Below, piece after piece: positions 1 through 64,000 of a stretch of DNA of 64,000 bases (position 1 is its first letter; the number at the start of each line of letters is the position of its first letter). Position numbers and translations under genes: made by a program. The notes beneath the pieces were generated by a model that worked only from the letters and a program-made list of their open reading frames with translations, made no database searches and was not told the origin of the DNA. Source of the stretch: Gemmatimonadota bacterium (lineage in GTDB: Bacteria; Gemmatimonadota; Gemmatimonadetes; Longimicrobiales; Gaopeijiaceae); the NCBI GenBank assembly GCA_034521595.1, contig JAXHMG010000003.1:1024001-1088000 (forward strand), written 5' to 3'.

Positions 1-301
1 GCCGGCATCGAGCCTCCGGTCGGCAGCCGGGGCGACTGCTACGACAACGCCCTGGCCGAGATCGGTCATCGGCCTCTTCAAAACCGAGGTCATCCGCAGG
101 GAGGGGCCCTGGAGGAACGTCGAGGACGTCGAGTTCGCGACGCTCCAATGGGTCTGGTGGTACAATCACCACCGACTGCTCGGACCCATCGGCCACGTCC
201 CACCGGCCGAGTTCGAAGAGCGGCGCTACAGTAGTTTCGAGACTCCAGCGTCGCTGGGGTCACTCAACGTAAACAGTCTCCGGTGAACCCGGAGCGGTTC
301 G
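1..301 (+). mobile_element. IS3-family element, 3' end: integrase-core transposase tail (frameshift at ~61, stop 284-286) and right terminal repeat
   Basis: Reads AGIEPPVGSRGDCYDNALAE then, after one extra base, SVIGLFKTEVIRREGPWRNVEDVEFATLQWVWWYNHHRLLGPIGHVPPAEFE; followed by CAGTCTCCGGTGAACCCGGAGCGGTTCG, an IS3/IS51-type end with CG in place of terminal CA. Confidence 0.9.
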
Positions 302-572
302 GTCCCGCTGGCGAGCATCGTCTGGAGTCTCCGGCGGCCTGGTTCATTGCGATCCCTAACGTGGCGTCTGACCTTCATGATGGCGAGGCATGCATAGTGT
401 CGTTGTTTACGACGCCATCGACGAAGCCTCGGCTGAAGCGGGATGTGCTGTGAACCCCATGCGAAGCGACGCCGTAGAATGATCCAAAAAGACGCGCCTA
501 GACCGAGTCCCAAACCCAATGCAGACGCACCATCAGCAAGGAACACGATCGCCGGGGCGAGCGGGTGATTGC

Positions 573-869
573 TCAAGCCCATCGTTTCTCCGCGATGGGC
601 GGGATCCGCGCAGCCGCTGCAACAACTGTGACGATGATGACGGCGACCGCGACAAGACCGAGCGCAAGCAGTAAAATCCCGAGCAGGCCTTGCGCCGATT
701 GGACCGCAACTTGCACGACCACCAATACGATGGCCAGCGTCGCAGCTCCGATGCGCTTCGTGCGTGCCCAAGTGATTGATTTCCGCCGGATCGGGTGACC
801 GCATCCCGGGCAAGACTTCGCTTCAGCGGAGATTTCCTTGGAACAGGCAGGACAGCGGATCAGGACCAT
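573..869 (-). CDS. Zinc-ribbon membrane protein; probably frameshifted near 590 and continuing toward the IS at ~300
   Basis: MVLIRCPACSKEISAEAKSCPGCGHP (two CxxC) then hydrophobic helices; GAGG RBS before ATG at 869; another hydrophobic segment in the adjacent frame. Confidence 0.7.
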   Translation of the reverse strand: MVLIRCPACSKEISAEAKSCPGCGHPIRRKSITWARTKRIGAATLAIVLVVVQVAVQSAQGLLGILLLALGLVAVAVIIVTVVAAAARIPPIAEKRWA

Positions 870-1083
870 GCACACCTCTCATCTCGCAGTGTGTTCCAGA
901 TTGATAACGTAGCTCATTGAACCCAAGGCTGCCTAAATCGTATTCGCCGACCGCGTAGCGGTCCGGCGGGTGTACGCGGGTCCATCATATAACGCACACG
1001 TGTCGCTCGTTGGCACCGATCCCACGGTTCCACTTATCAGCGCCGGGCGTAGGCACGCGGAATCCGACCCGAAAACACATGTC

Positions 1084-1241
1084 CTATAACGTTCAGATGT
1101 TTCCGACGTGGCCACCGCAGAAGCGCTCATCTTTCCTGAGACCTACGGAGTTCAGCTGTCAGCCTACGATGTCCGACACGCTCGAGGCCATGTAGGTCGG
1201 AGCGAACGAAGTGAGCGGAGCCGGAAACATTCTTGTTATAC
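1084..1241 (-). other. Putative integron attC recombination site (long)
   Basis: Minus strand: GTATAAC-AAGAA-TGTTTCCG ... CGGAAACA-TCTGAAC-GTTATAG, i.e. paired R''/L''...L'/R' boxes with unpaired spacers, just after the UDG-like gene. Confidence 0.65.
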
Positions 1242-1303
1242 GGCGTGTGCCGTACACTGCATCTGGCACCCTCCCGATCCTGCTGACCCTTATGGTCAGG
1301 ACC

Positions 1304-1963
1304 TTATACTGGTTGCCGCCCGTCACTGAGGATCTGGGCGGCTCGACGAAAGACGTTCAGCACCTCATCTCGTCGATCGGGTCGGCGGTTCAGGGAGCAG
1401 GCTGCTCGGGATGGTGCTGGCTTGGGGACGGCCGCCGTCGAAAGTGCGCGGACCTGCGCCTCGACACCCGTTGCGCCTTCCGCCCCAGATCGGGTCGCGG
1501 CTCTGAGGTTCGGGGAGCAGAGTCCGATCAGGGCGTGCGAGCCGTGGGGCTGCCGAATTCGTAGATCCGCCGCGTTATCCGGTCGTATCTTGGTCCCGGT
1601 CCCCACGTACCAGGGGACCACATTCCAGATAATGCTCTGGTTACGAGCGATCCCGGCCTCGTCCGACGGCATGGACATGTTGCGTGCCGAGGGGTCAGGG
1701 TTGTCCCGTGACACAAAGCCTGATTCCACCGCTTTTCCGCCTGGCGCTTCAAGAAGGAACAGAGCTTCGGCGGCAATCCCACCATCGCAAGGGTCAAAGT
1801 GCGGCGTATCGTGGTCGGGCCCAAGCTGGTTCCGTAGGTCGGCTAGGAGATCCTCCAGCGGGGCGACGTGCGGCAGACCCAGTAAGGCCATACGTCTGTT
1901 CGTCTCGCCCGGCCGCTTGAGCGCGTACGGCATCTCAGCTCCTGTAGAAAGTCGCACACTCAT
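1304..1963 (-). CDS. Uracil-DNA glycosylase superfamily protein; C-terminal part appears degraded or frameshifted
   Basis: PHFDPCDGG..ALFLLEAPG..SGFVSRDNPDPSARN..IWNVVPW motifs. Confidence 0.75.
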   Translation of the reverse strand: MSVRLSTGAEMPYALKRPGETNRRMALLGLPHVAPLEDLLADLRNQLGPDHDTPHFDPCDGGIAAEALFLLEAPGGKAVESGFVSRDNPDPSARNMSMPSDEAGIARNQSIIWNVVPWYVGTGTKIRPDNAADLRIRQPHGSHALIGLCSPNLRAATRSGAEGATGVEAQVRALSTAAVPKPAPSRAACSLNRRPDRRDEVLNVFRRAAQILSDGRQPV

Positions 1964-2222
1964 GCACGTGGCAGCTCCCTGCCGAGTGGTTCGAGCCCTC
2001 CGGCCCTCAAGGTACTTCGAGGCACATGACGGATAACTACATGTTCCCCGAGGGGACTTGTCGGGAATGCGATCCGATAGAGACGGATTCGCGACCCTCT
2101 CATGGTCGTTCCATCCCGGCTGTCAGCACACACATGGGGTCTGCTGGATCCAGCCGATCTTCTTAACTCTGCGTATTCCGGCCACGCGGCGTTGGCGGGT
2201 GATCCTTCTTCCTCTTCCGCAC

Positions 2223-2483
2223 TCATACTCCGTTCCGTCGGAGGTGGCGCCAGGCCGAGCTGTCGACTTCAGCGTCGTGGTCCGGATCGTCCGCCGTTGA
2301 GCCCTGATGCGCCAGAGACTCCCGCAGGGCGGGGCGGGGAAGCCTCCAGTCACGCCCCTGGAGCTTGTAGCCGCGGAGCTCGCCGGCGATTGGCCACCGC
2401 CGGATGGTCGACGGTGACCGCTGAACCTCCTCGGCGACCTGCTCCACACTCATGTCCCGCGTCATGGAGGGCTGCACGTCCAC
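2223..2483 (-). CDS. Excisionase-like helix-turn-helix DNA-binding protein; N-terminus may extend to ~2595 via a frameshift
   Basis: [36 protein letters not shown] resembles Xis/HTH_17. Confidence 0.7.
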
Positions 2484-3198
2484 AGACGGACCCTCGAGGA
2501 GCGTGGCCCAGGAGGTCTGCCCGCGTGAGCGTCACGGAGGACGCGTCGGACGGCAGGGCAGCCGCGAGCTCGGCGGAGGCGGTCGGCGAGGTTATAGGCC
2601 TACATCGCTCGATAGGCAGTCGCTCTATCGCACAACTAAGCTGGTCCTGCGACATCGTGCCAGGACCTGCGACATGGTCGAGCGAAGGTGGCTGAGGGTA
2701 CCTGTCTGGGTCGTGTCCCAGTTTCCGTATCAGTTCGGGTTGCCGGAAGTCCCCACATGCGACCACGGGGCAATGTGGGAACTTCCGGCGCACCACCTCG
2801 ATGAACCGAGGACCATCCCGCAAGCTCGACCCCTCCGGGTCCTGCTGGCGACGGAGCTTTTTGATCCGGCCGCGCCGGCGCTTCTGGTCCTTGCGCTTCC
2901 TGCGTTCCCGCTTCGGAACGCGGGTCTCCCTCCGGGGCTCCGGACGCCGGTTGTGCTCCTCCAAGGCTTCCCGAAGGCGCTCGAGGGCGCGGGCGCGATT
3001 GCGGTGCTGGCTCCGCTCCTCGCGGGCGACGACCCGGATGCCGGTGGGGTCGTGGACGAGGCGGACGGCCGACTCGGTGCGGTTCTGGTGCTGACCGCCC
3101 GGTCCCCCGGCCACGAAGGTCTCGACACGGCATTCGGCGAGCAGGGCGTCGTCGGAATCGGGGATCGGGACGGGCTCGACGGTGCCTTCGTCGGTCAT
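2350..3198 (-). CDS. arfB: ArfB/YaeJ-like peptidyl-tRNA hydrolase (release-factor GGQ domain); recognisable part ~2830-3198, rest is an unexplained extension
   Basis: [29 protein letters not shown] plus basic tail [29 protein letters not shown]. Confidence 0.8.
2742..2789. repeat. Inverted repeat (~17-19 bp stem)
   Basis: GCCGGAAGTCCCCACATGC ... GCAATGTGGGAACTTCCGGC. Confidence 0.75.
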
Positions 3199-3337
3199 GC
3201 TGGACTCCTCGCGGCGGTCGGCCCGACCGGTGCTTTCAGCGACGGCGGTCCGGAAAGGTGGCCTCCGGTGGTATGGAACTCCCGTCGGGATCTAGGTAGT
3301 GTTCCGGCGGCACTTCTCACGTCTCGACGAGCCGCGG

Positions 3338-4420
3338 ATGATCTACGACCGGTCCGACCAGAACCCGGGGGCGAACCTCCTGTTCATGTTGGCGTGTCTC
3401 GTGGTCGTCGTCTACGGGATGCGCTTCGCGGCCGCCATCCTCCTCCCGTCGGCGTTGGCTCTGTTCCTGACCGTGCTGAGCTTGCCGGTCATGCTGTGGC
3501 TGCGCCAGCGTCACGTCCCGGGCGCGGTGGCCATCACGCTCACGGTGCTTCTGGACGTCGGGGTGATCGGGCTGCTCATCCTCATGGTGAGCCAGTCGGT
3601 CTCCGAGCTCCAGGCTCAGCTGCCCCGTTACATCAGGCAGTTCCAGGAGCTCCAGGTCACATGGTTCAGCGCGATCGAGTCGCGCACCGATTTCGCGGTG
3701 TCACAGTACCTGACGACGGACCTCGTCGACCCACTGGCGATCATCGACTTTGCCCGCGGTGCCGTGGGCCGGGTCGCCCAGTTCGTTTCGATGACCTTTC
3801 TCGTCTTCCTCATCATGGCGTTCATGCTGAGCGAGGCGATGGTCTTTCCGGAAAAGTTCCGGCATGTCGCGGGACCCGGCAAGAAGAACGAGGACCGACT
3901 CCAGAAGGTCGTGGGCGAGATTCAGACCTACCTGGGGATCAAGACGGTGATCTCCATCGCGACCGGCTTGATCCTCGGGACATGGGCTCACCTCATGGGT
4001 CTCGATTTCCCCATCCTGCTGGGGCTGATCGCGTTCGTGCTCAACTACGTGCCCACCGTGGGCTCCATTCTGGCCGCCCTGCCCGCGCTCTTCCTGAGCC
4101 TCATCCTGGTGGGGACGGTCGGTCACGCGGTGGGCGTGGCCGTCGGCTACGTGGTCGTGAACACGCTCTTCGGCAACATCTTGGAACCCACGCTCATGGG
4201 GCGCCGTCTGGGCCTCTCCACGCTGGTCGTGATCCTGTCGCTGCTGTTCTGGGGATGGGCGTGGGGGCCCCTCGGTGCGCTCCTTTCGGTGCCGCTCACC
4301 GTCGTGGTCAAGATCTGGTTGGAGAACACGAAGGACCTCAGGTGGGTAGCCGTACTCCTGGACAAGATGCCCCCTCCGGAGTCCGTCGTGGCTCCGGACT
4401 CCGCCGAACAGGCAGGTTGA
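3338..4420 (+). CDS. AI-2E family transporter
   Basis: Multi-TM; YLGIKTVIS, LNYVPTVGS, GNILEPTLMGRRLGLS, FWGWAWGPLGALLSVPLT. Confidence 0.92.
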   Translation: MIYDRSDQNPGANLLFMLACLVVVVYGMRFAAAILLPSALALFLTVLSLPVMLWLRQRHVPGAVAITLTVLLDVGVIGLLILMVSQSVSELQAQLPRYIRQFQELQVTWFSAIESRTDFAVSQYLTTDLVDPLAIIDFARGAVGRVAQFVSMTFLVFLIMAFMLSEAMVFPEKFRHVAGPGKKNEDRLQKVVGEIQTYLGIKTVISIATGLILGTWAHLMGLDFPILLGLIAFVLNYVPTVGSILAALPALFLSLILVGTVGHAVGVAVGYVVVNTLFGNILEPTLMGRRLGLSTLVVILSLLFWGWAWGPLGALLSVPLTVVVKIWLENTKDLRWVAVLLDKMPPPESVVAPDSAEQAG

Positions 4421-4422
4421 CG

Positions 4423-4929
4423 ATGGCACGCGTACCGTTCGAGACACTTCCCGACCATGGCCGACTCTGGGTCTTTCCCGCCTCGCGCTCTCTATCCGGG
4501 TCCGAGCGAGAGCAGTTGTTGAACGAGGTCGATGCGTTTCTGGAGACGTGGGCGGCGCACGGTCGTCCGCTGAAGGCGTCGCGAGAGCTCCGTGACGACC
4601 GTTTTCTCGTAGTCGGCGTCGATGTCGATGCGGCTTCGCCCTCCGGATGCTCGATCGACGCCTTGGTGAACGGGCTGGAGGAGCTGGCCGAACGATTCGG
4701 CATCACCCTCACGGACCACGCCCCGGTCCGCTATCGGGACGACGGCGAGATCCGGCAGGTGTCCCGCCCCGAGTTCCGGTCACTCGCGAAGAACGGCCGG
4801 ATCGGCCCGGACGTGAGAGTGTTCGACACGACCCTGACGACGATCGCCCAGCTTCGACAGGGTGGGCTCGAGGGCCGGGCCGCGGATACGTGGCACGGAC
4901 GGGCCTTCTTCAGCGCCCAGCTGCAGTAG
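4423..4929 (+). CDS. Conserved hypothetical protein (WAAHG / SGCSID motifs)
   Basis: Only the last 168 aa of the 825-aa track ORF look protein-like; ATG 2 nt after the upstream stop. Confidence 0.8.
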   Translation: MARVPFETLPDHGRLWVFPASRSLSGSEREQLLNEVDAFLETWAAHGRPLKASRELRDDRFLVVGVDVDAASPSGCSIDALVNGLEELAERFGITLTDHAPVRYRDDGEIRQVSRPEFRSLAKNGRIGPDVRVFDTTLTTIAQLRQGGLEGRAADTWHGRAFFSAQLQ

Positions 4930-4951
4930 CGGTCGCGCCCGCCGGCGCCTC

Positions 4952-5995
4952 TCAGCTTCGCATCCGCAGGGCGAGGAACTCCGCGATCCGCTCGTCGCCC
5001 CAGAACCGCGGTCGCCATGGGCTTCCGGCGAGGAAGCCCACGTGCCCGCCGGTTGGCTCGAGCTGCAACTCGATGTGGGGGGTTCGGGCGGCTTCCTCGC
5101 GAGGTATGGCGGCCGCCGGTAGGAAGGGATCATCCACGGCGTGCAGCAGGAGCGTGGGAACCCGCACGCTCTCCAGGTATCGGTTGCTGCTCGAATGGGC
5201 GTAGTAGTGCTCGGCGTCTTCGAAGCCGTGAAGCGGCGCCGTGATCAGGTCGTCGAAGCGGCGCAGGGTCGGAGCGGCGTAGACGGCGTCGAGGTCCACC
5301 CGGTGAGCGAGCCGTCCTGCCTTGGCGCGCACCTTGTTCTTGAGCGAATGGAGGAAGTACTCCGTGTACGCCCGCCCCATCGCGCTTTGTTCGAGGAGTG
5401 CGGAGCCAGCCGACAGATCGTAGGGCACGGACATCGCCACGGCCGCGTCGAGGAGAGCCCGTCCACCGTCCTCCCGCTCACCCATGAGCTTCAGCAGGAT
5501 GTTGCCGCCGAGGGAGAAGCCGACGGCGGCCAACCGTCGATCCGGATGGCGGTCGCGGAGTCGGGAGAGCACTGCGACGGGGTCTTCGGTGGCCCCCGAG
5601 TGGTAGAAGCGATCCGAGCTGTTCGGCTCGCCGCTGCAGCCGCGGAAGTTGAGGGCCGCCGGCCACAAACCCTTCGCTGCGAGCTCCGCGCAGACGTTCC
5701 GTACGTACCCACTCTTCGAACACCCTTCGAGCCCGTGCATGACCAGCACGATCGGCGCGTCGGGACCGGGGTCGGGGCCCCAGTCGAGGTCGAGGAAGTC
5801 ACCGTCCGCCGTGGACAGCCGTTCGCGCCTGTACACCAGCCCGTTGCCGGACCGCAGCATCCGGGCGGCCAAGGTCTGCAGGTGCGGTCCGGGCGCCCAG
5901 CGGGAAGGCCTGAACACGTCCGAGACCGTCGGCACGGAAGGATCCGCCGTCTCAGGGGACGGGGTGGGCTTTCTCAAGGGATGGACGGTTGCCAT
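4952..5995 (-). CDS. YheT-like alpha/beta hydrolase
   Basis: PHLQT, HGLEG, NFRGCSG, GFSLGG, DDPF, GGHVGF. Confidence 0.9.
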   Translation of the reverse strand: MATVHPLRKPTPSPETADPSVPTVSDVFRPSRWAPGPHLQTLAARMLRSGNGLVYRRERLSTADGDFLDLDWGPDPGPDAPIVLVMHGLEGCSKSGYVRNVCAELAAKGLWPAALNFRGCSGEPNSSDRFYHSGATEDPVAVLSRLRDRHPDRRLAAVGFSLGGNILLKLMGEREDGGRALLDAAVAMSVPYDLSAGSALLEQSAMGRAYTEYFLHSLKNKVRAKAGRLAHRVDLDAVYAAPTLRRFDDLITAPLHGFEDAEHYYAHSSSNRYLESVRVPTLLLHAVDDPFLPAAAIPREEAARTPHIELQLEPTGGHVGFLAGSPWRPRFWGDERIAEFLALRMRS

Positions 5996-6114
5996 GATGG
6001 ATGAAAGCTAATCGAAACGGGGGTGCGGTGGATCGTTGTGAGCGGTCGGGCCGACCACTGGACGGGTCGTCGCGAAGGGAGGTCCATGGCGAGCAAGCGG
6101 GGCGAGGGGTAGCG

Positions 6115-7266
6115 ATGCGCCCGCTCGGTGTGGGCGCGCTCGTCGGCGCCGTGGCCATCTGGATGGCGGTCGGGCCGGCGTTCGCTCAGTCCGGATACGA
6201 AGGTGCGGAAGCCGGCCCGCGCCCGGACACCCTGACGGCGCGCTCGACCGCGTGGTGGCTTCGGTGGGGGCCGGAGCGCCCGGACCTCCTGCGCTACAAC
6301 CGTGTCGAAGGGCTTTCGGTGGGCGTCCGGGCGGGCGTGCGCCCCTATGCCTTCGGGCGCGGCCTTCCGGTGACGACGACCGTGCGGCTGGGCACGGCCG
6401 ACCGCACCCCGAGCTTCCGTCTCGCCATCGAGCGCCCGTCGTTGCGGCGCGCGCTCTCCGTGGCCTTCTACGACGAGTTGTCCACGACCGAGCAGGGAGC
6501 GAGGCACTTCGGGCCCCTGAACTCGCTGACGAGCGCCCTCGCCGGGCGCGATGCCGGCGACTACTACCGCCGCACGGGTGTCCGGTTCGCTTGGGAGCCG
6601 CCGCCCACGGAGCACCCGACCTACGGAGTCGCGATCCACTCGGAGCGCCACGCCTCCGTGAGCGCGGAGACCCGTGCGTCGTTGGCGCGCCTGTGGCACG
6701 GGGACGGGTGGGCGTTCCGGCCCAATGTGGCGGCCGAGGAAGGCTGGGAGCACGCGCTCACCGTCGCGTGGACGCCCTGGTGGGGCCGGGATCGCCGGAG
6801 CGTGCGGGGCGGGGTCCGGACGGTCGCCGCCGCGGCGTTGGGCGACCTGAGGCATGTGCGGGCGGCCGTCCTCGGCCGCTTGGTGCTTCCGATTCCCGGA
6901 GGGATGCGGGTCGCGTTCGCGGCGGGGGGAGGAGGGGCGAGTGAGGAAGTGCCGCTCCAGCGGAGCTTCGCCGTGGGCGGTCCGTCTACGTTGCGCGGAT
7001 ATCCTTCCCGCGTCCGTGTCGGGCCCTGCCACGCGCGGGCCCGCGTCGAGCTCGAGCGTACGGTGGCACCCGGAGCGGTCGTGGCGTTTTGGGATGGCGC
7101 GTGGGCGGGAGCGTGCGACGCCTGGTCCGAAGCGAGCCCGCTGCGCTCCGTCGGGATCGGGGTGGCGTTGGTCGACGGGTTCGTGCGGGCGGATCTCGTG
7201 CGCGCTCTGGACGCTCCCGGGGCCGTCCGGCTCGAGGTCTACGTGGACGATCCCCCCTACCGGTGA
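6115..7266 (+). CDS. Outer-membrane beta-barrel (BamA/TamA surface-antigen-like)
   Basis: Signal peptide ending AFA-Q; RYNRVEGLSVG, VGGPSTLRGY, alternating beta strands. Confidence 0.65.
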   Translation: MRPLGVGALVGAVAIWMAVGPAFAQSGYEGAEAGPRPDTLTARSTAWWLRWGPERPDLLRYNRVEGLSVGVRAGVRPYAFGRGLPVTTTVRLGTADRTPSFRLAIERPSLRRALSVAFYDELSTTEQGARHFGPLNSLTSALAGRDAGDYYRRTGVRFAWEPPPTEHPTYGVAIHSERHASVSAETRASLARLWHGDGWAFRPNVAAEEGWEHALTVAWTPWWGRDRRSVRGGVRTVAAAALGDLRHVRAAVLGRLVLPIPGGMRVAFAAGGGGASEEVPLQRSFAVGGPSTLRGYPSRVRVGPCHARARVELERTVAPGAVVAFWDGAWAGACDAWSEASPLRSVGIGVALVDGFVRADLVRALDAPGAVRLEVYVDDPPYR

Positions 7267-7329
7267 GCCTCGACGGTACTTCGCACCATTCTGCACTAAA
7301 CAGCGTTACCGGCTCATCGCCCTTGTATA

Positions 7330-7365
7330 TTGACGTCCTGTCAGTCCTTGTTTACAGTGTTCACT
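7330..7365 (+). promoter_or_regulatory. Sigma-70 promoter (TTGACG-N17-TACAGT) overlapping a probable TetR operator
   Basis: -35 at 7330-7335, -10 at 7353-7358; imperfect palindrome GTTTACAGTGTTCAC. Confidence 0.7.
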
Positions 7366-8001
7366 ATGTCCGACCAACGCAGCAATATCCTGGCCCACGC
7401 TTGCGACCTCTACCTGGCCGAAGGGCTCGACGGCTTTTCCATGAGGAAGCTCGCGCGCGCGGTCGGCGTGACGGCTCCGGCGCTCTACCGGCACTTCGAG
7501 AGCCGCGAGGCCGTACTGGCGGATGTGGTGCGCGAGGCGCACCGGGCGTTTACCGCCTACCTGTACCGGGCGCTCGAAGGCCGCACGCCCGAGGAGCGCC
7601 TGACGCGGGCCGGTGAGGGGTATCTGGAGTTCGCCCTGCAGCAGCCCCGGTGGTACCAGATGGTCTTCATCGCGCCCGACCAGATCGGACAGGAAACCCT
7701 GCCCGACGACATCGAGGCACAAGGATGCGCGATCCACCAGTTCTGGGTGGATCGACTGCGGGAGTGCATGGATGCCGAGCTGTTGGCGCCCGCGGATCCC
7801 GTGGACGTGGGGCTCACGCTGTGGGCGCATGCGCACGGCCTGATCAAGCTGTACCAGAACGGGCATTTCCAGATGAACGAAGACGAATTCCGCGAGCTGT
7901 ACCGTGCCTCGGGAGCGCGGATCATGATGGGCATCGCGACGGATGCGTACCGACGAGAGCTCGCTCAACGCTTCGATGCCGAAGCGGCCACGGCGGGCTG
8001 A
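7366..8001 (+). CDS. TetR/AcrR family regulator
   Basis: GLDGFSMRKLARAVGVTAPALYRHF HTH; LWAHAHG C-terminal motif. Confidence 0.93.
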   Translation: MSDQRSNILAHACDLYLAEGLDGFSMRKLARAVGVTAPALYRHFESREAVLADVVREAHRAFTAYLYRALEGRTPEERLTRAGEGYLEFALQQPRWYQMVFIAPDQIGQETLPDDIEAQGCAIHQFWVDRLRECMDAELLAPADPVDVGLTLWAHAHGLIKLYQNGHFQMNEDEFRELYRASGARIMMGIATDAYRRELAQRFDAEAATAG

Positions 8002-8022
8002 CGAGCATATTCGGAGGATGGG

Positions 8023-9511
8023 ATGCGGATGACAACGAGCCGGTCGTCGGGGGTTCTGATCGCGCTCCTCCTGACAGGCGCTCCTTTGGGAGTGGATGCG
8101 CAGGAGACGCGCGTGCTCGGCCTCGAAGACGCCGTGCGAACGGCTCTCGACCAGAGCAGGGACGTGCGCACCGCCGAGCTGGGGCTGGAGGAAGCCAACG
8201 AACAGGTGTCCGAAGCGTGGAGCAACGTCTATCCCTCGGTCGACTTCAACGCGAGCTATACTCGCAACCTGTCGCCGGCGGTGAACTTCCTTCCGGCCGC
8301 GATCTTCGGTGACCCCGACGCGGGGCCGGACGACTTCGTCCCCGTGCAATTCGGGGCCGACAACACGTGGCAGTCGACCATCGCCCTCGAGCAACCGATC
8401 TTCGCCGCGGGCGCGTTTCTCGGGGTCGGTGCGGCGGCGCGCTTCCGTGACCTCCAGGAAGAGGTCGTGCGGGGCCGGGTCCAGACGGTCGTGACCCGGG
8501 TGCGCTCTTCCTACTACGGCCTCCTGCTCGCGCAGGAGCAGGCACGCCTCATGGAGAACTCCGTGCGCCGGGTCCGTCAGTCGCTCAAGGAAACGCGATC
8601 GTTGAACGAGGCCGGAATCGTTTCGGACTACGACGTGCTCCGCCTCGAGGTCGAGCTGGCCAACCTCGAGCCGAACCTCCGTCGGGCCCGGAACGCGGTG
8701 GAGCAAGCGCGCCGCCAGTTGGCTCTGGAGCTCGACCTTCCGACCGACGCCGATCTCGCCGTCACGGGCGAGCTCGCGAGCATGGATCTGGAGGACCCGT
8801 CGGCGAACGATTCCGCCAACCGGGAGATCCTGTCCTTCGTCGGGTTCGGCGAGCCCGATGGGGAGCCCGAGGTCGACGAAGCGGTCTCGCTCGCCCAGGA
8901 GCTCCGCTCCGACCTCCGGCAGCTCGAGCTCACGCAGTCGTTGCGCAAGACCGAGATGCGCCTCGAGCAGGCCGAGTATCTGCCGCGGATCACGTTGTTC
9001 GGGAACTACGTCATCAACGCCCAGAACAACGGCAGCCCGAGCTTCTTCGGCCAGGGACGGGGGGCAACGCGCCTATTCGAGGAACATTGGGATCAGGGTG
9101 AGCGTGCCCCTGTTTGAGGGCTTCTCCCGGGACGCACGCGTCGACCAGCGGCGGGCGTCGCTGCAGCAGGCGGAAACGGAGACGGAGTTCGCGACCGACC
9201 AGGCCCGCTCGGAGGTGCGCACGCTCGTCGAGCGAGCCGAGGAGGCCTACCTGCGCGCCACCGGACAACGTCTGGCCGTGCGGCAGGCGCGGGAGGGCTT
9301 CGAGATCGCGAGCGCCCAGTACCGGGAGGGCATCGGGAGCCAGCTCGAGTTGACGGACGCGGAGGTCGCGCTTCGCCAGAGTGAGTTCAACTACGCGGAG
9401 GCGGTCTACGACTACCTCGTCGCGCGAGCCGAGCTCGATCAGGCCACGGGGCAGGTCCCGCTGGTGGATGTGGGGGCCGACGCGGCGGTCATGGGGGGCT
9501 CGGAGCGATGA
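8023..9511 (+). CDS. TolC-family outer-membrane efflux protein, split by one frameshift at ~9055
   Basis: Frame 1 to SPSFFGQ, continues DGGQRAYSRNIGIRVSVPLFEGF..YREGIGSQLELTDAE..YDYLVARAELDQATG in the next frame. Confidence 0.88.
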
Positions 9512-10623
9512 CGATGGACCATATCACGATCAGGGGGGCGACTGCCATGAAAGGGTTCGGGTTGCGTTTCCTCGCCGGGGCCCTCGTGGTCGGGGCCGCC
9601 GCGGGCTGTGGGAGCGACGCGCAGGCGGATGGCGCTCAGGAGACCGGCGAAGCCTCGTTTACGCGCGTGATCAACGTCGAGGTCGAAGAGGTCGCCTTGG
9701 AGGACTTCGTCGAGGAGATCCGCGTGACCGGAGTCGCGCAGGCGAACCAGGACGTGACGGTGTCCGCCGAGGAGAGCGGGGTGATCCGGGCGATCCTGGC
9801 CGAGAAGGGGGCCTTCGTCAGTGAAGGGCAGCCCCTACTCAAGATCGACGACGGGGTGCTCAGGGCCCAGGTGGATCAGGCGCGGGCACAGGCCGAGCTC
9901 GCGGCCCAGACGTGGGAGCGCAGGAAGCGGCTCTGGGAGGAGGACGGCGTCGGCTCGGAGATCGCGTACCTGGAAGCCAAGTTCTCCGCCGAGCAGTCGG
10001 CCGCGAACCTGGCCGGGTTGGAGCGGCGGCTCGAGCGGACCACGGTGCGGGCTCCGTTCGACGGCATCTTCGACGAACGCTCGGTCGAGGTGGGTTCGAT
10101 GGTGAGCCCGGGTCAGGCCGTCGGCCGGGTGGTCGCCCTGTCGACCGTGAAAGTCGAAGCAGGCGTTCCCGAGCGGTACGCTCCCGATGTGAGCCCTGGC
10201 AGCAATGCCACCGTGCGCTTCGACGTCCTTCCGGGGGAGCAGTTCCCGGCGACGATCGAGTTCGTGGGCTCGAGCGTGGATCCGCGGAACCGGACCTTTC
10301 CGATCGAGATCGTGATGGAGAATCCACGGCGCGTCGTGAAGCCCGAGATGGTGGCGAACGTGGTCGTGCAGCGTCGCTCGTTCTCGGACGTCGTCGTCGT
10401 GCCACAGGATGCCTTGGTGCGGGTCGAGGACGGATACGTGCTCTTCGTCGCCGAGGAAGCGGACGGCGATGGACCGAGAGCTCGCACTCGCCAGGTCGAG
10501 CTCGGCCCCAGCCAGAACAACCGGGTCGTCGTCGAATCGGGGCTCGAGCCCGGCGACCGCCTGATCGTGGTTGGGCAGCGATCGGTCGCCGGCGGCGACC
10601 GGATCAACGTGGTTGGCCCTTGA
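9508..10623 (+). CDS. RND periplasmic adaptor (MFP), lipoprotein; start may be 9547
   Basis: AAGC lipobox, VSAEESG, VRAPFDG, VDPRNRTF. Confidence 0.92.
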   Translation: MTMDHITIRGATAMKGFGLRFLAGALVVGAAAGCGSDAQADGAQETGEASFTRVINVEVEEVALEDFVEEIRVTGVAQANQDVTVSAEESGVIRAILAEKGAFVSEGQPLLKIDDGVLRAQVDQARAQAELAAQTWERRKRLWEEDGVGSEIAYLEAKFSAEQSAANLAGLERRLERTTVRAPFDGIFDERSVEVGSMVSPGQAVGRVVALSTVKVEAGVPERYAPDVSPGSNATVRFDVLPGEQFPATIEFVGSSVDPRNRTFPIEIVMENPRRVVKPEMVANVVVQRRSFSDVVVVPQDALVRVEDGYVLFVAEEADGDGPRARTRQVELGPSQNNRVVVESGLEPGDRLIVVGQRSVAGGDRINVVGP

Positions 10624-10682
10624 GCGGCTACGGGAGAGACGGACGATGAACGCGACGCGGTTTGGCGCGCAAAGGATGGATG

Positions 10683-13600
10683 ATGTCCATGGCTGATCCA
10701 CGAAGCACGGGTGGGGGCAACGGGACGCCCACGCGGGGCGCCCTGGCGCGGTTCAAGGAGTTCGCGCCCACGAGGTTCGCGATCGAGCACAAGACCAGCG
10801 TGGTCGTGCTCCTCGTCATCGTCGTGGTCATGGGGGCCCTGGCGTACCGGGCGACGCCGAAGGAGTCGTTCCCGGAGCTCCCCATCCCGATGATCGTGGT
10901 GAACACCCAGTATCCGGGCGTATCACCGGCCGACATGGAGAGTCAGGTCACCCGGGTCATCGAAGAGGATCTCAGCACGATCGGCGAGATCGACGAGCTC
11001 ACGTCGACCTCGGTCGAAGGGTACTCCAGCATCACGGCCGAGTTCGGGACCGATATCGACCTCGACGAGGCGCTGCAGAAGGTCCGTGAGAAGGTGGACC
11101 TCGCGAAGCCCGACCTGCCGAGCGATGTAGAGGACCCCAGCATCGTCGAGTTCAACTTCTCCGAAGTCCCGATCATGCAGGTGAACCTGTCCGGCGAGTA
11201 CGGGCTGGTCCGCCTCAAGGAGATCGGGGAAGAGCTGCAGGACCGCATCGAGCAGATTCCGGCGGTTCTGCGCGCGGACCTGCGCGGGGGGCTCGAGCGC
11301 GAAGTGCAGGTGGACGTCGACCTCGTACGGCTGCAATTCTACGGGGTGGCTCTCGCCGACCTGGTGGACGCCATCCGGGACGAGAACGTCAACGTGCCGG
11401 GCGGCTCCATCGACGTGGGGTCGTCGAAGTACCTTCTCAGGGTGGACGGGGAGTTCACCGACCCGTCACACATCGAGGACATCGTCGTGTCGATGGCCGA
11501 CGGCCGTCCCGTGTACCTGCGCGATATCGCCCAGGTGGATTTCGGGTTCGCCGAGCGTGAGACCTACGCACGGATGAACGGAAACGCCGTGGTCACGCTC
11601 GATGTCGTCAAGCGGGCTGGGGCGAACATCATCGAGACCGCGGCCGAGGTCAACGCGGTCATCGACGAGATGGATCCGCTCTTTCCGCCGACGACGGCGG
11701 TCGAGATCACTTCCGATCAGACCGAGCAGATCGAGCAGATGGTCTCGAGCCTCGAGAACAACATCCTCTCGGGCCTCATCCTGATCATCGCCGTTCTCTT
11801 GTTCTTCCTGGGGCTCGGGAACTCCGTCTTCGTGGCCATCTCGATTCCCTCGTCCATGTTCCTTTCGTTCATCGTGCTGAACGCGATGGGCATCTCGATG
11901 AACATGGTCGTGCTCTTCAGCCTGATCCTGGCCCTCGGCATGCTCGTCGACAACGCGATCGTCGTCGTCGAGAACATCTACCGATTCCTCGAGGAAGGCT
12001 GGGATCGTGTGGAGGCGGCGAAGAAAGCGACCGGCGAAGTCGCATGGCCGATCATCGCCGCGACGGCCACCACGCTGGCGGCCTTCACCCCGCTGCTCTT
12101 CTGGCCCGGCGAAGTCGGCTCGTTCATGGGCTATCTGCCGACCACGCTGATCATCACGTTGACGAGCTCACTCTTCGTAGCGCTGGTCATCGTGCCGACC
12201 CTGTGCGCGATGTTCATGAAGCTCGAAGGGACACCGCGGCAGCCGATGACGCCCGCGATGCGGTGGACGCTCGTCGGAGGGGGCGTGGTCCTCCTCCTGG
12301 GGATCGCGGGCGCGAACCCGTTGACGGCGGTGCTCATCGCCCTGACCGCCGGGTTCCTGTGGGCGCTCCACAAATTTCTGCTGGGGCGGTTCGCGCGGAC
12401 CTTCCAGGACAGGACGCTCCCCTATGCGGTCGATGGCCTCTACGAGCCCTCCCTGCGCTGGGCGCTGCGGCATCGCGCCGCGATGTTGGGGGGCACCTTC
12501 GTTCTCTTCGCCGTCACGGTGATGGCGTTCGGCCGGTTCAATGCCGGGATCGAATACTTTCCCGAGTCCATGCCGCCGGCGCAGCTCATCGTGGATATCG
12601 AGGCTCCGGTAGGAACCCGCGCCGCCGTCACCGATCAGATCGTCCAACGTATCGAGTCCTCACTCGAAGGCTTTCCGGGCAGCCGGGACTGGGAATCCGT
12701 CGTCGCGGTGACGGGGAGCGGTGGCGGCGGTGGCGGCAACTTCATGGCCGGGGGACCGGATGGGCCGGAGGGCGGGCGCGTGACCGTATCGCTCGTCGAT
12801 TTCCAGGACCGCGAAGTGGATGCGTTCGACGTTCTCGCCGACCTTCAGGCATCGCTCGGCGACGACATCGCGGGGGCTACGATCACGGTGGACAAGCCGC
12901 AGGAGGGCCCCGCCCAGGGCGCGCCGGTGAGCGTGGAGATCGTGGGAGAGGATCCCGGAAACCTTAAGGTGTTGTCGGACCGGGTGTTGACCGTGCTCGA
13001 GGACTCGGACGTGTACCCGAAGCTGGTGGGGCTCGAGAGCGACCTCGACGAGGCCCGAGCCGAGCTCTCGATCCAGGTCGACCGGGAGCGGGCCGCGCTG
13101 TACGACCTGAGCACGGCGGCGGTCGGTAACGCCGTGCGTGGAGCCATCAACGGTATCGAGGCGGCCCAGTACCGCACCGGCAACGACGAATACGACATCA
13201 TCGTCAGGCTCGCGCCCGAGTATCGGCAGGACCTCGAATCCCTCCGCGACCTCACCGTCATGGCCGAAGGAGGGATCCAGGTCCCGCTGGTGCAAGTGGC
13301 TGATTGGAGCGTACAGGACGGCTACGGGTCGATCCGGCGGAAGGACCAGGAACGCATGGCCACGATCACCTCCGACGTCGCTGCGGGATTCAACTCCAAC
13401 GCGGTCCTGGGCGAGGTCCGGTCGGTGCTGTCCGATTTCGAGGAGTCCGAGCTGCCCCCGGGCTATACGCTCCGCTACACCGGGCAGTCGGAGGACCAGG
13501 CCGAGGCTCAGGCCTTCCTCGGGGGGGCGTTTCTCACGGCTCTGATGTTGATCGCGTTCATCCTGATCAGCCAGTTCAACTCGGTGGTCAAGCCGGTGAT

Positions 13601-14255
13601 CATCCTCACATCGGTGCTGATGTCCACGGTCGGGGTGCTCCTCGGTCTCATGCTCTTCCGGATGCCATTCGGCATCATCAACACCGGCGTCGGCATCATT
13701 TCCCTGGCCGGCATCGTCGTGAACAACGCGATCATCTTGATCGACTACATCGACGTGCTACGCACCAGAGACGGCATGAACCGGAGGGAGGCTCTGGTGG
13801 AGGGGGGCAAGACACGTTTCCGTCCGGTGGTCCTCACCGCGATCACGACCGCGTTGGGTCTCATCCCCCTCGCGATCGGCCTGAACTTCGACTTTTTCGG
13901 CCTCTATGGCTCACTCACGCCCGAGCTCTTCTGGGGTGGAGAGCAGGCCGCGTGGTGGGGACCGATGGCGGTGGCCATCATCGCCGGGGTGTTGTTCGCC
14001 ACCTTCCTCACGCTCGTCCTGGTTCCCGTGATGTATTCGTTGGTGGACGACTTCGCTTCGTTCTTCAAGCGGCACTACGTGTCCGGAGGCGACGAGGAAG
14101 CCGCTTCCGAGGGCGTGGGCGCAGCGGATCGCGGAGATGAGGTCGAGGCCCCGGTGGAGGGGCCGTGGGTCGAGGAGCCCGAGCCGGCCGGGGCACGGCT
14201 GGAGCGTGGTGGAGGTCGAGGGGGCGGTCTGGATCCTGCCCCGGAGCCGGGCTGA
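10683..14255 (+). CDS. RND efflux permease (AcrB-like); start uncertain 10662-10689
   Basis: YPGVSP, GMLVDNAIVVVENI, GIVVNNAI, RFRPVVLTA. Confidence 0.95.
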   Translation: MSMADPRSTGGGNGTPTRGALARFKEFAPTRFAIEHKTSVVVLLVIVVVMGALAYRATPKESFPELPIPMIVVNTQYPGVSPADMESQVTRVIEEDLSTIGEIDELTSTSVEGYSSITAEFGTDIDLDEALQKVREKVDLAKPDLPSDVEDPSIVEFNFSEVPIMQVNLSGEYGLVRLKEIGEELQDRIEQIPAVLRADLRGGLEREVQVDVDLVRLQFYGVALADLVDAIRDENVNVPGGSIDVGSSKYLLRVDGEFTDPSHIEDIVVSMADGRPVYLRDIAQVDFGFAERETYARMNGNAVVTLDVVKRAGANIIETAAEVNAVIDEMDPLFPPTTAVEITSDQTEQIEQMVSSLENNILSGLILIIAVLLFFLGLGNSVFVAISIPSSMFLSFIVLNAMGISMNMVVLFSLILALGMLVDNAIVVVENIYRFLEEGWDRVEAAKKATGEVAWPIIAATATTLAAFTPLLFWPGEVGSFMGYLPTTLIITLTSSLFVALVIVPTLCAMFMKLEGTPRQPMTPAMRWTLVGGGVVLLLGIAGANPLTAVLIALTAGFLWALHKFLLGRFARTFQDRTLPYAVDGLYEPSLRWALRHRAAMLGGTFVLFAVTVMAFGRFNAGIEYFPESMPPAQLIVDIEAPVGTRAAVTDQIVQRIESSLEGFPGSRDWESVVAVTGSGGGGGGNFMAGGPDGPEGGRVTVSLVDFQDREVDAFDVLADLQASLGDDIAGATITVDKPQEGPAQGAPVSVEIVGEDPGNLKVLSDRVLTVLEDSDVYPKLVGLESDLDEARAELSIQVDRERAALYDLSTAAVGNAVRGAINGIEAAQYRTGNDEYDIIVRLAPEYRQDLESLRDLTVMAEGGIQVPLVQVADWSVQDGYGSIRRKDQERMATITSDVAAGFNSNAVLGEVRSVLSDFEESELPPGYTLRYTGQSEDQAEAQAFLGGAFLTALMLIAFILISQFNSVVKPVIILTSVLMSTVGVLLGLMLFRMPFGIINTGVGIISLAGIVVNNAIILIDYIDVLRTRDGMNRREALVEGGKTRFRPVVLTAITTALGLIPLAIGLNFDFFGLYGSLTPELFWGGEQAAWWGPMAVAIIAGVLFATFLTLVLVPVMYSLVDDFASFFKRHYVSGGDEEAASEGVGAADRGDEVEAPVEGPWVEEPEPAGARLERGGGRGGGLDPAPEPG

Positions 14256-14367
14256 GCGCCATCCCGGACTCTTCGCACGGGCCGTGGGTCGTCCCGGTTG
14301 AGACGAAACGGTAACATCGTCGAGCCCGGGGTTGCCTCGGCGGGGCTTCGTTTCGAACGTCAGGTCC

Positions 14368-14721
14368 ATGAACGATGCCACGACGAGTGATCTGAACGGG
14401 GCGAGCCTGGACGAGTTGGTCACATTGGCGAGCCAGGAGCCGGTGCTCGACGAGAAAGCCGAGGCCACGCTGGCTCGTCGGCTCTCCGAGGGGGAGACAG
14501 AAGCGCGCCAGCGCTTGCTCATGGGGAATCTTCGCATGGCGGTGGACGAGGCCATTCGTCATCGGGGCCTTGGAGCACCACAGAGCCAGCTCGTGCGAAG
14601 GGCGGTACGCACGCTCGCGACCGCGGCACGGGACTACGATCCGGAGCTCCATGGTCTCTTCTCCCGGTACGCCGGACGGTTGGTGCGGTCGGCACTGTCG
14701 GAGGAAGTGACCGAGTCGTGA
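14368..14721 (+). CDS. Sigma-70 region 1.2/2-only small protein
   Basis: EATLARRL..ARQRLLMGNLRMAV..RGLG..YDPELHGLFSRYA aligns by eye to group 1/2 sigma region 2; 117 aa, no region 3/4. Confidence 0.7.
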   Translation: MNDATTSDLNGASLDELVTLASQEPVLDEKAEATLARRLSEGETEARQRLLMGNLRMAVDEAIRHRGLGAPQSQLVRRAVRTLATAARDYDPELHGLFSRYAGRLVRSALSEEVTES

Positions 14722-14836
14722 TCCACCGGCCCGTACCGGAACCCGGTCTCGTCCCTTCACCGAAATGCGCGCGCGTGTTCTATTCTTTCCGAGGCTCTAA
14801 CGCAACGTAACTCGGTGGAACAGGACGACGGCCCAG

Positions 14837-15781
14837 GTGAGATTCTCGGGAAGCATCCGGGCGGCGACGGCGCTGCTGATGGTGGTGGGGCTGACGTGGC
14901 CGTCTCCCGCCAGCGGTCAGAACGCGCGCCAGGGCCTTTTGACGCTCGACGACGCGCGCCTGTTCTACGAGGTTCGCGGCTCCGGGGAGCCCATGATCGT
15001 GGTGCACGGAGGACCGGGACTGGATCATCGGTACCTCCGTCCGGGGCTGGACATTCTGGCGACCCGGAATACGCTGATCTACTATGATCAGCGCGGCACT
15101 GGCCGCTCGACGACCGACGTGGGCCCCGAGACCGTGACCCTGGAGGCGTTCGTCGGGGACATCGAAGCGCTTCGGCAAGCGTTGGGCCACGAGCGCATCC
15201 ACGTGCTGACCCATTCGTTCGGGTCCATCATCGGGTTGGCCTACGCTCGAGCCTATCCCGACCGGCTGCGCTCGCTCGTCTTGATGAATCCCGTGGAGCC
15301 CGGAGACCGCTTCAGCGCCGAGACATCCCGTCGACGGGCCGCGGCGCGCACGGAATCCGATTCCGCCGAGCTGGCGACCCTCACCACGTCGGAAGGGTTC
15401 GCGGCTCACGACCCGGCCACGCTGGAGCAGGTGTTCCAAGTGGCGTTCCGAGCCGCGATGCGGGATCCGGACCGTGTCGAGGAGCTCGATCTGGAGCTGA
15501 TGGACGCGACGGCCAGGAACGGGCAGGAGATCGCGGAGCTCCTCGGCGGCGAGGTTCGCCGTGAAGAGCCGTGGGACTGGCTGGAGGAAATCGAAACGCC
15601 CACCCTCGTGGTTCACGGCGAGGACGACGCACCCCCGATCGAGATGTCTGCCGAGCTGGCCGACCAGCTCCCGGCCGGGCGTCTCGAGGTTCTGGCGTCC
15701 GGACATTTCCCGTACATCGAAGCTCCGGACGACCTTCTCGCGGCGGTATCGGCGTTCCTGGCGGGGCTTCAGCCCCGATGA
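14837..15781 (+). CDS. Secreted alpha/beta hydrolase (proline iminopeptidase-like)
   Basis: Signal peptide; HGGPG, YDQRGTGRS, THSFG, SGHFPYIE. Confidence 0.85.
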   Translation: MRFSGSIRAATALLMVVGLTWPSPASGQNARQGLLTLDDARLFYEVRGSGEPMIVVHGGPGLDHRYLRPGLDILATRNTLIYYDQRGTGRSTTDVGPETVTLEAFVGDIEALRQALGHERIHVLTHSFGSIIGLAYARAYPDRLRSLVLMNPVEPGDRFSAETSRRRAAARTESDSAELATLTTSEGFAAHDPATLEQVFQVAFRAAMRDPDRVEELDLELMDATARNGQEIAELLGGEVRREEPWDWLEEIETPTLVVHGEDDAPPIEMSAELADQLPAGRLEVLASGHFPYIEAPDDLLAAVSAFLAGLQPR

Positions 15782-15993
15782 CGAGAGGCTCGGCGCTCGT
15801 GCGCGTCGGGATGGTGCTGGTGGCCTACGGGTTGGGCGTGCTTCTCATCTTGCCCCTGCTCGATACGGTGCAACGCGTGTTGTTCCTCCCGCCGCTCTTC
15901 GACCGGCTGGCGCGCGGGGGTCTGGTCGTGGGGGCTGCGGTCGCCGCGACGTTGGCGTGGCGCTACCCGGAGCTCGGAGAGGGGTCGGACTGA
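15778..15993 (+). CDS. Small two-helix membrane protein
   Basis: ATGA overlap with upstream stop; two hydrophobic segments. Confidence 0.6.
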   Translation: MTRGSALVRVGMVLVAYGLGVLLILPLLDTVQRVLFLPPLFDRLARGGLVVGAAVAATLAWRYPELGEGSD

Positions 15994-16469
15994 GCTGGAC
16001 TCAGGCGCCAACGGGCCGTCACCGTGGCGACGGCGTCGCCTTCGGCATCGAACACCTCCGCCGTGACCGTGTGCTCGAGCGGCTCCGTCACCGTCGGCAC
16101 GTGGACGTGCGCTTCGGCCCGCAGCCCACCTCGCGCCTTCTTCAGATAACGCACGTCCAAACCCGTGACGATGCCACGGACGGTGGGCGGTAGCCCGGTC
16201 AGAACCGCCAGGCCGGAGGCGAGCTCGCCGACATTCGCGATGGCGATGGCGTGTACGGAGTGGAGGTGATTGCGGACCCGGCGCCGGTCACGGATCCGTA
16301 GACGTGCATGTCCGGGCTCGAGCGCTTCGACAAGCGCGCCGACCGTGCCGCTGTACGGGACCATCACGCCGAGGGCGCGGCTGAACAGCCACGCCCCGCC
16401 CGGAAGTGGTGAAAGGCGCTGCCACAGGCGCAGGAGGCGAGGTCCGGGGGCGTCGGAGGAATGGGGCAA
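15963..16469 (-). CDS. Hotdog-fold thioesterase-like protein (DUF4442/PaaI)
   Basis: VPYSGT, RNHLHSVHAIA, YLKKARG; TTG start with GGAG upstream. Confidence 0.85.
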   Translation of the reverse strand: MPHSSDAPGPRLLRLWQRLSPLPGGAWLFSRALGVMVPYSGTVGALVEALEPGHARLRIRDRRRVRNHLHSVHAIAIANVGELASGLAVLTGLPPTVRGIVTGLDVRYLKKARGGLRAEAHVHVPTVTEPLEHTVTAEVFDAEGDAVATVTARWRLSPAQSDPSPSSG

Positions 16470-16596
16470 GCCGAAAACTCCCGTGGTGAGCGAAGAAGGC
16501 CCCATCTTCGCCGGTATCCCGGTCGTGGGCAACATGTCGGGATGAACGGCGTCTCCGGGTCTTCCAACCGGCGCCCGACTCGACGATCGTGTCCGG

Positions 16597-18006
16597 ATGA
16601 GCACACCCGACCATCCCCTGCGCGCCGCCCCCGTCCGGGCGTTTCGTCCCGCCCCGGACGATCTCACCGCACTCTTCCGGTTGGCGTTTCCCGTGGCGGT
16701 GATCCAAGTCGGAATGATGGCCATGGGAGCGGTGGACACCGTGATGGTGGGACGGGTGTCGGCGACCGACCTGGCCGCGGTCGCCATCGGAAATCTGTAC
16801 TTCTTCGGGGTCGCGGTGTTCGGAATGGGCGTCCTCTTCGCGCTCGACCCCGTGGTGTCCCAGGCCGTGGGCGCCAACGACGAGATCGCGGTCGCGCGTT
16901 CCGTGCAGCGCGGGCTCGTCATCGCGGGCGGCCTCACCGTTTTGGCGACCGTCCTGCTCCTGCCCGCGGGCCCTGTTCTGGCTTTCGCCCGCCAGCCGGC
17001 GGAGGTGGTGCCGGTCGCCCACGGTTACGCGCACGCACTCGTCCCCGGGGTGTTCCCGTTTTACGCGTTCGTCGTGGTGCGTCAGAGCTTGCAAGCGATG
17101 GGTCACGTTCGTCCGATTCTGGTCTCGGTCGTCGTCGCGAACGTGTTCAACGCCGGCGCCAACTGGGTCCTGGTGTTCGGAAACCTCGGCATGCCGCCGA
17201 TGGGCGCCGTCGGCTCATCCTGGGCGACGAGCCTGAGCCGATGGTTCATGGCGCTGGTCCTCCTGCGGTTCAGCTGGCCGTTGCTCCGGTCGGCGCTACG
17301 GCCCCTCCGCCGAGATGCGTTCACGGCCGGTCCGCTGAGACGGGTGCTGAGCGTGGGTGTGCCGATCGGCGGGCAACAGCTTCTCGAATTCGGAGTGTTC
17401 GGTGCGACGGGCCTCCTCATGGGGTGGTTGGGAACGGTCGCGGTGGCGAGCCATCAGGTCGCGCTCCAGTTTGCCGCCTTGACCTTCATGGTTCCGTTGG
17501 GCGTCGCGCAGGCCACCAGCGTGATGGTGGGTCAGGCGGTCGGGCGGGCGGATCCACCGGCCGCGCGACGGGCGGCGGGCGCCGGGGGGATGATCGGTAC
17601 CGGATTCATGGTCGTCACGGCGGTGTTGCTCCTCGCCTTTCCGGAGACCCTCGCACGGGGCTTCAGTGACGACCCGGAGGTGATCCGCGCCGCGGCGATC
17701 CTTCTCCCGATCGCGGGGGTCTTCCAGGTCTTCGACGGGCTTCAGGTCGTGTCCTCCGGCGCGCTGCGCGGCATCGCGGACACGCGCGTTCCCCTGGTGC
17801 TGACGCTCGTCGGGTTTTGGCTGATCGGCCTGCCGATCAGCGGGTGGCTCGGCTTCGGCCTCGAGTGGGGAGCACCGGGCGTCTGGTGGGGATTGGCGAT
17901 CGGAATCGGTGCCGTCGCGCTGCTTCTGGTCGCGCGGGTGCGCACCCGGTTCGGTCGCGCTCTCCGGCGGCTCGCGATCGACGAGGTTCCGGATCGCGGC
18001 TCATGA
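16597..18006 (+). CDS. MATE family efflux transporter (NorM-like)
   Basis: VDTVMVGR, QVFDGLQVV..GALRG..DTRVP; about 12 TM. Confidence 0.93.
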   Translation: MSTPDHPLRAAPVRAFRPAPDDLTALFRLAFPVAVIQVGMMAMGAVDTVMVGRVSATDLAAVAIGNLYFFGVAVFGMGVLFALDPVVSQAVGANDEIAVARSVQRGLVIAGGLTVLATVLLLPAGPVLAFARQPAEVVPVAHGYAHALVPGVFPFYAFVVVRQSLQAMGHVRPILVSVVVANVFNAGANWVLVFGNLGMPPMGAVGSSWATSLSRWFMALVLLRFSWPLLRSALRPLRRDAFTAGPLRRVLSVGVPIGGQQLLEFGVFGATGLLMGWLGTVAVASHQVALQFAALTFMVPLGVAQATSVMVGQAVGRADPPAARRAAGAGGMIGTGFMVVTAVLLLAFPETLARGFSDDPEVIRAAAILLPIAGVFQVFDGLQVVSSGALRGIADTRVPLVLTLVGFWLIGLPISGWLGFGLEWGAPGVWWGLAIGIGAVALLLVARVRTRFGRALRRLAIDEVPDRGS

Positions 18007-18136
18007 CCCGTGGCCCTTTCGAGCCCGGCGAGCGAATCCCTGCTGCCGCCCCGGGAGGCGCCTTTCACGGGTTGCCGTGGGGTTGGGGCAGGACGAGGTT
18101 GTGCGCTCCTCCACTGTCCCCGCTACCCACCGGATC

Positions 18137-18703
18137 ATGTCCTTCACGTTCGATCCTCTGGAGATCCCCGATGTGGTATTGGTGCGTCCGACACGCCACG
18201 ACGATCGTCGTGGCTGGTTGAGGGAAACGTATCGACGGAGCGCCTTCGCGGCGGCCGGCATCGATGTCGATTTCGCCCAGGACAACCTGGTTCGTTCGGT
18301 ACGCGGGGTGTTGCGCGGGATGCACTTCCAGCTTCCGCCGGCCGCGCAAGGGAAGCTGGTGGGCGCGGCGCAGGGGCGAATCTTCGACGTGGCGGTGGAT
18401 CTCCGGGCCGATCGCGCGACTTACGGAGAGTGGGTGGGGCGAACGGTGGATGCGGAGGACGGCGCGCTTCTGTGGATTCCACCCGGGTTCGCGCACGGCT
18501 ACATGGTGCTCAGCGAGACGGCGCATGTGACCTACAAGGTCACTGCGGAGCATCGGGCGGATCTGAACCGGGGCTTCCGGTGGGACGACCCCGACGTTGG
18601 CATCGAGTGGCCTCTTGCCGACCCGATCCTCTCCGACCGGGATCGTGATTTGCCTCCGCTGAGCGAGTTGGAGTTTTCCTTCACCGAAACCGTGACGCCG
18701 TGA
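18137..18703 (+). CDS. rfbC: dTDP-4-dehydrorhamnose 3,5-epimerase
   Basis: GVLRGMHFQ, QGKLV, DVAVDLR, PPGFAHG, WDDPDVGIEWP. Confidence 0.95.
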   Translation: MSFTFDPLEIPDVVLVRPTRHDDRRGWLRETYRRSAFAAAGIDVDFAQDNLVRSVRGVLRGMHFQLPPAAQGKLVGAAQGRIFDVAVDLRADRATYGEWVGRTVDAEDGALLWIPPGFAHGYMVLSETAHVTYKVTAEHRADLNRGFRWDDPDVGIEWPLADPILSDRDRDLPPLSELEFSFTETVTP

Positions 18704-19395
18704 GCCGGGCAGCGGGGTCTTCGGGCCGGGCGACGGGGACGGAGCACCGGATGGAGGTCCCGAAAACGGCCCGGTATCTGACACTCGGTCCGGACTCGGC
18801 TCCGGACGTGTGGATCGTGCTCCACGGGTACGGACAGTTGGCACGCCGCTTCCTGCGCCGATTCGAGCCGGTCGACGACGGCAGCCGGTATATCGTCGCG
18901 CCCGAAGCGCTCTCGCGTTTCTACGCGGAAAGCGAGTCCGGTCGTCACGGGCCGGGCTCGATCGTTGGCGCCACCTGGATGACGCGCGAAGCGCGGGACG
19001 ACGAGATCGCCGATTACGTCCGGTATCTCGACCTGTTGGCCGACCGCGTGCTCGGGAGGCACCGGCGGCTGACCGTGCTCGGATTTTCGCAGGGCGTGGC
19101 CACTGCCTGTCGGTGGACCGTGCGCGGGAACGTCCAGCCCGACCGTATCGTCTTGTGGGGGGATTTTCTCCCGCCGGACCTGGATTTCCAGGTAGCTCGA
19201 GAGCGTTGGGCGGCGGTCGAGACGGTACTCGTTCGGGGGCGGGAGGACCACGCTCTTCGCTCGAAGAAGCTGGCGGTCGAGGAGGCCGAGCGTGTGGAGG
19301 CCGCCGGGCTCGACCTACGGACCGTGCGTTACGAGGGTGGGCACGATATCGACGCGAGGGCGCTCGCCGGGCTGACGAAGCCGAGCTCGGAGTGA
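18700..19395 (+). CDS. Phospholipase/carboxylesterase
   Basis: LHGYGQL, APEALSRFY, GFSQG, GGH. Confidence 0.85.
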   Translation: MSRAAGSSGRATGTEHRMEVPKTARYLTLGPDSAPDVWIVLHGYGQLARRFLRRFEPVDDGSRYIVAPEALSRFYAESESGRHGPGSIVGATWMTREARDDEIADYVRYLDLLADRVLGRHRRLTVLGFSQGVATACRWTVRGNVQPDRIVLWGDFLPPDLDFQVARERWAAVETVLVRGREDHALRSKKLAVEEAERVEAAGLDLRTVRYEGGHDIDARALAGLTKPSSE

Positions 19396-19419
19396 GCGGA
19401 CTCCACGTCGGTTAGTCGG

Positions 19420-20430
19420 TCAAAAGGACCCCACGAACGTGATCTCCGGCTCGAGCTCGTAGCCGAGACGTCGGTGGACCGTTTCCTGTGCGAGATCGAT
19501 CAACGCCCGCACGTCGTCGGCCGTGGCTCCACCGAAGTTCACGATGATGTTGGCGTGCTTGTGAAAGATTCCGGCCGCCCCTCGGACGTGACCCTTCAGG
19601 CCGCATTCGTCGATGAGTCGGCCCGCGCCGACCCCTTCGATCTTCTTGAAGACGGAGCCGGCGCATGGATAGAGCCAGAGGTCGGGGTGCCGCGCATCCC
19701 GCCACTCGAGGTTCTCGCGAACGACGCGGCGGAGATCCTCGACGGACGCACGCTCGAGCTGGAAGGTGGCCGAGAGCACCAGGTCGTCCCGGTGGTGCAG
19801 GATGCTCTCGTCGTATCCGAACCGGAAATAGTCGACGTCGACCGTGCGGTGCTCGCCCTCTTCGGTGAAGATCTCCGCCGACTCCAAGATCTCTTCGATG
19901 AAGACCGTCCGCTCGCGTTCCGGGGCCGGAGAGAGAAAGTGGAGGTTCTGCCACAGCGCGCCGCCGACCGTGCTCGGGATGCCCACGAAGTGATGGAGCC
20001 CGGCCAGGCCTCGGCTGACCGTGAGATCGGTGAGCGTGGGATACGTCCGGACGCCGGCGCCCACGACAATCCGCTCGTCTTCGAGGATGTCCACACCGTC
20101 GATGTCGCACCGGATGACGAGACCGCGGAACCCCCGGTCCCCGACGAGGATGTTCGCGCCCGCGCCGAGCACGAAATACGGCACGCCCGATGCTCGAGCG
20201 GCCGTCACGGCTTCCACGAGCTCCGCGGGTGTGTGCGCCTGAACGAACAGGTCCGCGGGTCCTCCGATGCGGAAGGTGGTGTAGGGGGCGAGGGTGACCC
20301 GGCGCAGTATGCGTTCCGGCCCGAGGCGGGCTTCGAGCGCGTCGAGCGCGTTCGCGTCGACGGGTGTCTGCAAATCGGCTTCCTCGTCCGGCACGGAGTC
20401 GTGCCGTAGCGAAGGGTACGGGGCGTACAT
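19420..20430 (-). CDS. murB: UDP-N-acetylmuramate dehydrogenase
   Basis: TTFRIGGPAD, GAGANIL, GIPSTVGGA, AGSVFK, KHANIIVN, LEPEI. Confidence 0.95.
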   Translation of the reverse strand: MYAPYPSLRHDSVPDEEADLQTPVDANALDALEARLGPERILRRVTLAPYTTFRIGGPADLFVQAHTPAELVEAVTAARASGVPYFVLGAGANILVGDRGFRGLVIRCDIDGVDILEDERIVVGAGVRTYPTLTDLTVSRGLAGLHHFVGIPSTVGGALWQNLHFLSPAPERERTVFIEEILESAEIFTEEGEHRTVDVDYFRFGYDESILHHRDDLVLSATFQLERASVEDLRRVVRENLEWRDARHPDLWLYPCAGSVFKKIEGVGAGRLIDECGLKGHVRGAAGIFHKHANIIVNFGGATADDVRALIDLAQETVHRRLGYELEPEITFVGSF

Positions 20431-20590
20431 GGACTCGGGTCGCCCCCGGAATTCCTACGATCGAAGATCCTACTATAGCCGGCCACGCCACGCAGGGGTA
20501 CCGAAGCGGATGGCGTGCCGGTGTAGGCGCGCCTAGGTTCGGGACGGAATATGCGGTATCACCAGCCTTGTCGGAGGGGAGGACGCGACC

Positions 20591-21070
20591 GTGAGCACCA
20601 TGGCTTCGGATCTGGCACACGTCATCGCGCGAGAGCTCGACCGTGTCGCAGAGGAGATCTCGGCGTACCGGGACGAACGGAACCTTTGGGTCACCGAGGG
20701 TGCGCAGCGAAATGCCCCGGGAACCCTCGCGCTACATCTCGCGGGCAATCTCCGACATTACGTGGGCGCCGGACTCGGTGACACGGGTTACGTGCGTGAT
20801 CGTTCGGCGGAGTTTCACGATCGTGATGTGCCCCGGACCGTGCTTCTCGAGCGCCTGGCCGAGGCCCGGGACACGGTTCTGCGGGTCTTGGCGGCCGTCC
20901 CGGACGAGACGCTCCGCAACGGCCGCATCGCGGTCGAGGTGCCGGAAGCGTACCGGGAGCTGACACCCCACGGATACCTCGTGCACCTCACGTGGCATCT
21001 CGGTTGGCACCAGGGTCAGATCTACTACCATCGCCTCGCGGTGGAGCCCCCCGAAGCGTCTTCGCCGTAG
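20591..21070 (+). CDS. DinB/DUF1572-like protein
   Basis: HLAGNLRHYVG, RDRSAEF, HLGWHQGQIYY. Confidence 0.85.
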   Translation: MSTMASDLAHVIARELDRVAEEISAYRDERNLWVTEGAQRNAPGTLALHLAGNLRHYVGAGLGDTGYVRDRSAEFHDRDVPRTVLLERLAEARDTVLRVLAAVPDETLRNGRIAVEVPEAYRELTPHGYLVHLTWHLGWHQGQIYYHRLAVEPPEASSP

Positions 21071-21110
21071 CGCCCCCGACACCTCCGCTTCTGCACCACC
21101 CTGCCAGTGG

Positions 21111-21147
21111 TGTCCGGTTCCGGGACGGCGCGTCTCGGAACCGGACG
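21111..21147. promoter_or_regulatory. Paired palindromic boxes, candidate enhancer (UAS) for a sigma-54 activator
   Basis: TGTCCGGTTCCGGGACG and CGTCTCGGAACCGGACG, ~80-110 bp before a -24/-12 motif. Confidence 0.5.
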
Positions 21148-21223
21148 CTCACGGCTCCGCGTATCGCACCGGCTCTCCGTTGCTCCCCGCCTGAAACCGG
21201 GCTTTCCGTCGTTCCGTAGGGTG

Positions 21224-21239
21224 TGGCACGTCCCTTTCA
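21224..21239 (+). promoter_or_regulatory. Putative sigma-54 promoter
   Basis: TGGCACG-TCCC-TTTCA versus consensus TGGCACG-N4-TTGCW. Confidence 0.6.
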
Positions 21240-21386
21240 TAGGAAGGAGGACGTTCCCAGCGAGATCGGCTCGGCCGGAGGGGATGCACGGGTGGTGGTG
21301 TGGATGTCGGTGATCAACCTGCCGACTCCGGTCGGGCCCTCGAGGGAGTTCAGCGGTCTCGGAAATGACGGCGGACTCTTGGAAAA

Positions 21387-22919
21387 ATGTCGATGAATCG
21401 GGGTGGTGCGACGATGGGTGGAACACGGATCCTCAACGGGGGGCTCGCCCTCGGTTGCTGCCTTCTCGTCCTCGTATCGGGGGTCACGGCCCAGACGCGT
21501 GCCGAACACCTCACGCTCGAGGACGCGATCGAGCTCGCTCGGGCGAACAACCCGACGTTTCTCAGCACCGAGAACGACCGTGACGTAGCGAGCTGGCGAG
21601 AGCGGGAGGCTTACGGGGCGTTCCTGCCGAGAGTCGACGCCAGCGGGTCGGCCGCGTACACCAAGGCGGGGACTCAGCGCATCGGCACGCTGGATTTCGG
21701 GGCACAGGGCACGGACTGGTACTCGTCCTCATATAACCTGGGGCTCACGTGGACCCTGAGCGGGAACACGATCTTCGGTGTGTCGAACGCCCGTTCGACT
21801 CGCCGAGCGACCGAGGCTCGGGTAGACGCCGCGGAGTTCGACCTCCAAAGCCGGGTCGCGCTCCAGTACATGGCCGCCCTCCGGGCACGTGACCAGGTGG
21901 AGGTCGCTCAGCGGCAACTCGATCGAGCACGCCAAAATCGTCGGATCGTCGAAAGCCGCGTGTTCTCCGGGGACGCCGCGGGTACCGAGGGGACTCAGGC
22001 CGAGGTGGATCTCGGGCGCGCGGAGGTCGGACTCATCCAGGCCCAGCGGGACTTGCGCCAGGCCAAGCTCTTGCTGGCCGAGCAGATCGGCGTCGGACTC
22101 GATCCGGATGTGCGGCTTGTCGATGACTTCGAGGTGTTCGAGCCGACCTACGACGTCGAGGAGCTCGTGGCCTCGGCGGTGAGCGGGCACCCGTCGCTCG
22201 ATGCCTTCCGAGCTCAGGAAAGCGCTCGCCGCGCCGCGGCCCGGCAGACCGCGACCAGTCAGTATCTCCCCACCGTCAGGGTCTCGACCGGATTCAGGGG
22301 AAACACGCTACAGGCCTTGAACGAGGACTTCTTGCTCGAATCGGCGGAGGATCGGATACAGAGCCGGCGTGAGGAATGCGAGTTCGAAAATGCGGTCAGC
22401 TCGGGCCTCTCGTCCCCACTTCCGGGATATCCCCGCGATTGTTCGGAGCACGTCATGACCGAAGAGATGCGGCATGAGGTGATCGCATCCAATGACGTGT
22501 TTCCCTTCGACTTCACCGAGCTGCCCTTCGAGTTGCGACTGAATGTGTCGATCCCGGTGTTTACCGGCTTTTCCAGACAGCGACAAGTCGCTCAGGCAAG
22601 AGTGGACGCCGAAGACGCGGAGCACGACCGACGCGCCGAGGAGCTTCGCTTGCGCACGGCCGTGACGAGCGCCGCCGACGACCTGGAGTCCGCGTATCGG
22701 GTGCTGGAGACCGAGGAACGGAACCGCGCGCTCGCCGAAGAACAGCTTCAGCTCCAACAGCGCCGCTACGCCCTCGGAGCCGCGAATCTACTCGAGTTGC
22801 TGGACGCGCAGACGACCGTGACGACCGCCGATCAGGCGTATCTCAACGCGTTGTACGACTTCCATTTCAGCCTCGTCTCGTTGGAAGCTGCCGTCGGACG
22901 GCGGCTTCCGCGGGAGTGA
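21387..22919 (+). CDS. TolC-family outer-membrane protein
   Basis: LTLEDAIELA..NNP, SIPVFTGF, RYALGAANLLELLDAQ. Confidence 0.9.
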   Translation: MSMNRGGATMGGTRILNGGLALGCCLLVLVSGVTAQTRAEHLTLEDAIELARANNPTFLSTENDRDVASWREREAYGAFLPRVDASGSAAYTKAGTQRIGTLDFGAQGTDWYSSSYNLGLTWTLSGNTIFGVSNARSTRRATEARVDAAEFDLQSRVALQYMAALRARDQVEVAQRQLDRARQNRRIVESRVFSGDAAGTEGTQAEVDLGRAEVGLIQAQRDLRQAKLLLAEQIGVGLDPDVRLVDDFEVFEPTYDVEELVASAVSGHPSLDAFRAQESARRAAARQTATSQYLPTVRVSTGFRGNTLQALNEDFLLESAEDRIQSRREECEFENAVSSGLSSPLPGYPRDCSEHVMTEEMRHEVIASNDVFPFDFTELPFELRLNVSIPVFTGFSRQRQVAQARVDAEDAEHDRRAEELRLRTAVTSAADDLESAYRVLETEERNRALAEEQLQLQQRRYALGAANLLELLDAQTTVTTADQAYLNALYDFHFSLVSLEAAVGRRLPRE

Positions 22920-22937
22920 GGTGACGACGGAGAAACC

Positions 22938-24203
22938 GTGGATATCATCAGGGACACCAAGCCACAGAAGAAGCGAAAGAAGATCCTGTGGAGCCTGGTC
23001 GCGATCGCAGGTCTCGGACTGACGATCTTCGTGCCCCGGCTCCTTCCCACCGCGGCGCCCACCGTGGACGGGAATGTGGTTTGGCAGGATACGGTCGAGT
23101 TCGGAACCCTGATTCGCCAGGTCCGGGGCCCGGGAACACTGGTGCCCGAGCAGCGGAGGCTCATCACGGCCGTCACACCGGGCCGCATCGAGGAGATCCA
23201 TGCCCTTCCGGGCACCGAGGTCGAGGCTGGTACCGTGATCATGCGCATGAGCAATCCGGACGTGGACATGCAGTTGCTGCAAGCCCAACAGCAGCTCTCG
23301 CAGGCCCGTGCGCAGCTCGCCCAGCTCCGGACCAACCTTCAGACGGGCGAGCTCACGCAGCGGGGCACGGTGGCGACGGTCCGCACCCAGTACCTCGACG
23401 CGAAGCGCACCTACGAGACGAACCAGCGCCTCTTCGACGAGAATCCCGACCTCGTGGCCCGGGCAGTGCTCGAACGGTCCCGCGAGTCCATGGAGGAGCT
23501 CGAGTTGCGGCTCGAACTCGAGGAGGACCGGCTCGAGGTCATGGAGTCCACGGCCTCCGTGCAGGTTCTCGCCCAGCAGGAGCAGATCCAGCGTCTCGAG
23601 GAGATGGTCCGGTTCAACCGAGACCGCCTCGAGTCGATGGAGGTGACGGTCCCGGTCACCGGGGTTCTGGCTCCGTTGGACATCCCGATCCAGGAAGGGC
23701 AGTGGGTGCAGTCGGGTCAGACGCTGTCCCTGGTCGTGGTGCCGGGCCGCCTCAAGGCGGAGGTGCGGATCACCCAGACGCAGGCGCAGGACATCGTGAT
23801 CGGCCAGCGGGCGCTCATCGATACCCGCAGCGACACCATCGAAGGCCGGGTGGTCCGGATCGATCCGGCGGTGCGGAACGGGACGGTGACGATCGACGTC
23901 GCGCTCCCGGACGAGCTTCCGAGCTCCGCCCGGCCGGATCAGAGCGTCGACGGCAACGTGATCATCGAACGGTTGGACGACGTGACCTTCGTGGGGCGTC
24001 CCACCTTCGGGCAGGCGAACTCACGGGTCAGCCTCTTTCGCGTCACTGAAGACGGCGAGTACGCGGAGCGGGTGTCGGTTCAACTCGGGGCCAGCTCCGT
24101 CAACGATATCGAAGTGCGGGAGGGGCTGAGCGAGGGCGACGTGGTGATCCTTTCCGACATGTCTCGATGGGACGATTTCGACCGCGTGCGGATCGGCAAC
24201 TGA
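22938..24203 (+). CDS. Efflux periplasmic adaptor (HlyD/MacA-like)
   Basis: One TM, VRGPGTLVP, coiled coil, RIDPAVRNGTV. Confidence 0.9.
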   Translation: MDIIRDTKPQKKRKKILWSLVAIAGLGLTIFVPRLLPTAAPTVDGNVVWQDTVEFGTLIRQVRGPGTLVPEQRRLITAVTPGRIEEIHALPGTEVEAGTVIMRMSNPDVDMQLLQAQQQLSQARAQLAQLRTNLQTGELTQRGTVATVRTQYLDAKRTYETNQRLFDENPDLVARAVLERSRESMEELELRLELEEDRLEVMESTASVQVLAQQEQIQRLEEMVRFNRDRLESMEVTVPVTGVLAPLDIPIQEGQWVQSGQTLSLVVVPGRLKAEVRITQTQAQDIVIGQRALIDTRSDTIEGRVVRIDPAVRNGTVTIDVALPDELPSSARPDQSVDGNVIIERLDDVTFVGRPTFGQANSRVSLFRVTEDGEYAERVSVQLGASSVNDIEVREGLSEGDVVILSDMSRWDDFDRVRIGN

Positions 24204-24276
24204 ACGATCCAACAGACGTCACCGCCGTGGGCGCGGCACGGCTCCGAGTGGCGTGACACCGATGGGAGGGGACGAG

Positions 24277-25041
24277 ATGACGAAAGAGCATGCGTTGATC
24301 GAGCTGGGAGAGATGAGCAAGGTGTTCTACACCGAAGAGGTGGAGACCCACGCGCTCTCGAACATCAACCTCTCGATCGAAACGGGGGAGTTCGTGTCGA
24401 TCGCGGGGCCGTCGGGGTGTGGGAAGACGACGTTGTTGTCGATTCTGGGGTTGTTGGACAGCCCGACGAGTGGGCGGTACCTGCTCGACGACACGCCGGT
24501 GGAGAACCTGACGGCGAGCCAGCGTGCGAAGATCCGGAACCAGGCGATCGGGTTCATCTTCCAGGCGTTCAACCTGATCGGGGACCTCACGGTTCAGGAG
24601 AACGTGGAGCTGCCGCTGACGTACCGGGGGATGCCGGGCTCGGAGCGGAAGGAGCGGGTACAGGCGGCGCTGGAGCGCGTGGGCATGGCGCACCGGATGA
24701 CGCACTACCCGAGTCAGCTCAGTGGCGGCCAGCAGCAGCGCGTGGCGGTGGCTCGGGCGATCGTGGGCAAGCCGTTGATCCTGCTCGCGGACGAGCCGAC
24801 GGGAAACCTGGATTCGAAGAACGGAAACGCCGTGATGGAGCTCATGCACGAGCTGCACGACGAGGGCGCCACGATCTGCATGGTGACGCACGATCCGCGC
24901 TACGCCGAGGTCGCCGACCGCGCCGTGCATCTCTTCGACGGCCAGATCGTCAGTGAGGACGACGTTCGGCGGGCCCAGGAGCTCGAGGAAGCCGGATTCG
25001 ATCTCCATCACGGCCCGGGAGAGCCCACGCCGAAAGCTTGA
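24277..25041 (+). CDS. ABC transporter ATP-binding protein (MacB/LolD-like)
   Basis: GPSGCGKTT, LSGGQQQR, ADEPTGNLD. Confidence 0.95.
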   Translation: MTKEHALIELGEMSKVFYTEEVETHALSNINLSIETGEFVSIAGPSGCGKTTLLSILGLLDSPTSGRYLLDDTPVENLTASQRAKIRNQAIGFIFQAFNLIGDLTVQENVELPLTYRGMPGSERKERVQAALERVGMAHRMTHYPSQLSGGQQQRVAVARAIVGKPLILLADEPTGNLDSKNGNAVMELMHELHDEGATICMVTHDPRYAEVADRAVHLFDGQIVSEDDVRRAQELEEAGFDLHHGPGEPTPKA

Positions 25042-25144
25042 GGACATACGCGTCGGGGGAGACCTGACGCGGCATGCTCGGGAGCCGTAGGTTGAGGCAC
25101 CTCCGAGCGGCGACTCGGTCAAACGCGCGCGCCACGAGATACGC

Positions 25145-25813
25145 ATGATCAGGCTGAAGAACGTCGAGAAGTCGTACAGGACCGGGGCCGGTGAAACGTT
25201 CGTGCTGCGGCGCATCTCGGCCGATATCGAGACGGGGGAGTTCGTCACCGTCATGGGGCCGTCGGGCGCCGGAAAGTCCACCTTGCTCTCCATCATGGGG
25301 ATGCTCGACGGAGACTGGGGCGGCGAGTACTACCTCTTCGGCGAGCCGGTGCACGCGATGCGCCCACGGGCTCGGAGCGAGCTCGGTAAGGCCTATGTGG
25401 GCTTCGTGTTCCAGCAATACCATCTCCTCGACGACCTGACGGTGTACGAGAACCTGGAGATTCCGCTCTCGTACCGGAACGTGAAACGGAAGGAACGCCA
25501 GGCGATCGTCGCCGACGCGCTGGACCGGTTCCAGATCGTGGGGAAGAAGGACCTGTACCCGAGTCAGCTCTCGGGCGGCCAGCAGCAGCTCGTCGCGGTG
25601 GCGCGCGCGGTCGTCGCGGAGCCCTCGGTGATTCTGGCCGACGAGCCGACCGGCAGCCTACATTCCAGCCAGGGCCGCATGATCATGGATCTGCTCACCG
25701 AGCTGAACCGGAGTGGCACCACCGTCGTTCAGGTGACGCACAACGAAGAGTACGCGGCGTACGGGAGCCGGATCATCGAGCTCCGAGACGGATGGATCGT
25801 GGACGAATCGTGA
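25145..25813 (+). CDS. Second ABC transporter ATP-binding protein
   Basis: [26 protein letters not shown]. Confidence 0.95.
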
Positions 25814-27180
25814 TGCCGGAAAAGCCCCGCATTCTCGTCGCGGACGATCAGCAGGACGTCCTCGAGGCTCTGCACATGCTGCTCGAGGCAGAAGGGTTCG
25901 AGGTGCGAAGCGCGACCTCACCCGCCGGAGTGGTCGAGGCCGTCGAGTCCGGTGACTTCGACCTCGTCCTCATCGACCTGAACTACACCCGCGATACCAC
26001 GTCCGGGCGCGAGGGGCTCGACCTCGTCACGTCGATTCGAGAGCTCGATGCCACCGTGCCGGTCGTCGTGATGACCGCGTGGGGGAGCGTCGAAGGTGCC
26101 GTCGAAGCGATGCGTCGGGGCGCGCGCGACTATATCGAGAAGCCGTGGGACAACGAGCGGCTGCTCACTACGCTCCGGACCCAGGTCGAGCTGGGCCGGG
26201 CGCTGCGGCGTAGCCAGCTCCTGGAAGGCGAGAATCTTCGGTTGAAGGGAGAAGGTGCGCCGGAGCTCATCGCGACCTCCGAGGCCATGCAGCCGGTCCT
26301 CGAGGTGATCGACCGCGTGGGCCCGTCGGACGCGAACGTCCTGGTCGTTGGAGAGCACGGAACGGGCAAAGAGGTCATCGCCCGCTGGCTTCACGCGGTC
26401 TCCGATCGTGCCCGGAACGCGCTGATCACCGTGAACGCGGGCGGGTTCAGCGAAGGGGTCTTCGAGAGTGAGCTGTTCGGCCACGTGCGGGGCGCCTTCA
26501 CCGATGCGAAAGGAGACCGCGTCGGCTGCTTCGAGCTGGCCGACGAAGGCACGCTCTTTCTGGACGAGATCGCGAACGTGCCGCTGCAGCAACAGGCGAA
26601 GCTTCTCCGAGTGCTCGAGACGGGCGAGATCCAGCGGGTGGGGTCGTCGAAAGTGCGGAGCGTGGACGTACGCGTGCTCTCCGCGACCAACGCCAACCCG
26701 GGGGAGGCGGTCGAGCGGGGAGAGTTTCGTGAGGACCTCCTCTACCGGCTGAACACCGTCGAAGTGCGGCTCCCGCCGCTGCGGGACCGAAGAGAGGACA
26801 TCCTCCCGCTGGCCCGGCACTTCCTCGGAAAGCAGGTGGCACGGTACGGGCGCGACATCGAAGGCTTTTCCAGAGCGGCCGAGGAGGCGCTCCTCGCACA
26901 TGCATGGCCGGGCAACGTGCGCGAGCTCCAACATTCGGTCGAGCGCTCGGTCCTCATGGCTCGTGGGTCTCGTATCGAGATGTCGGACTTGGGATTAAGG
27001 CGGAAGGGGGACGGAGCCACGCCCATGGACGAGCTGACGCTGGAAGAGGCGGAGCGACTCCTCATCGAAAAGGCGCTCCAGCGTCACGCGGGGAACGTCA
27101 GCCGGACCGCGGAAGCGCTCGGGCTGAGCCGGAGCGCGCTCTACCGCCGGTTGCAGCGCCACGATATCGAGCCGGCGTAG
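25813..27180 (+). CDS. Sigma-54-dependent response regulator (REC-AAA-HTH)
   Basis: GEHGTGKE, ESELFGH..GAFTDA, FREDLLYRL, WPGNVREL, Fis-type HTH. Confidence 0.95.
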   Translation: MPEKPRILVADDQQDVLEALHMLLEAEGFEVRSATSPAGVVEAVESGDFDLVLIDLNYTRDTTSGREGLDLVTSIRELDATVPVVVMTAWGSVEGAVEAMRRGARDYIEKPWDNERLLTTLRTQVELGRALRRSQLLEGENLRLKGEGAPELIATSEAMQPVLEVIDRVGPSDANVLVVGEHGTGKEVIARWLHAVSDRARNALITVNAGGFSEGVFESELFGHVRGAFTDAKGDRVGCFELADEGTLFLDEIANVPLQQQAKLLRVLETGEIQRVGSSKVRSVDVRVLSATNANPGEAVERGEFREDLLYRLNTVEVRLPPLRDRREDILPLARHFLGKQVARYGRDIEGFSRAAEEALLAHAWPGNVRELQHSVERSVLMARGSRIEMSDLGLRRKGDGATPMDELTLEEAERLLIEKALQRHAGNVSRTAEALGLSRSALYRRLQRHDIEPA

Positions 27181-27239
27181 CAGCCCGTGGTAGATCTCGT
27201 GCGGCCCCGGTCGATGACACGTTCGGCGCGCTCCCGACC

Positions 27240-28583
27240 GTGAGCGGCATCTGGCGGCGACTCGGGCACGATACCCGGATCGTCGTTCTCTCGCTGCTCG
27301 CCGGAGCCCCCGGGGTCGCCGTGGCCCTGGTTCTTCTGTGGGCAGGGGATCACGCGACGCTCCTGCAGTGGTTCCTCACGGCCGTGGTCGTCGGTGGGTG
27401 GGCGCTCCTCACACTGCTGCTCCGCGAGCATGTCGTCCGGCCCTTGGGAACGCTCGCGAACATGCTGGCCGCCTTGCGGGAGGGCGATTTCTCCATCCGC
27501 GCTCGCGTGGTGGACGCCACGGATCCGCTCTCACTCGTCTTCCACGAGCTGAACGCGCTCGAAGAGACCCTCAGAGACCAGCGACTGGGGGCGGTCGAAG
27601 CCACGGAGACGCTTCGGAAGGTCTTGGAGGAGATCGACGTGGCCGTCTTCGCCTTCGATCCGGGAGGCACGCTCCGAATCGTGAACCGCGCGGGCGAGCG
27701 GCTCCTGGGCCAGCCGGCCGAACGGTTGATCGGCAGGTCCGCCGAGGAGGTCCGCTTGGACGAGACGCTGGAGGGGGTGGCACCGCGGACGTTGGAGGTA
27801 GCGTTCCCGGGGGGCACCGGCCGTTGGGAGCTCAGGAGAAGCGTCGTGCGCCAGGAAGGATCCCGCCTTCAGCTCGTCGCCCTGTCGGATTTGAGTCGCG
27901 CGTTGCGTGAGGAGGAACGGCAGGCCTGGAAGCGGATCATTCGGGTCCTCTCCCACGAGATCAACAACTCGCTCACGCCGATCAAATCGGTCTCGGGGAG
28001 CCTGCGAACCATGCTCGCCCGCCGTGAGCTCCCCGACGACGTCGGTGAGGATGTGGAGCGCGGGCTGTCGATCATCTCGGGCCGGGCGGAGTCGCTCGGG
28101 CGCTTCATGGCTTCCTACGCGCGCCTGGCCCGGCTCCCGCATCCGGAGTTCGCCCCCGTCGACGTGGCCGAGCTGATTCGCCGGGTCGCCGATTTGGAGA
28201 TGCGGCGGGCCGTGGAAGTGGGCTCGGGTCCCGAGTTGACGATTCAGGCCGATTCGGACCAGCTCGAGCAGGCGCTCATCAACCTCGTGCACAACGCCGT
28301 GGATGCGACGCTAGAGAGTGGGGCGGACGGCCCGGTCTCGATCGGTTGGACGCACCGGAGCGGAACGCTACACGTGCTCGTGGACGACGAAGGTCCGGGG
28401 CTACCCGACACGGGGAACCTGTTCGTGCCGTTCTATACCACGAAGCCCGGTGGCTCGGGCATCGGGCTGGTCCTCGCCCGCCAGATCGTCGAGGCACACG
28501 GGGGTACGCTGGTGCTCGAAGAGCGAGGGGAACGTCCTGGTGCTCGCGCACGTCTCACGCTCCCCGTGGATCCGGAAGCCTGA
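27240..28583 (+). CDS. Sensor histidine kinase (NtrY-like; TM-HAMP-PAS-HK)
   Basis: LSHEINNSLTPI, NLVHNA, DEGPG, FYTTKPGGSGIGL. Confidence 0.92.
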   Translation: MSGIWRRLGHDTRIVVLSLLAGAPGVAVALVLLWAGDHATLLQWFLTAVVVGGWALLTLLLREHVVRPLGTLANMLAALREGDFSIRARVVDATDPLSLVFHELNALEETLRDQRLGAVEATETLRKVLEEIDVAVFAFDPGGTLRIVNRAGERLLGQPAERLIGRSAEEVRLDETLEGVAPRTLEVAFPGGTGRWELRRSVVRQEGSRLQLVALSDLSRALREEERQAWKRIIRVLSHEINNSLTPIKSVSGSLRTMLARRELPDDVGEDVERGLSIISGRAESLGRFMASYARLARLPHPEFAPVDVAELIRRVADLEMRRAVEVGSGPELTIQADSDQLEQALINLVHNAVDATLESGADGPVSIGWTHRSGTLHVLVDDEGPGLPDTGNLFVPFYTTKPGGSGIGLVLARQIVEAHGGTLVLEERGERPGARARLTLPVDPEA

Positions 28584-28748
28584 GGAGCTCCGACCACCAC
28601 GCTCGCCTCGCCGGTCGCTCCGGCACGTACATCGGTATCCGAGTCGCGGTCCGTGAGTGGCCGAGTGAGGTCGGCTCCGGATGGCTCGCCGTGACACCGC
28701 GGGCGGTGCCGGGTTACCTTCCGCGGTGGCATCCGCAGATGTCGGCTC

Positions 28749-29681
28749 GTGCAAAGCCTTCCGGGGGGACGATCTCCGTTGCTGCAGCGGCCCATCAAAG
28801 TGTTAGTGGTCGAGTCGGACCAGGAATACCACGACCATCTCGCGTCCGAGGTCGCCGAGTCGGATACGGCGGCGGTGACGCTCGAGTGGGTGGGGGAGTT
28901 GAGCCAGGCGCTGGCGCGCCTTACGCGCGGCGGGTTCGACGCCATCCTGTTGTCCCTCGACCTCCCCGACAGCGAAGGGATGGTCACCTTCGACCGAGCG
29001 TACGCATTCAGTCCCGACGTGCCCATCGTAGTGCTCACGGACGAACCGGACGAGGCTGCGGCGACGGCCACCGTCCAGGCCGGGGCTCAGGATTATTTGG
29101 TCAAGCACGAGATCACGACTTCCCTGCTGGTGCGGTCGCTTCGACACGCGGTGGAGCGTCACAGGCTCTTTTCCGCGCTCCGCAGTCTCTCGCTGATCGA
29201 CGACTTGACGGGGCTCTACAACCGGCGCGGATTCACCGACTTGGGTGAGCAGTATCTCAAGCTGGCTCGACGGTCCGGGCGCGGAGTGAGCATGGTGTAC
29301 GTCGACCTCGACCGGTTCAAGACCATCAACGACTCGCTCGGTCACCACGTGGGCGACCGGGCTCTGGCGAAGGTCGCCGACATCCTGCGTGCGACGTTCC
29401 GCAAGTCCGACATCATCGCACGGTTGGGGGGGGACGAGTTCGGCGTGCTCGCCCTGGAAGCTTCCGACGAGAGCTCGGAATCCCTGGTCGAGCGGTTGCG
29501 GGAAAGCGTCGCGGAGTTCAATCAGACCAGCCCCGATCCGTATCAGCTGGCCGTGAGCATCGGCATGGCGCGGCAGGAAGACGAGCCCGGCGTCCGGCTC
29601 GAAGACCTCGTCGCCGAGGCGGACAGCGCGATGTATCGCGAGAAGCACGAGAAGCGAGCAGCCGCTCTGAGGGGACGATGA
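28749..29681 (+). CDS. Diguanylate cyclase with degenerate receiver domain
   Basis: DDLTGLYNRR, RKSD I-site, GGDEF; receiver phospho-Asp position reads LLSLDLP. Confidence 0.92.
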   Translation: MQSLPGGRSPLLQRPIKVLVVESDQEYHDHLASEVAESDTAAVTLEWVGELSQALARLTRGGFDAILLSLDLPDSEGMVTFDRAYAFSPDVPIVVLTDEPDEAAATATVQAGAQDYLVKHEITTSLLVRSLRHAVERHRLFSALRSLSLIDDLTGLYNRRGFTDLGEQYLKLARRSGRGVSMVYVDLDRFKTINDSLGHHVGDRALAKVADILRATFRKSDIIARLGGDEFGVLALEASDESSESLVERLRESVAEFNQTSPDPYQLAVSIGMARQEDEPGVRLEDLVAEADSAMYREKHEKRAAALRGR

Positions 29682-31807
29682 GCGAACGGGGCGCGGAGAC
29701 CAAGAACCAGGATCGATCCAACGTCACTGCGGTACACTGGCTCGTGCGGATCGCGGAGCGCGCCGGCTACGGCGACCACGAGCGTCCCGAGATACCCGCG
29801 AGCAGTCGGGCTTCGGAAGCGTGGGGAGATGTCGCCCGTGCCTATGGCCTGAGCGACGGGGCGTTGGCCGAGTTGGTGGCGGAGTATTTCCGGTTGAACG
29901 TGGCCAAGCTCGATCGTGCCGATCCCAATGCCGCGCTGTTGATCCCGGAAACGATGGCGCGGAAGCACCATGTCTACCCGATCGTCGACGACGATCGGCA
30001 CCTCGTCGTCGCGACCTGCGATCCCACGGACGTCGAAGCCGAGCGCGCGCTCGGCTTCAGCACGGGCAGGACCCCGCTCTTCGAGGTCGCCTCCCCCAGC
30101 GTGATTCAGGACGCCCTCGACCAACGTTTCTCACCCGAGCAGGCCGTGGACGCTCTGCTCGGCGGGCTCGGGGATGACGTGAGCGAGGATGCGGTCCGGC
30201 TGGTGGAAGAGCTGGGCCCGGAGTCCATCAGCCAGGACGACGTCACGGCCACGCCCGTGGTCAAGCTGACCAACCTGATCATCCGCGACGGCATCGGGCA
30301 GGGGGCCAGCGACGTGCACATCGAGCCGGGTCGAAGGATGGGCGCGGTCCGGTATCGGGTCGACGGCGTGCTGCGCAAGCACATGGACCTTCCGATGGCC
30401 GCGCTGAACCGCGTGATCTCGCGGATCAAGGTGCTTTCCAAGCTCGATATCGCGGACCGCCTCCGCCCGCAGGACGGGAAAGCCCGGGTCCAGGTGCGAG
30501 GTCGCGCGTACGACCTGCGGGTGTCGACCATTCCGGCCGGCGGCGCGGAGAAGTGCGTCATCCGGGTGCTCGACTCCAGCGCCTCGCTCTCCCTCGACGA
30601 CCTCGACCTACCGAAGAAGGAGCTCGAGCGCTTCCGTGAACTCCTCGCGTACCGAGACGGGATCCTGGTCGTGACAGGTCCGACCGGATCCGGTAAGACG
30701 ACCACGCTCTACGGTGGGTTGCGCGAGCTCGCCGACGGAAAAGTCAATATCATGACCGTCGAGGACCCGATCGAATACGAGCTCGCGGGCGTGACGCAGA
30801 CGCAGGTCCAGACCAAGCAGGGCATGACGTTCGCGGGTGCGCTGCGGGCGATGCTGCGCCAGGATCCGGACGTGATCCTCGTCGGTGAGATCCGGGACAA
30901 GGAGACCGCCGTGACGGCGGCCCAAGCGGCCATGACCGGTCACTTGGTGCTCACCACCGTGCACGCCAACGACGCGGTGAGCACGGTCGCGCGCCTCGCC
31001 GATCTCGGGCTCCAGTTCAGCACGATCTCGCAGACGCTTCGCGGCTCCGTGGCGCAGAGGCTGATACGCCGGGTATGCCCGGCGTGCGCGGAGCCCGTGC
31101 GGGGTCAGCTCACGCCCGACGAACAGCGCTTGACCGAGCGGCACGGCATCGAGCCCGTGGTGCGGGCCGTGGGCTGCCCCGAGTGCGGGTTCACGGGTTA
31201 TCGCGGACGTCTTCCGGTCAACGAGGTGCTCGTGGTGGGGCCTCGGGTGCAGCAGGCGATCGAGCAACGAAAAGGGTGGTCGACGCTCCAGCGGATCGCC
31301 GTTCAGGGCGGCATGCGCACCCTGCACGAGGTGGGGCTCGAGTGGGTGACCCAGTCGCGGACCACCCTGGTCGAGATCGAACGCGTGTTGGGTCAGCAGA
31401 TCGAAGACACGCCGGACGAGGCGGACTCCGGACCAGCGCGCATCCTGTTGGTGGACGACGACGAACAGGCGCGACTGCTGATGCGCACGCTGTTCGAGAA
31501 CGAAGGCTATGAGGTCTACGATGCGGAAGACGGGTATAAGGCCTTGGATATCCTGAAGGACGACCAGAATTTCCGGCTCGTGGTGCTCGATCTCGCCATG
31601 CCCGGGATGGATGGCCGCCAGGTACTCGATCAGATTCGAGGGTCCGTGGAGACGGCGGCACTACCGGTGCTGATTCGAACCGGCACGGGAAGCGACAAGC
31701 TGGAAGCCGAGCTTCTCAACGCGGGTGCGGACGACTACGTCGACAAGTCGGTGGATGCCGAACGGTTTCTCGCGCGCGTGGAGGCCGTCATGCGACGGGC
31801 GATCTGA
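29678..31807 (+). CDS. GspE/PilB-family ATPase fused to a C-terminal receiver domain
   Basis: ASDVHIEP, GPTGSGKTT, RQDPDVILVGEIRD, CPAC/CPEC, then ILLVDDD..VLDLAMPGMDG..DDYVDK. Confidence 0.92.
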   Translation: MSERGAETKNQDRSNVTAVHWLVRIAERAGYGDHERPEIPASSRASEAWGDVARAYGLSDGALAELVAEYFRLNVAKLDRADPNAALLIPETMARKHHVYPIVDDDRHLVVATCDPTDVEAERALGFSTGRTPLFEVASPSVIQDALDQRFSPEQAVDALLGGLGDDVSEDAVRLVEELGPESISQDDVTATPVVKLTNLIIRDGIGQGASDVHIEPGRRMGAVRYRVDGVLRKHMDLPMAALNRVISRIKVLSKLDIADRLRPQDGKARVQVRGRAYDLRVSTIPAGGAEKCVIRVLDSSASLSLDDLDLPKKELERFRELLAYRDGILVVTGPTGSGKTTTLYGGLRELADGKVNIMTVEDPIEYELAGVTQTQVQTKQGMTFAGALRAMLRQDPDVILVGEIRDKETAVTAAQAAMTGHLVLTTVHANDAVSTVARLADLGLQFSTISQTLRGSVAQRLIRRVCPACAEPVRGQLTPDEQRLTERHGIEPVVRAVGCPECGFTGYRGRLPVNEVLVVGPRVQQAIEQRKGWSTLQRIAVQGGMRTLHEVGLEWVTQSRTTLVEIERVLGQQIEDTPDEADSGPARILLVDDDEQARLLMRTLFENEGYEVYDAEDGYKALDILKDDQNFRLVVLDLAMPGMDGRQVLDQIRGSVETAALPVLIRTGTGSDKLEAELLNAGADDYVDKSVDAERFLARVEAVMRRAI

Positions 31808-31940
31808 GCGGCAGCGTGGAGGCGCATGGCCCTCGAAGGGGGAGCCGCCGCCATTCGGAAAAGGACCTTGCGGGAACGTGACCGTTTCGTGACAATCGGC
31901 CCGACCTCGCTTCCTGCGGGCTTCCACCCCCAAGGCGAAC

Positions 31941-32996
31941 GTGACTCACCGGACTCTATTCCTCTGCATGCTCGCCGCCGTCACGGCCCCTTCCTGCGTG
32001 GACGGACAAAACGTGTCCGACCCGGTCACGGTCACCACCGACGCCCTCGAGCTCGAGCTCGGAGGGCGGTTGCACACACAGCTGAACACCACGTCCGTCG
32101 ACGGCGAGCCCGCGTCCCGATTGCTCATTCGGCGGGCGCGTGTCGAGCTCGGTGTGCAGCTCCCCAACGGGATCAGCGGCGCGATTCAGCCGGAGTTCGG
32201 GAACGGGGGGGTGAGTCTGAAGGACGCGTACGTGGAGATGGAGGTGTCGCCCACCCTCGCTCTCCGGGCGGGGAGCACCTACCGGCCCTTCGGGCTCCTC
32301 GAGCAAACGAGCTCCAAACGGATCTTGCCGGTGGAACGGGGGCTCCGGGTGCGTGGTCTCGCGGCGTGGGACGAGTACGCGGTCCTCAACAGCCTCGATT
32401 ACAGCGATCGCGACGTCGGGCTCGTATTGTTGGGGGCTCCGAGTGAGGACGTCGACGTCACCGCAGGCGTGTTCCGCGGACCGCTCCACGGACAGGTCGG
32501 TGCTAATTCCAGCTACCAGTACGTGGCCCGGGTGCGTGGGCGGACGGCGGAGGATCTCTGGATCGGCACGGCGTGGAGCAGCCGGCATTTCGTCGTCGGT
32601 GCCGGCCCCGAGCTCGAGCGTGGCCACGCGTTCGAGATCGACCTGGAATACGGAAGCTTCACACCCGGTTGGCACGCGCTCGCCGAGGTGGCGTTCGGCG
32701 ATGCCGATCAGGTCGCGGACGCAAACTTCCACGGGGGACACGCCTGGATCGCATACCGCACCGAGCCGTCGGAGGGGCGGGGCGTGATGCTCGAGCCGCT
32801 CCTGCGCCTCAGCCATGCCGACGTGGGCATCGGCCAGCAGCCACTCACACCGCCCGGCGGGACACTGCTCACCCCGGGGGTCGCCGTGTACTTCGGGCCG
32901 GCGAACAGGATCGCTGTCAACTACGATCTCTGGTGGGGCGGACGGGACAGCGAGGATGCGAGCAGCTTCAAGGTCATGTTTCAGATGGGATTCTGA
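31941..32996 (+). CDS. Porin (OprO/OprP-like)
   Basis: Signal peptide, IRRAR, LKDAYV, RDVG, terminal Phe. Confidence 0.75.
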   Translation: MTHRTLFLCMLAAVTAPSCVDGQNVSDPVTVTTDALELELGGRLHTQLNTTSVDGEPASRLLIRRARVELGVQLPNGISGAIQPEFGNGGVSLKDAYVEMEVSPTLALRAGSTYRPFGLLEQTSSKRILPVERGLRVRGLAAWDEYAVLNSLDYSDRDVGLVLLGAPSEDVDVTAGVFRGPLHGQVGANSSYQYVARVRGRTAEDLWIGTAWSSRHFVVGAGPELERGHAFEIDLEYGSFTPGWHALAEVAFGDADQVADANFHGGHAWIAYRTEPSEGRGVMLEPLLRLSHADVGIGQQPLTPPGGTLLTPGVAVYFGPANRIAVNYDLWWGGRDSEDASSFKVMFQMGF

Positions 32997-33203
32997 GCCC
33001 GATCCCGCTCCCGCCGGACGGAACCCCGTCCTCGATCGTGGACTATGACCGCGGAACGCGTTCCCATCCACTCTCGGACCGGTGGCACGCGTGATTGACA
33101 CGGTCTCCCGTGCGGGGCAGCTTTACGCGCTGTGATCCTCGGGTGAGCCACCTTCGCCCACAGGCCCCAAGGGGCCTGCTTCCTCGTCGAACCCACGCTA
33201 CTC

Positions 33204-34844
33204 ATGTTCAAGACGGTCAGGGGTCGGATCATCGCCATCCTCCTCATCATTGGGGTCGCCGGATGGCAACTCTACGCCAGGGGGCTCAAGCTCGGGCTCG
33301 ATCTGCAGGGGGGGATGCACCTCGTGCTCGAGGTCGACGACCCCGAGGGCACCATGACGGACGAAGCCAAGTCCGACATGATCGACCGGATCGACCGGAT
33401 CATCCGCACCCGGATCGACGAGCTGGGCGTGGAGGAGCCACTGATCCAGAAGGTCGGTGGAGACCGGCTGATCGTCGAGCTGGCCGGTCTCAGCGACGAA
33501 GAGCGCGCGAAGGATATCGTGCGCCGCAACGCGTACCTCGAGTTCAAGCTGGTGGTGCCCACCGGTGAGCTCGAGCAGGCGCTTCCACGTATCGACCGAT
33601 CGATCGTGACGGCGCTCGGCGTCGATTCGATCCGAGCGATGGGGCGCGACGTCAGCCAGGAGGGTCCGGACGTCGAACAGCTCCTGTTCGGAGGTGACAC
33701 GGCGTCGGAAGCCGATACCGGGCAGGTCGCGGACACGACCGCCCAGCCGGACTCCGCTCAGGAGTCGGACGAGCTTTCGGAAGAGGAGGCCCTCCGACCG
33801 TTCTCATCGCTCCTCAGCTTCGGGGACACGGAAGGGACGTTCCTCGTCGCGTCCGAGGACAGGGAAATCGTAGACTACTTCCTGTCACTCCCCGAAGTGC
33901 AGCGTGCGCTGCCACGGGACCAGACGCTTCACTGGGGATCCGACATCATCTCCCGTGGGGCGCGTAGCTATCGGCGACTCTTCGTTCTCGAGGAAGAGCC
34001 GTTCCTGACGGGCGCGGAGCTCGAAGACGCCACGGCGGGGCGCGACCAGCAGTTCAACCAGTCCCAGGTTCAGTTCGAGCTGTCACGCGCCGGAGGACGG
34101 CAGTTCCAGCAGTTCAGCGGCGCGCACGTCGGGGACTACCTCGCCATCGTGCTCGACGGCGAGGTCATGAGCGCGCCGGTCATTCGGGACCGCATCGGGG
34201 CCCGTGGCCAGATCGACATGGGCGCGAACACGCCGATGGAGCAAGCCCGGGACCTCGCGCTGGTGCTCCGCGCCGGCGCGCTTCCCGCCCAGGTGAACAT
34301 CATCGAGGAGCGCACCGTCGGTCCTTCGCTCGGCCAGGATTCCGTCAACCAGGGCCAGATGGCGGGAATCATCGGGATCCTCGCCGTGATCGGCATCATG
34401 ATGGTTTATTACCGGATGGCCGGGATCCTCGCCGTCGGGGCGCTCGCCGTGTACGTCGTGCTGGTGCTCGGTGGGTTGGCCGGGCTCGGGGCCACGCTGA
34501 CCTTGCCGGGGATCGCGGGGCTCATCCTCTCCATCGGCATGGCGGTGGACGCGAACGTCCTCATCTTCGAGCGGATCCGGGAGGAATTGACGGCCGGCCG
34601 GGCCACGCGCACGGCCGTCGACGAGGGCTTCGGTCACGCGCTCTCGGCCATCGTGGACGCCAACATCACCACGCTCATCACCGCCCTCATCCTGTTCCAG
34701 TTCGGGACCGGCCCGGTGCGAGGGTTCGCGGTTACGCTCTCCATCGGTATCGTGGCGTCGTTCTTCTCCGCGCTGTACGTGACGCGGACCCTCTTCCTGA
34801 TCTATCTGTCCGGCAAGAAGGCGTCGGATCCGATCAGCATCTGA
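33204..34844 (+). CDS. secD: Protein translocase subunit SecD
   Basis: LGLDLQGG, GVEEP, VGPSLG, GMAVDANVLIFERIREE. Confidence 0.97.
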   Translation: MFKTVRGRIIAILLIIGVAGWQLYARGLKLGLDLQGGMHLVLEVDDPEGTMTDEAKSDMIDRIDRIIRTRIDELGVEEPLIQKVGGDRLIVELAGLSDEERAKDIVRRNAYLEFKLVVPTGELEQALPRIDRSIVTALGVDSIRAMGRDVSQEGPDVEQLLFGGDTASEADTGQVADTTAQPDSAQESDELSEEEALRPFSSLLSFGDTEGTFLVASEDREIVDYFLSLPEVQRALPRDQTLHWGSDIISRGARSYRRLFVLEEEPFLTGAELEDATAGRDQQFNQSQVQFELSRAGGRQFQQFSGAHVGDYLAIVLDGEVMSAPVIRDRIGARGQIDMGANTPMEQARDLALVLRAGALPAQVNIIEERTVGPSLGQDSVNQGQMAGIIGILAVIGIMMVYYRMAGILAVGALAVYVVLVLGGLAGLGATLTLPGIAGLILSIGMAVDANVLIFERIREELTAGRATRTAVDEGFGHALSAIVDANITTLITALILFQFGTGPVRGFAVTLSIGIVASFFSALYVTRTLFLIYLSGKKASDPISI

Positions 34845-34854
34845 CGAGATATTC

Positions 34855-35817
34855 ATGAGAATCTTTGCCGCCGCCGCCTTCCGCTTCATCGAAGCGCGCA
34901 AGAAGGCCTATATCATCTCGGGCGTGATCCTGGTCGCGGGAATCGCGGGCATGGTGACGAACGTGGCCACCTTGGGAAGCTGGCAGCAGTACGGCGTCGA
35001 CTTCACGGGTGGGTCGCTCGTGCAGCTACGGTTCGACGGGGACGTCACGGCCGCCGACCTCCGGGCGGCTCTGGGAGGTGTGGAAGCCCCGCCGATCACA
35101 CGCTTCGGCAGTGACAACGAGTTCGTGATCCGCGCACCGGTCGCCGAGGATGCGTCCATCACGGAAGTGGCGGACCGCATCGAGGCGCAGGTCCGGCAGG
35201 AGATGCCGAACGAGCCGTTCGAGGTCGTGCGAACCGAGTTGGTCGGTGCGCAAGTCGGGGAGGAGCTGCAGCAGAAGGCGGCCTTCGCCATCCTGTTCTC
35301 CTTCGTGGCGACGTTGCTTTACCTGGCGATCCGTTTCGAGCTGCGCTTCGGGGTGGCCGCGGTGATCGCCACGCTCCACGATATCATGGTGACGCTCGGG
35401 TTCTTGGCGCTCTTCCGCGTGGAGATCTCGCTCACCACGGTGGCCGCGCTGCTCACGATCGTCGGTTATTCCCTGAACGACACGATCGTCGTGTTCGACC
35501 GCATCCGCGAGAACATGAAGATGAAGGGGGCTCGGAAGCGCGAGCCGATCGATCTTGTCAACCAGTCGATCAACGAGACACTCCCGCGCACGGTCCTCAC
35601 GTCGGGCACGACGTTGGCGGTGCTCTTCTGCCTGCTCGTCCTCGGGGGGGCCGTCATCCGTGACTTCACCGTGGTGCTGATCCTCGGGGTGGCCATCGGA
35701 ACCTACTCCTCGGTGTTCGTGGCTTCGCCGGCGCTCATCGAGATCCAGCAGCGCTGGGGAATGGGGACGCTGGGGACCGACAAGAAGAAGAAGCGTCCTC
35801 AGCCCGCGACGGTGTGA
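34855..35817 (+). CDS. secF: Protein translocase subunit SecF
   Basis: GVDFTGG, GYSLNDTIVVFDRIRE, GTYSS. Confidence 0.97.
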   Translation: MRIFAAAAFRFIEARKKAYIISGVILVAGIAGMVTNVATLGSWQQYGVDFTGGSLVQLRFDGDVTAADLRAALGGVEAPPITRFGSDNEFVIRAPVAEDASITEVADRIEAQVRQEMPNEPFEVVRTELVGAQVGEELQQKAAFAILFSFVATLLYLAIRFELRFGVAAVIATLHDIMVTLGFLALFRVEISLTTVAALLTIVGYSLNDTIVVFDRIRENMKMKGARKREPIDLVNQSINETLPRTVLTSGTTLAVLFCLLVLGGAVIRDFTVVLILGVAIGTYSSVFVASPALIEIQQRWGMGTLGTDKKKKRPQPATV

Positions 35818-36626
35818 CTGGCTACTTCGACACCCACTGCCACCTGACCGACGCCGCTTTCCAGGACGATCGGGAGGCCGTGTTCGACAGGGCCTCCGAG
35901 GCGGGGGTGGACCGGATGGTGACCATTGCGTCCACCGTGGCCGACGCGGCGGACGCCGTGGCCCTGGCCGATTCGCGTCCGGGGCTATGGTGCACGGCGG
36001 GGGTGCACCCTCACGAAGCGGGTGAAGCGGCTCCGGACGCAGTGAGTCGTGTTCGAGAGCTCGCCGGGGAGAACGAGGTCGTGGTGGCCGTCGGTGAGAC
36101 GGGGTTGGACTATCACTACGACAACGCGCCCCGCCCGGTTCAACGGAGGCTGTTCGCCGGACACTTGGCGCTCGCGGCCGACCTCGATCTTCCCGTGGTC
36201 GTGCACGCTCGCGAGGCCGACCGGGACGTGGCCGCGGCGCTCCGGGACATGCCCGCGAGGACTCGCGGCGTGCTGCATTGCTTCACCGGTGGAGAGCGCG
36301 CCTTCGAGGAGGCGATGCGTGCCGACTGGTATGTGTCGTTTTCGGGTATCGCCTCCTTCAAGAGCTTCGCCGCGGCCGACCTCCTGCGCGAGGTTCCGGT
36401 CGACCGGCTCCTGATCGAAACGGACGCTCCCTACCTCTCGCCGGTACCGCTCCGAGGTCGGCGCAACGAGCCGGCACACCTCCCGCACGTGGCGCGCGCC
36501 GTGAGTGAGCGTTTGGGTTGGGGGCAGGCCGAGCTGGCGGAGGTGACCTGGCGGAACGGCTGCCGGTTCTACGGCCTCCCGGAGGCCGAGGAGGTCGGCC
36601 GGGGAGAGCCCGGGTCCGAGGCATGA
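35814..36626 (+). CDS. tatD: TatD family DNase
   Basis: DTHCHL, GVHPH, GETGLD, HCF, ETDAPY. Confidence 0.93.
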   Translation: MTGYFDTHCHLTDAAFQDDREAVFDRASEAGVDRMVTIASTVADAADAVALADSRPGLWCTAGVHPHEAGEAAPDAVSRVRELAGENEVVVAVGETGLDYHYDNAPRPVQRRLFAGHLALAADLDLPVVVHAREADRDVAAALRDMPARTRGVLHCFTGGERAFEEAMRADWYVSFSGIASFKSFAAADLLREVPVDRLLIETDAPYLSPVPLRGRRNEPAHLPHVARAVSERLGWGQAELAEVTWRNGCRFYGLPEAEEVGRGEPGSEA

Positions 36627-38395
36627 CCCGCCGCATTCGGATCCTGCCCGACGCCGTGGCGAACCAGATCGCCGCCGGCGAAGTGGTGGAGCGGCCGGCG
36701 TCCGTGGTCAAGGAGTTGGTCGAAAACGCCGTGGATGCGCGAGCGGGCCGCGTGGAGATCGCGGTCGAACGGGGCGGGAAGCGAAAGATCCGCGTCACGG
36801 ACGACGGCGTCGGGATGGGACGCGAGGACGCGTTGCTGTGCTTCGATCGCCATGCGACCAGCAAGATCGAGCATGCGGAAGATCTGCGGGGTGTGCGCAC
36901 GTTCGGCTTCCGCGGCGAAGCGCTTCCGTCGATCTCCGCCGTGAGCCGTCTGACGCTGGAGACCCGCACGGATGAGGACGAGGTCGGTACGCGGGTGACG
37001 AGCGCGAGTGGGCAGATCAACCATGTTTCCGACCTGGCACGTCGGTCCGGTACCACGGTCGAGGTCGACAACCTGTTCTTCAACGCACCCGCGCGCGCCA
37101 AGTTTCTGAAGGCGGTGTCGGCGGAGACGCGTGCCGTGAGTGACGCGGTGACGCAACTGGCGCTCGCGAACCCGCACGTGACCTTCGTCCTGACGTCGGA
37201 TGAGCGTGTCCTTCTGGAGCTCGAAGGAACGTCCGACGCCGGAGGGCGGATCGCCCAGGTCTGGGGCTCGGAGGCGGCCGCGACCCTGATCGGCATCTAC
37301 GGGGAGGAAGGCGGATTCGAGATCCGGGGATTGGTTCAACGGCCGGACGCCGCCAAGCCGGGTGTGCGGCGCAGCTTTCTGGCCGTGAACGGGCGACCGT
37401 TCCGCGCCTCCGAGCTCGGGAATGCAGCGCTCCGGGGCTACCGCACGACGATCGCAGAAGGTCTTCGCCCCTGGACGTTCCTCTACCTGACGGTACCCGA
37501 CGGGGAAGTGGACGTGAACGTCCATCCGGCGAAGGCCGAGGTTCGTTTTCGCGACTCCGCTCGGGTCGAAGCGCTCGTCGAAGGCGCGGTGCGGTCGGCG
37601 ATGGAAGGGGACGAGAGCGGCGCACGATTCGAGCAAGCCTCGGCTGTCCCGGCCCTCCGAGTCCACGAGCCACGCGGTCGGGAAGCCCGCCCGGAGCGAG
37701 AGCGCCGAGGCACCGAGCAGCAGATCGCGCTCTTCACGACCGGTCCCACGGAGGAGCGGTCCTCGGACGCTTCGGACGAGCACGCGCCCGGCACGGCTGC
37801 ACCCGATCCGCGGAGCGGCGCCCGCCCACGCCTCTGGCAGGTGCTCGACACGTACGTGTTCGCCGAGACCCGGGACGGCGTCGTCATCGTCGATCAGCAC
37901 GCGGCGCACGAGCGCGTCCTCTTCGAGCGCCTGCTGGACGCATACGAGCGGGGGGGGCAAGAAGGGCAGCGCCTTCTCTTTCCGCTCACGCTCAAGCTGA
38001 CCGCTCCCGAGCTCCAGTGCGTCGAGGACCTCCGGGGGCTCCTCGAGCGGGCGGGCTTCGAGGTCGAGGGATTCGGTGGCGATACGGTGATCGTGCATGC
38101 GGTGCCCAACCCGCATCGCTATTTCGACGCGGAGCGCGCGTTTCGAGAGATGGTCGACGAGCTGACGCACGGCTCCGAGCTCGTGCGCTCGGCGAGAAAT
38201 CAACATGAGCGCATCGCCATGACGTTCGCCTGCAAGAGCGCGATCAAGGCCGGACAGCGCCTGAGCGAGGACGAGATGCAGGAGCTGTTCGACCAGCTCT
38301 TCGCGACTCGCATGCCCCAACACGACGTGCACGGACGTCCGACCGTCGTCCGCCTGTCCGCAGCGGAGCTCTCACGCAAGTTCGGTCGGACGTGA
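36623..38395 (+). CDS. mutL: DNA mismatch repair endonuclease MutL
   Basis: QIAAGEVVERPASVVKELVEN, GFRGEAL, DVNVHPAK, DQHAAHER. Confidence 0.97.
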   Translation: MTRRIRILPDAVANQIAAGEVVERPASVVKELVENAVDARAGRVEIAVERGGKRKIRVTDDGVGMGREDALLCFDRHATSKIEHAEDLRGVRTFGFRGEALPSISAVSRLTLETRTDEDEVGTRVTSASGQINHVSDLARRSGTTVEVDNLFFNAPARAKFLKAVSAETRAVSDAVTQLALANPHVTFVLTSDERVLLELEGTSDAGGRIAQVWGSEAAATLIGIYGEEGGFEIRGLVQRPDAAKPGVRRSFLAVNGRPFRASELGNAALRGYRTTIAEGLRPWTFLYLTVPDGEVDVNVHPAKAEVRFRDSARVEALVEGAVRSAMEGDESGARFEQASAVPALRVHEPRGREARPERERRGTEQQIALFTTGPTEERSSDASDEHAPGTAAPDPRSGARPRLWQVLDTYVFAETRDGVVIVDQHAAHERVLFERLLDAYERGGQEGQRLLFPLTLKLTAPELQCVEDLRGLLERAGFEVEGFGGDTVIVHAVPNPHRYFDAERAFREMVDELTHGSELVRSARNQHERIAMTFACKSAIKAGQRLSEDEMQELFDQLFATRMPQHDVHGRPTVVRLSAAELSRKFGRT

Positions 38396-39375
38396 CGCAG
38401 CCCGCGGACGGCCTTCGCCCGCGGTTTCTGGCCGTCGTCGGGCCGACCGCTTCGGGAAAGACGGAGCTGTCGACGGCTCTGGCGGACCGACTCGATCTCG
38501 AGGTCGTTTCGGTGGATTCCCGGCAGGTCTACCGCGGCATGGACATCGGCACGGACAAGGTCGCGCCCGACGTGCGCGCCGCGATCCCGCACCACGGGCT
38601 CGACCTCGTCGATCCGTCGGAACGGTACTCCGCCGGACGCTTCGCGCGGGAGGCCCGGCACTGGATCGAGGCCATCGAGGCCCGGGGGCGGCTTCCGGTG
38701 CTCGTCGGGGGCACGGGTTTCTTCCTGAAGGCGTTGATCGACCCGATCTTCGATGAACCGGACCTCGACCCGGCGCGACGCACCCGTCTCCGGGCCTTCC
38801 TCCGTGAACAAGCCAGCGAGCGGCTGGAATCATGGGTCCGGATTCTCGACCCTGACCGGGCGCCCGTGGCGGTGGAAGGCGGGACGCAACGCATGACTCG
38901 GACGCTGGAAGTGGCCCTGCTGACGGGGCGCCCGCTGTCCTGGTGGCACCGGTCCGCGCCACGGGAAGGCGATCCCGTCGAGGGCGTGATCGTCGTGCCG
39001 CACGTGCCCCGCCCCGAGCTCGATCGGCGTATCGATGCGCGGGTCGCCCGGATGTTGGAGCGCGGGCTCGTGGAGGAGGTGCGTGGCCTTCTCGAAGCAG
39101 GGTACACGGCTGACGACCCGGGGATGAGCGCCACCGGATACCGGGAGATCGTGGCATACTTGAACGGGGAGATGACGTTGGATGAAGCGGGAGAAGCAAT
39201 CCGAGCCGCGACGCGGCGGTTCGCGCGTCGACAGATGACGTGGTTCCGGCACCAACTGCCCGCGCATGCGGTCGAGGTGGACGGGACGGCGCCCCTGGCG
39301 GAGCGCGTCGACTACGTGCTCTCGGCGTGGCGAGACGCACGAGAACGGGGATCCACGGCCGGAGGTACGGCATGA
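38392..39375 (+). CDS. miaA: tRNA dimethylallyltransferase
   Basis: GPTASGKT, DSRQVYRGMDIGTDK, VGGTG, ARRQMTWFR. Confidence 0.97.
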   Translation: MTQPADGLRPRFLAVVGPTASGKTELSTALADRLDLEVVSVDSRQVYRGMDIGTDKVAPDVRAAIPHHGLDLVDPSERYSAGRFAREARHWIEAIEARGRLPVLVGGTGFFLKALIDPIFDEPDLDPARRTRLRAFLREQASERLESWVRILDPDRAPVAVEGGTQRMTRTLEVALLTGRPLSWWHRSAPREGDPVEGVIVVPHVPRPELDRRIDARVARMLERGLVEEVRGLLEAGYTADDPGMSATGYREIVAYLNGEMTLDEAGEAIRAATRRFARRQMTWFRHQLPAHAVEVDGTAPLAERVDYVLSAWRDARERGSTAGGTA

Positions 39376-40508
39376 AGATCGGGATCACCTGCTATCCGAC
39401 CTACGGGGGCTCGGGCGCCGTGGCGACCGAGTTGGGTCTTCTGCTCGCCGAGCGTGGCCACGAGATCCACTTCGTCACCTACGACCAACCGTTCCGCCTC
39501 GTAGGGTACCGCGAGCGCGTGTACTTCCACGAAGTCGAGATGGCCAACTACCCGCTGTTCGAGCATCCGCCATACTCCTTGGCTCTGGCAGTGGCCCTGC
39601 ACGACGCGGCGCGGAAGTACCAGTTGGATCTCGTGCACATGCACTACGCGATTCCCCACGCGGCGTCGGCGTTTCTGGCCCGGGAGATGCTCAAGGACGA
39701 GCACGACCTCAAGATCGTCACGACCCTACACGGCACCGACATCACCCTCGTGGGGCTCCACCCCTCCTTCCAGGCCATCACCCAGTTCTCGATCCTCCAG
39801 TCCGACGGTCTCACGACGGTCTCCGAATACCTGAAGCGCGAGACCGTCCGGGATTTCGCGGTGCCGGAGGAACGGCTGGAGGTCATCCCGAACTTCGTGG
39901 ATACGGAGCTCTTCCGACCCGGAAAGGAGCCCTGTTACCGTGCCAGCTTGGCGCCCGGGGGTGAGCCGATCGTCATGCACGTGTCGAATTTCCGCACGGT
40001 GAAGCGCGTCGAGGACGTGGTCGAGATTTTCGCTCGGATTCGGGGACGGATCCCGGCCCGGCTCGTGTTCGTCGGGGACGGTCCGGAGCGGCCCCGGGCG
40101 GTGCGACGAGCGGACGAGCTGGACGTTCGCGACCATGTGACCTTCCTCGGCAAGCACGCTTCCGTGGACGAGTTGCTCCCCTGTGCCGATCTCTTCCTGC
40201 TTCCGTCCGAAACCGAGTCCTTCGGGCTCGCGGCGTTGGAAGCCATGGCCTCCGGAGCTCCCGTGGTCGCTTCGGATGCCGGTGGGCTGCCCGAGGTGAT
40301 CGAGCACGGCGTGAGCGGCTACCTGCTCCCCGTGGGTGCGGTGGACGCGATGGCGGACGCCGGCGTGCGCCTCCTCACGGATGAAGCGCACCATGCCGAG
40401 ATCGCGGCAGCCGCCCGAGCACGGGCGGTTGAGCGTTTCACGGCGGATACGGTGGCGAGTCGGTACGAGGCCCTGTACCGCCGGGTCGTGGAAGGAGGTG
40501 CGCGTTGA
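39372..40508 (+). CDS. bshA: N-acetyl-alpha-D-glucosaminyl L-malate synthase
   Basis: MKIGITCYPTYGGSGAVATELG, HYAIPHA, TTLHGTDITLVG, ESFGLAALEAM. Confidence 0.92.
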   Translation: MKIGITCYPTYGGSGAVATELGLLLAERGHEIHFVTYDQPFRLVGYRERVYFHEVEMANYPLFEHPPYSLALAVALHDAARKYQLDLVHMHYAIPHAASAFLAREMLKDEHDLKIVTTLHGTDITLVGLHPSFQAITQFSILQSDGLTTVSEYLKRETVRDFAVPEERLEVIPNFVDTELFRPGKEPCYRASLAPGGEPIVMHVSNFRTVKRVEDVVEIFARIRGRIPARLVFVGDGPERPRAVRRADELDVRDHVTFLGKHASVDELLPCADLFLLPSETESFGLAALEAMASGAPVVASDAGGLPEVIEHGVSGYLLPVGAVDAMADAGVRLLTDEAHHAEIAAAARARAVERFTADTVASRYEALYRRVVEGGAR

Positions 40509-41287
40509 ACACCTGGGAGGCACTGGTCCTGGGCGTGGTCCAGGGGGCCACCGAGTTTCTGCCGGTATCCAGCTCGGGCCACCTCGTGATCACGCAGGTC
40601 CTCCTGGGCATCGAGGTCCCGGGTGTGCTCTTCGAGGTCGCCGTGCACGTGGCCACCCTCCTCTCGATCCTCCTGGTGTACCGCCAGCGGGTAAGCACGC
40701 TCGCCGGAGGGATCGTGGAGCGGGATCCGGACGCCATCCGGTACGTGCTGTTGATCGTGGTCGCCACGATTCCGGCCGGATTGCTGGGGGTATTCGGAAA
40801 GGAGATCATCGAAGGGCTCTTCGACAGCCCCTCGACGCCGGGCATCGCCCTACTCGTGACGGGCGCGTTTCTCTGGACGACCCGAAAGGCGCTGGGAAGG
40901 GCCGTTCACGAGTGGCCGGGCTGGTTCGCGGCCTTTCTGATCGGACTGGCGCAGGCGTGCGCGCTGGTTCCCGGGATCTCGCGTTCCGGCGCCACGGTCG
41001 TCGCCGCTCTTTGGCTGGGGATCCATTCGCGGGAAGCGGCGGCTTTCTCGTTTCTCATGGCCGTTCCCGCCATCGCCGGGGCGGCCGTGCTCCAGATTCC
41101 CGACCTCGGAGGAGGGGTCGGCTTCGCCGTGATTCCGCTCCTCGCCGGAGCCACCGCCGCCGCGCTGACCGGCGTTCTCGCGATCCGTACCTTCGTCGCG
41201 CTTCTCGCCCGGGAGTCGTTCCACTTCTTCGCACCCTACTGTTGGGCCGTGGGTGCGGCCTTTCTCGTCTACCTGCGGCTGGCGTGA
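40505..41287 (+). CDS. uppP: Undecaprenyl-diphosphate phosphatase
   Basis: QGATEFLPVSSSGH, PGISRSGAT. Confidence 0.95.
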   Translation: MNTWEALVLGVVQGATEFLPVSSSGHLVITQVLLGIEVPGVLFEVAVHVATLLSILLVYRQRVSTLAGGIVERDPDAIRYVLLIVVATIPAGLLGVFGKEIIEGLFDSPSTPGIALLVTGAFLWTTRKALGRAVHEWPGWFAAFLIGLAQACALVPGISRSGATVVAALWLGIHSREAAAFSFLMAVPAIAGAAVLQIPDLGGGVGFAVIPLLAGATAAALTGVLAIRTFVALLARESFHFFAPYCWAVGAAFLVYLRLA

Positions 41288-41288
41288 C

Positions 41289-42059
41289 GTGAGCGGTGAC
41301 CTTCTGACGGTGTGGGAAGGGCAGGCGGTCCCCTTTTGGGCGGACCTGTGGAACCTCCCGCGACTCGAGGTGCACGGCCGGTTGACCTCGACCAACGATC
41401 GTGCCCGCACGCTCTCCGAGGAAGGTTGGGGCCCGTATGCCACCGTCATCGCGGACGAGCAGACCGCGGGCAGGGGGAGGACCGGGGCGCCCTGGCATTC
41501 GGCGGCCGGATCCGGCCTCTGGATCTCCGTCCTCCTTCCAGCCACACCCGCACCGCATCTTCCGCTCTTGGTGGGATTGGCGGCCGCGGAGGCGATCGAG
41601 CGCGTTCACCCGGAGATCCGGCCCCGCATCGAATGGCCGAACGACCTCACCGTGCGCGACCGGAAGGTGGGTGGAATCCTGTGCGAAGGGGTGGGCGTCC
41701 ACGTGGTCGCCGGCCTCGGAATCAATACCCACGAGCCGCCGGGGGGCTTCCCACCGGAGCTGGCCGATCGGGCGACGTCGCTGAACGTGGAGCGGAGGGG
41801 GCACGCCGACCGGCCGGCCCTGGCCGGCGCGCTGCTCGCGGAGCTTCGGCGGAGGATGGCCGTGGCCGGGCCGAAGCTGAGCGCGGAGGAACGGCTCGCT
41901 CTCTCCCAGCGGGACGCCCTGGAGGGAAGGGTCGTGGTGAGCGCGCAGCACGGACACGGACGCGCCGTGGAAATCGCCGAAGACGGTGCCCTCCTCATGG
42001 AGCGGGAGGACGGCACCCGGGTACAGGTGCGCTCCGGTCACGTGCGGCCGGCTTCCTGA
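41289..42059 (+). CDS. birA: Biotin-[acetyl-CoA carboxylase] ligase, no HTH
   Basis: STND, QTAGRGR, WPND, KVGGIL. Confidence 0.93.
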   Translation: MSGDLLTVWEGQAVPFWADLWNLPRLEVHGRLTSTNDRARTLSEEGWGPYATVIADEQTAGRGRTGAPWHSAAGSGLWISVLLPATPAPHLPLLVGLAAAEAIERVHPEIRPRIEWPNDLTVRDRKVGGILCEGVGVHVVAGLGINTHEPPGGFPPELADRATSLNVERRGHADRPALAGALLAELRRRMAVAGPKLSAEERLALSQRDALEGRVVVSAQHGHGRAVEIAEDGALLMEREDGTRVQVRSGHVRPAS

Positions 42060-42101
42060 GCCATCACCGAACGGACCTCGGGTCCGTGAAGGGAGAACGC
42101 A

Positions 42102-42893
42102 GTGCAACTGGTCGTCGATGTAGGGAACACGGAAACGGTGGTCGGTCTCGTATCCGGGACCACCGAGCTCCTGGCCCATTGGCGCGTGAGCTCGAGCGTA
42201 CCGCGGACCGCGGACGAGATGCGTGCGCTCATACGGGCGTTTCTCGCGGGGGACGGAGTCGACGAGACGGGCATCCGCAATGGCGTGGTCGGCTCCGTGG
42301 TCCCTTCGGTCAACCAGATGTGGGTCCAGACGCTCGACCGCATCGTGGATGGGGAGGTGTACGAGATCGGCCCTTCGTCACATCTTCCGATCCGATTGGA
42401 CGTCGATGAGCCGCTGACGGTCGGGGCCGATCGGATCGTGAACACTTTGGCCGCGCGCGAGCTCTACCATCGGGATACCATCGTGGTCGATCTCGGCACC
42501 GCGACCACGTTCGATTGCATCACGGCCGACGGGGTATTCCTCGGGGGTGTCATCGCCCCCGGACTCCCAGCCGGCCTCGATTGGCTCGCGTCCCGCACGG
42601 CCAAGCTTCCACGTGTCGAGCTGCGCCCACCCGAGCGCGTGATCGGACGGCGAACCGAAGCGTGCATCGAGAGCGGCGTGTTCTACCAGGCCGTGGACGG
42701 GATCGACGGCATCGTGCGGCGGGTCAAGGCCGAATGGGACGAGGAAGGCATCCACGTGACCGCCACGGGAGGGCTCGCGGCCTCGATTGGAGCACACCTG
42801 GACACCGTGGACGAAATCGAGCCGTTTCTGACGTTATACGGATTGGCCATGGCCGGGGCGCACCTGCGCGGCGACCTGTCCTCGTCCGGGTGA
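42102..42893 (+). CDS. coaX: Type III pantothenate kinase
   Basis: DVGNT, SVVP, GADR, DLGTATT, ATGG. Confidence 0.95.
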   Translation: MQLVVDVGNTETVVGLVSGTTELLAHWRVSSSVPRTADEMRALIRAFLAGDGVDETGIRNGVVGSVVPSVNQMWVQTLDRIVDGEVYEIGPSSHLPIRLDVDEPLTVGADRIVNTLAARELYHRDTIVVDLGTATTFDCITADGVFLGGVIAPGLPAGLDWLASRTAKLPRVELRPPERVIGRRTEACIESGVFYQAVDGIDGIVRRVKAEWDEEGIHVTATGGLAASIGAHLDTVDEIEPFLTLYGLAMAGAHLRGDLSSSG

Positions 42894-42954
42894 AGAGGGC
42901 TACATTCCCGGCGGTCTTATTCAGAGCATCCCTCAGCGACCATCGACGCGACGC

Positions 42955-44028
42955 ATGACGCTCTCTCCCGTATTCCGATCCCGCGAGGCGGTTCGACTCC
43001 TCGACGACCAAGGCGTTTGGACCCGGCTGGCCCCCGATATGGAAGCGCAGGCCGAAGCTGTCCGGATCGTGCATGGCGACCTCGAGGAGGTGCTGGGCGA
43101 GGCGTATCGTGAAGAAGCACCACACGTGCCGTCCGCGGACGAGATCGAGACGCCCGCCGGGCTGCACTTTCTACAAGAATACTTCTTCCTGATCCTCTTC
43201 CGGTCGATCTTCCGGGCTCTCCGGGTCCCCGAAGACCGCCTTCGCCTCTACACCGAGCTCAATTTCTGTATCAAGGGGACGATCACCGCGGCCGACAACA
43301 TCTTCGACGACCAGGAGAAGCGCTTGCTCCCGCTGCGTCGGCATGCCGGCGCCCGGTTCATGTCCATTCTCCAGCTCATGGCCTTCGAACGCCTGCAACG
43401 CCGAGCTTTGGATCGGGGTGAGATGGCGGGTGTGATCGATCGGGACGACGCCGTGGCGGTCCAGCGCGGCCTCCTCGACCGCATGGCGAAGATCGGGACG
43501 CTCGAAGGATCGGAGGAGGGTGGGGTGGACGAGATCCCGGATCCGGAGGTCATGGTGGAGTCGGTCCACCGCGTACGGGGTGGTGCGCTGTTCGCTCTGG
43601 CGTTCGCCGCCCCGGAGGTGCTCGAGGACGGTACGGCGGAGGAAACTCGAACGGCCGAAGATGCGGTCGCTCGGCTCGGGACGGCTTTCCAGATCGTCGA
43701 CGACTTGACGGACTTCGAATTCGATATCGGGCGGCGGAGCCACAATCTTCTCGTGGCCCAGATCCATCACCGGGGATCGGAAGCCGAGCGGCGGGCGTTG
43801 GCCCGTGCGTGGGAATCCGGAGCACTGGAACCCGGGGCCGTGGAGTCCACGTTCAGGGACGCCGCCCGCGCCGTGCTCGAGCGCGCCTATCGTGAGGCTC
43901 GTGCGTCGTTCGAGACCCTCGAGGGTCTGGGACACTGGTTCCCCGCGCGGCTCTCGGACGAAGTAGTGCACGCCATTGTCGGGCTGGACGGAGTAGCCCG
44001 CATGGACGCGTTGACCGGACGACGCTGA
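42955..44028 (+). CDS. Class I isoprenoid-synthase-fold protein
   Basis: Asp-rich motifs AADNIFDD and LGTAFQIVDDLTD. Confidence 0.7.
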   Translation: MTLSPVFRSREAVRLLDDQGVWTRLAPDMEAQAEAVRIVHGDLEEVLGEAYREEAPHVPSADEIETPAGLHFLQEYFFLILFRSIFRALRVPEDRLRLYTELNFCIKGTITAADNIFDDQEKRLLPLRRHAGARFMSILQLMAFERLQRRALDRGEMAGVIDRDDAVAVQRGLLDRMAKIGTLEGSEEGGVDEIPDPEVMVESVHRVRGGALFALAFAAPEVLEDGTAEETRTAEDAVARLGTAFQIVDDLTDFEFDIGRRSHNLLVAQIHHRGSEAERRALARAWESGALEPGAVESTFRDAARAVLERAYREARASFETLEGLGHWFPARLSDEVVHAIVGLDGVARMDALTGRR

Positions 44029-44056
44029 GCCCCTTCCTTCCGACCGTGGGACCCGG

Positions 44057-44121
44057 TTGACACCACGGAGGGATGCACGACATTACCCGAGACGTTAGCA
44101 CTCACATCGTGTGAGTGCTAA
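44057..44121 (+). promoter_or_regulatory. groESL -35 (TTGACA) and CIRCE element (HrcA operator, 44095-44121)
   Basis: TTAGCACTC-ACATCGTGT-GAGTGCTAA, exact CIRCE consensus. Confidence 0.96.
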
Positions 44122-44174
44122 TACCGTAGGGATGATTCCCATGGACACGGCCCTAGCACGCAGGAGGAGGCCTG

Positions 44175-44483
44175 ATGGGTAAAGGCAAGAGCGCACCCGA
44201 GGTCAAGCCGCTGGCAGACCGAATCGTCGTGCTTCCCGCCCAGGAAGGCGAGGAAATGCGCGGCGGCATCTACATTCCCGACACCGCGAAGGAGAAGCCC
44301 TCACGGGGTGAGGTCATCGCGGTCGGTCCCGGTCGGCTGTCGGAGGACGGCACCCGGCTGGAGCCGGACGTCAAGGTGGGCGACCACGTGCTGTACGGAA
44401 AGTACGCGGGCGCCGACGTGACGTTGGACGGCGAGGACTACCTGATTCTTCGCGAAGCAGACGTCCTCGCGATCGTTTCGTAA
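44175..44483 (+). CDS. groES: Co-chaperonin GroES
   Basis: KPLADRIVV, GGIYIPDTAKEKP, AVGPG. Confidence 0.98.
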   Translation: MGKGKSAPEVKPLADRIVVLPAQEGEEMRGGIYIPDTAKEKPSRGEVIAVGPGRLSEDGTRLEPDVKVGDHVLYGKYAGADVTLDGEDYLILREADVLAIVS

Positions 44484-44500
44484 GCGCAATCGACGAATAG

Positions 44501-46156
<1,656 letters not shown>

Positions 46157-46180
46157 AGCCGCTCCATCCTCCGCAGGGAG

Positions 46181-46219
46181 AAACGGGCTCGGTCGCTTCG
46201 GCGGCCGGGCTCGTTTTTT
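46181..46219 (+). terminator. Rho-independent terminator after groEL
   Basis: AAACGGGCTCGGTCGC-TTCG-GCGGCCGGGCTCGTTTTTT. Confidence 0.88.
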
Positions 46220-46233
46220 ATTGCCTTGGTGGG

Positions 46234-46647
46234 GCGGTGCGGCCGCGGGCTCTCCCTCGGCGCTGCGCCAACGGCGGGGGGTGTCGTAGCGCTGCGTTCG
46301 TCGTGTTCTGCTCGGGGCGTCGGGTGGGGCTGCCCGGGGGAGGCGCGGTGGTCGGGCTGCGGACCCGGTGGGCCCGGGCGTTCGTGGGCGCGGGCTTCGC
46401 TTCTCCGGGAGAGCCCGCGGCCGCACCGCTTGGGCTGGGTGGTGTGCGATTTCTCGGCGCTGCGCCGACGGCGGGGGGCGTCGTAGCGCGGCGTTCGTCG
46501 TGTTCTGCAGGGGGCGTCGGGTGGGGCTGCCCGGGGGAGGCGTGGTGGTCGGGTCGACCGGGTGGGCCCGGGCGTTCGTGGGCGCGGGCTTCGCTTCTCC
46601 GGGAGAGCCCGCGGCCGCACCGCTTGGGCTGGGTGGTGTGCGATTTC
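46234..46647 (+). repeat. Two tandem copies (~195-bp period) of a structured repeat; copy 1 closed by a 23-bp perfect inverted repeat
   Basis: Units begin CTCGGCGCTGCGCC at 46256 and 46453; arms 46234-46256 and 46407-46429 (right arm again at 46601-46623). Confidence 0.92.
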
Positions 46648-46650
46648 GGC

Positions 46651-47559
46651 TCACCAAGCGGGTTCCTCCTCCGGTGACCCTGTCGGCTCGATCTGGATCG
46701 TGCAGTGACGGATGCCGAAGCGTTTCCGCAGCATCCGCTGGAGGTCGGCGAGCAGCGGACCGGGGTGTCGGTCCTTCTCCGGCTCTACATGGACCGAAAG
46801 GGAAACCATGCCCGAAGTGACGCTCCAGACGTGGAGGTCGTGGACTCCCGCGACGCCCTCCACCGCGCAGAGGGCGCTGCGGACATCCTCGACGTCGAGA
46901 TGCTCCGGTGCACCCTCCAGGAGAACGGCCACTGCTTGCCGAAGAAGGTGCCAGGACGAGCCCAAGACCAGGAAGCCGATGAGGATTGATGCCAGGGGAT
47001 CAGCCAGGCGCCACCCGGTCCACCAGATGACGCCTCCAGCTACGATGGCCCCCAGGCTCCCCAGGGTGTCGGCCAGCACGTGAAGCCAGGCGCCCTCCAT
47101 GTTGAGGCTCTCATTCCGCCCCTCCCGGAGGAGCCAGAGCCCGATGCCGTTCACCAACAGGCCGCCCATGGCGACGCCCATCATGAGGGGTCCCAGAACT
47201 TCCGGAGGATCCTGGAGGCGCCCCCACGCCTCCACGAAGATGTAGACCGCCACGGCCACCAGCGTCACGCCGTGGAGGAGCGCCGCCAGGATTTCGGCAC
47301 GGTAGTAGCCGAAGGTGCGCTCGGGGGTGGGTGGCCGTTGGGCCACCCACATGGCGAAGAGGGTGAGGGATAGGGAGCCGGCGTCGGAGAGCATGTGGCC
47401 GGCGTCGGCCAGGAGGGCCAGGGAGTTGGTGAGAACTCCGCCCACCACCTCCGCTGCCATGTAGACGATGACCAGACCCAGCGTCCACTTCAGGCGGCCG
47501 ATGCTGCGCTCCGGTCCGGCCCCCTCATGGGGTCGGTGTCCTGCATGGTCATGCGCCAT
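46651..47559 (-). CDS. czcD: Cation diffusion facilitator (CzcD/ZitB-like)
   Basis: His-rich N-terminus, SLALLADAGHMLSD, HVLADTLGS, HDLHVW, HCTIQIE. Confidence 0.93.
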   Translation of the reverse strand: MAHDHAGHRPHEGAGPERSIGRLKWTLGLVIVYMAAEVVGGVLTNSLALLADAGHMLSDAGSLSLTLFAMWVAQRPPTPERTFGYYRAEILAALLHGVTLVAVAVYIFVEAWGRLQDPPEVLGPLMMGVAMGGLLVNGIGLWLLREGRNESLNMEGAWLHVLADTLGSLGAIVAGGVIWWTGWRLADPLASILIGFLVLGSSWHLLRQAVAVLLEGAPEHLDVEDVRSALCAVEGVAGVHDLHVWSVTSGMVSLSVHVEPEKDRHPGPLLADLQRMLRKRFGIRHCTIQIEPTGSPEEEPAW

Positions 47560-47854
47560 GGTTCTCCCCGATGCGCACGGACCGCTCCACGGCGGAGACG
47601 AAGATGCCTCCGTCACCGGGATGTCCGGTGCTGGCGGTCCGGTAGAGGAGGCTCACAACCTCCTCTACCCGGTCGTCGGGCACCACCATTTCCAGCTTCA
47701 TCCGCTCTGTGAGACGGGTCACGGCCGCTCCCTTCACGTGTCCCCATCCCCGGACTTCCGAGACGGTGAGCCCCGGGATGTGGGGAAGCCCTTCAAGGGC
47801 ATCCACTACGGTGTCCAGCATGTGAGGTCGAATGAACGCCTTGATCTCCTTCAT
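47549..47854 (-). CDS. P-II family protein
   Basis: MKEIKAFIRP..GLTVSEVRGWG..TGHPGDGGIFVS; own ATG at 47854. Confidence 0.88.
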   Translation of the reverse strand: MKEIKAFIRPHMLDTVVDALEGLPHIPGLTVSEVRGWGHVKGAAVTRLTERMKLEMVVPDDRVEEVVSLLYRTASTGHPGDGGIFVSAVERSVRIGENHGA

Positions 47855-47901
47855 GGTCGGTTTCTCCTGGTCGTCACGGGTCGAAGATGAGGGCAGCCGG
47901 C

Positions 47902-50900
47902 TCACAGCTCCACCTCCTCCAGCTCGGGCTCGGCGAACCACGGATAGATGCTGGGGAGCACGACGAGGGTCAGGAGCGTCGACGTCACCAGCCCGCCGAT
48001 GACCACGGTGGCCAGGGGGCGCTGGACGTTGGAGCCGATGTCGTTGGTGAGGAGGAGCGGGAGGAGCCCCAGGGACGTCGTGAGCGCCGTCATGAGGACG
48101 GGCCGGAGCCGGAGCTCGGCGCCCCGCACGACCGCCTCCTCCATGGGCGTGCCGCGCTCCCGGAGCTGGTTGATGTAGGTCACCAGCACCACCCCGTTCA
48201 GCACGGCCACGCCGAAGACGGCGATGAAGCCCACCGCCGCCGGGACCGAGAGGTAGAGGCCCATGGCGAAGAGGGCCAAAATTCCGCCGGTAGCGGCGAA
48301 GGGAACGTTGAGAAAGATGAGGGAGGCGTAGCGCAGGCTCCCGTAGGTGGAGAAGAGCATGAAGAAGATGAGGGCCAGGGTGATGGGCACCACCACATAG
48401 AGGCGTGCCATGGCCCGCTCCTGGTTCTCGAACTGGCCTCCGTACTCCACGAAGAAGCCCGGCGGCAGGTCCACCTCCTCGGCGACGCGGGCCCGGATCT
48501 CGTCCACCACGGAGCCCATGTCGCGCCCCCGGACGTTGAGCTGCACGTAGGTCCGGCGGCTCGCCTGGTTCCGGGAGATCTGCTTCGGCCCCACGAAGGT
48601 CTCCACGTCGGCCACTTGGGATAGGGGAACGAGGGCTCCACCCGCGGTGCGGATGGGGAGCTGGCGCACTTGCTCCACTCGGGCCCGATGCTCTTCGTTC
48701 AGGCGGAGGAAGACGTCGAAGCGTCGGATGCCCTCGAAGACCTGGCCTACCGTGGCGCCTCCGACTCCAGTCTCCACCGTGCTCAGGAAGCGCGCGACCG
48801 GGACACCCAGGCGGGAGAGCTCCCGGCGATCGGGGCGGATGACGACCTGCGGCTTGCCGCCCTGTTGCTCCGCACGCACGTCGACGGCTCCCTCCACCGA
48901 CTCGGCGATGGCCTGGACCTGCTCGGCCGTGGCGGCCATGGCGTCCAGATCCTCCCCGTAGATGCTCACCACGACCTGGGCGCGCACGCCGCTCAGAAGC
49001 TCGTCGGTGCGGAGCTGGATGGGTTGGGAGAAGTTGGCGCTGACGCCGGGAAGGGTCTCCTGCAGCCGCTGGGCCATGGCCGTCTGGAGCTCCTCGTAGT
49101 CCAAATCGCCGTCCCAGTCGTCCAGGGGACGGAGATTCACCACGTTGAAGACGACGTTCACCGGCTCCGGGTCGCCCCCGACCTCGGCCCGGCCGACCCG
49201 GGCGTAGACGCTCTCCACCTCGTCGAAGTCCGAGAGCACGTCCTCGATCCGCGAGGCGTAGTCGACGGTGCTGGAAGGTTCGCTCCGGGTGGAAGGACGG
49301 CGCGAACCGCGAACGTCCCTTCCCGGAGGGTGGGCACGAACTCGGTGCCCAGGAGGGGGAAAGAGGGCCAGGCTGGCCACGAAGAGGACTACAACGGTGC
49401 CCACCACCCGTGCGCGGCCGCCTGACGGCCCACTCCGCCACGGGCTCGGAACCGGGCCTTGAACCAACGCGGGAGGCGCGGCTCTTCGTCCTTCCCGCAC
49501 GAGCGGCTGAAGTAGCTGGTGACCACCGGCGTGTAGGTGAGCGCCAGGAGGATGGCCGCCACCAGAGCGAAGGTGATGGTGAAGGCCATCGGCTCGAACA
49601 TCTTCCCCTCCACCCCTTCCAGGCTGAATAGGGGAGGAAGACGATGATGATGATGCTGGTGGCGAAGAGGACCGGACGTCCCACCTCCCGCGCCGCCTCG
49701 TCGACGATGCGGCGGACTGAGGTGCCGTCCTCCCCTCGTTCCTCCAGGAGTCGGTAGGCGTTTTCCAGAACCACGGTGCTCCCGTCCCCGATCATCCCGA
49801 TGGAGATGGCCAGCGCCCCCAGCGTCATGAGGTTGGCCGAGAGACCGGTGAGCGTCATTCCGATGAAGGCGAGGAGAAAGGCAATGGGGATCGTGGAGAC
49901 GAGAACGAGGGTGGAGCGCACGTCGCCCATGAAGAAGTAGAGCACCAGGAGCACCAGAGCGGCTCCGAAGGCCAGCGATCCCGTCACCGTGCCGATGGCA
50001 TTATCCACCAGGTCCCCCTGGAGGATGAACGGGGCCGCCTCCATCCCGGCGGGCAGAGCCTGGTTGATGGCGTCCAGCCGCTCCTCCACAGCGGTCAGGA
50101 GATCCTGGGTGTTGGTGTAGATGAGCTTGAGGATGAAGCCCCCCACGGCTTCCTCGCCGTCTGCCAGGAGCGTACCCCGGCGGATCTCGGAACCGAAGGC
50201 GACCTCAGCCACGTCCTCGACGTAGACCGGGGCCCCTCGTGCTCGTCCGACCACCACCCGCCGTATGTCGTCGAGACCCTCCTCGCCGGGGCTGAACCAG
50301 CCGTAGCCCCGCACGATATACTCCTCGCCGCCGCGCTCCAGGAAGGAAGCGCCCACGTTCTGGTTGTCGGCGCCCACGGCCTCCCGCACGTCCAGGAGGG
50401 TGAGGTCCCGGGCCAAGACCTCTTCGGCGTTCACCTCGATCTGGTACTGGCGGACGAAGCCGCCGATGGAGAGGACCCCGGTGACGCCCGGGACCGTCCG
50501 GAGCATGGGCTTGACGATCCAGTCCTGGGCAGTGCGCAGCTCGGTGAGGGAATGGTTCGCCCCCTCCCGGTTGCGCACCTCGTACATGAGGACGTTGCCC
50601 AGCCCTGTGGTGATGGGTCCGAGGCCTGGCTCGCCCAGCCCCGGCGGGATCTCCTCACGGGCCCCCTGGAGTCGCTCCATGACCAGGCGCCGGGCGAAGT
50701 AGATGTCGGTCCCGTCCTCGAAGTAGATATTGACCCGGGATAGGCCGAAAATGGAGGTGCTCTGAACCCGTTCGATCCCCGGGAGCCCGTACATAGCGAT
50801 CTCTACCGGGTAGCTGATCTGGGTCTCCACGTCCACGGGAGAGAGTCCCGGGCTCACGGTGAAGACCTGGACTAGGGTGGGCGAGACGTCGGGGAAGGAG

Positions 50901-51010
50901 TCCACAGGGGTCCGGTCCCAGGCCCAGAGCCCGAGGGTGACCAGCCCGGCGAATGCGAGAAGAACCAGGGCGCGCTTCTCCAGCGCCGTCGTGATGATGC
51001 GGTCGATCAT
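47902..51010 (-). pseudogene. czcA: CzcA/CusA heavy-metal RND permease with several frameshifts at ~49260-49640
   Basis: N-half DSFPDVSP..YFARRLVMERL..QDWIVKPMLRTVPGV; C-half AVGFIAVFGVAVLNG, RLRPVLMTA, QRPLATVVIGG in another frame. Confidence 0.88.
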
Positions 51011-51021
51011 GGCCTTTGCCC

Positions 51022-52400
51022 TCAGTGTCCGTGGGAGGCGCTGCGCGTGGCTGCGGTAGCCGCCGACATGAGGTCGAAGGCCCCGGCTACTACGGCCCGG
51101 TCACCGGGCTCCAGTCCCGAAACGATCTCTACCCATCCCTCCTGGGACTCTTCTCCCAGGCGCACCGGCACCGGACGGAACGCTCCGGGCTCGTCTGCGG
51201 GACGAACACCACGCTCCCGTCCTCGAGGGGTCTGGACGGCGTCCACCGGGACCATGGCGTAGCGTATTCTCCGTGGGCAGGTCGAGGCGCGCTGTCCCGA
51301 ACATCCCGGCTCGGAGCGACCCTTCGGGGTTGTCGATAACGGCCCGGGCGCGGAGCGTGCGGGTGGCTGGCTCCAGCTCGTAGGAGACCCAGTCGAGGGT
51401 GCCGCGGAAGGTCCGGTCCGGGATGCCTCGCACTTGGACGTTCACCGTGGAGCCCGTCTCCAGAAGGGGCGCGTCCCGCGAGAAGGCCTCCACCATGGCC
51501 CAGAGCTCCTCCACTCCGGCCACGTGGATCGGGGTTTCGTCGGGGCCCACTGTCTGGCCGGGGGAGAGATCACGGTGCTGTACCCGCCCAGCGACGGGGC
51601 TCCGGAGGGGAAAGTACGAGGGGTACCTGGCTCCCCGCCTCCACGCCCTCGATCTCCTCCAGGGTCAGGCCGTAGAGGCGGAGTGCCTCCCGGGCCGCGT
51701 TCAGTTCGGCGCGGCCCTCCCGGAATCGTGCCTCGGCCTCCAGGAGCTCGGCCTCGCTGGAGATCTCTCGCTCGTAGAGTGTCTGCTCTCGGCGGTAGGT
51801 GGTCTCGGCGGTGTGGAACCGGGCTCGGGCGGTGAGGAACCCCGACTTGGCCCGGCCCAGCTCCACGCTGCTCAGGATGGCCAGCGTGTCCCCGGCCCGC
51901 ACCCGGTCGCCCAAGTCGGCCGTGACGCGCACTACCTTGGCCTCGAGCCGAGGGCCGACGAGCGCCTTGCGGTCCGGGTTCAGGAGAAGGGTCACCGGGC
52001 GCGAGAGGGTGGAGCGAGCGCTTCCCGCCTGAAGGGCCTCGACGCGCACCCCGAAGGACTCGGCCTGCTCGGTGCCCAGGTGGATTTCCCCGAGATGGTC
52101 CTCACCTTCAGCGGCTTCGCCTTCCTGATGGTCCTCCTCTCCGACGGTCTGCCGGGGATCGGCTTCCTGAGGAGATCCAACGGCCCCGGGGCTCTCTTCG
52201 CGCTCGTCGGCCACGCCCTCGGTCGCGCCCTGCACTCCACACGCGGAGAGAAGGGGAAGGAGGAGGAGTGGACCGAGTCGGAGTGGGCTCATCGAGATGC
52301 GTCGTCGGATGGTGGTAGCGTTCTTCATCGTGTTCTCCCCGGCCCGGAGGCCGCTTCGGGAGTGGACAGTGGTGGCGTGGGTCGTGGTCGACGGGGTCAT
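51022..52400 (-). pseudogene. czcB: CzcB/CusB periplasmic adaptor, frameshifted
   Basis: Pieces in three frames: LSAC lipobox..LSSVELGRAK; ATRTLRARAVIDNPEGSLRAGMF; VEIVSGLEPGDRAV..HGH. Confidence 0.82.
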
Positions 52401-53731
52401 GGCGTCTCTCCCGGGTCCGGGGCAGGATCGCCCAGCGCCGCGCGGAGCCGGGCCCACGCTTGACGGCGGGCCAGCCAGGCGTCCCAGTACGCCAGCACGG
52501 CGTCCAGGAGCTGATCGCGGAGAAGGAGGAGTGAGGGCAGGTCGATCTTCCCAGCGCGGTAGGATTCCTCCAGAAGACCCCGGTTCTCGCGGGCAGGGGC
52601 GAGCACCGAAGCCTCCAACTCGCGAGCTTCCTTCGTGGCGGAGGTGTAGGCCTGGAGAGCGTCGCTCACCTCCGTTCGCACCCGGAGCGCGACGTCCGCT
52701 CGCAGATCCTCGCTCTGGGCCAGTGCCGCCTCCCGGGCGTCGGTCGTTCCCTGGTTCCGGTTCCACGAGGGTACCGGAGAGCCCCAATCCGATCCCGATA
52801 TCTAAATCGGCCCCGGGCCCGCCCTGCTGAACGGGGACCAGGAGGTGCAGGTTGGGGATGGCCTCCCGACGAGCGAGCCGCTCCCGGGCCCGTGCCTCGT
52901 CGGTGGCGGCTTCCGCTGCCAGGAGGTCGGGCCGGCGCGACAGGGCCACTCGCGTCAGCGAGTCCGCCTCCAGCCTTCCGGGGTCGGGAAGCGCGGGTAC
53001 CGGCTCCGGATGTGCCGGGCCGCTCGGGTCGGCCAGCTCCAGCGCGACGCGTGCCCTCGAGATCCAGCCCCAAGACCCGCTTCAAGGAGAGAAACGCCGA
53101 TGTCAGCCCCCGTCGAGCCGTCTGCACCCGGCTCCGCGCCCGGCCATGCTCGATCTGGGCCAGATTGGCCTCTAGTGCGCTCGCCCTCTCCCTCGGCGCG
53201 CTGTGTCGTCACGGCGTTACGGAGGCGCTCGTTCAGCTCGGCCATCTCTTCTGCGACCGCCACCTTCCGCTGGGCCGCGGCCGCCTCATGGAAGGCTTCG
53301 CGTACGTCGAGGAGAGTACGGCGCTCCGCGTTCTGCACGGAGGCGCGAGCCTGCCGCAGGTCGTGGTTGGCGGCGTCCTTGCGGAGCCCCCATTGGCCTG
53401 CCCATTCCAGCTCCTGGGTCACCACGGCTTCGTAGCGGTCCAGAGGGCTCTGCCCGCCGGGGACGTCGAGGCGCTCGGCCTCGAACTCGACTTCGGGGTT
53501 GAACCGGTAGACGCCCGCCTGTCGGCGCTCGCCCAGGGCGATGTCTTCTTCCCGGCGGGCTACGCCGAGTAGGAGGTTCCGCTCCAGGGCCAGGCGCTCG
53601 GCATCCTGGAGGGTGAGGGTGACCGTGTCTGTGGTCGGGGCTCCCCCCGTCGGCTCCTGGGCCCATCCCACCATGGGGATGAGACCGGAGACGACGGAGA
53701 GGAGGATCCCGAGCAAATGCGCTCGGTGCAT
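52397..53731 (-). pseudogene. czcC: CzcC/TolC outer-membrane factor, frameshifted
   Basis: LTLQDAERLALERN, QELEWAGQ; RRPDLLAA..REAIPN; YRAGKIDLPSLL in different frames. Confidence 0.82.
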
Positions 53732-53912
53732 AGGGACGCTCCTTACCCGGAGCGGAGGGCACGCGCCGCCCACCCGGAACGAGGGGGCGGCTACGGACCA
53801 CGGACGTCCAGTGTGGACGCCCGTCCGCTCAGAAGTGGATGTGGATCGGGGAAGTCAGAGGGTCCGCGGCGGCAGATCGGGGACGATCAAGCCGGTAGGC
53901 GCGGACGGAGCG

Positions 53913-54287
53913 TCAAGCTCGGGGAGGGTGGGTGAACAGCACCGGAACGTAGTTGGACGGTGTGGAGACGGCGGTGTGGACGGACGAGCCCACCTCGATC
54001 ACACCCAAGGCCGCCAGCGCGGCGGGCGGGAGCCCTGGACCGTGAACGTGGGTGCAGTGATCGGTGGAGGTCCCGTGTCGGTGATCGGGACCTTGGTCCT
54101 CCGTACCGTCGGGCTCACCCGTCTCGTGGCCGTGTTCACCCGGCTGATCCTGCCCATGGGTGGTGTGGCTGACTGCCGTCGCTGTGGTCTCGTGGTGGAC
54201 GGCGCCGTCCCGGGCCAAGCCCACGCCCACCTCCAAGACGGAGGTGTGAAACACCACGAGCATGATGACCACGAGCAAACGACGCAC
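53913..54287 (-). CDS. His-rich exported protein, CzcI/DUF2946-like, ending HPPRA
   Basis: Hydrophobic N-terminus, many His, DHCTHVH, Pro-rich C-terminus; first gene of the czc cluster. Confidence 0.65.
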   Translation of the reverse strand: MRRLLVVIMLVVFHTSVLEVGVGLARDGAVHHETTATAVSHTTHGQDQPGEHGHETGEPDGTEDQGPDHRHGTSTDHCTHVHGPGLPPAALAALGVIEVGSSVHTAVSTPSNYVPVLFTHPPRA

Positions 54288-54384
54288 GGAGAACTTCAGC
54301 TGTCGGGAAGAAGCCCACAATAACCTGACGGGTGAATCTTCAGGATTCCACTGGACGTAATAAGAGGATGGGGTTGCGGAAGGT

Positions 54385-54610
54385 TTAGCGATCCTCCAGG
54401 TGGAGAACGTTGCTCCCCACCCGGTGGGCCCGGACGGCCGTGAACTCGTCCAGCATGGCCTGCATGTTGTGATCGGCGGCCGGGTAGTCGTGTGCCCATG
54501 CTGCTCGACCGAATCCACCCCGCACGCCTCGATACCGTACGCGCGTGAACGCGAGACGACCGTCGTACGGTGGATTGGAGGTCTGCGGCGCGGCGGCCTT
54601 CGACTCCGGG
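54385..54610 (-). pseudogene. Fragment of a DUF4159-like protein
   Basis: YDGRLAFTRVRY..WAHDYPAADHN..GSNVLHLED, then lost. Confidence 0.6.
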
Positions 54611-54739
54611 GCGGACCCTCGATCCCCAGAAGCGTCATCAGCATCGGCGGACCAGTGAAGGGCGACGAGGATCGTTCCGAATCCCGCCAAGCGAGCGGTC
54701 GCTGAATCGGAGTCCATCCACGTCGATACAACCGTTCAG

Positions 54740-54962
54740 TGTGGCAGTGACGGACGATTCGGAGCGACGGTGGTGGTTCTACTCGTTGATCGGCGCCGCA
54801 GGCGGAGCTGGTGTCGGACTCGCAGCCGCCCGGTATGTGATCAACGATCCGAGCAACGCAGTTATCGAACATCCGATGCTGTTCTATGGCAGCTATGCGC
54901 TTTCGGGAGCGGGGGGAGGTGGGCTCGTGGGTTCCGCGCTCGGCATCGTGAAGACCAGATGA
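54740..54962 (+). CDS. Small glycine-zipper membrane protein or fragment (start uncertain)
   Basis: LIGAAGGAGVGLAA..GAGGGGLVGSALG. Confidence 0.4.
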
Positions 54963-55058
54963 ACGCCAGATCCGACCCGTGCGGGATTGACTTTCCAGGG
55001 AACCACGCAATGGTGCGCCTGCACCGCCGGGGAGTGGCGGAACCACGGGCGTTTTGGA

Positions 55059-55249
55059 GGGGCCGGGGGCACGCGCTCCCGGAGAAGCGAAGCCAGCGCC
55101 GAAGAACGCCCGGGCCTACCCGGTCGACACGACCACCGCGCCTCCCCCGGGCAGCCCCAGCCAACGCCCCCTGCAGAACACGACGAACGCAGCGCTACGA
55201 CGACCCCCGCCGTGGGCGCAGCGCCGAGGGAGCGCGTGCCCCCGGCCCC
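55059..55249 (-). repeat. Third, inverted copy of the structured repeat with a different 22-bp closing stem
   Basis: Core is the reverse complement of 46257-46406 with some substitutions; arms GGGGCCGGGGGCACGCGCTCCC / GGGAGCGCGTGCCCCCGGCCCC. Confidence 0.9.
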
Positions 55250-55281
55250 GCCGGCCGCACACGTCCATAGGGTAGGAAGCT

Positions 55282-55512
55282 TCACCCCAGCGGCACGATC
55301 CGTACCTCGTTGTCGTTGAACAGCGGAATGAGCAGGCGGTTTCGCATGCGGTCCAGCTCGATATCGGCGGGGGCTTCCACGCCCGTCACGGTCTGCGAGA
55401 GCGTTCCTTCGCCGTCGACGCGGATGACGGACTGCTCACCCCAGCTCGACACGAGGAAGCCTCCGTCGGCCGTGGTCACGATCCCATCGAGCTGACGCTC
55501 CGATTCCGGCAT
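55282..55512 (-). pseudogene. C-terminal fragment of an SMP-30/gluconolactonase-like beta-propeller
   Basis: QLDGIV..FLVSSW..APADIELD..RLLIPLFNDNEV; no N-terminal part. Confidence 0.6.
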
Positions 55513-55576
55513 GATGTCCGTCCGCTTCCCTAAAAAAGAGCTTGACGAAATGGAAACCCGGATCCTGCATAGGTGC

Positions 55577-56365
55577 ATGCGCATTCCAAAACGCATTCGA
55601 CCGGTCCTCCGTCGCGTCGTACCGGATTCCCTGCGGACGTACCGCGGGGATCTCTGGCGACGGCGCTTGGTGGCTGCGACGGACAGACTCTGGCGGGAAA
55701 CCGGTGGCGTGGTGCAGGGTGGCCCGTTTGCCGGGATGACGTACACCCGTACCGAGTACAGTCAGCTCGGTCCGAAGCTCCTGGGCACCTACGAGCAGGA
55801 AACCCGGGAATTCGTCCGGCGGGTCATCGCGGCCGACCCGCCCTGCGTGATCAATGTGGGTGCCGCGGAAGGGTATTACGCCGTCGGTCTGCTTACACGA
55901 ACGCGGAGGATGAGGGTGAGCGCGTTCGAGAGGAACGAGGAAGGGCGAACCTTGATGCGGGAGCTCGCGGAGCTCAATGGAGTGGCAGATCGGCTCGAGA
56001 TTCACGGAGACTGCACCCCCGGAGCATTGTCCACGTGCCTGGCGGAATGGCCGGCTTCCCCCCTGCTGATCGATATCGAGGGTGGCGAGCGGCACCTGCT
56101 CGACCCGGTCGCGGTTCCCGAGCTCGCGAAGTGCGAGATCTTGGTCGAGATGCACGAGTTCCTGGCGCCCGGGGTCACGGCCCAGATTCTGGAACGATTC
56201 GAGCCCACGCACAGCGTGCGCCGCATCCCGGCGGAGGAGCGCACGGCTCGAGCGATTCCGGCCGTCGCGGGGTTGAGCGCTTCCGATCGCGTTCGGGTAG
56301 CGTTCGAACGCTCGGCTGAAGACCAGGAGTGGCTTTGGCTGGCGCCTCACCCCCCGGGCCTGTAG
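55577..56365 (+). CDS. SAM-dependent methyltransferase-like protein (FkbM-like)
   Basis: GPFAGM, LLGTYE, INVGAAEGYYA, IDIEGGE. Confidence 0.75.
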   Translation: MRIPKRIRPVLRRVVPDSLRTYRGDLWRRRLVAATDRLWRETGGVVQGGPFAGMTYTRTEYSQLGPKLLGTYEQETREFVRRVIAADPPCVINVGAAEGYYAVGLLTRTRRMRVSAFERNEEGRTLMRELAELNGVADRLEIHGDCTPGALSTCLAEWPASPLLIDIEGGERHLLDPVAVPELAKCEILVEMHEFLAPGVTAQILERFEPTHSVRRIPAEERTARAIPAVAGLSASDRVRVAFERSAEDQEWLWLAPHPPGL

Positions 56366-56486
56366 ACCGGTTCGGGCCGCTCTTCGATCCGGCTACGCGA
56401 AGCGCCCGCCACGGACTGTCGTATTTACGGTCCCTTGGGTAAGGTTCTCGGGACTCGTCACGCCATTCCCGACGGATGCGCACATC

Positions 56487-57314
56487 ATGAAAAGATGGAA
56501 TCTGGGGTGCCTGCTGGCCGCGGTCGTCGCGCTGAGCGCCTGCGGAGGTGGAAGCACGCTTCCCACGCCGGAGCCCAGGGCGGAAGAGGATGCCCTGCGA
56601 GAGGATATCGAGCGGCTGCTGGAGCTCCGGGACGTCGAAGGAGTCCTGGCGGCTCGCTCGCGCGCGTTCACGCGCCGGGTCGCGATCATGATGGGCGATC
56701 CCTCCGACTCGGAGCTCGAACGCTTGGTGCCCGCTGTGGTGGACGCGTTCGCGTACGATTCGCTGTATGCGGACGTCGTGGCGTACATGAGCCAGGAGGG
56801 TACGCCGGAGCTGGCTGCGAGCGCCTTGGAGTGGATGGAGGATGGGGCGACGGCCGCGGTGCGGCGGATCGGAGAAGAGTACGAGCCGGCGCAGACCCTC
56901 GAAGAGTACTCGAACGAGATGACGGACGAGCTTCCGTCGGAAGAGCGTGTCCACCTGATCTCTGATTGGGTGGAAGCCCGAGGTGAAGGCGAGTTTTTCG
57001 TTCTCATGCAGGAAGCGCTGCGTGAGGCCGCGTTCAGGGTGCGCCGCGCGTTCAGACCCGACGCCCCGACATTCGAGCCGCTCTCGGGAGAAGAGCTGGA
57101 GATGGCCCGGGTGAACAGCCATGGCGCGAGCGTCATCCGGCTGATGCACGGCTACGCGCCCGCTCCCGACCAGCTCATTCGACGCGTGACCGCGGAGTAC
57201 GAATCCGAGGCCGGGCGTTGGTTCACGGAGGCCTACGCCATGGGCGTGGCCAGCGCCATCCGCGCCGCGGGTGAGCGCGCGACGCGACGCTTGTCGGGGA
57301 GGGATGGACGGTGA
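56487..57314 (+). CDS. Hypothetical lipoprotein
   Basis: MKRW..VALSAC lipobox; helical acidic body. Confidence 0.7.
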   Translation: MKRWNLGCLLAAVVALSACGGGSTLPTPEPRAEEDALREDIERLLELRDVEGVLAARSRAFTRRVAIMMGDPSDSELERLVPAVVDAFAYDSLYADVVAYMSQEGTPELAASALEWMEDGATAAVRRIGEEYEPAQTLEEYSNEMTDELPSEERVHLISDWVEARGEGEFFVLMQEALREAAFRVRRAFRPDAPTFEPLSGEELEMARVNSHGASVIRLMHGYAPAPDQLIRRVTAEYESEAGRWFTEAYAMGVASAIRAAGERATRRLSGRDGR

Positions 57315-59548
57315 GGCCGGACCGCGTACAGGTCGTCGAAGAGAACCTCGACCGCTTCCTCGAATCCGCTTCGGGGAGTTCCAGGAAGCTGGCCCCCGCG
57401 GACCCGGTACGCGCAGGGTCCAGCCTGACGGCCCGTCAGGCGCTCGCTTTGTTCGAGGACCAGCTGCTGAGCCGAATGGCCGACGTGGAAGCGCGTAGGC
57501 TCAAGGCATCGGGCCGGAGCTATTACACGATCTCGTCCGCCGGCCACGAACAGAACGCGGTCGTCGGCACCCACCTCAGGACCACGGACCCTTGCTTCCT
57601 GCACTACCGGTCGGGTGGCTTGATGATGGCGCGGGGGCGAAAGCTCCCGGATCTCGACATGGCGTTCGACACCATGCTGTCGGTGTGCGCCAAGGAGGAC
57701 GACCCCATCTCGGAGGGGCGGCACAAGGTGTGGGGGAGCAGGGCGCTCTGGGTCCCTCCGCAGACCAGCACGATCGCATCGCACGTGCCCAAGGCGGTCG
57801 GAACGGCGTTCGCTCTGGGTCGCTCGAAGCGGATGGGGGTCGACCCGGGCATACCGGAGGATTCGATCGTCTGTTGCACGTTCGGCGACGCCTCAGCGAA
57901 CCACGCCACCGCGTTGACGGGAATCCAGGCCGCGCGTTACGCGAACCGGCGCGGCAATCCGCTTCCGATGCTCTTCGTGTGCGAAGACAACGGGCTCGGG
58001 ATCAGCACCGATACGCCGCGTCGCTGGATTCGGGAAAGCTTCGACGGACAAGCCCACCTCCGTTACCTCGAGGCCGATGGCGAGATCGACGACGTATGGG
58101 ACGCGGTGGAGCATGCGGTCGACGTCTGTCGCACCTCTCGTGCTCCGACCTTCCTGCGTCTCGTGACGGTGCGGTTATGGGGGCACGCCGGAAGCGACAT
58201 CGAGGCGGCGTATCGCTCACGCGCAGAGATCGAAGAAACCGAAGCTCGGGATCCCATTCTTCGAAACGCCGCACGCCTCATCGAGCTCGGGGTCGCGACG
58301 CCCGAGGAGCTGCGGGCCAAGGTCGACGCCGTGCGGAAGCGGCTCCGCGCGGCCGGTGAGGAGGCTTCGAGCCGGCGTCATCTGGATTCCGCGGAGCGCG
58401 TGATGGCCACGCTCGCGCCGTATGACGAGGCGCGTGTACGGCGGTCGGCCGAGCTCGGGGTCCCGGAGGAGGCACGCCGCGAGCTCTGGGGAGACGAGCT
58501 ACCGGAGGACGTGACCGCGCCGGTGAAGAGAACGATGGCCGCCCATCTCAGCTCGGCGATGGCCGACGAGATGCTGAAGCGGCCCGAGATGTTCGTCTTC
58601 GGTGAGGACGTGGGCCGAAAGGGTGGGGTATACTACGTGACCGCCGGGCTCCAGAAGCGATTCGGCCAGGCGCGGGTGATCGACACGCACCTGGACGAAA
58701 CGTCGATCCTGGGACTGGCGCAGGGGGCGGGGCTCCTCGGACTCCTGCCGGTGCCGGAGATCCAGTATCTGGCATACGTGCACAACGCGGTCGACCAGCT
58801 CCGTGGGGAAGCGGCCTCGCTGCAGTTCTTCAGCAGCGGTCAGTTCAGCAATCCCATGGTCGTTCGCATCGCGGGATTGGCCTACCAGAAGGGGTTCGGG
58901 GGGCATTTCCACAACGACCACTCCATCGGAGGGCTGCGCGACATTCCCGGATTGGTTCTCGCGGTGCCGAGCCGCGGGGACGATGCCGTGCGGATGCTCC
59001 GCGGTTGTCTGGCGCTCGCGAGAGAGTGCGGCCGGGTCGTGGCTTTCCTCGAGCCGATCGCCCTGTACCACCAGAAGGATCTACTGGAGGAGGGTGACGA
59101 GGGGTGGCTCTTCCCCTATCCGAAGCCCGGCGAAGCCCTCCTGCCCGGAGAGGTGGAGGTGTACGGCGAGGGGCCATTGCTCATCATCTCCTACGCGAAC
59201 GGGCTCCACATGAGCTTACGAGCGCGGGCGGAGCTGGCGAGGGAGCACGGCCTCGACGCCAGGGTGCTGGACGTTCGTTGGCTCAATCCTCTGCCGTTCG
59301 ACGCCATACGCCGGGCCGCGGCGGACGCGCAGGGGGTGCTCGTGGTCGACGAGTGCCGACGCACCGGAGGCGGCATCGCCGAAGCGGTCGTCGCCGACCT
59401 CGCGGAGAGCGGGTACGCTGGGACGCTCCGCTCGGTGCGGGCACCGGACTCGTTCATTCCGCTCGGGCCGGCCGCCGACACGGTGCTGCTCCAAAAGGCC
59501 GACATCGTGGCCGCGGCGCAGCGCATGATGGCGGCCGCCCCGGTATGA
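57311..59548 (+). CDS. Fused 2-oxoacid dehydrogenase E1 alpha+beta (TPP-dependent)
   Basis: YTISSAGHE, FGDAS..EDNGLGIS, FGEDVGRKGGVY, EIQYLAY, GGHFHN. Confidence 0.9.
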   Translation: MRPDRVQVVEENLDRFLESASGSSRKLAPADPVRAGSSLTARQALALFEDQLLSRMADVEARRLKASGRSYYTISSAGHEQNAVVGTHLRTTDPCFLHYRSGGLMMARGRKLPDLDMAFDTMLSVCAKEDDPISEGRHKVWGSRALWVPPQTSTIASHVPKAVGTAFALGRSKRMGVDPGIPEDSIVCCTFGDASANHATALTGIQAARYANRRGNPLPMLFVCEDNGLGISTDTPRRWIRESFDGQAHLRYLEADGEIDDVWDAVEHAVDVCRTSRAPTFLRLVTVRLWGHAGSDIEAAYRSRAEIEETEARDPILRNAARLIELGVATPEELRAKVDAVRKRLRAAGEEASSRRHLDSAERVMATLAPYDEARVRRSAELGVPEEARRELWGDELPEDVTAPVKRTMAAHLSSAMADEMLKRPEMFVFGEDVGRKGGVYYVTAGLQKRFGQARVIDTHLDETSILGLAQGAGLLGLLPVPEIQYLAYVHNAVDQLRGEAASLQFFSSGQFSNPMVVRIAGLAYQKGFGGHFHNDHSIGGLRDIPGLVLAVPSRGDDAVRMLRGCLALARECGRVVAFLEPIALYHQKDLLEEGDEGWLFPYPKPGEALLPGEVEVYGEGPLLIISYANGLHMSLRARAELAREHGLDARVLDVRWLNPLPFDAIRRAAADAQGVLVVDECRRTGGGIAEAVVADLAESGYAGTLRSVRAPDSFIPLGPAADTVLLQKADIVAAAQRMMAAAPV

Positions 59549-59597
59549 CGTTGCCTGCTCCCGCGACGGAACACGGACCAGCGCCGCGGGCCGGTCC

Positions 59598-60899
59598 GTG
59601 ACGCTCGGAGGCGGTGTGCGCAGGCTCGGAAGCATCCCGTGGCGTTCGGCGGCGCGGGCCGTGGCGGTGCTCTCGCTCTTCCTTGCAGGGTCGCACGGTT
59701 CGGTTGTCGAGGCTCAGGAGCCCACGCCCGAGCTCCGTGTCTGGCTGATCACCATCGGTCCGGGCACCGCGATCTGGGAGCGGTTCGGCCACAACGCACT
59801 GCGTGTCGTCGACACGCGCACCGGGTACGACGCGTCGTACAACTGGGGCATCTTCGACTTCGAGCAGGAAGATTTCGTTCCGCGGTTCCTGCGTGGACAG
59901 ATGCTCTACATGATGGCTCCGTTCGCTTCCGAGCCGATGTTGGAGATGTACCGCAGCGCCGGGCGAGAGATCGTGGCCCAGGAGCTCGATCTCACCCCGG
60001 AACAGAAGCGGGCGTTGCGAGACTTCGCGGAGCGCAACGCTCTCCCGGAGAATCGGGAGTATCGCTACGACTACTTCCTCGACAACTGCTCGACCCGTGT
60101 GCGGGATCTCCTCGACCGAGTGCTCGGCGGAGCGCTGTTCGAACAATTCGGCGAGGAGCCGACGGGAACGTCCTACCGTTACCACACGCGGCGTCTGACC
60201 CGGCCCGACCCCGTGCTCTTCACCGGGATGGACCTTCTTCTCGGGAGCCCGGGCGACCGGCCCATCACGCGGTGGGCCGAGATGTTCATTCCGATGACGT
60301 TACGCGACGCGGTGCGCGAGGTGCGGATCGATCACGGAGGGGGCGAGCTCCGGCCCCTGGTGAAGGACGAAGAGGTGGTGGTGAAGGCGCGCGTGGCCGA
60401 GGCGCCGGACGAGCCGCCGGCCTGGGGAGCCTGGTACCTGATGCTCGGGCTCTTCCTCGGCGGCGGGCTGGCTCACCTCGGTCGACGGGCCGGGGTTGGC
60501 TCCCGGCGTGGCGCTGCCGCCTTCGGGGTCGTCGGCACGCTGTGGGCGTTCCTCGCCGGCACGGCGGGAACCATCCTCGTGTTGGTGCTGTTCACCGACC
60601 ACGCCTTCATGGCCTGGAACGAGAACCTGTTCTTCCTCAATCCGGTCGCTCTGCTGCTCGTGCCGCTGATTCCGCTGAGCCTCGTTCGCGACCGCGTCCC
60701 CCGCCTGGCGCGCGGCACGGCGCTCTTCCTGGTCGGAGCGTCCGTGCTGGAAGTCGTGCTCTCGGTGACGCCGCTCGGATCACAGCTAAACTGGCTGGAA
60801 GCGATGCTCTTCATCCCGATCCATGTCGGCCTGTGGTGGGGTCTCGAGTCGGTCGGCGCGACGGCCGGTGGCGATGAAGCCAACGCAGATCGACGGTGA
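59598..60899 (+). CDS. DUF4105/Lnb-like membrane protein (possible lipoprotein N-acyltransferase)
   Basis: FGHNAL, YNWGIFDF, YRYDYFLDNCSTR, C-terminal TM bundle. Confidence 0.8.
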   Translation: MTLGGGVRRLGSIPWRSAARAVAVLSLFLAGSHGSVVEAQEPTPELRVWLITIGPGTAIWERFGHNALRVVDTRTGYDASYNWGIFDFEQEDFVPRFLRGQMLYMMAPFASEPMLEMYRSAGREIVAQELDLTPEQKRALRDFAERNALPENREYRYDYFLDNCSTRVRDLLDRVLGGALFEQFGEEPTGTSYRYHTRRLTRPDPVLFTGMDLLLGSPGDRPITRWAEMFIPMTLRDAVREVRIDHGGGELRPLVKDEEVVVKARVAEAPDEPPAWGAWYLMLGLFLGGGLAHLGRRAGVGSRRGAAAFGVVGTLWAFLAGTAGTILVLVLFTDHAFMAWNENLFFLNPVALLLVPLIPLSLVRDRVPRLARGTALFLVGASVLEVVLSVTPLGSQLNWLEAMLFIPIHVGLWWGLESVGATAGGDEANADRR

Positions 60900-61641
60900 A
60901 GGAATACACGAGGGCGGCGAGGGCCAAGGCCGCCGAGGTGACGGCCAAGACCGTGGGCACGGGCGGGCCGAGCGCCACGAGGAGCGCGACGGTCTGGATG
61001 ACGCAGACGGCCTTGCGACGGACGCTCGGGGGAAGGGGAGCCTCGAGGTGGGGCAGGAGGCGTCCGGCCAGGACGAAGGCGTACCGGATGAGACCGATCC
61101 CGAGCACCCACGGCCCGATCGGGGTGCTCGTCCAAACAAGCGCCGACAAGGCGAGGATCAAGAACGCGTCGAGCTCCATGTCGAAGCGGGCGCCGAATGG
61201 GGTGTGGGTATCGGTGACGCGGGCGAGCCAACCGTCGACCCCGTCCAGAACCGAGGCAGCGGCACCGAGACCGATCACCCACCATGCCGCGGGGCCTTCC
61301 ACCATGCCGGGTACCAGGACCAGCGCGGCGACCGGTAGGGTGAGCGTGGCCCGGAAGAGGGTGACCCGGTTCGCCCATCCGATGCCAGGGCGGGGTAGGT
61401 GGACGGGGAGGAACGCGATCAAGAGGGTCGCGAGCACCCCGTATCCCCCGACCAGGACGACGGAGTACGCCGCCGGCAATCCCAGCGCGCTCCGCGTCAC
61501 GGTCCCGATCCCGAGCAGCGCGGCGAAGGCTACGAGGAGGTCGCCCGCCGCACGCCAGCGGACCGGCGCCCGGTGGGGCGGTGCGGCGGACGCTGTGTCG
61601 CCCTCCGGCGAATCGGTGAGGTTCCGGTGGGGGAGTGTCAA
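60811..61641 (-). CDS. CDP-alcohol phosphatidyltransferase family protein
   Basis: ANRVTLFR, LDGVDGWLAR..FGARFDMELD. Confidence 0.9.
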   Translation of the reverse strand: MTLPHRNLTDSPEGDTASAAPPHRAPVRWRAAGDLLVAFAALLGIGTVTRSALGLPAAYSVVLVGGYGVLATLLIAFLPVHLPRPGIGWANRVTLFRATLTLPVAALVLVPGMVEGPAAWWVIGLGAAASVLDGVDGWLARVTDTHTPFGARFDMELDAFLILALSALVWTSTPIGPWVLGIGLIRYAFVLAGRLLPHLEAPLPPSVRRKAVCVIQTVALLVALGPPVPTVLAVTSAALALAALVYSFTVDLRWLHRHRPSRRPTRDPTTGRHGSG

Positions 61642-61673
61642 CGGCGTGTCCGGCGGAAGGAGGTGAGGTCGAG

Positions 61674-62687
61674 ATGAGCGAACCGATACGCACCCGCGCG
61701 TTCTGGGTCCGCGCGCCCGGCCGTGGCGACATCGTGGAAGAGACGGTTCCCCCGCGGGGCGAGGACGAGGTCCTGGTCGAAGCTTCCTACTCGGGAGTCA
61801 GCCGCGGCACCGAAGCGCTGGTCTTTCGGGGCGAAGTGCCCGTCTCACAATACCAGGAAATGCGCGCGCCGTTTCAAGAAGGGGATTTCCCGGGCCCCGT
61901 GAAGTACGGGTACGGCAGCGTGGGCAGGGTGGTGGACACACCGGGCGAGCACGAAAGCCTTCTGGGCCGCTCCGTTTTCTGTCTGTTTCCGCACCAGGAT
62001 CGGTATGTCGTCCCCGTGACGGCGCTCACCCTGCTTCCCGACGGGGTTCCGGAGGGCCGCGGGGTGTTGGCGGCCAACATGGAGACCGCGATCAACGTGG
62101 TGTGGGACGCGGGCCTGAGCGTGGGGGACCGGGTCATCGTGCTCGGCGGCGGCGTGGTCGGCCTGCTCGTCACGTGGCTGGCGGCACGGGTGCCCGGGGT
62201 CGAGCTCCTCCTGGTGGATCCGAATCCGGCGCGTGCGGAGATCGCGAGGGCGTTCGGCGCGCGCTTTACCACGGAGGTGACTCGGGAAGAGCCGGCGGCC
62301 GACGTCGTGATCCACGCCAGCGGCGCGCCGGACGGTCTTCGCACGGCGCTGGGCTCGGCCGGCGTCGAAGCTCGGATCGTCGAGGCGAGCTGGTACGGGT
62401 CCCGAACCGTGCCGCTTCCACTCGGCGAGGCATTCCACTCCCGGCGCCTGACGCTCAGGAGCAGCCAGGTGGGCCGGATCCCACCGGATCGAGCCGCGCG
62501 GTGGACGCACCGCCGGCGCTTGGCGACGGCGGTGGCACTTCTGGACGATCCCGCTTTGGATCTCCTCATCAGCGGGGAGAGCCCGTTCGAGGACCTCCCC
62601 GGAGTGATGGCGACGCTGGCCGCCGAAGGAAGTGGCACACTGTGCCACCGGATCCGGTACCACGACGTGGAGCGCGAGTCGCGATAG
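61674..62687 (+). CDS. Medium-chain (Zn-ADH-like) dehydrogenase
   Basis: SGVSRGTE, PVKYGY, ANMETA, GGGVVG, SWYG, SSQVG. Confidence 0.88.
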   Translation: MSEPIRTRAFWVRAPGRGDIVEETVPPRGEDEVLVEASYSGVSRGTEALVFRGEVPVSQYQEMRAPFQEGDFPGPVKYGYGSVGRVVDTPGEHESLLGRSVFCLFPHQDRYVVPVTALTLLPDGVPEGRGVLAANMETAINVVWDAGLSVGDRVIVLGGGVVGLLVTWLAARVPGVELLLVDPNPARAEIARAFGARFTTEVTREEPAADVVIHASGAPDGLRTALGSAGVEARIVEASWYGSRTVPLPLGEAFHSRRLTLRSSQVGRIPPDRAARWTHRRRLATAVALLDDPALDLLISGESPFEDLPGVMATLAAEGSGTLCHRIRYHDVERESR

Positions 62688-62727
62688 CCCGGCTCCACCC
62701 CTGATCTCCAACCTGCGAGCAACCCAC

Positions 62728-63126
62728 GTGTACAGTCTCACCGTTCGTGACCACTTCATGATCGCGCACAGCTTCCAGGGAGAGGTGTTCGGTCCCGCCC
62801 AGGGCCTGCACGGCGCCACGTACGTCGTGGACGCCACCTTTCGTCGCCAGGCGCTCGACGCCCACGGGCTGGTCGTGGACATCGGCCGGGCCCGGGACGT
62901 CCTGCGGGAGATCCTGGCCGAGCTCGACTACCGGAATCTCGACGAGATCGAGCGCTTCGAGGGACGGAACACCACGACCGAGTTCCTCGCCCGCGAGGTG
63001 TTCGACCGCATGGCGGACGGGCTCCGTAGCGGTCGGCTCGGGGACGGTGGCAAGGGGGTGGAGCGCGTGTGCGTGACGCTACACGAGTCTCACGTCGCCT
63101 GGGCCAGCTTCGAGGACGCCGTTTGA
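62728..63126 (+). CDS. 6-pyruvoyl-tetrahydropterin synthase/QueD-like T-fold protein
   Basis: HFMIAHSF, FGPAQGLHGATY, NTTTEFLA, LHES. Confidence 0.88.
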   Translation: MYSLTVRDHFMIAHSFQGEVFGPAQGLHGATYVVDATFRRQALDAHGLVVDIGRARDVLREILAELDYRNLDEIERFEGRNTTTEFLAREVFDRMADGLRSGRLGDGGKGVERVCVTLHESHVAWASFEDAV

Positions 63127-64000
63127 GCCGGAACGACCTCCACTTCGTCGTACCGGGATCGCTCGATCAGCGGACCGGCGGATATGTCTACGACGCGCGG
63201 ATGATCCGGGGCCTTCGGGATCGCGGGCGTTCGGTCAGGGTGCACGAGCTCGAAGGGGCGTTCCCGGAGGCGGACGGGACGGCACGCAGGAGCCTCGCGG
63301 ACACCCTCGAGAGCGTGCCTTCGGAAAGCGTCGTGATCGTGGATGGGCTGGCCGGAGGCGGGCTTCCGGAGGTGCTCGCCACGCACCGGGAGCGACTGAG
63401 AACCGTGGCGTTGGTCCACCACCCGCTGGCCGACGAAACGGGCTTGCCCGCTTCCGCGGCCGCGCGTCTGCAGGATTCCGAGCGCAGCGCCCTCGCGGCG
63501 TGCCGAGGGGTCGTGGTCACCAGCAGCTTCACCGCGCGACGACTCGAGGAGTACGAGGTGCCCCCGGACCGCATTCGGGTCGCGGTGCCCGGAACCGAGC
63601 CCGGAGCGACGGCGAGCGGTCCGGGAGCGGGCAAGCCCGCGCAGCTCGTGTGCGTGGCGTCGATCACCCCGCGCAAGGGACACCGGACGTTGGTGGACGC
63701 GCTCGCGAGGATTCGGGACTTGGAGTGGAGCTGTGTGTTGGCGGGAAGCGGGCGCCTGGCGCCGGATCATGCTCGAAGAGTCAGAGACCACGTCGAGGAC
63801 AACGGTCTCGCGGGCCGCGTCTCGTTCGTGGGCGAGTTGGGGCCCGAAGCCCTGGATGAGCTCTATCGGCGGAGCACGCTCTTCGTGCTCGCCTCCCACT
63901 ACGAGGGCTACGGCATGGCCCTGACCGAGGCCCTCGCGCGCGGGCTGCCCGTGGTCAGCACGACCGGAGGCGCCATCCCGTTCACCGTACCCGAAGACGC
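63123..64000 (+). CDS. Glycosyltransferase family 4, runs off the window (not in the ORF track)
   Basis: LHFVVPGSLDQRTGGYVYD, VDGLA, LVHHPLA, PRKGH, YEGYGMALTEALARGLPVV. Confidence 0.9.
   Translation, partial: MSRNDLHFVVPGSLDQRTGGYVYDARMIRGLRDRGRSVRVHELEGAFPEADGTARRSLADTLESVPSESVVIVDGLAGGGLPEVLATHRERLRTVALVHHPLADETGLPASAAARLQDSERSALAACRGVVVTSSFTARRLEEYEVPPDRIRVAVPGTEPGATASGPGAGKPAQLVCVASITPRKGHRTLVDALARIRDLEWSCVLAGSGRLAPDHARRVRDHVEDNGLAGRVSFVGELGPEALDELYRRSTLFVLASHYEGYGMALTEALARGLPVVSTTGGAIPFTVPED

Follow-up and report, generated by a model that had tools for sequence, protein, structure and literature searches.

A salt-pan Gemmatimonadota bacterium carries a repeat family in which a core of ~150 nt is conserved and is enclosed by a long closing stem that stays paired although each copy has a stem sequence of its own. 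The repeat is non-coding and sits behind genes, its copies stand at loci that are syntenic between genomes, its cores cluster by genome, and the mobility enzymes searched for gave no match in the genomes that carry it. Our preferred reading, which we hold tentatively and at somewhat less than even confidence, is that these copies form a low-copy family of gene-end hairpin modules of the REP/BIME/ERIC/bcr1/BRE kind, which would act through their fold in transcripts arriving from either side and whose cores would be homogenized by gene conversion.

The window is the whole 64-kb stretch of DNA that was analyzed, and the genome that holds it (G000) comprises 3.49 Mb in three contigs with 67% G+C. 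An earlier note on the window had described a ~150-nt core in three copies, one of them inverted, and had stated that the first and third copies are closed by different yet perfect stems. Both descriptions hold, with unchanged coordinates and sequences and with stems of 23 bp (c1) and 22 bp (c3). BLAST and nhmmer searches of the whole 3.49-Mb genome found exactly four copies: c1, c2, and c3 in the window and c4 on contig C2. The features of these copies and their surroundings are as follows.

46197-46218, plus strand: intrinsic terminator of groEL (hairpin, then a T run), 16 nt before c1; groEL was assigned by Pfam.
46226-46233, plus strand: G/T-rich motif TTGGTGGG, directly 5' of the c1 left arm; similar motifs precede the left arms of other copies.
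46234-46429, plus strand: whole module c1, a 23-bp perfect stem around a 150-nt core.
46234-46256, plus strand: c1 left arm, 23 nt, private to the locus and 100% complementary to the right arms of c1 and c2.
46257-46406, plus strand: c1 core, 150 nt, A-poor (5 A).
46407-46429, plus strand: c1 right arm, which pairs with 46234-46256.
46430-46453, plus strand: 24-nt spacer, duplicated along with the core and right arm, giving direct repeats.
46454-46623, plus strand: whole of c2, the tandem copy.
46454-46600, plus strand: c2 core, with an identity of 0.92 to c1 and 0.93 to c3.
46601-46623, plus strand: c2 right arm, identical to that of c1; c2 itself lacks a left arm.
46624-46647, plus strand: second copy of the 24-nt spacer, ending 3 nt short of the convergent cation-efflux gene's stop codon.
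46651-55046, minus strand: 8.4-kb block of metal-efflux genes between converging copies (CDF, AcrB/CusA-type RND, membrane-fusion, outer-membrane factor, and DUF2946).
55059-55249, minus strand: whole module c3, a 22-bp perfect stem around a 147-nt core.
55059-55080, minus strand: c3 arm, 22 nt, the right arm in the orientation of the element; it pairs with 55228-55249.
55081-55227, minus strand: c3 core, 147 nt, inverted relative to c1.
55228-55249, minus strand: c3 arm, the left arm in the orientation of the element, 32 nt beyond the stop codon at which the minus-strand open reading frame 55282-55746 ends.
G000:C2:223033-223224: module c4, with a third, different, perfect stem of 21 bp.

Core identity among the three copies in the window is 0.88 to 0.93. 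The c2 copy reads as a tandem duplication of the c1 core, right arm, and next 24 nt, bounded by microhomology: the motif TCGGC stands at both edges of the tandem unit.

Closing-stem statistics were computed from 12 aligned copies, taken from five genomes or contigs, with a 21-pair stem and 251 cells. Pairing holds in 95.2% of these cells, and 238 are Watson-Crick; when the partner was moved by 1 to 3 columns as a control, no more than 54% of cells were paired. Fourteen of the 21 stem pairs are changed on both sides (47 cells), and none of 500 shuffles reached the closing-stem result. The stem is G+C-rich and 21 to 25 bp long depending on the copy, its outer ends are runs of G and runs of C, and complementarity ends sharply after those 21 to 25 bp. 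The only sequence common to the copies is the innermost 5 to 7 bp (CTCCC/GGGAG, usually CGCTCCC/GGGAGCG), and the outer 15 to 18 bp differ from copy to copy. The earlier proposal that shape is preserved while sequence changes is thus borne out over the 12 copies. The same is true of the remark that the arrangement is the reverse of a MITE, with private ends and a shared core. A true MITE in G000 provides the contrast; it is found at ~20 sites (e.g., C3:2347959-2348233) and has conserved terminal inverted repeats of 30 to 35 bp with 200 to 325 nt between them. A scan for perfect inverted repeats (18 bp or longer, within 450 nt) found only 48 in the genome, of which ~20 are this one classical MITE and the rest are mainly the present family and similar ones, so arms of this kind are rare in G000.

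Stepwise compensatory evolution of the arms is not demonstrated, because a hand count in the close pairs (G164a/b, M144a/M155a, and M144b/M155b) gives ~2 compensated versus ~9 uncompensated stem changes and because the variable parts of arms at syntenic loci (0.60 to 0.67 identical) are no more alike than those of unrelated arms (mean, 0.61). The dominant change of a stem pair is a swap of GC to CG. On the strand running with the upstream gene, the transition mismatches comprise nine C·A cells and one G·U cell, and in eight of the nine C·A cells the A is in the right arm. This excess of C·A is the opposite of what RNA selection on the upstream-gene strand would predict and argues against such selection; it would fit either the other strand or a templated process at the DNA level.

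A DNA-level process of this kind is the first rival to our reading, and we regard it as possible though on the whole unlikely. It supposes a palindromic element without a classical transposase, the core of which is copied between loci and the outer arms of which are rebuilt from local sequence by fold-back, template-switch synthesis, or arm-to-arm templated repair; perfect, private, Watson-Crick arms would then arise without RNA selection. Several details that are awkward for the gene-end reading are better explained in this way, including arms that are perfect yet essentially unrelated even at syntenic loci, the prevalence of GC-to-CG swaps, which are hard to reach by stepwise RNA compensation, and the near absence of G·U pairs together with the placement of A in the right arm. 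The constant arm length and the sharp ends, however, fit selection equally.

The core is ~150 nt in size and strongly strand-asymmetric in composition, with 1 to 7 A residues in each of the 14 copies, and three blocks of it (5', middle, and 3') are conserved in sequence. Since indels between copies are not multiples of three and break the frame, we reject the core as a coding sequence. Inner stems had been claimed for it in addition to the closing stem. They exist in the G000 copies but are not kept in relatives: both G051 copies have uncompensated changes that disrupt the pairing GCCCGGG/CCCGGGC, and the pairs that RNAalifold places inside the core are nearly all invariant. The covariation check that had been proposed therefore divides the structure, strongly supporting the closing stem and giving no support to the inner stems.

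We built a covariance model from seven copies and found matches in three of the seven genomes of the genus, namely, G000 (four copies), G051 (two), and G164 (three); genome G126 has two more copies that are cut by contig ends. Over 151 genomes of the organism's family, the model returned G000, G051, and one 33-bit match with a different core. The last is in a genome of another genus (G042; L127:1501-1714), where a hairpin-closed, A-poor module of ~214 nt may be a distant relative or an analogue. A pattern scan of genome contigs gave 13 stretches, of which the model confirmed only the G051 and G164 records, and a scan of metagenome contigs gave 22 stretches, among them contigs L144 and L155 with two copies each. 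Apart from these two contigs, the wider search outside the genus gave weak or chance matches only, and the remaining pattern stretches were chance matches in coding DNA. The repeat family is confined to one genus and two metagenome contigs. As the earlier note had suspected, no known family is matched by the repeat in Rfam: there were no matches in the 64-kb window at the gathering threshold, and at E values up to 10 the single match over 46150-46700 was a spurious miRNA on the groEL terminator. A full-text literature search found no description of the present repeat, nor of repeats in Gemmatimonadota.

The positions of the copies are older than the cores that they hold appear to be. By blastn, G051 is collinear with G000 up to c1, and the second G051 copy aligns with c3, so that c1 and c3 have positional counterparts in G051a and G051b and the order groEL, first copy, second copy, open reading frame is collinear in the two genomes; in G051 the gene beyond c3 comes after a G051-specific stretch of 3.5 kb. 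The c4 copy and G164c share both flanks, and a copy behind MatE is common to G000, G164, and contig L155, in which the MatE before M155b is 79% identical to that of G000, to the very C terminus. Because the groEL-to-open-reading-frame order and the MatE-flanking copies are syntenic between genomes, the loci appear to be inherited. This weighs against the idea of a mobile unit, with copies at syntenic loci rather than scattered. Core identity, in contrast, is higher within a genome (0.79 to 0.93 in G000 and 0.82 in G051) than between syntenic copies (0.62, 0.64, and 0.52 in three pairs). In a maximum-likelihood tree of cores, the G051 pair has support of 100/99 and the G164 copies have support of 86/89; genome labels require only four changes on this tree, the smallest number possible, and 0 of 200 shuffles matched this. 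Since loci are syntenic between species and yet cores cluster by genome, the cores appear to be homogenized within each genome while the arms stay private. We infer that the homogenizing process is gene conversion that ends at the dissimilar arms; the alternative is repeated re-copying of the core.

Presence and absence of modules bear on the same question. Downstream of groEL, the locus is occupied in G000, G051, and G126 but empty in G099, G177, and G164, and the MatE locus is empty in G099, G051, G126, and G147. The empty loci have no hairpin left, but their downstream genes differ too, so they are not clean empty sites. The search for empty sites that had been suggested thus shows whole modules, arms included, present or absent between species, but it yields no true empty site that can be aligned in a close relative. 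Contigs from four DNA metagenome runs were fragmentary and showed no informative junctions at the element. The presence or absence of whole modules favors the DNA-level rival, as does the observation that arms are more perfect where cores are more alike and are decaying in the older-looking copies M144b and M155a. The lack of a true empty site counts against that explanation, since derivation of an arm from its flank has no alignable example, and so do the small number of copies (three or four per genome), their conserved loci, and the lack of an enzyme candidate. Insertion into preexisting hairpins was rejected: G000 has no family of empty CTCCC...GGGAG hairpins (eight matches, four of which are the element itself), and the hairpin is absent at the element-free loci of G099, G177, G164, and G147, where the downstream context differs. 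Behind MatE in G177, a stretch at L179:2160-2300, which occupies the c4 locus, looks like a left arm and the beginning of a core in decayed form and may be a relic of a module; it lies below detection by the model at E values up to 1.

A scan of G000 for inverted repeats with spacers revealed at least two further families that likewise combine a conserved core with private closing stems.

C3:2549696-2550145: cluster of the second family, with a core of ~58 nt and private stems of 20 to 23 bp; between convergent genes, a single module is opposed by two in inverted orientation.
C3:420437-420706, C3:2022773-2022861, and C3:2716103-2716203: third family, in which private outer stems enclose a small conserved unit containing a short variable-stem hairpin.

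The same stop codon precedes the first module of the second family by 8 to 10 nt in G000, G051, and G099. This module is orthologous in the three genomes, and yet its stems are three different ones: perfect in G000 (23 bp), perfect in G051 (24 bp), and paired at 20 of 23 positions in G099. The second family in G051 also includes a tandem core and right arm, in which the orphan right arm has decayed while the paired arms are still perfect. At C3:420437, the third family has three tandem units of core and right arm behind a single left arm. Together with c1-c2, these are three independent tandem cases in which a core, a right arm, and ~24 nt are repeated behind one left arm, which speaks for the DNA-level rival. 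The G/T-rich, TGGTGGG-like motif lies directly before the left arm in several families, including the two other hairpin families of G000, and is carried by 11 of 115 inverted-repeat candidates, compared with a background of 1% per side. A reading as a chi-like motif was rejected, since leading-strand skew is general among G/T-rich 7-mers and makes such a count uninformative. With at least three families in G000, one could speculate that they belong to an undescribed class of hairpin elements, in which a polar, templated process without a transposase rebuilds the outer stem from sequence at the site each time the core is copied from one locus to another. Such a class may have flourished in a bacterial class lacking RNase III, since long perfect RNA duplexes would be left uncut there. 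We consider this broader proposal rather unlikely.

The modules start 8 to 77 nt after a stop codon and mostly run in the same direction as the preceding gene. Copies c1, G051a, and G126a are codirectional behind groEL, each after groEL's own intrinsic terminator; c3 is codirectional behind the open reading frame 55282-55746, c4, G164c, and M155b behind MatE, and M144b behind an E1 dehydrogenase gene. Three of seven loci (G164a/b, M144a, and M155a) have no codirectional preceding gene. All four pairs of the family converge (in G000, G051, L144, and L155), and the cluster of the second hairpin family does likewise; c4 and G164c are solo copies. The closing stem encloses a loop of 147 to 150 nt and no T run was found after it, so the module is not a canonical intrinsic terminator.

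If transcribed, a perfect helix of 21 to 25 bp could be a substrate for RNase III. No such enzyme was detected in G000 with three profiles (PF00636, PF14622, and TIGR02191), and PF14622 matches none of the seven genomes of the genus. In a sample of 121 high-quality Gemmatimonadota genomes, 15 have a PF14622 match, and 14 of those 15 belong to three families outside the organism's class. Within the class, eight sampled families have no match in 104 genomes, and one further family (f9) has a single match. A class-level loss of RNase III is possible from this distribution, and the lack of a detectable enzyme suggests that long perfect RNA duplexes are tolerated in the lineage. For the same reason, we reject a processing stalk from which RNase III would release the core.

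Based on these observations, the gene-end reading would run as follows. Transcripts entering from either side, as read-through or 3'-untranslated RNA, would include the module, and the Watson-Crick helix, being very stable, would act as a barrier to 3' exonucleases, to read-through, or to both. The helix would persist because the lineage has no detectable RNase III, and since it would need only to pair, the sequence of the stem could drift. Gene conversion between copies would keep cores alike within a genome and would stop at the dissimilar arms. Where transcription units converge, two modules face each other. Besides the excess of C·A mismatches and the unrelated arms at syntenic loci, further points tell against this reading. 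No promoter-like site and no T run after the stem were found, three of seven loci have no codirectional preceding gene, and groEL already has its own terminator upstream of c1. Nor does the reading account for a conserved 150-nt core inside a mere barrier hairpin, when the inner structure of that core has no covariation support.

Transcription of the opposite strand is a further reading, and we think it quite unlikely. The modules would then be a stand-alone family of small RNA genes expressed from the strand opposite the upstream gene, on which the core is C/A-rich and U-poor and the mismatches become G·U wobbles, and transcription of a pair would start in the interval between its copies and run outward. 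The nine C·A cells and one G·U cell of the plus sense would accordingly be mostly G·U on the minus sense, c1 and c2 come immediately after the stop of the cation-efflux gene on the minus strand, and the strand asymmetry of the core is found in all 14 copies. Fold z-scores on the minus sense are -6.1 and -4.4, but the closing stem, which can fold on either strand, accounts for most of this signal, and the inner structure is unsupported. Furthermore, no promoter-like sites were found at the modules, no flank is conserved on that side, and the sample of mismatches is small and comes partly from decaying copies.

The converging pairs could also be DNA sites for a protein (a recombinase, a nucleoid protein, or an insulator) that flank exchangeable cargo much as dif-like modules or integron sites do, but we judge this to be improbable. 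The pair in G000 brackets the 8.4-kb metal-efflux block, which is missing between the orthologous copies in G051, and in G051, L144, and L155 the converging copies are separated by a repeat-rich spacer of 153 to 332 nt. In addition, synteny breaks at the modules, and the three core blocks are conserved without supporting structure. Against a protein site, c4 and G164c stand alone, no recombinase or reverse transcriptase gene was found by Pfam beside any copy, and the outermost ends are not conserved. A replication terminus site is likewise rejected, with the GC-skew maximum at ~1.18 Mb and the pair at 1.07 Mb, ~100 kb apart. G000 does contain an integron-like array (C3:27900-34000; L168:1900-8000) of ~130-nt sites with ATAAC/GTTAT boxes and cassette-specific inverted repeats extending from the boxes; its sites are unrelated in sequence to the repeat, and a link between the two was rejected.

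Within the spacers, a unit of ~33 nt is repeated three times at L010:1360-1450 (G051), and a unit of 12 to 13 nt is repeated many times at L144:700-860. As for the efflux block, its RND protein has a P-II-like C-terminal domain, and its membrane-fusion and outer-membrane frames look split across the open reading frames 51101-51550, 51570-52949, and 52955-53773. Among relatives of this czc-like island, there is one CDF homologue in G164, with no element beside it.

Membership in a known mobile or RNA family is very improbable: size, intergenic position, inverted doublets, and the closing inverted repeat are superficially alike, but the termini are not conserved and, as described above, Rfam gives no match. 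The repeat is not a MITE, having no conserved terminal inverted repeats, no consistent target-site duplication (no consistent direct repeat in the flanks of seven copies), and no parent insertion sequence with the same ends, as nhmmer found only the four short copies in the whole genome. The earlier note had proposed a REP/HUH-like or IS200-605 unit and had advised looking for copies next to RAYT, IS200-605, or reverse transcriptase genes. That proposal is not supported, and no such neighbors were found: Y1/HUH transposase (PF01797) and TnpB (PF07282) have no match in any of the seven genomes of the genus, compared with PF01797 matches in 6 of 14 reference genomes run as a control. These absences count against an IS200/IS605 end and a TnpB omega RNA, and a REP/REPIN-RAYT system is rejected both for the lack of a Y1 transposase and for a palindrome that is private and present in four copies, as opposed to a short conserved palindrome in many copies. 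A retron msr-msd was rejected since no reverse transcriptase is adjacent; RVT_1 (PF00078) has no match in the four repeat-carrying genomes, and its sole match in the genus is in G099, which lacks the element. Integron attC sites were rejected for want of R'' (RYYYAAC) and R' (GTTRRRY) boxes at the outer ends.

The resemblance that remains is one of kind. Like ERIC, bcr1, and BRE repeats, the modules are multicopy, non-coding, hairpin-forming, and located at gene junctions. REP/BIME sequences have a proposed role in mRNA stabilization or termination, and the present modules resemble them and REPIN doublets in being extragenic hairpins behind genes that also occur as inverted doublets. In REPs, however, the palindrome is the conserved sequence, whereas here the palindrome is private, the loop is conserved, and no RAYT or Y1 transposase was found in the seven genomes of the genus. 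The Correia/NEMIS elements of Neisseria are 100 to 160 bp long, have conserved inverted ends, and form a long hairpin in mRNA that is cut by RNase III; the present repeat has private arms, in a genome where RNase III is undetected. A conserved core inside a long helix of free sequence also recalls the processing stalks that enclose rRNAs, but those are RNase III substrates, and G000 has no RNase III match with the three profiles.

Two described repeats come closer. The bcr1 repeat of the Bacillus cereus group (~155 bp) is described as transcribed, and its base-pair changes as compensatory, so that a double-stranded RNA structure is preserved; it has 5-bp direct repeats at its flanks, a nonconserved genomic distribution, and many copies (PMC3184786). 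Compared with bcr1 as that account presents it, the present repeat is similar in size and intergenic position but has no target duplications, and occurs in three or four copies at syntenic loci, and each of its stems is private throughout, not a variant of one shared stem. The beta-proteobacterial BRE is G+C-rich, intergenic, often tandem, and variable in copy number, with a context partly conserved between species (Hot et al. 2011, PMC3110155). As described there, BRE is ~90 bp long, highly conserved in sequence across a class, and of unknown function (PMC3110155). The present repeat is likewise G+C-rich and intergenic, has tandem copies, and has an only partly conserved context; unlike BRE as so described, it is found in one genus and two metagenome contigs and has private stems.

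Bacterial intergenic repeats are usually recognized by conserved palindromes; in this family the palindrome varies and the loop is conserved. Elements of this kind evade repeat finders that seek conserved ends, and they blur the border between a repeat and a structured RNA. The failure to detect RNase III in most of the class bears on how double-stranded RNA is handled in these bacteria. With its private stems, homogenized cores, decaying orphan arms, and a pair that brackets a metal-efflux operon, the family is a compact natural experiment that could separate selection for RNA shape from maintenance of palindromes at the DNA level.
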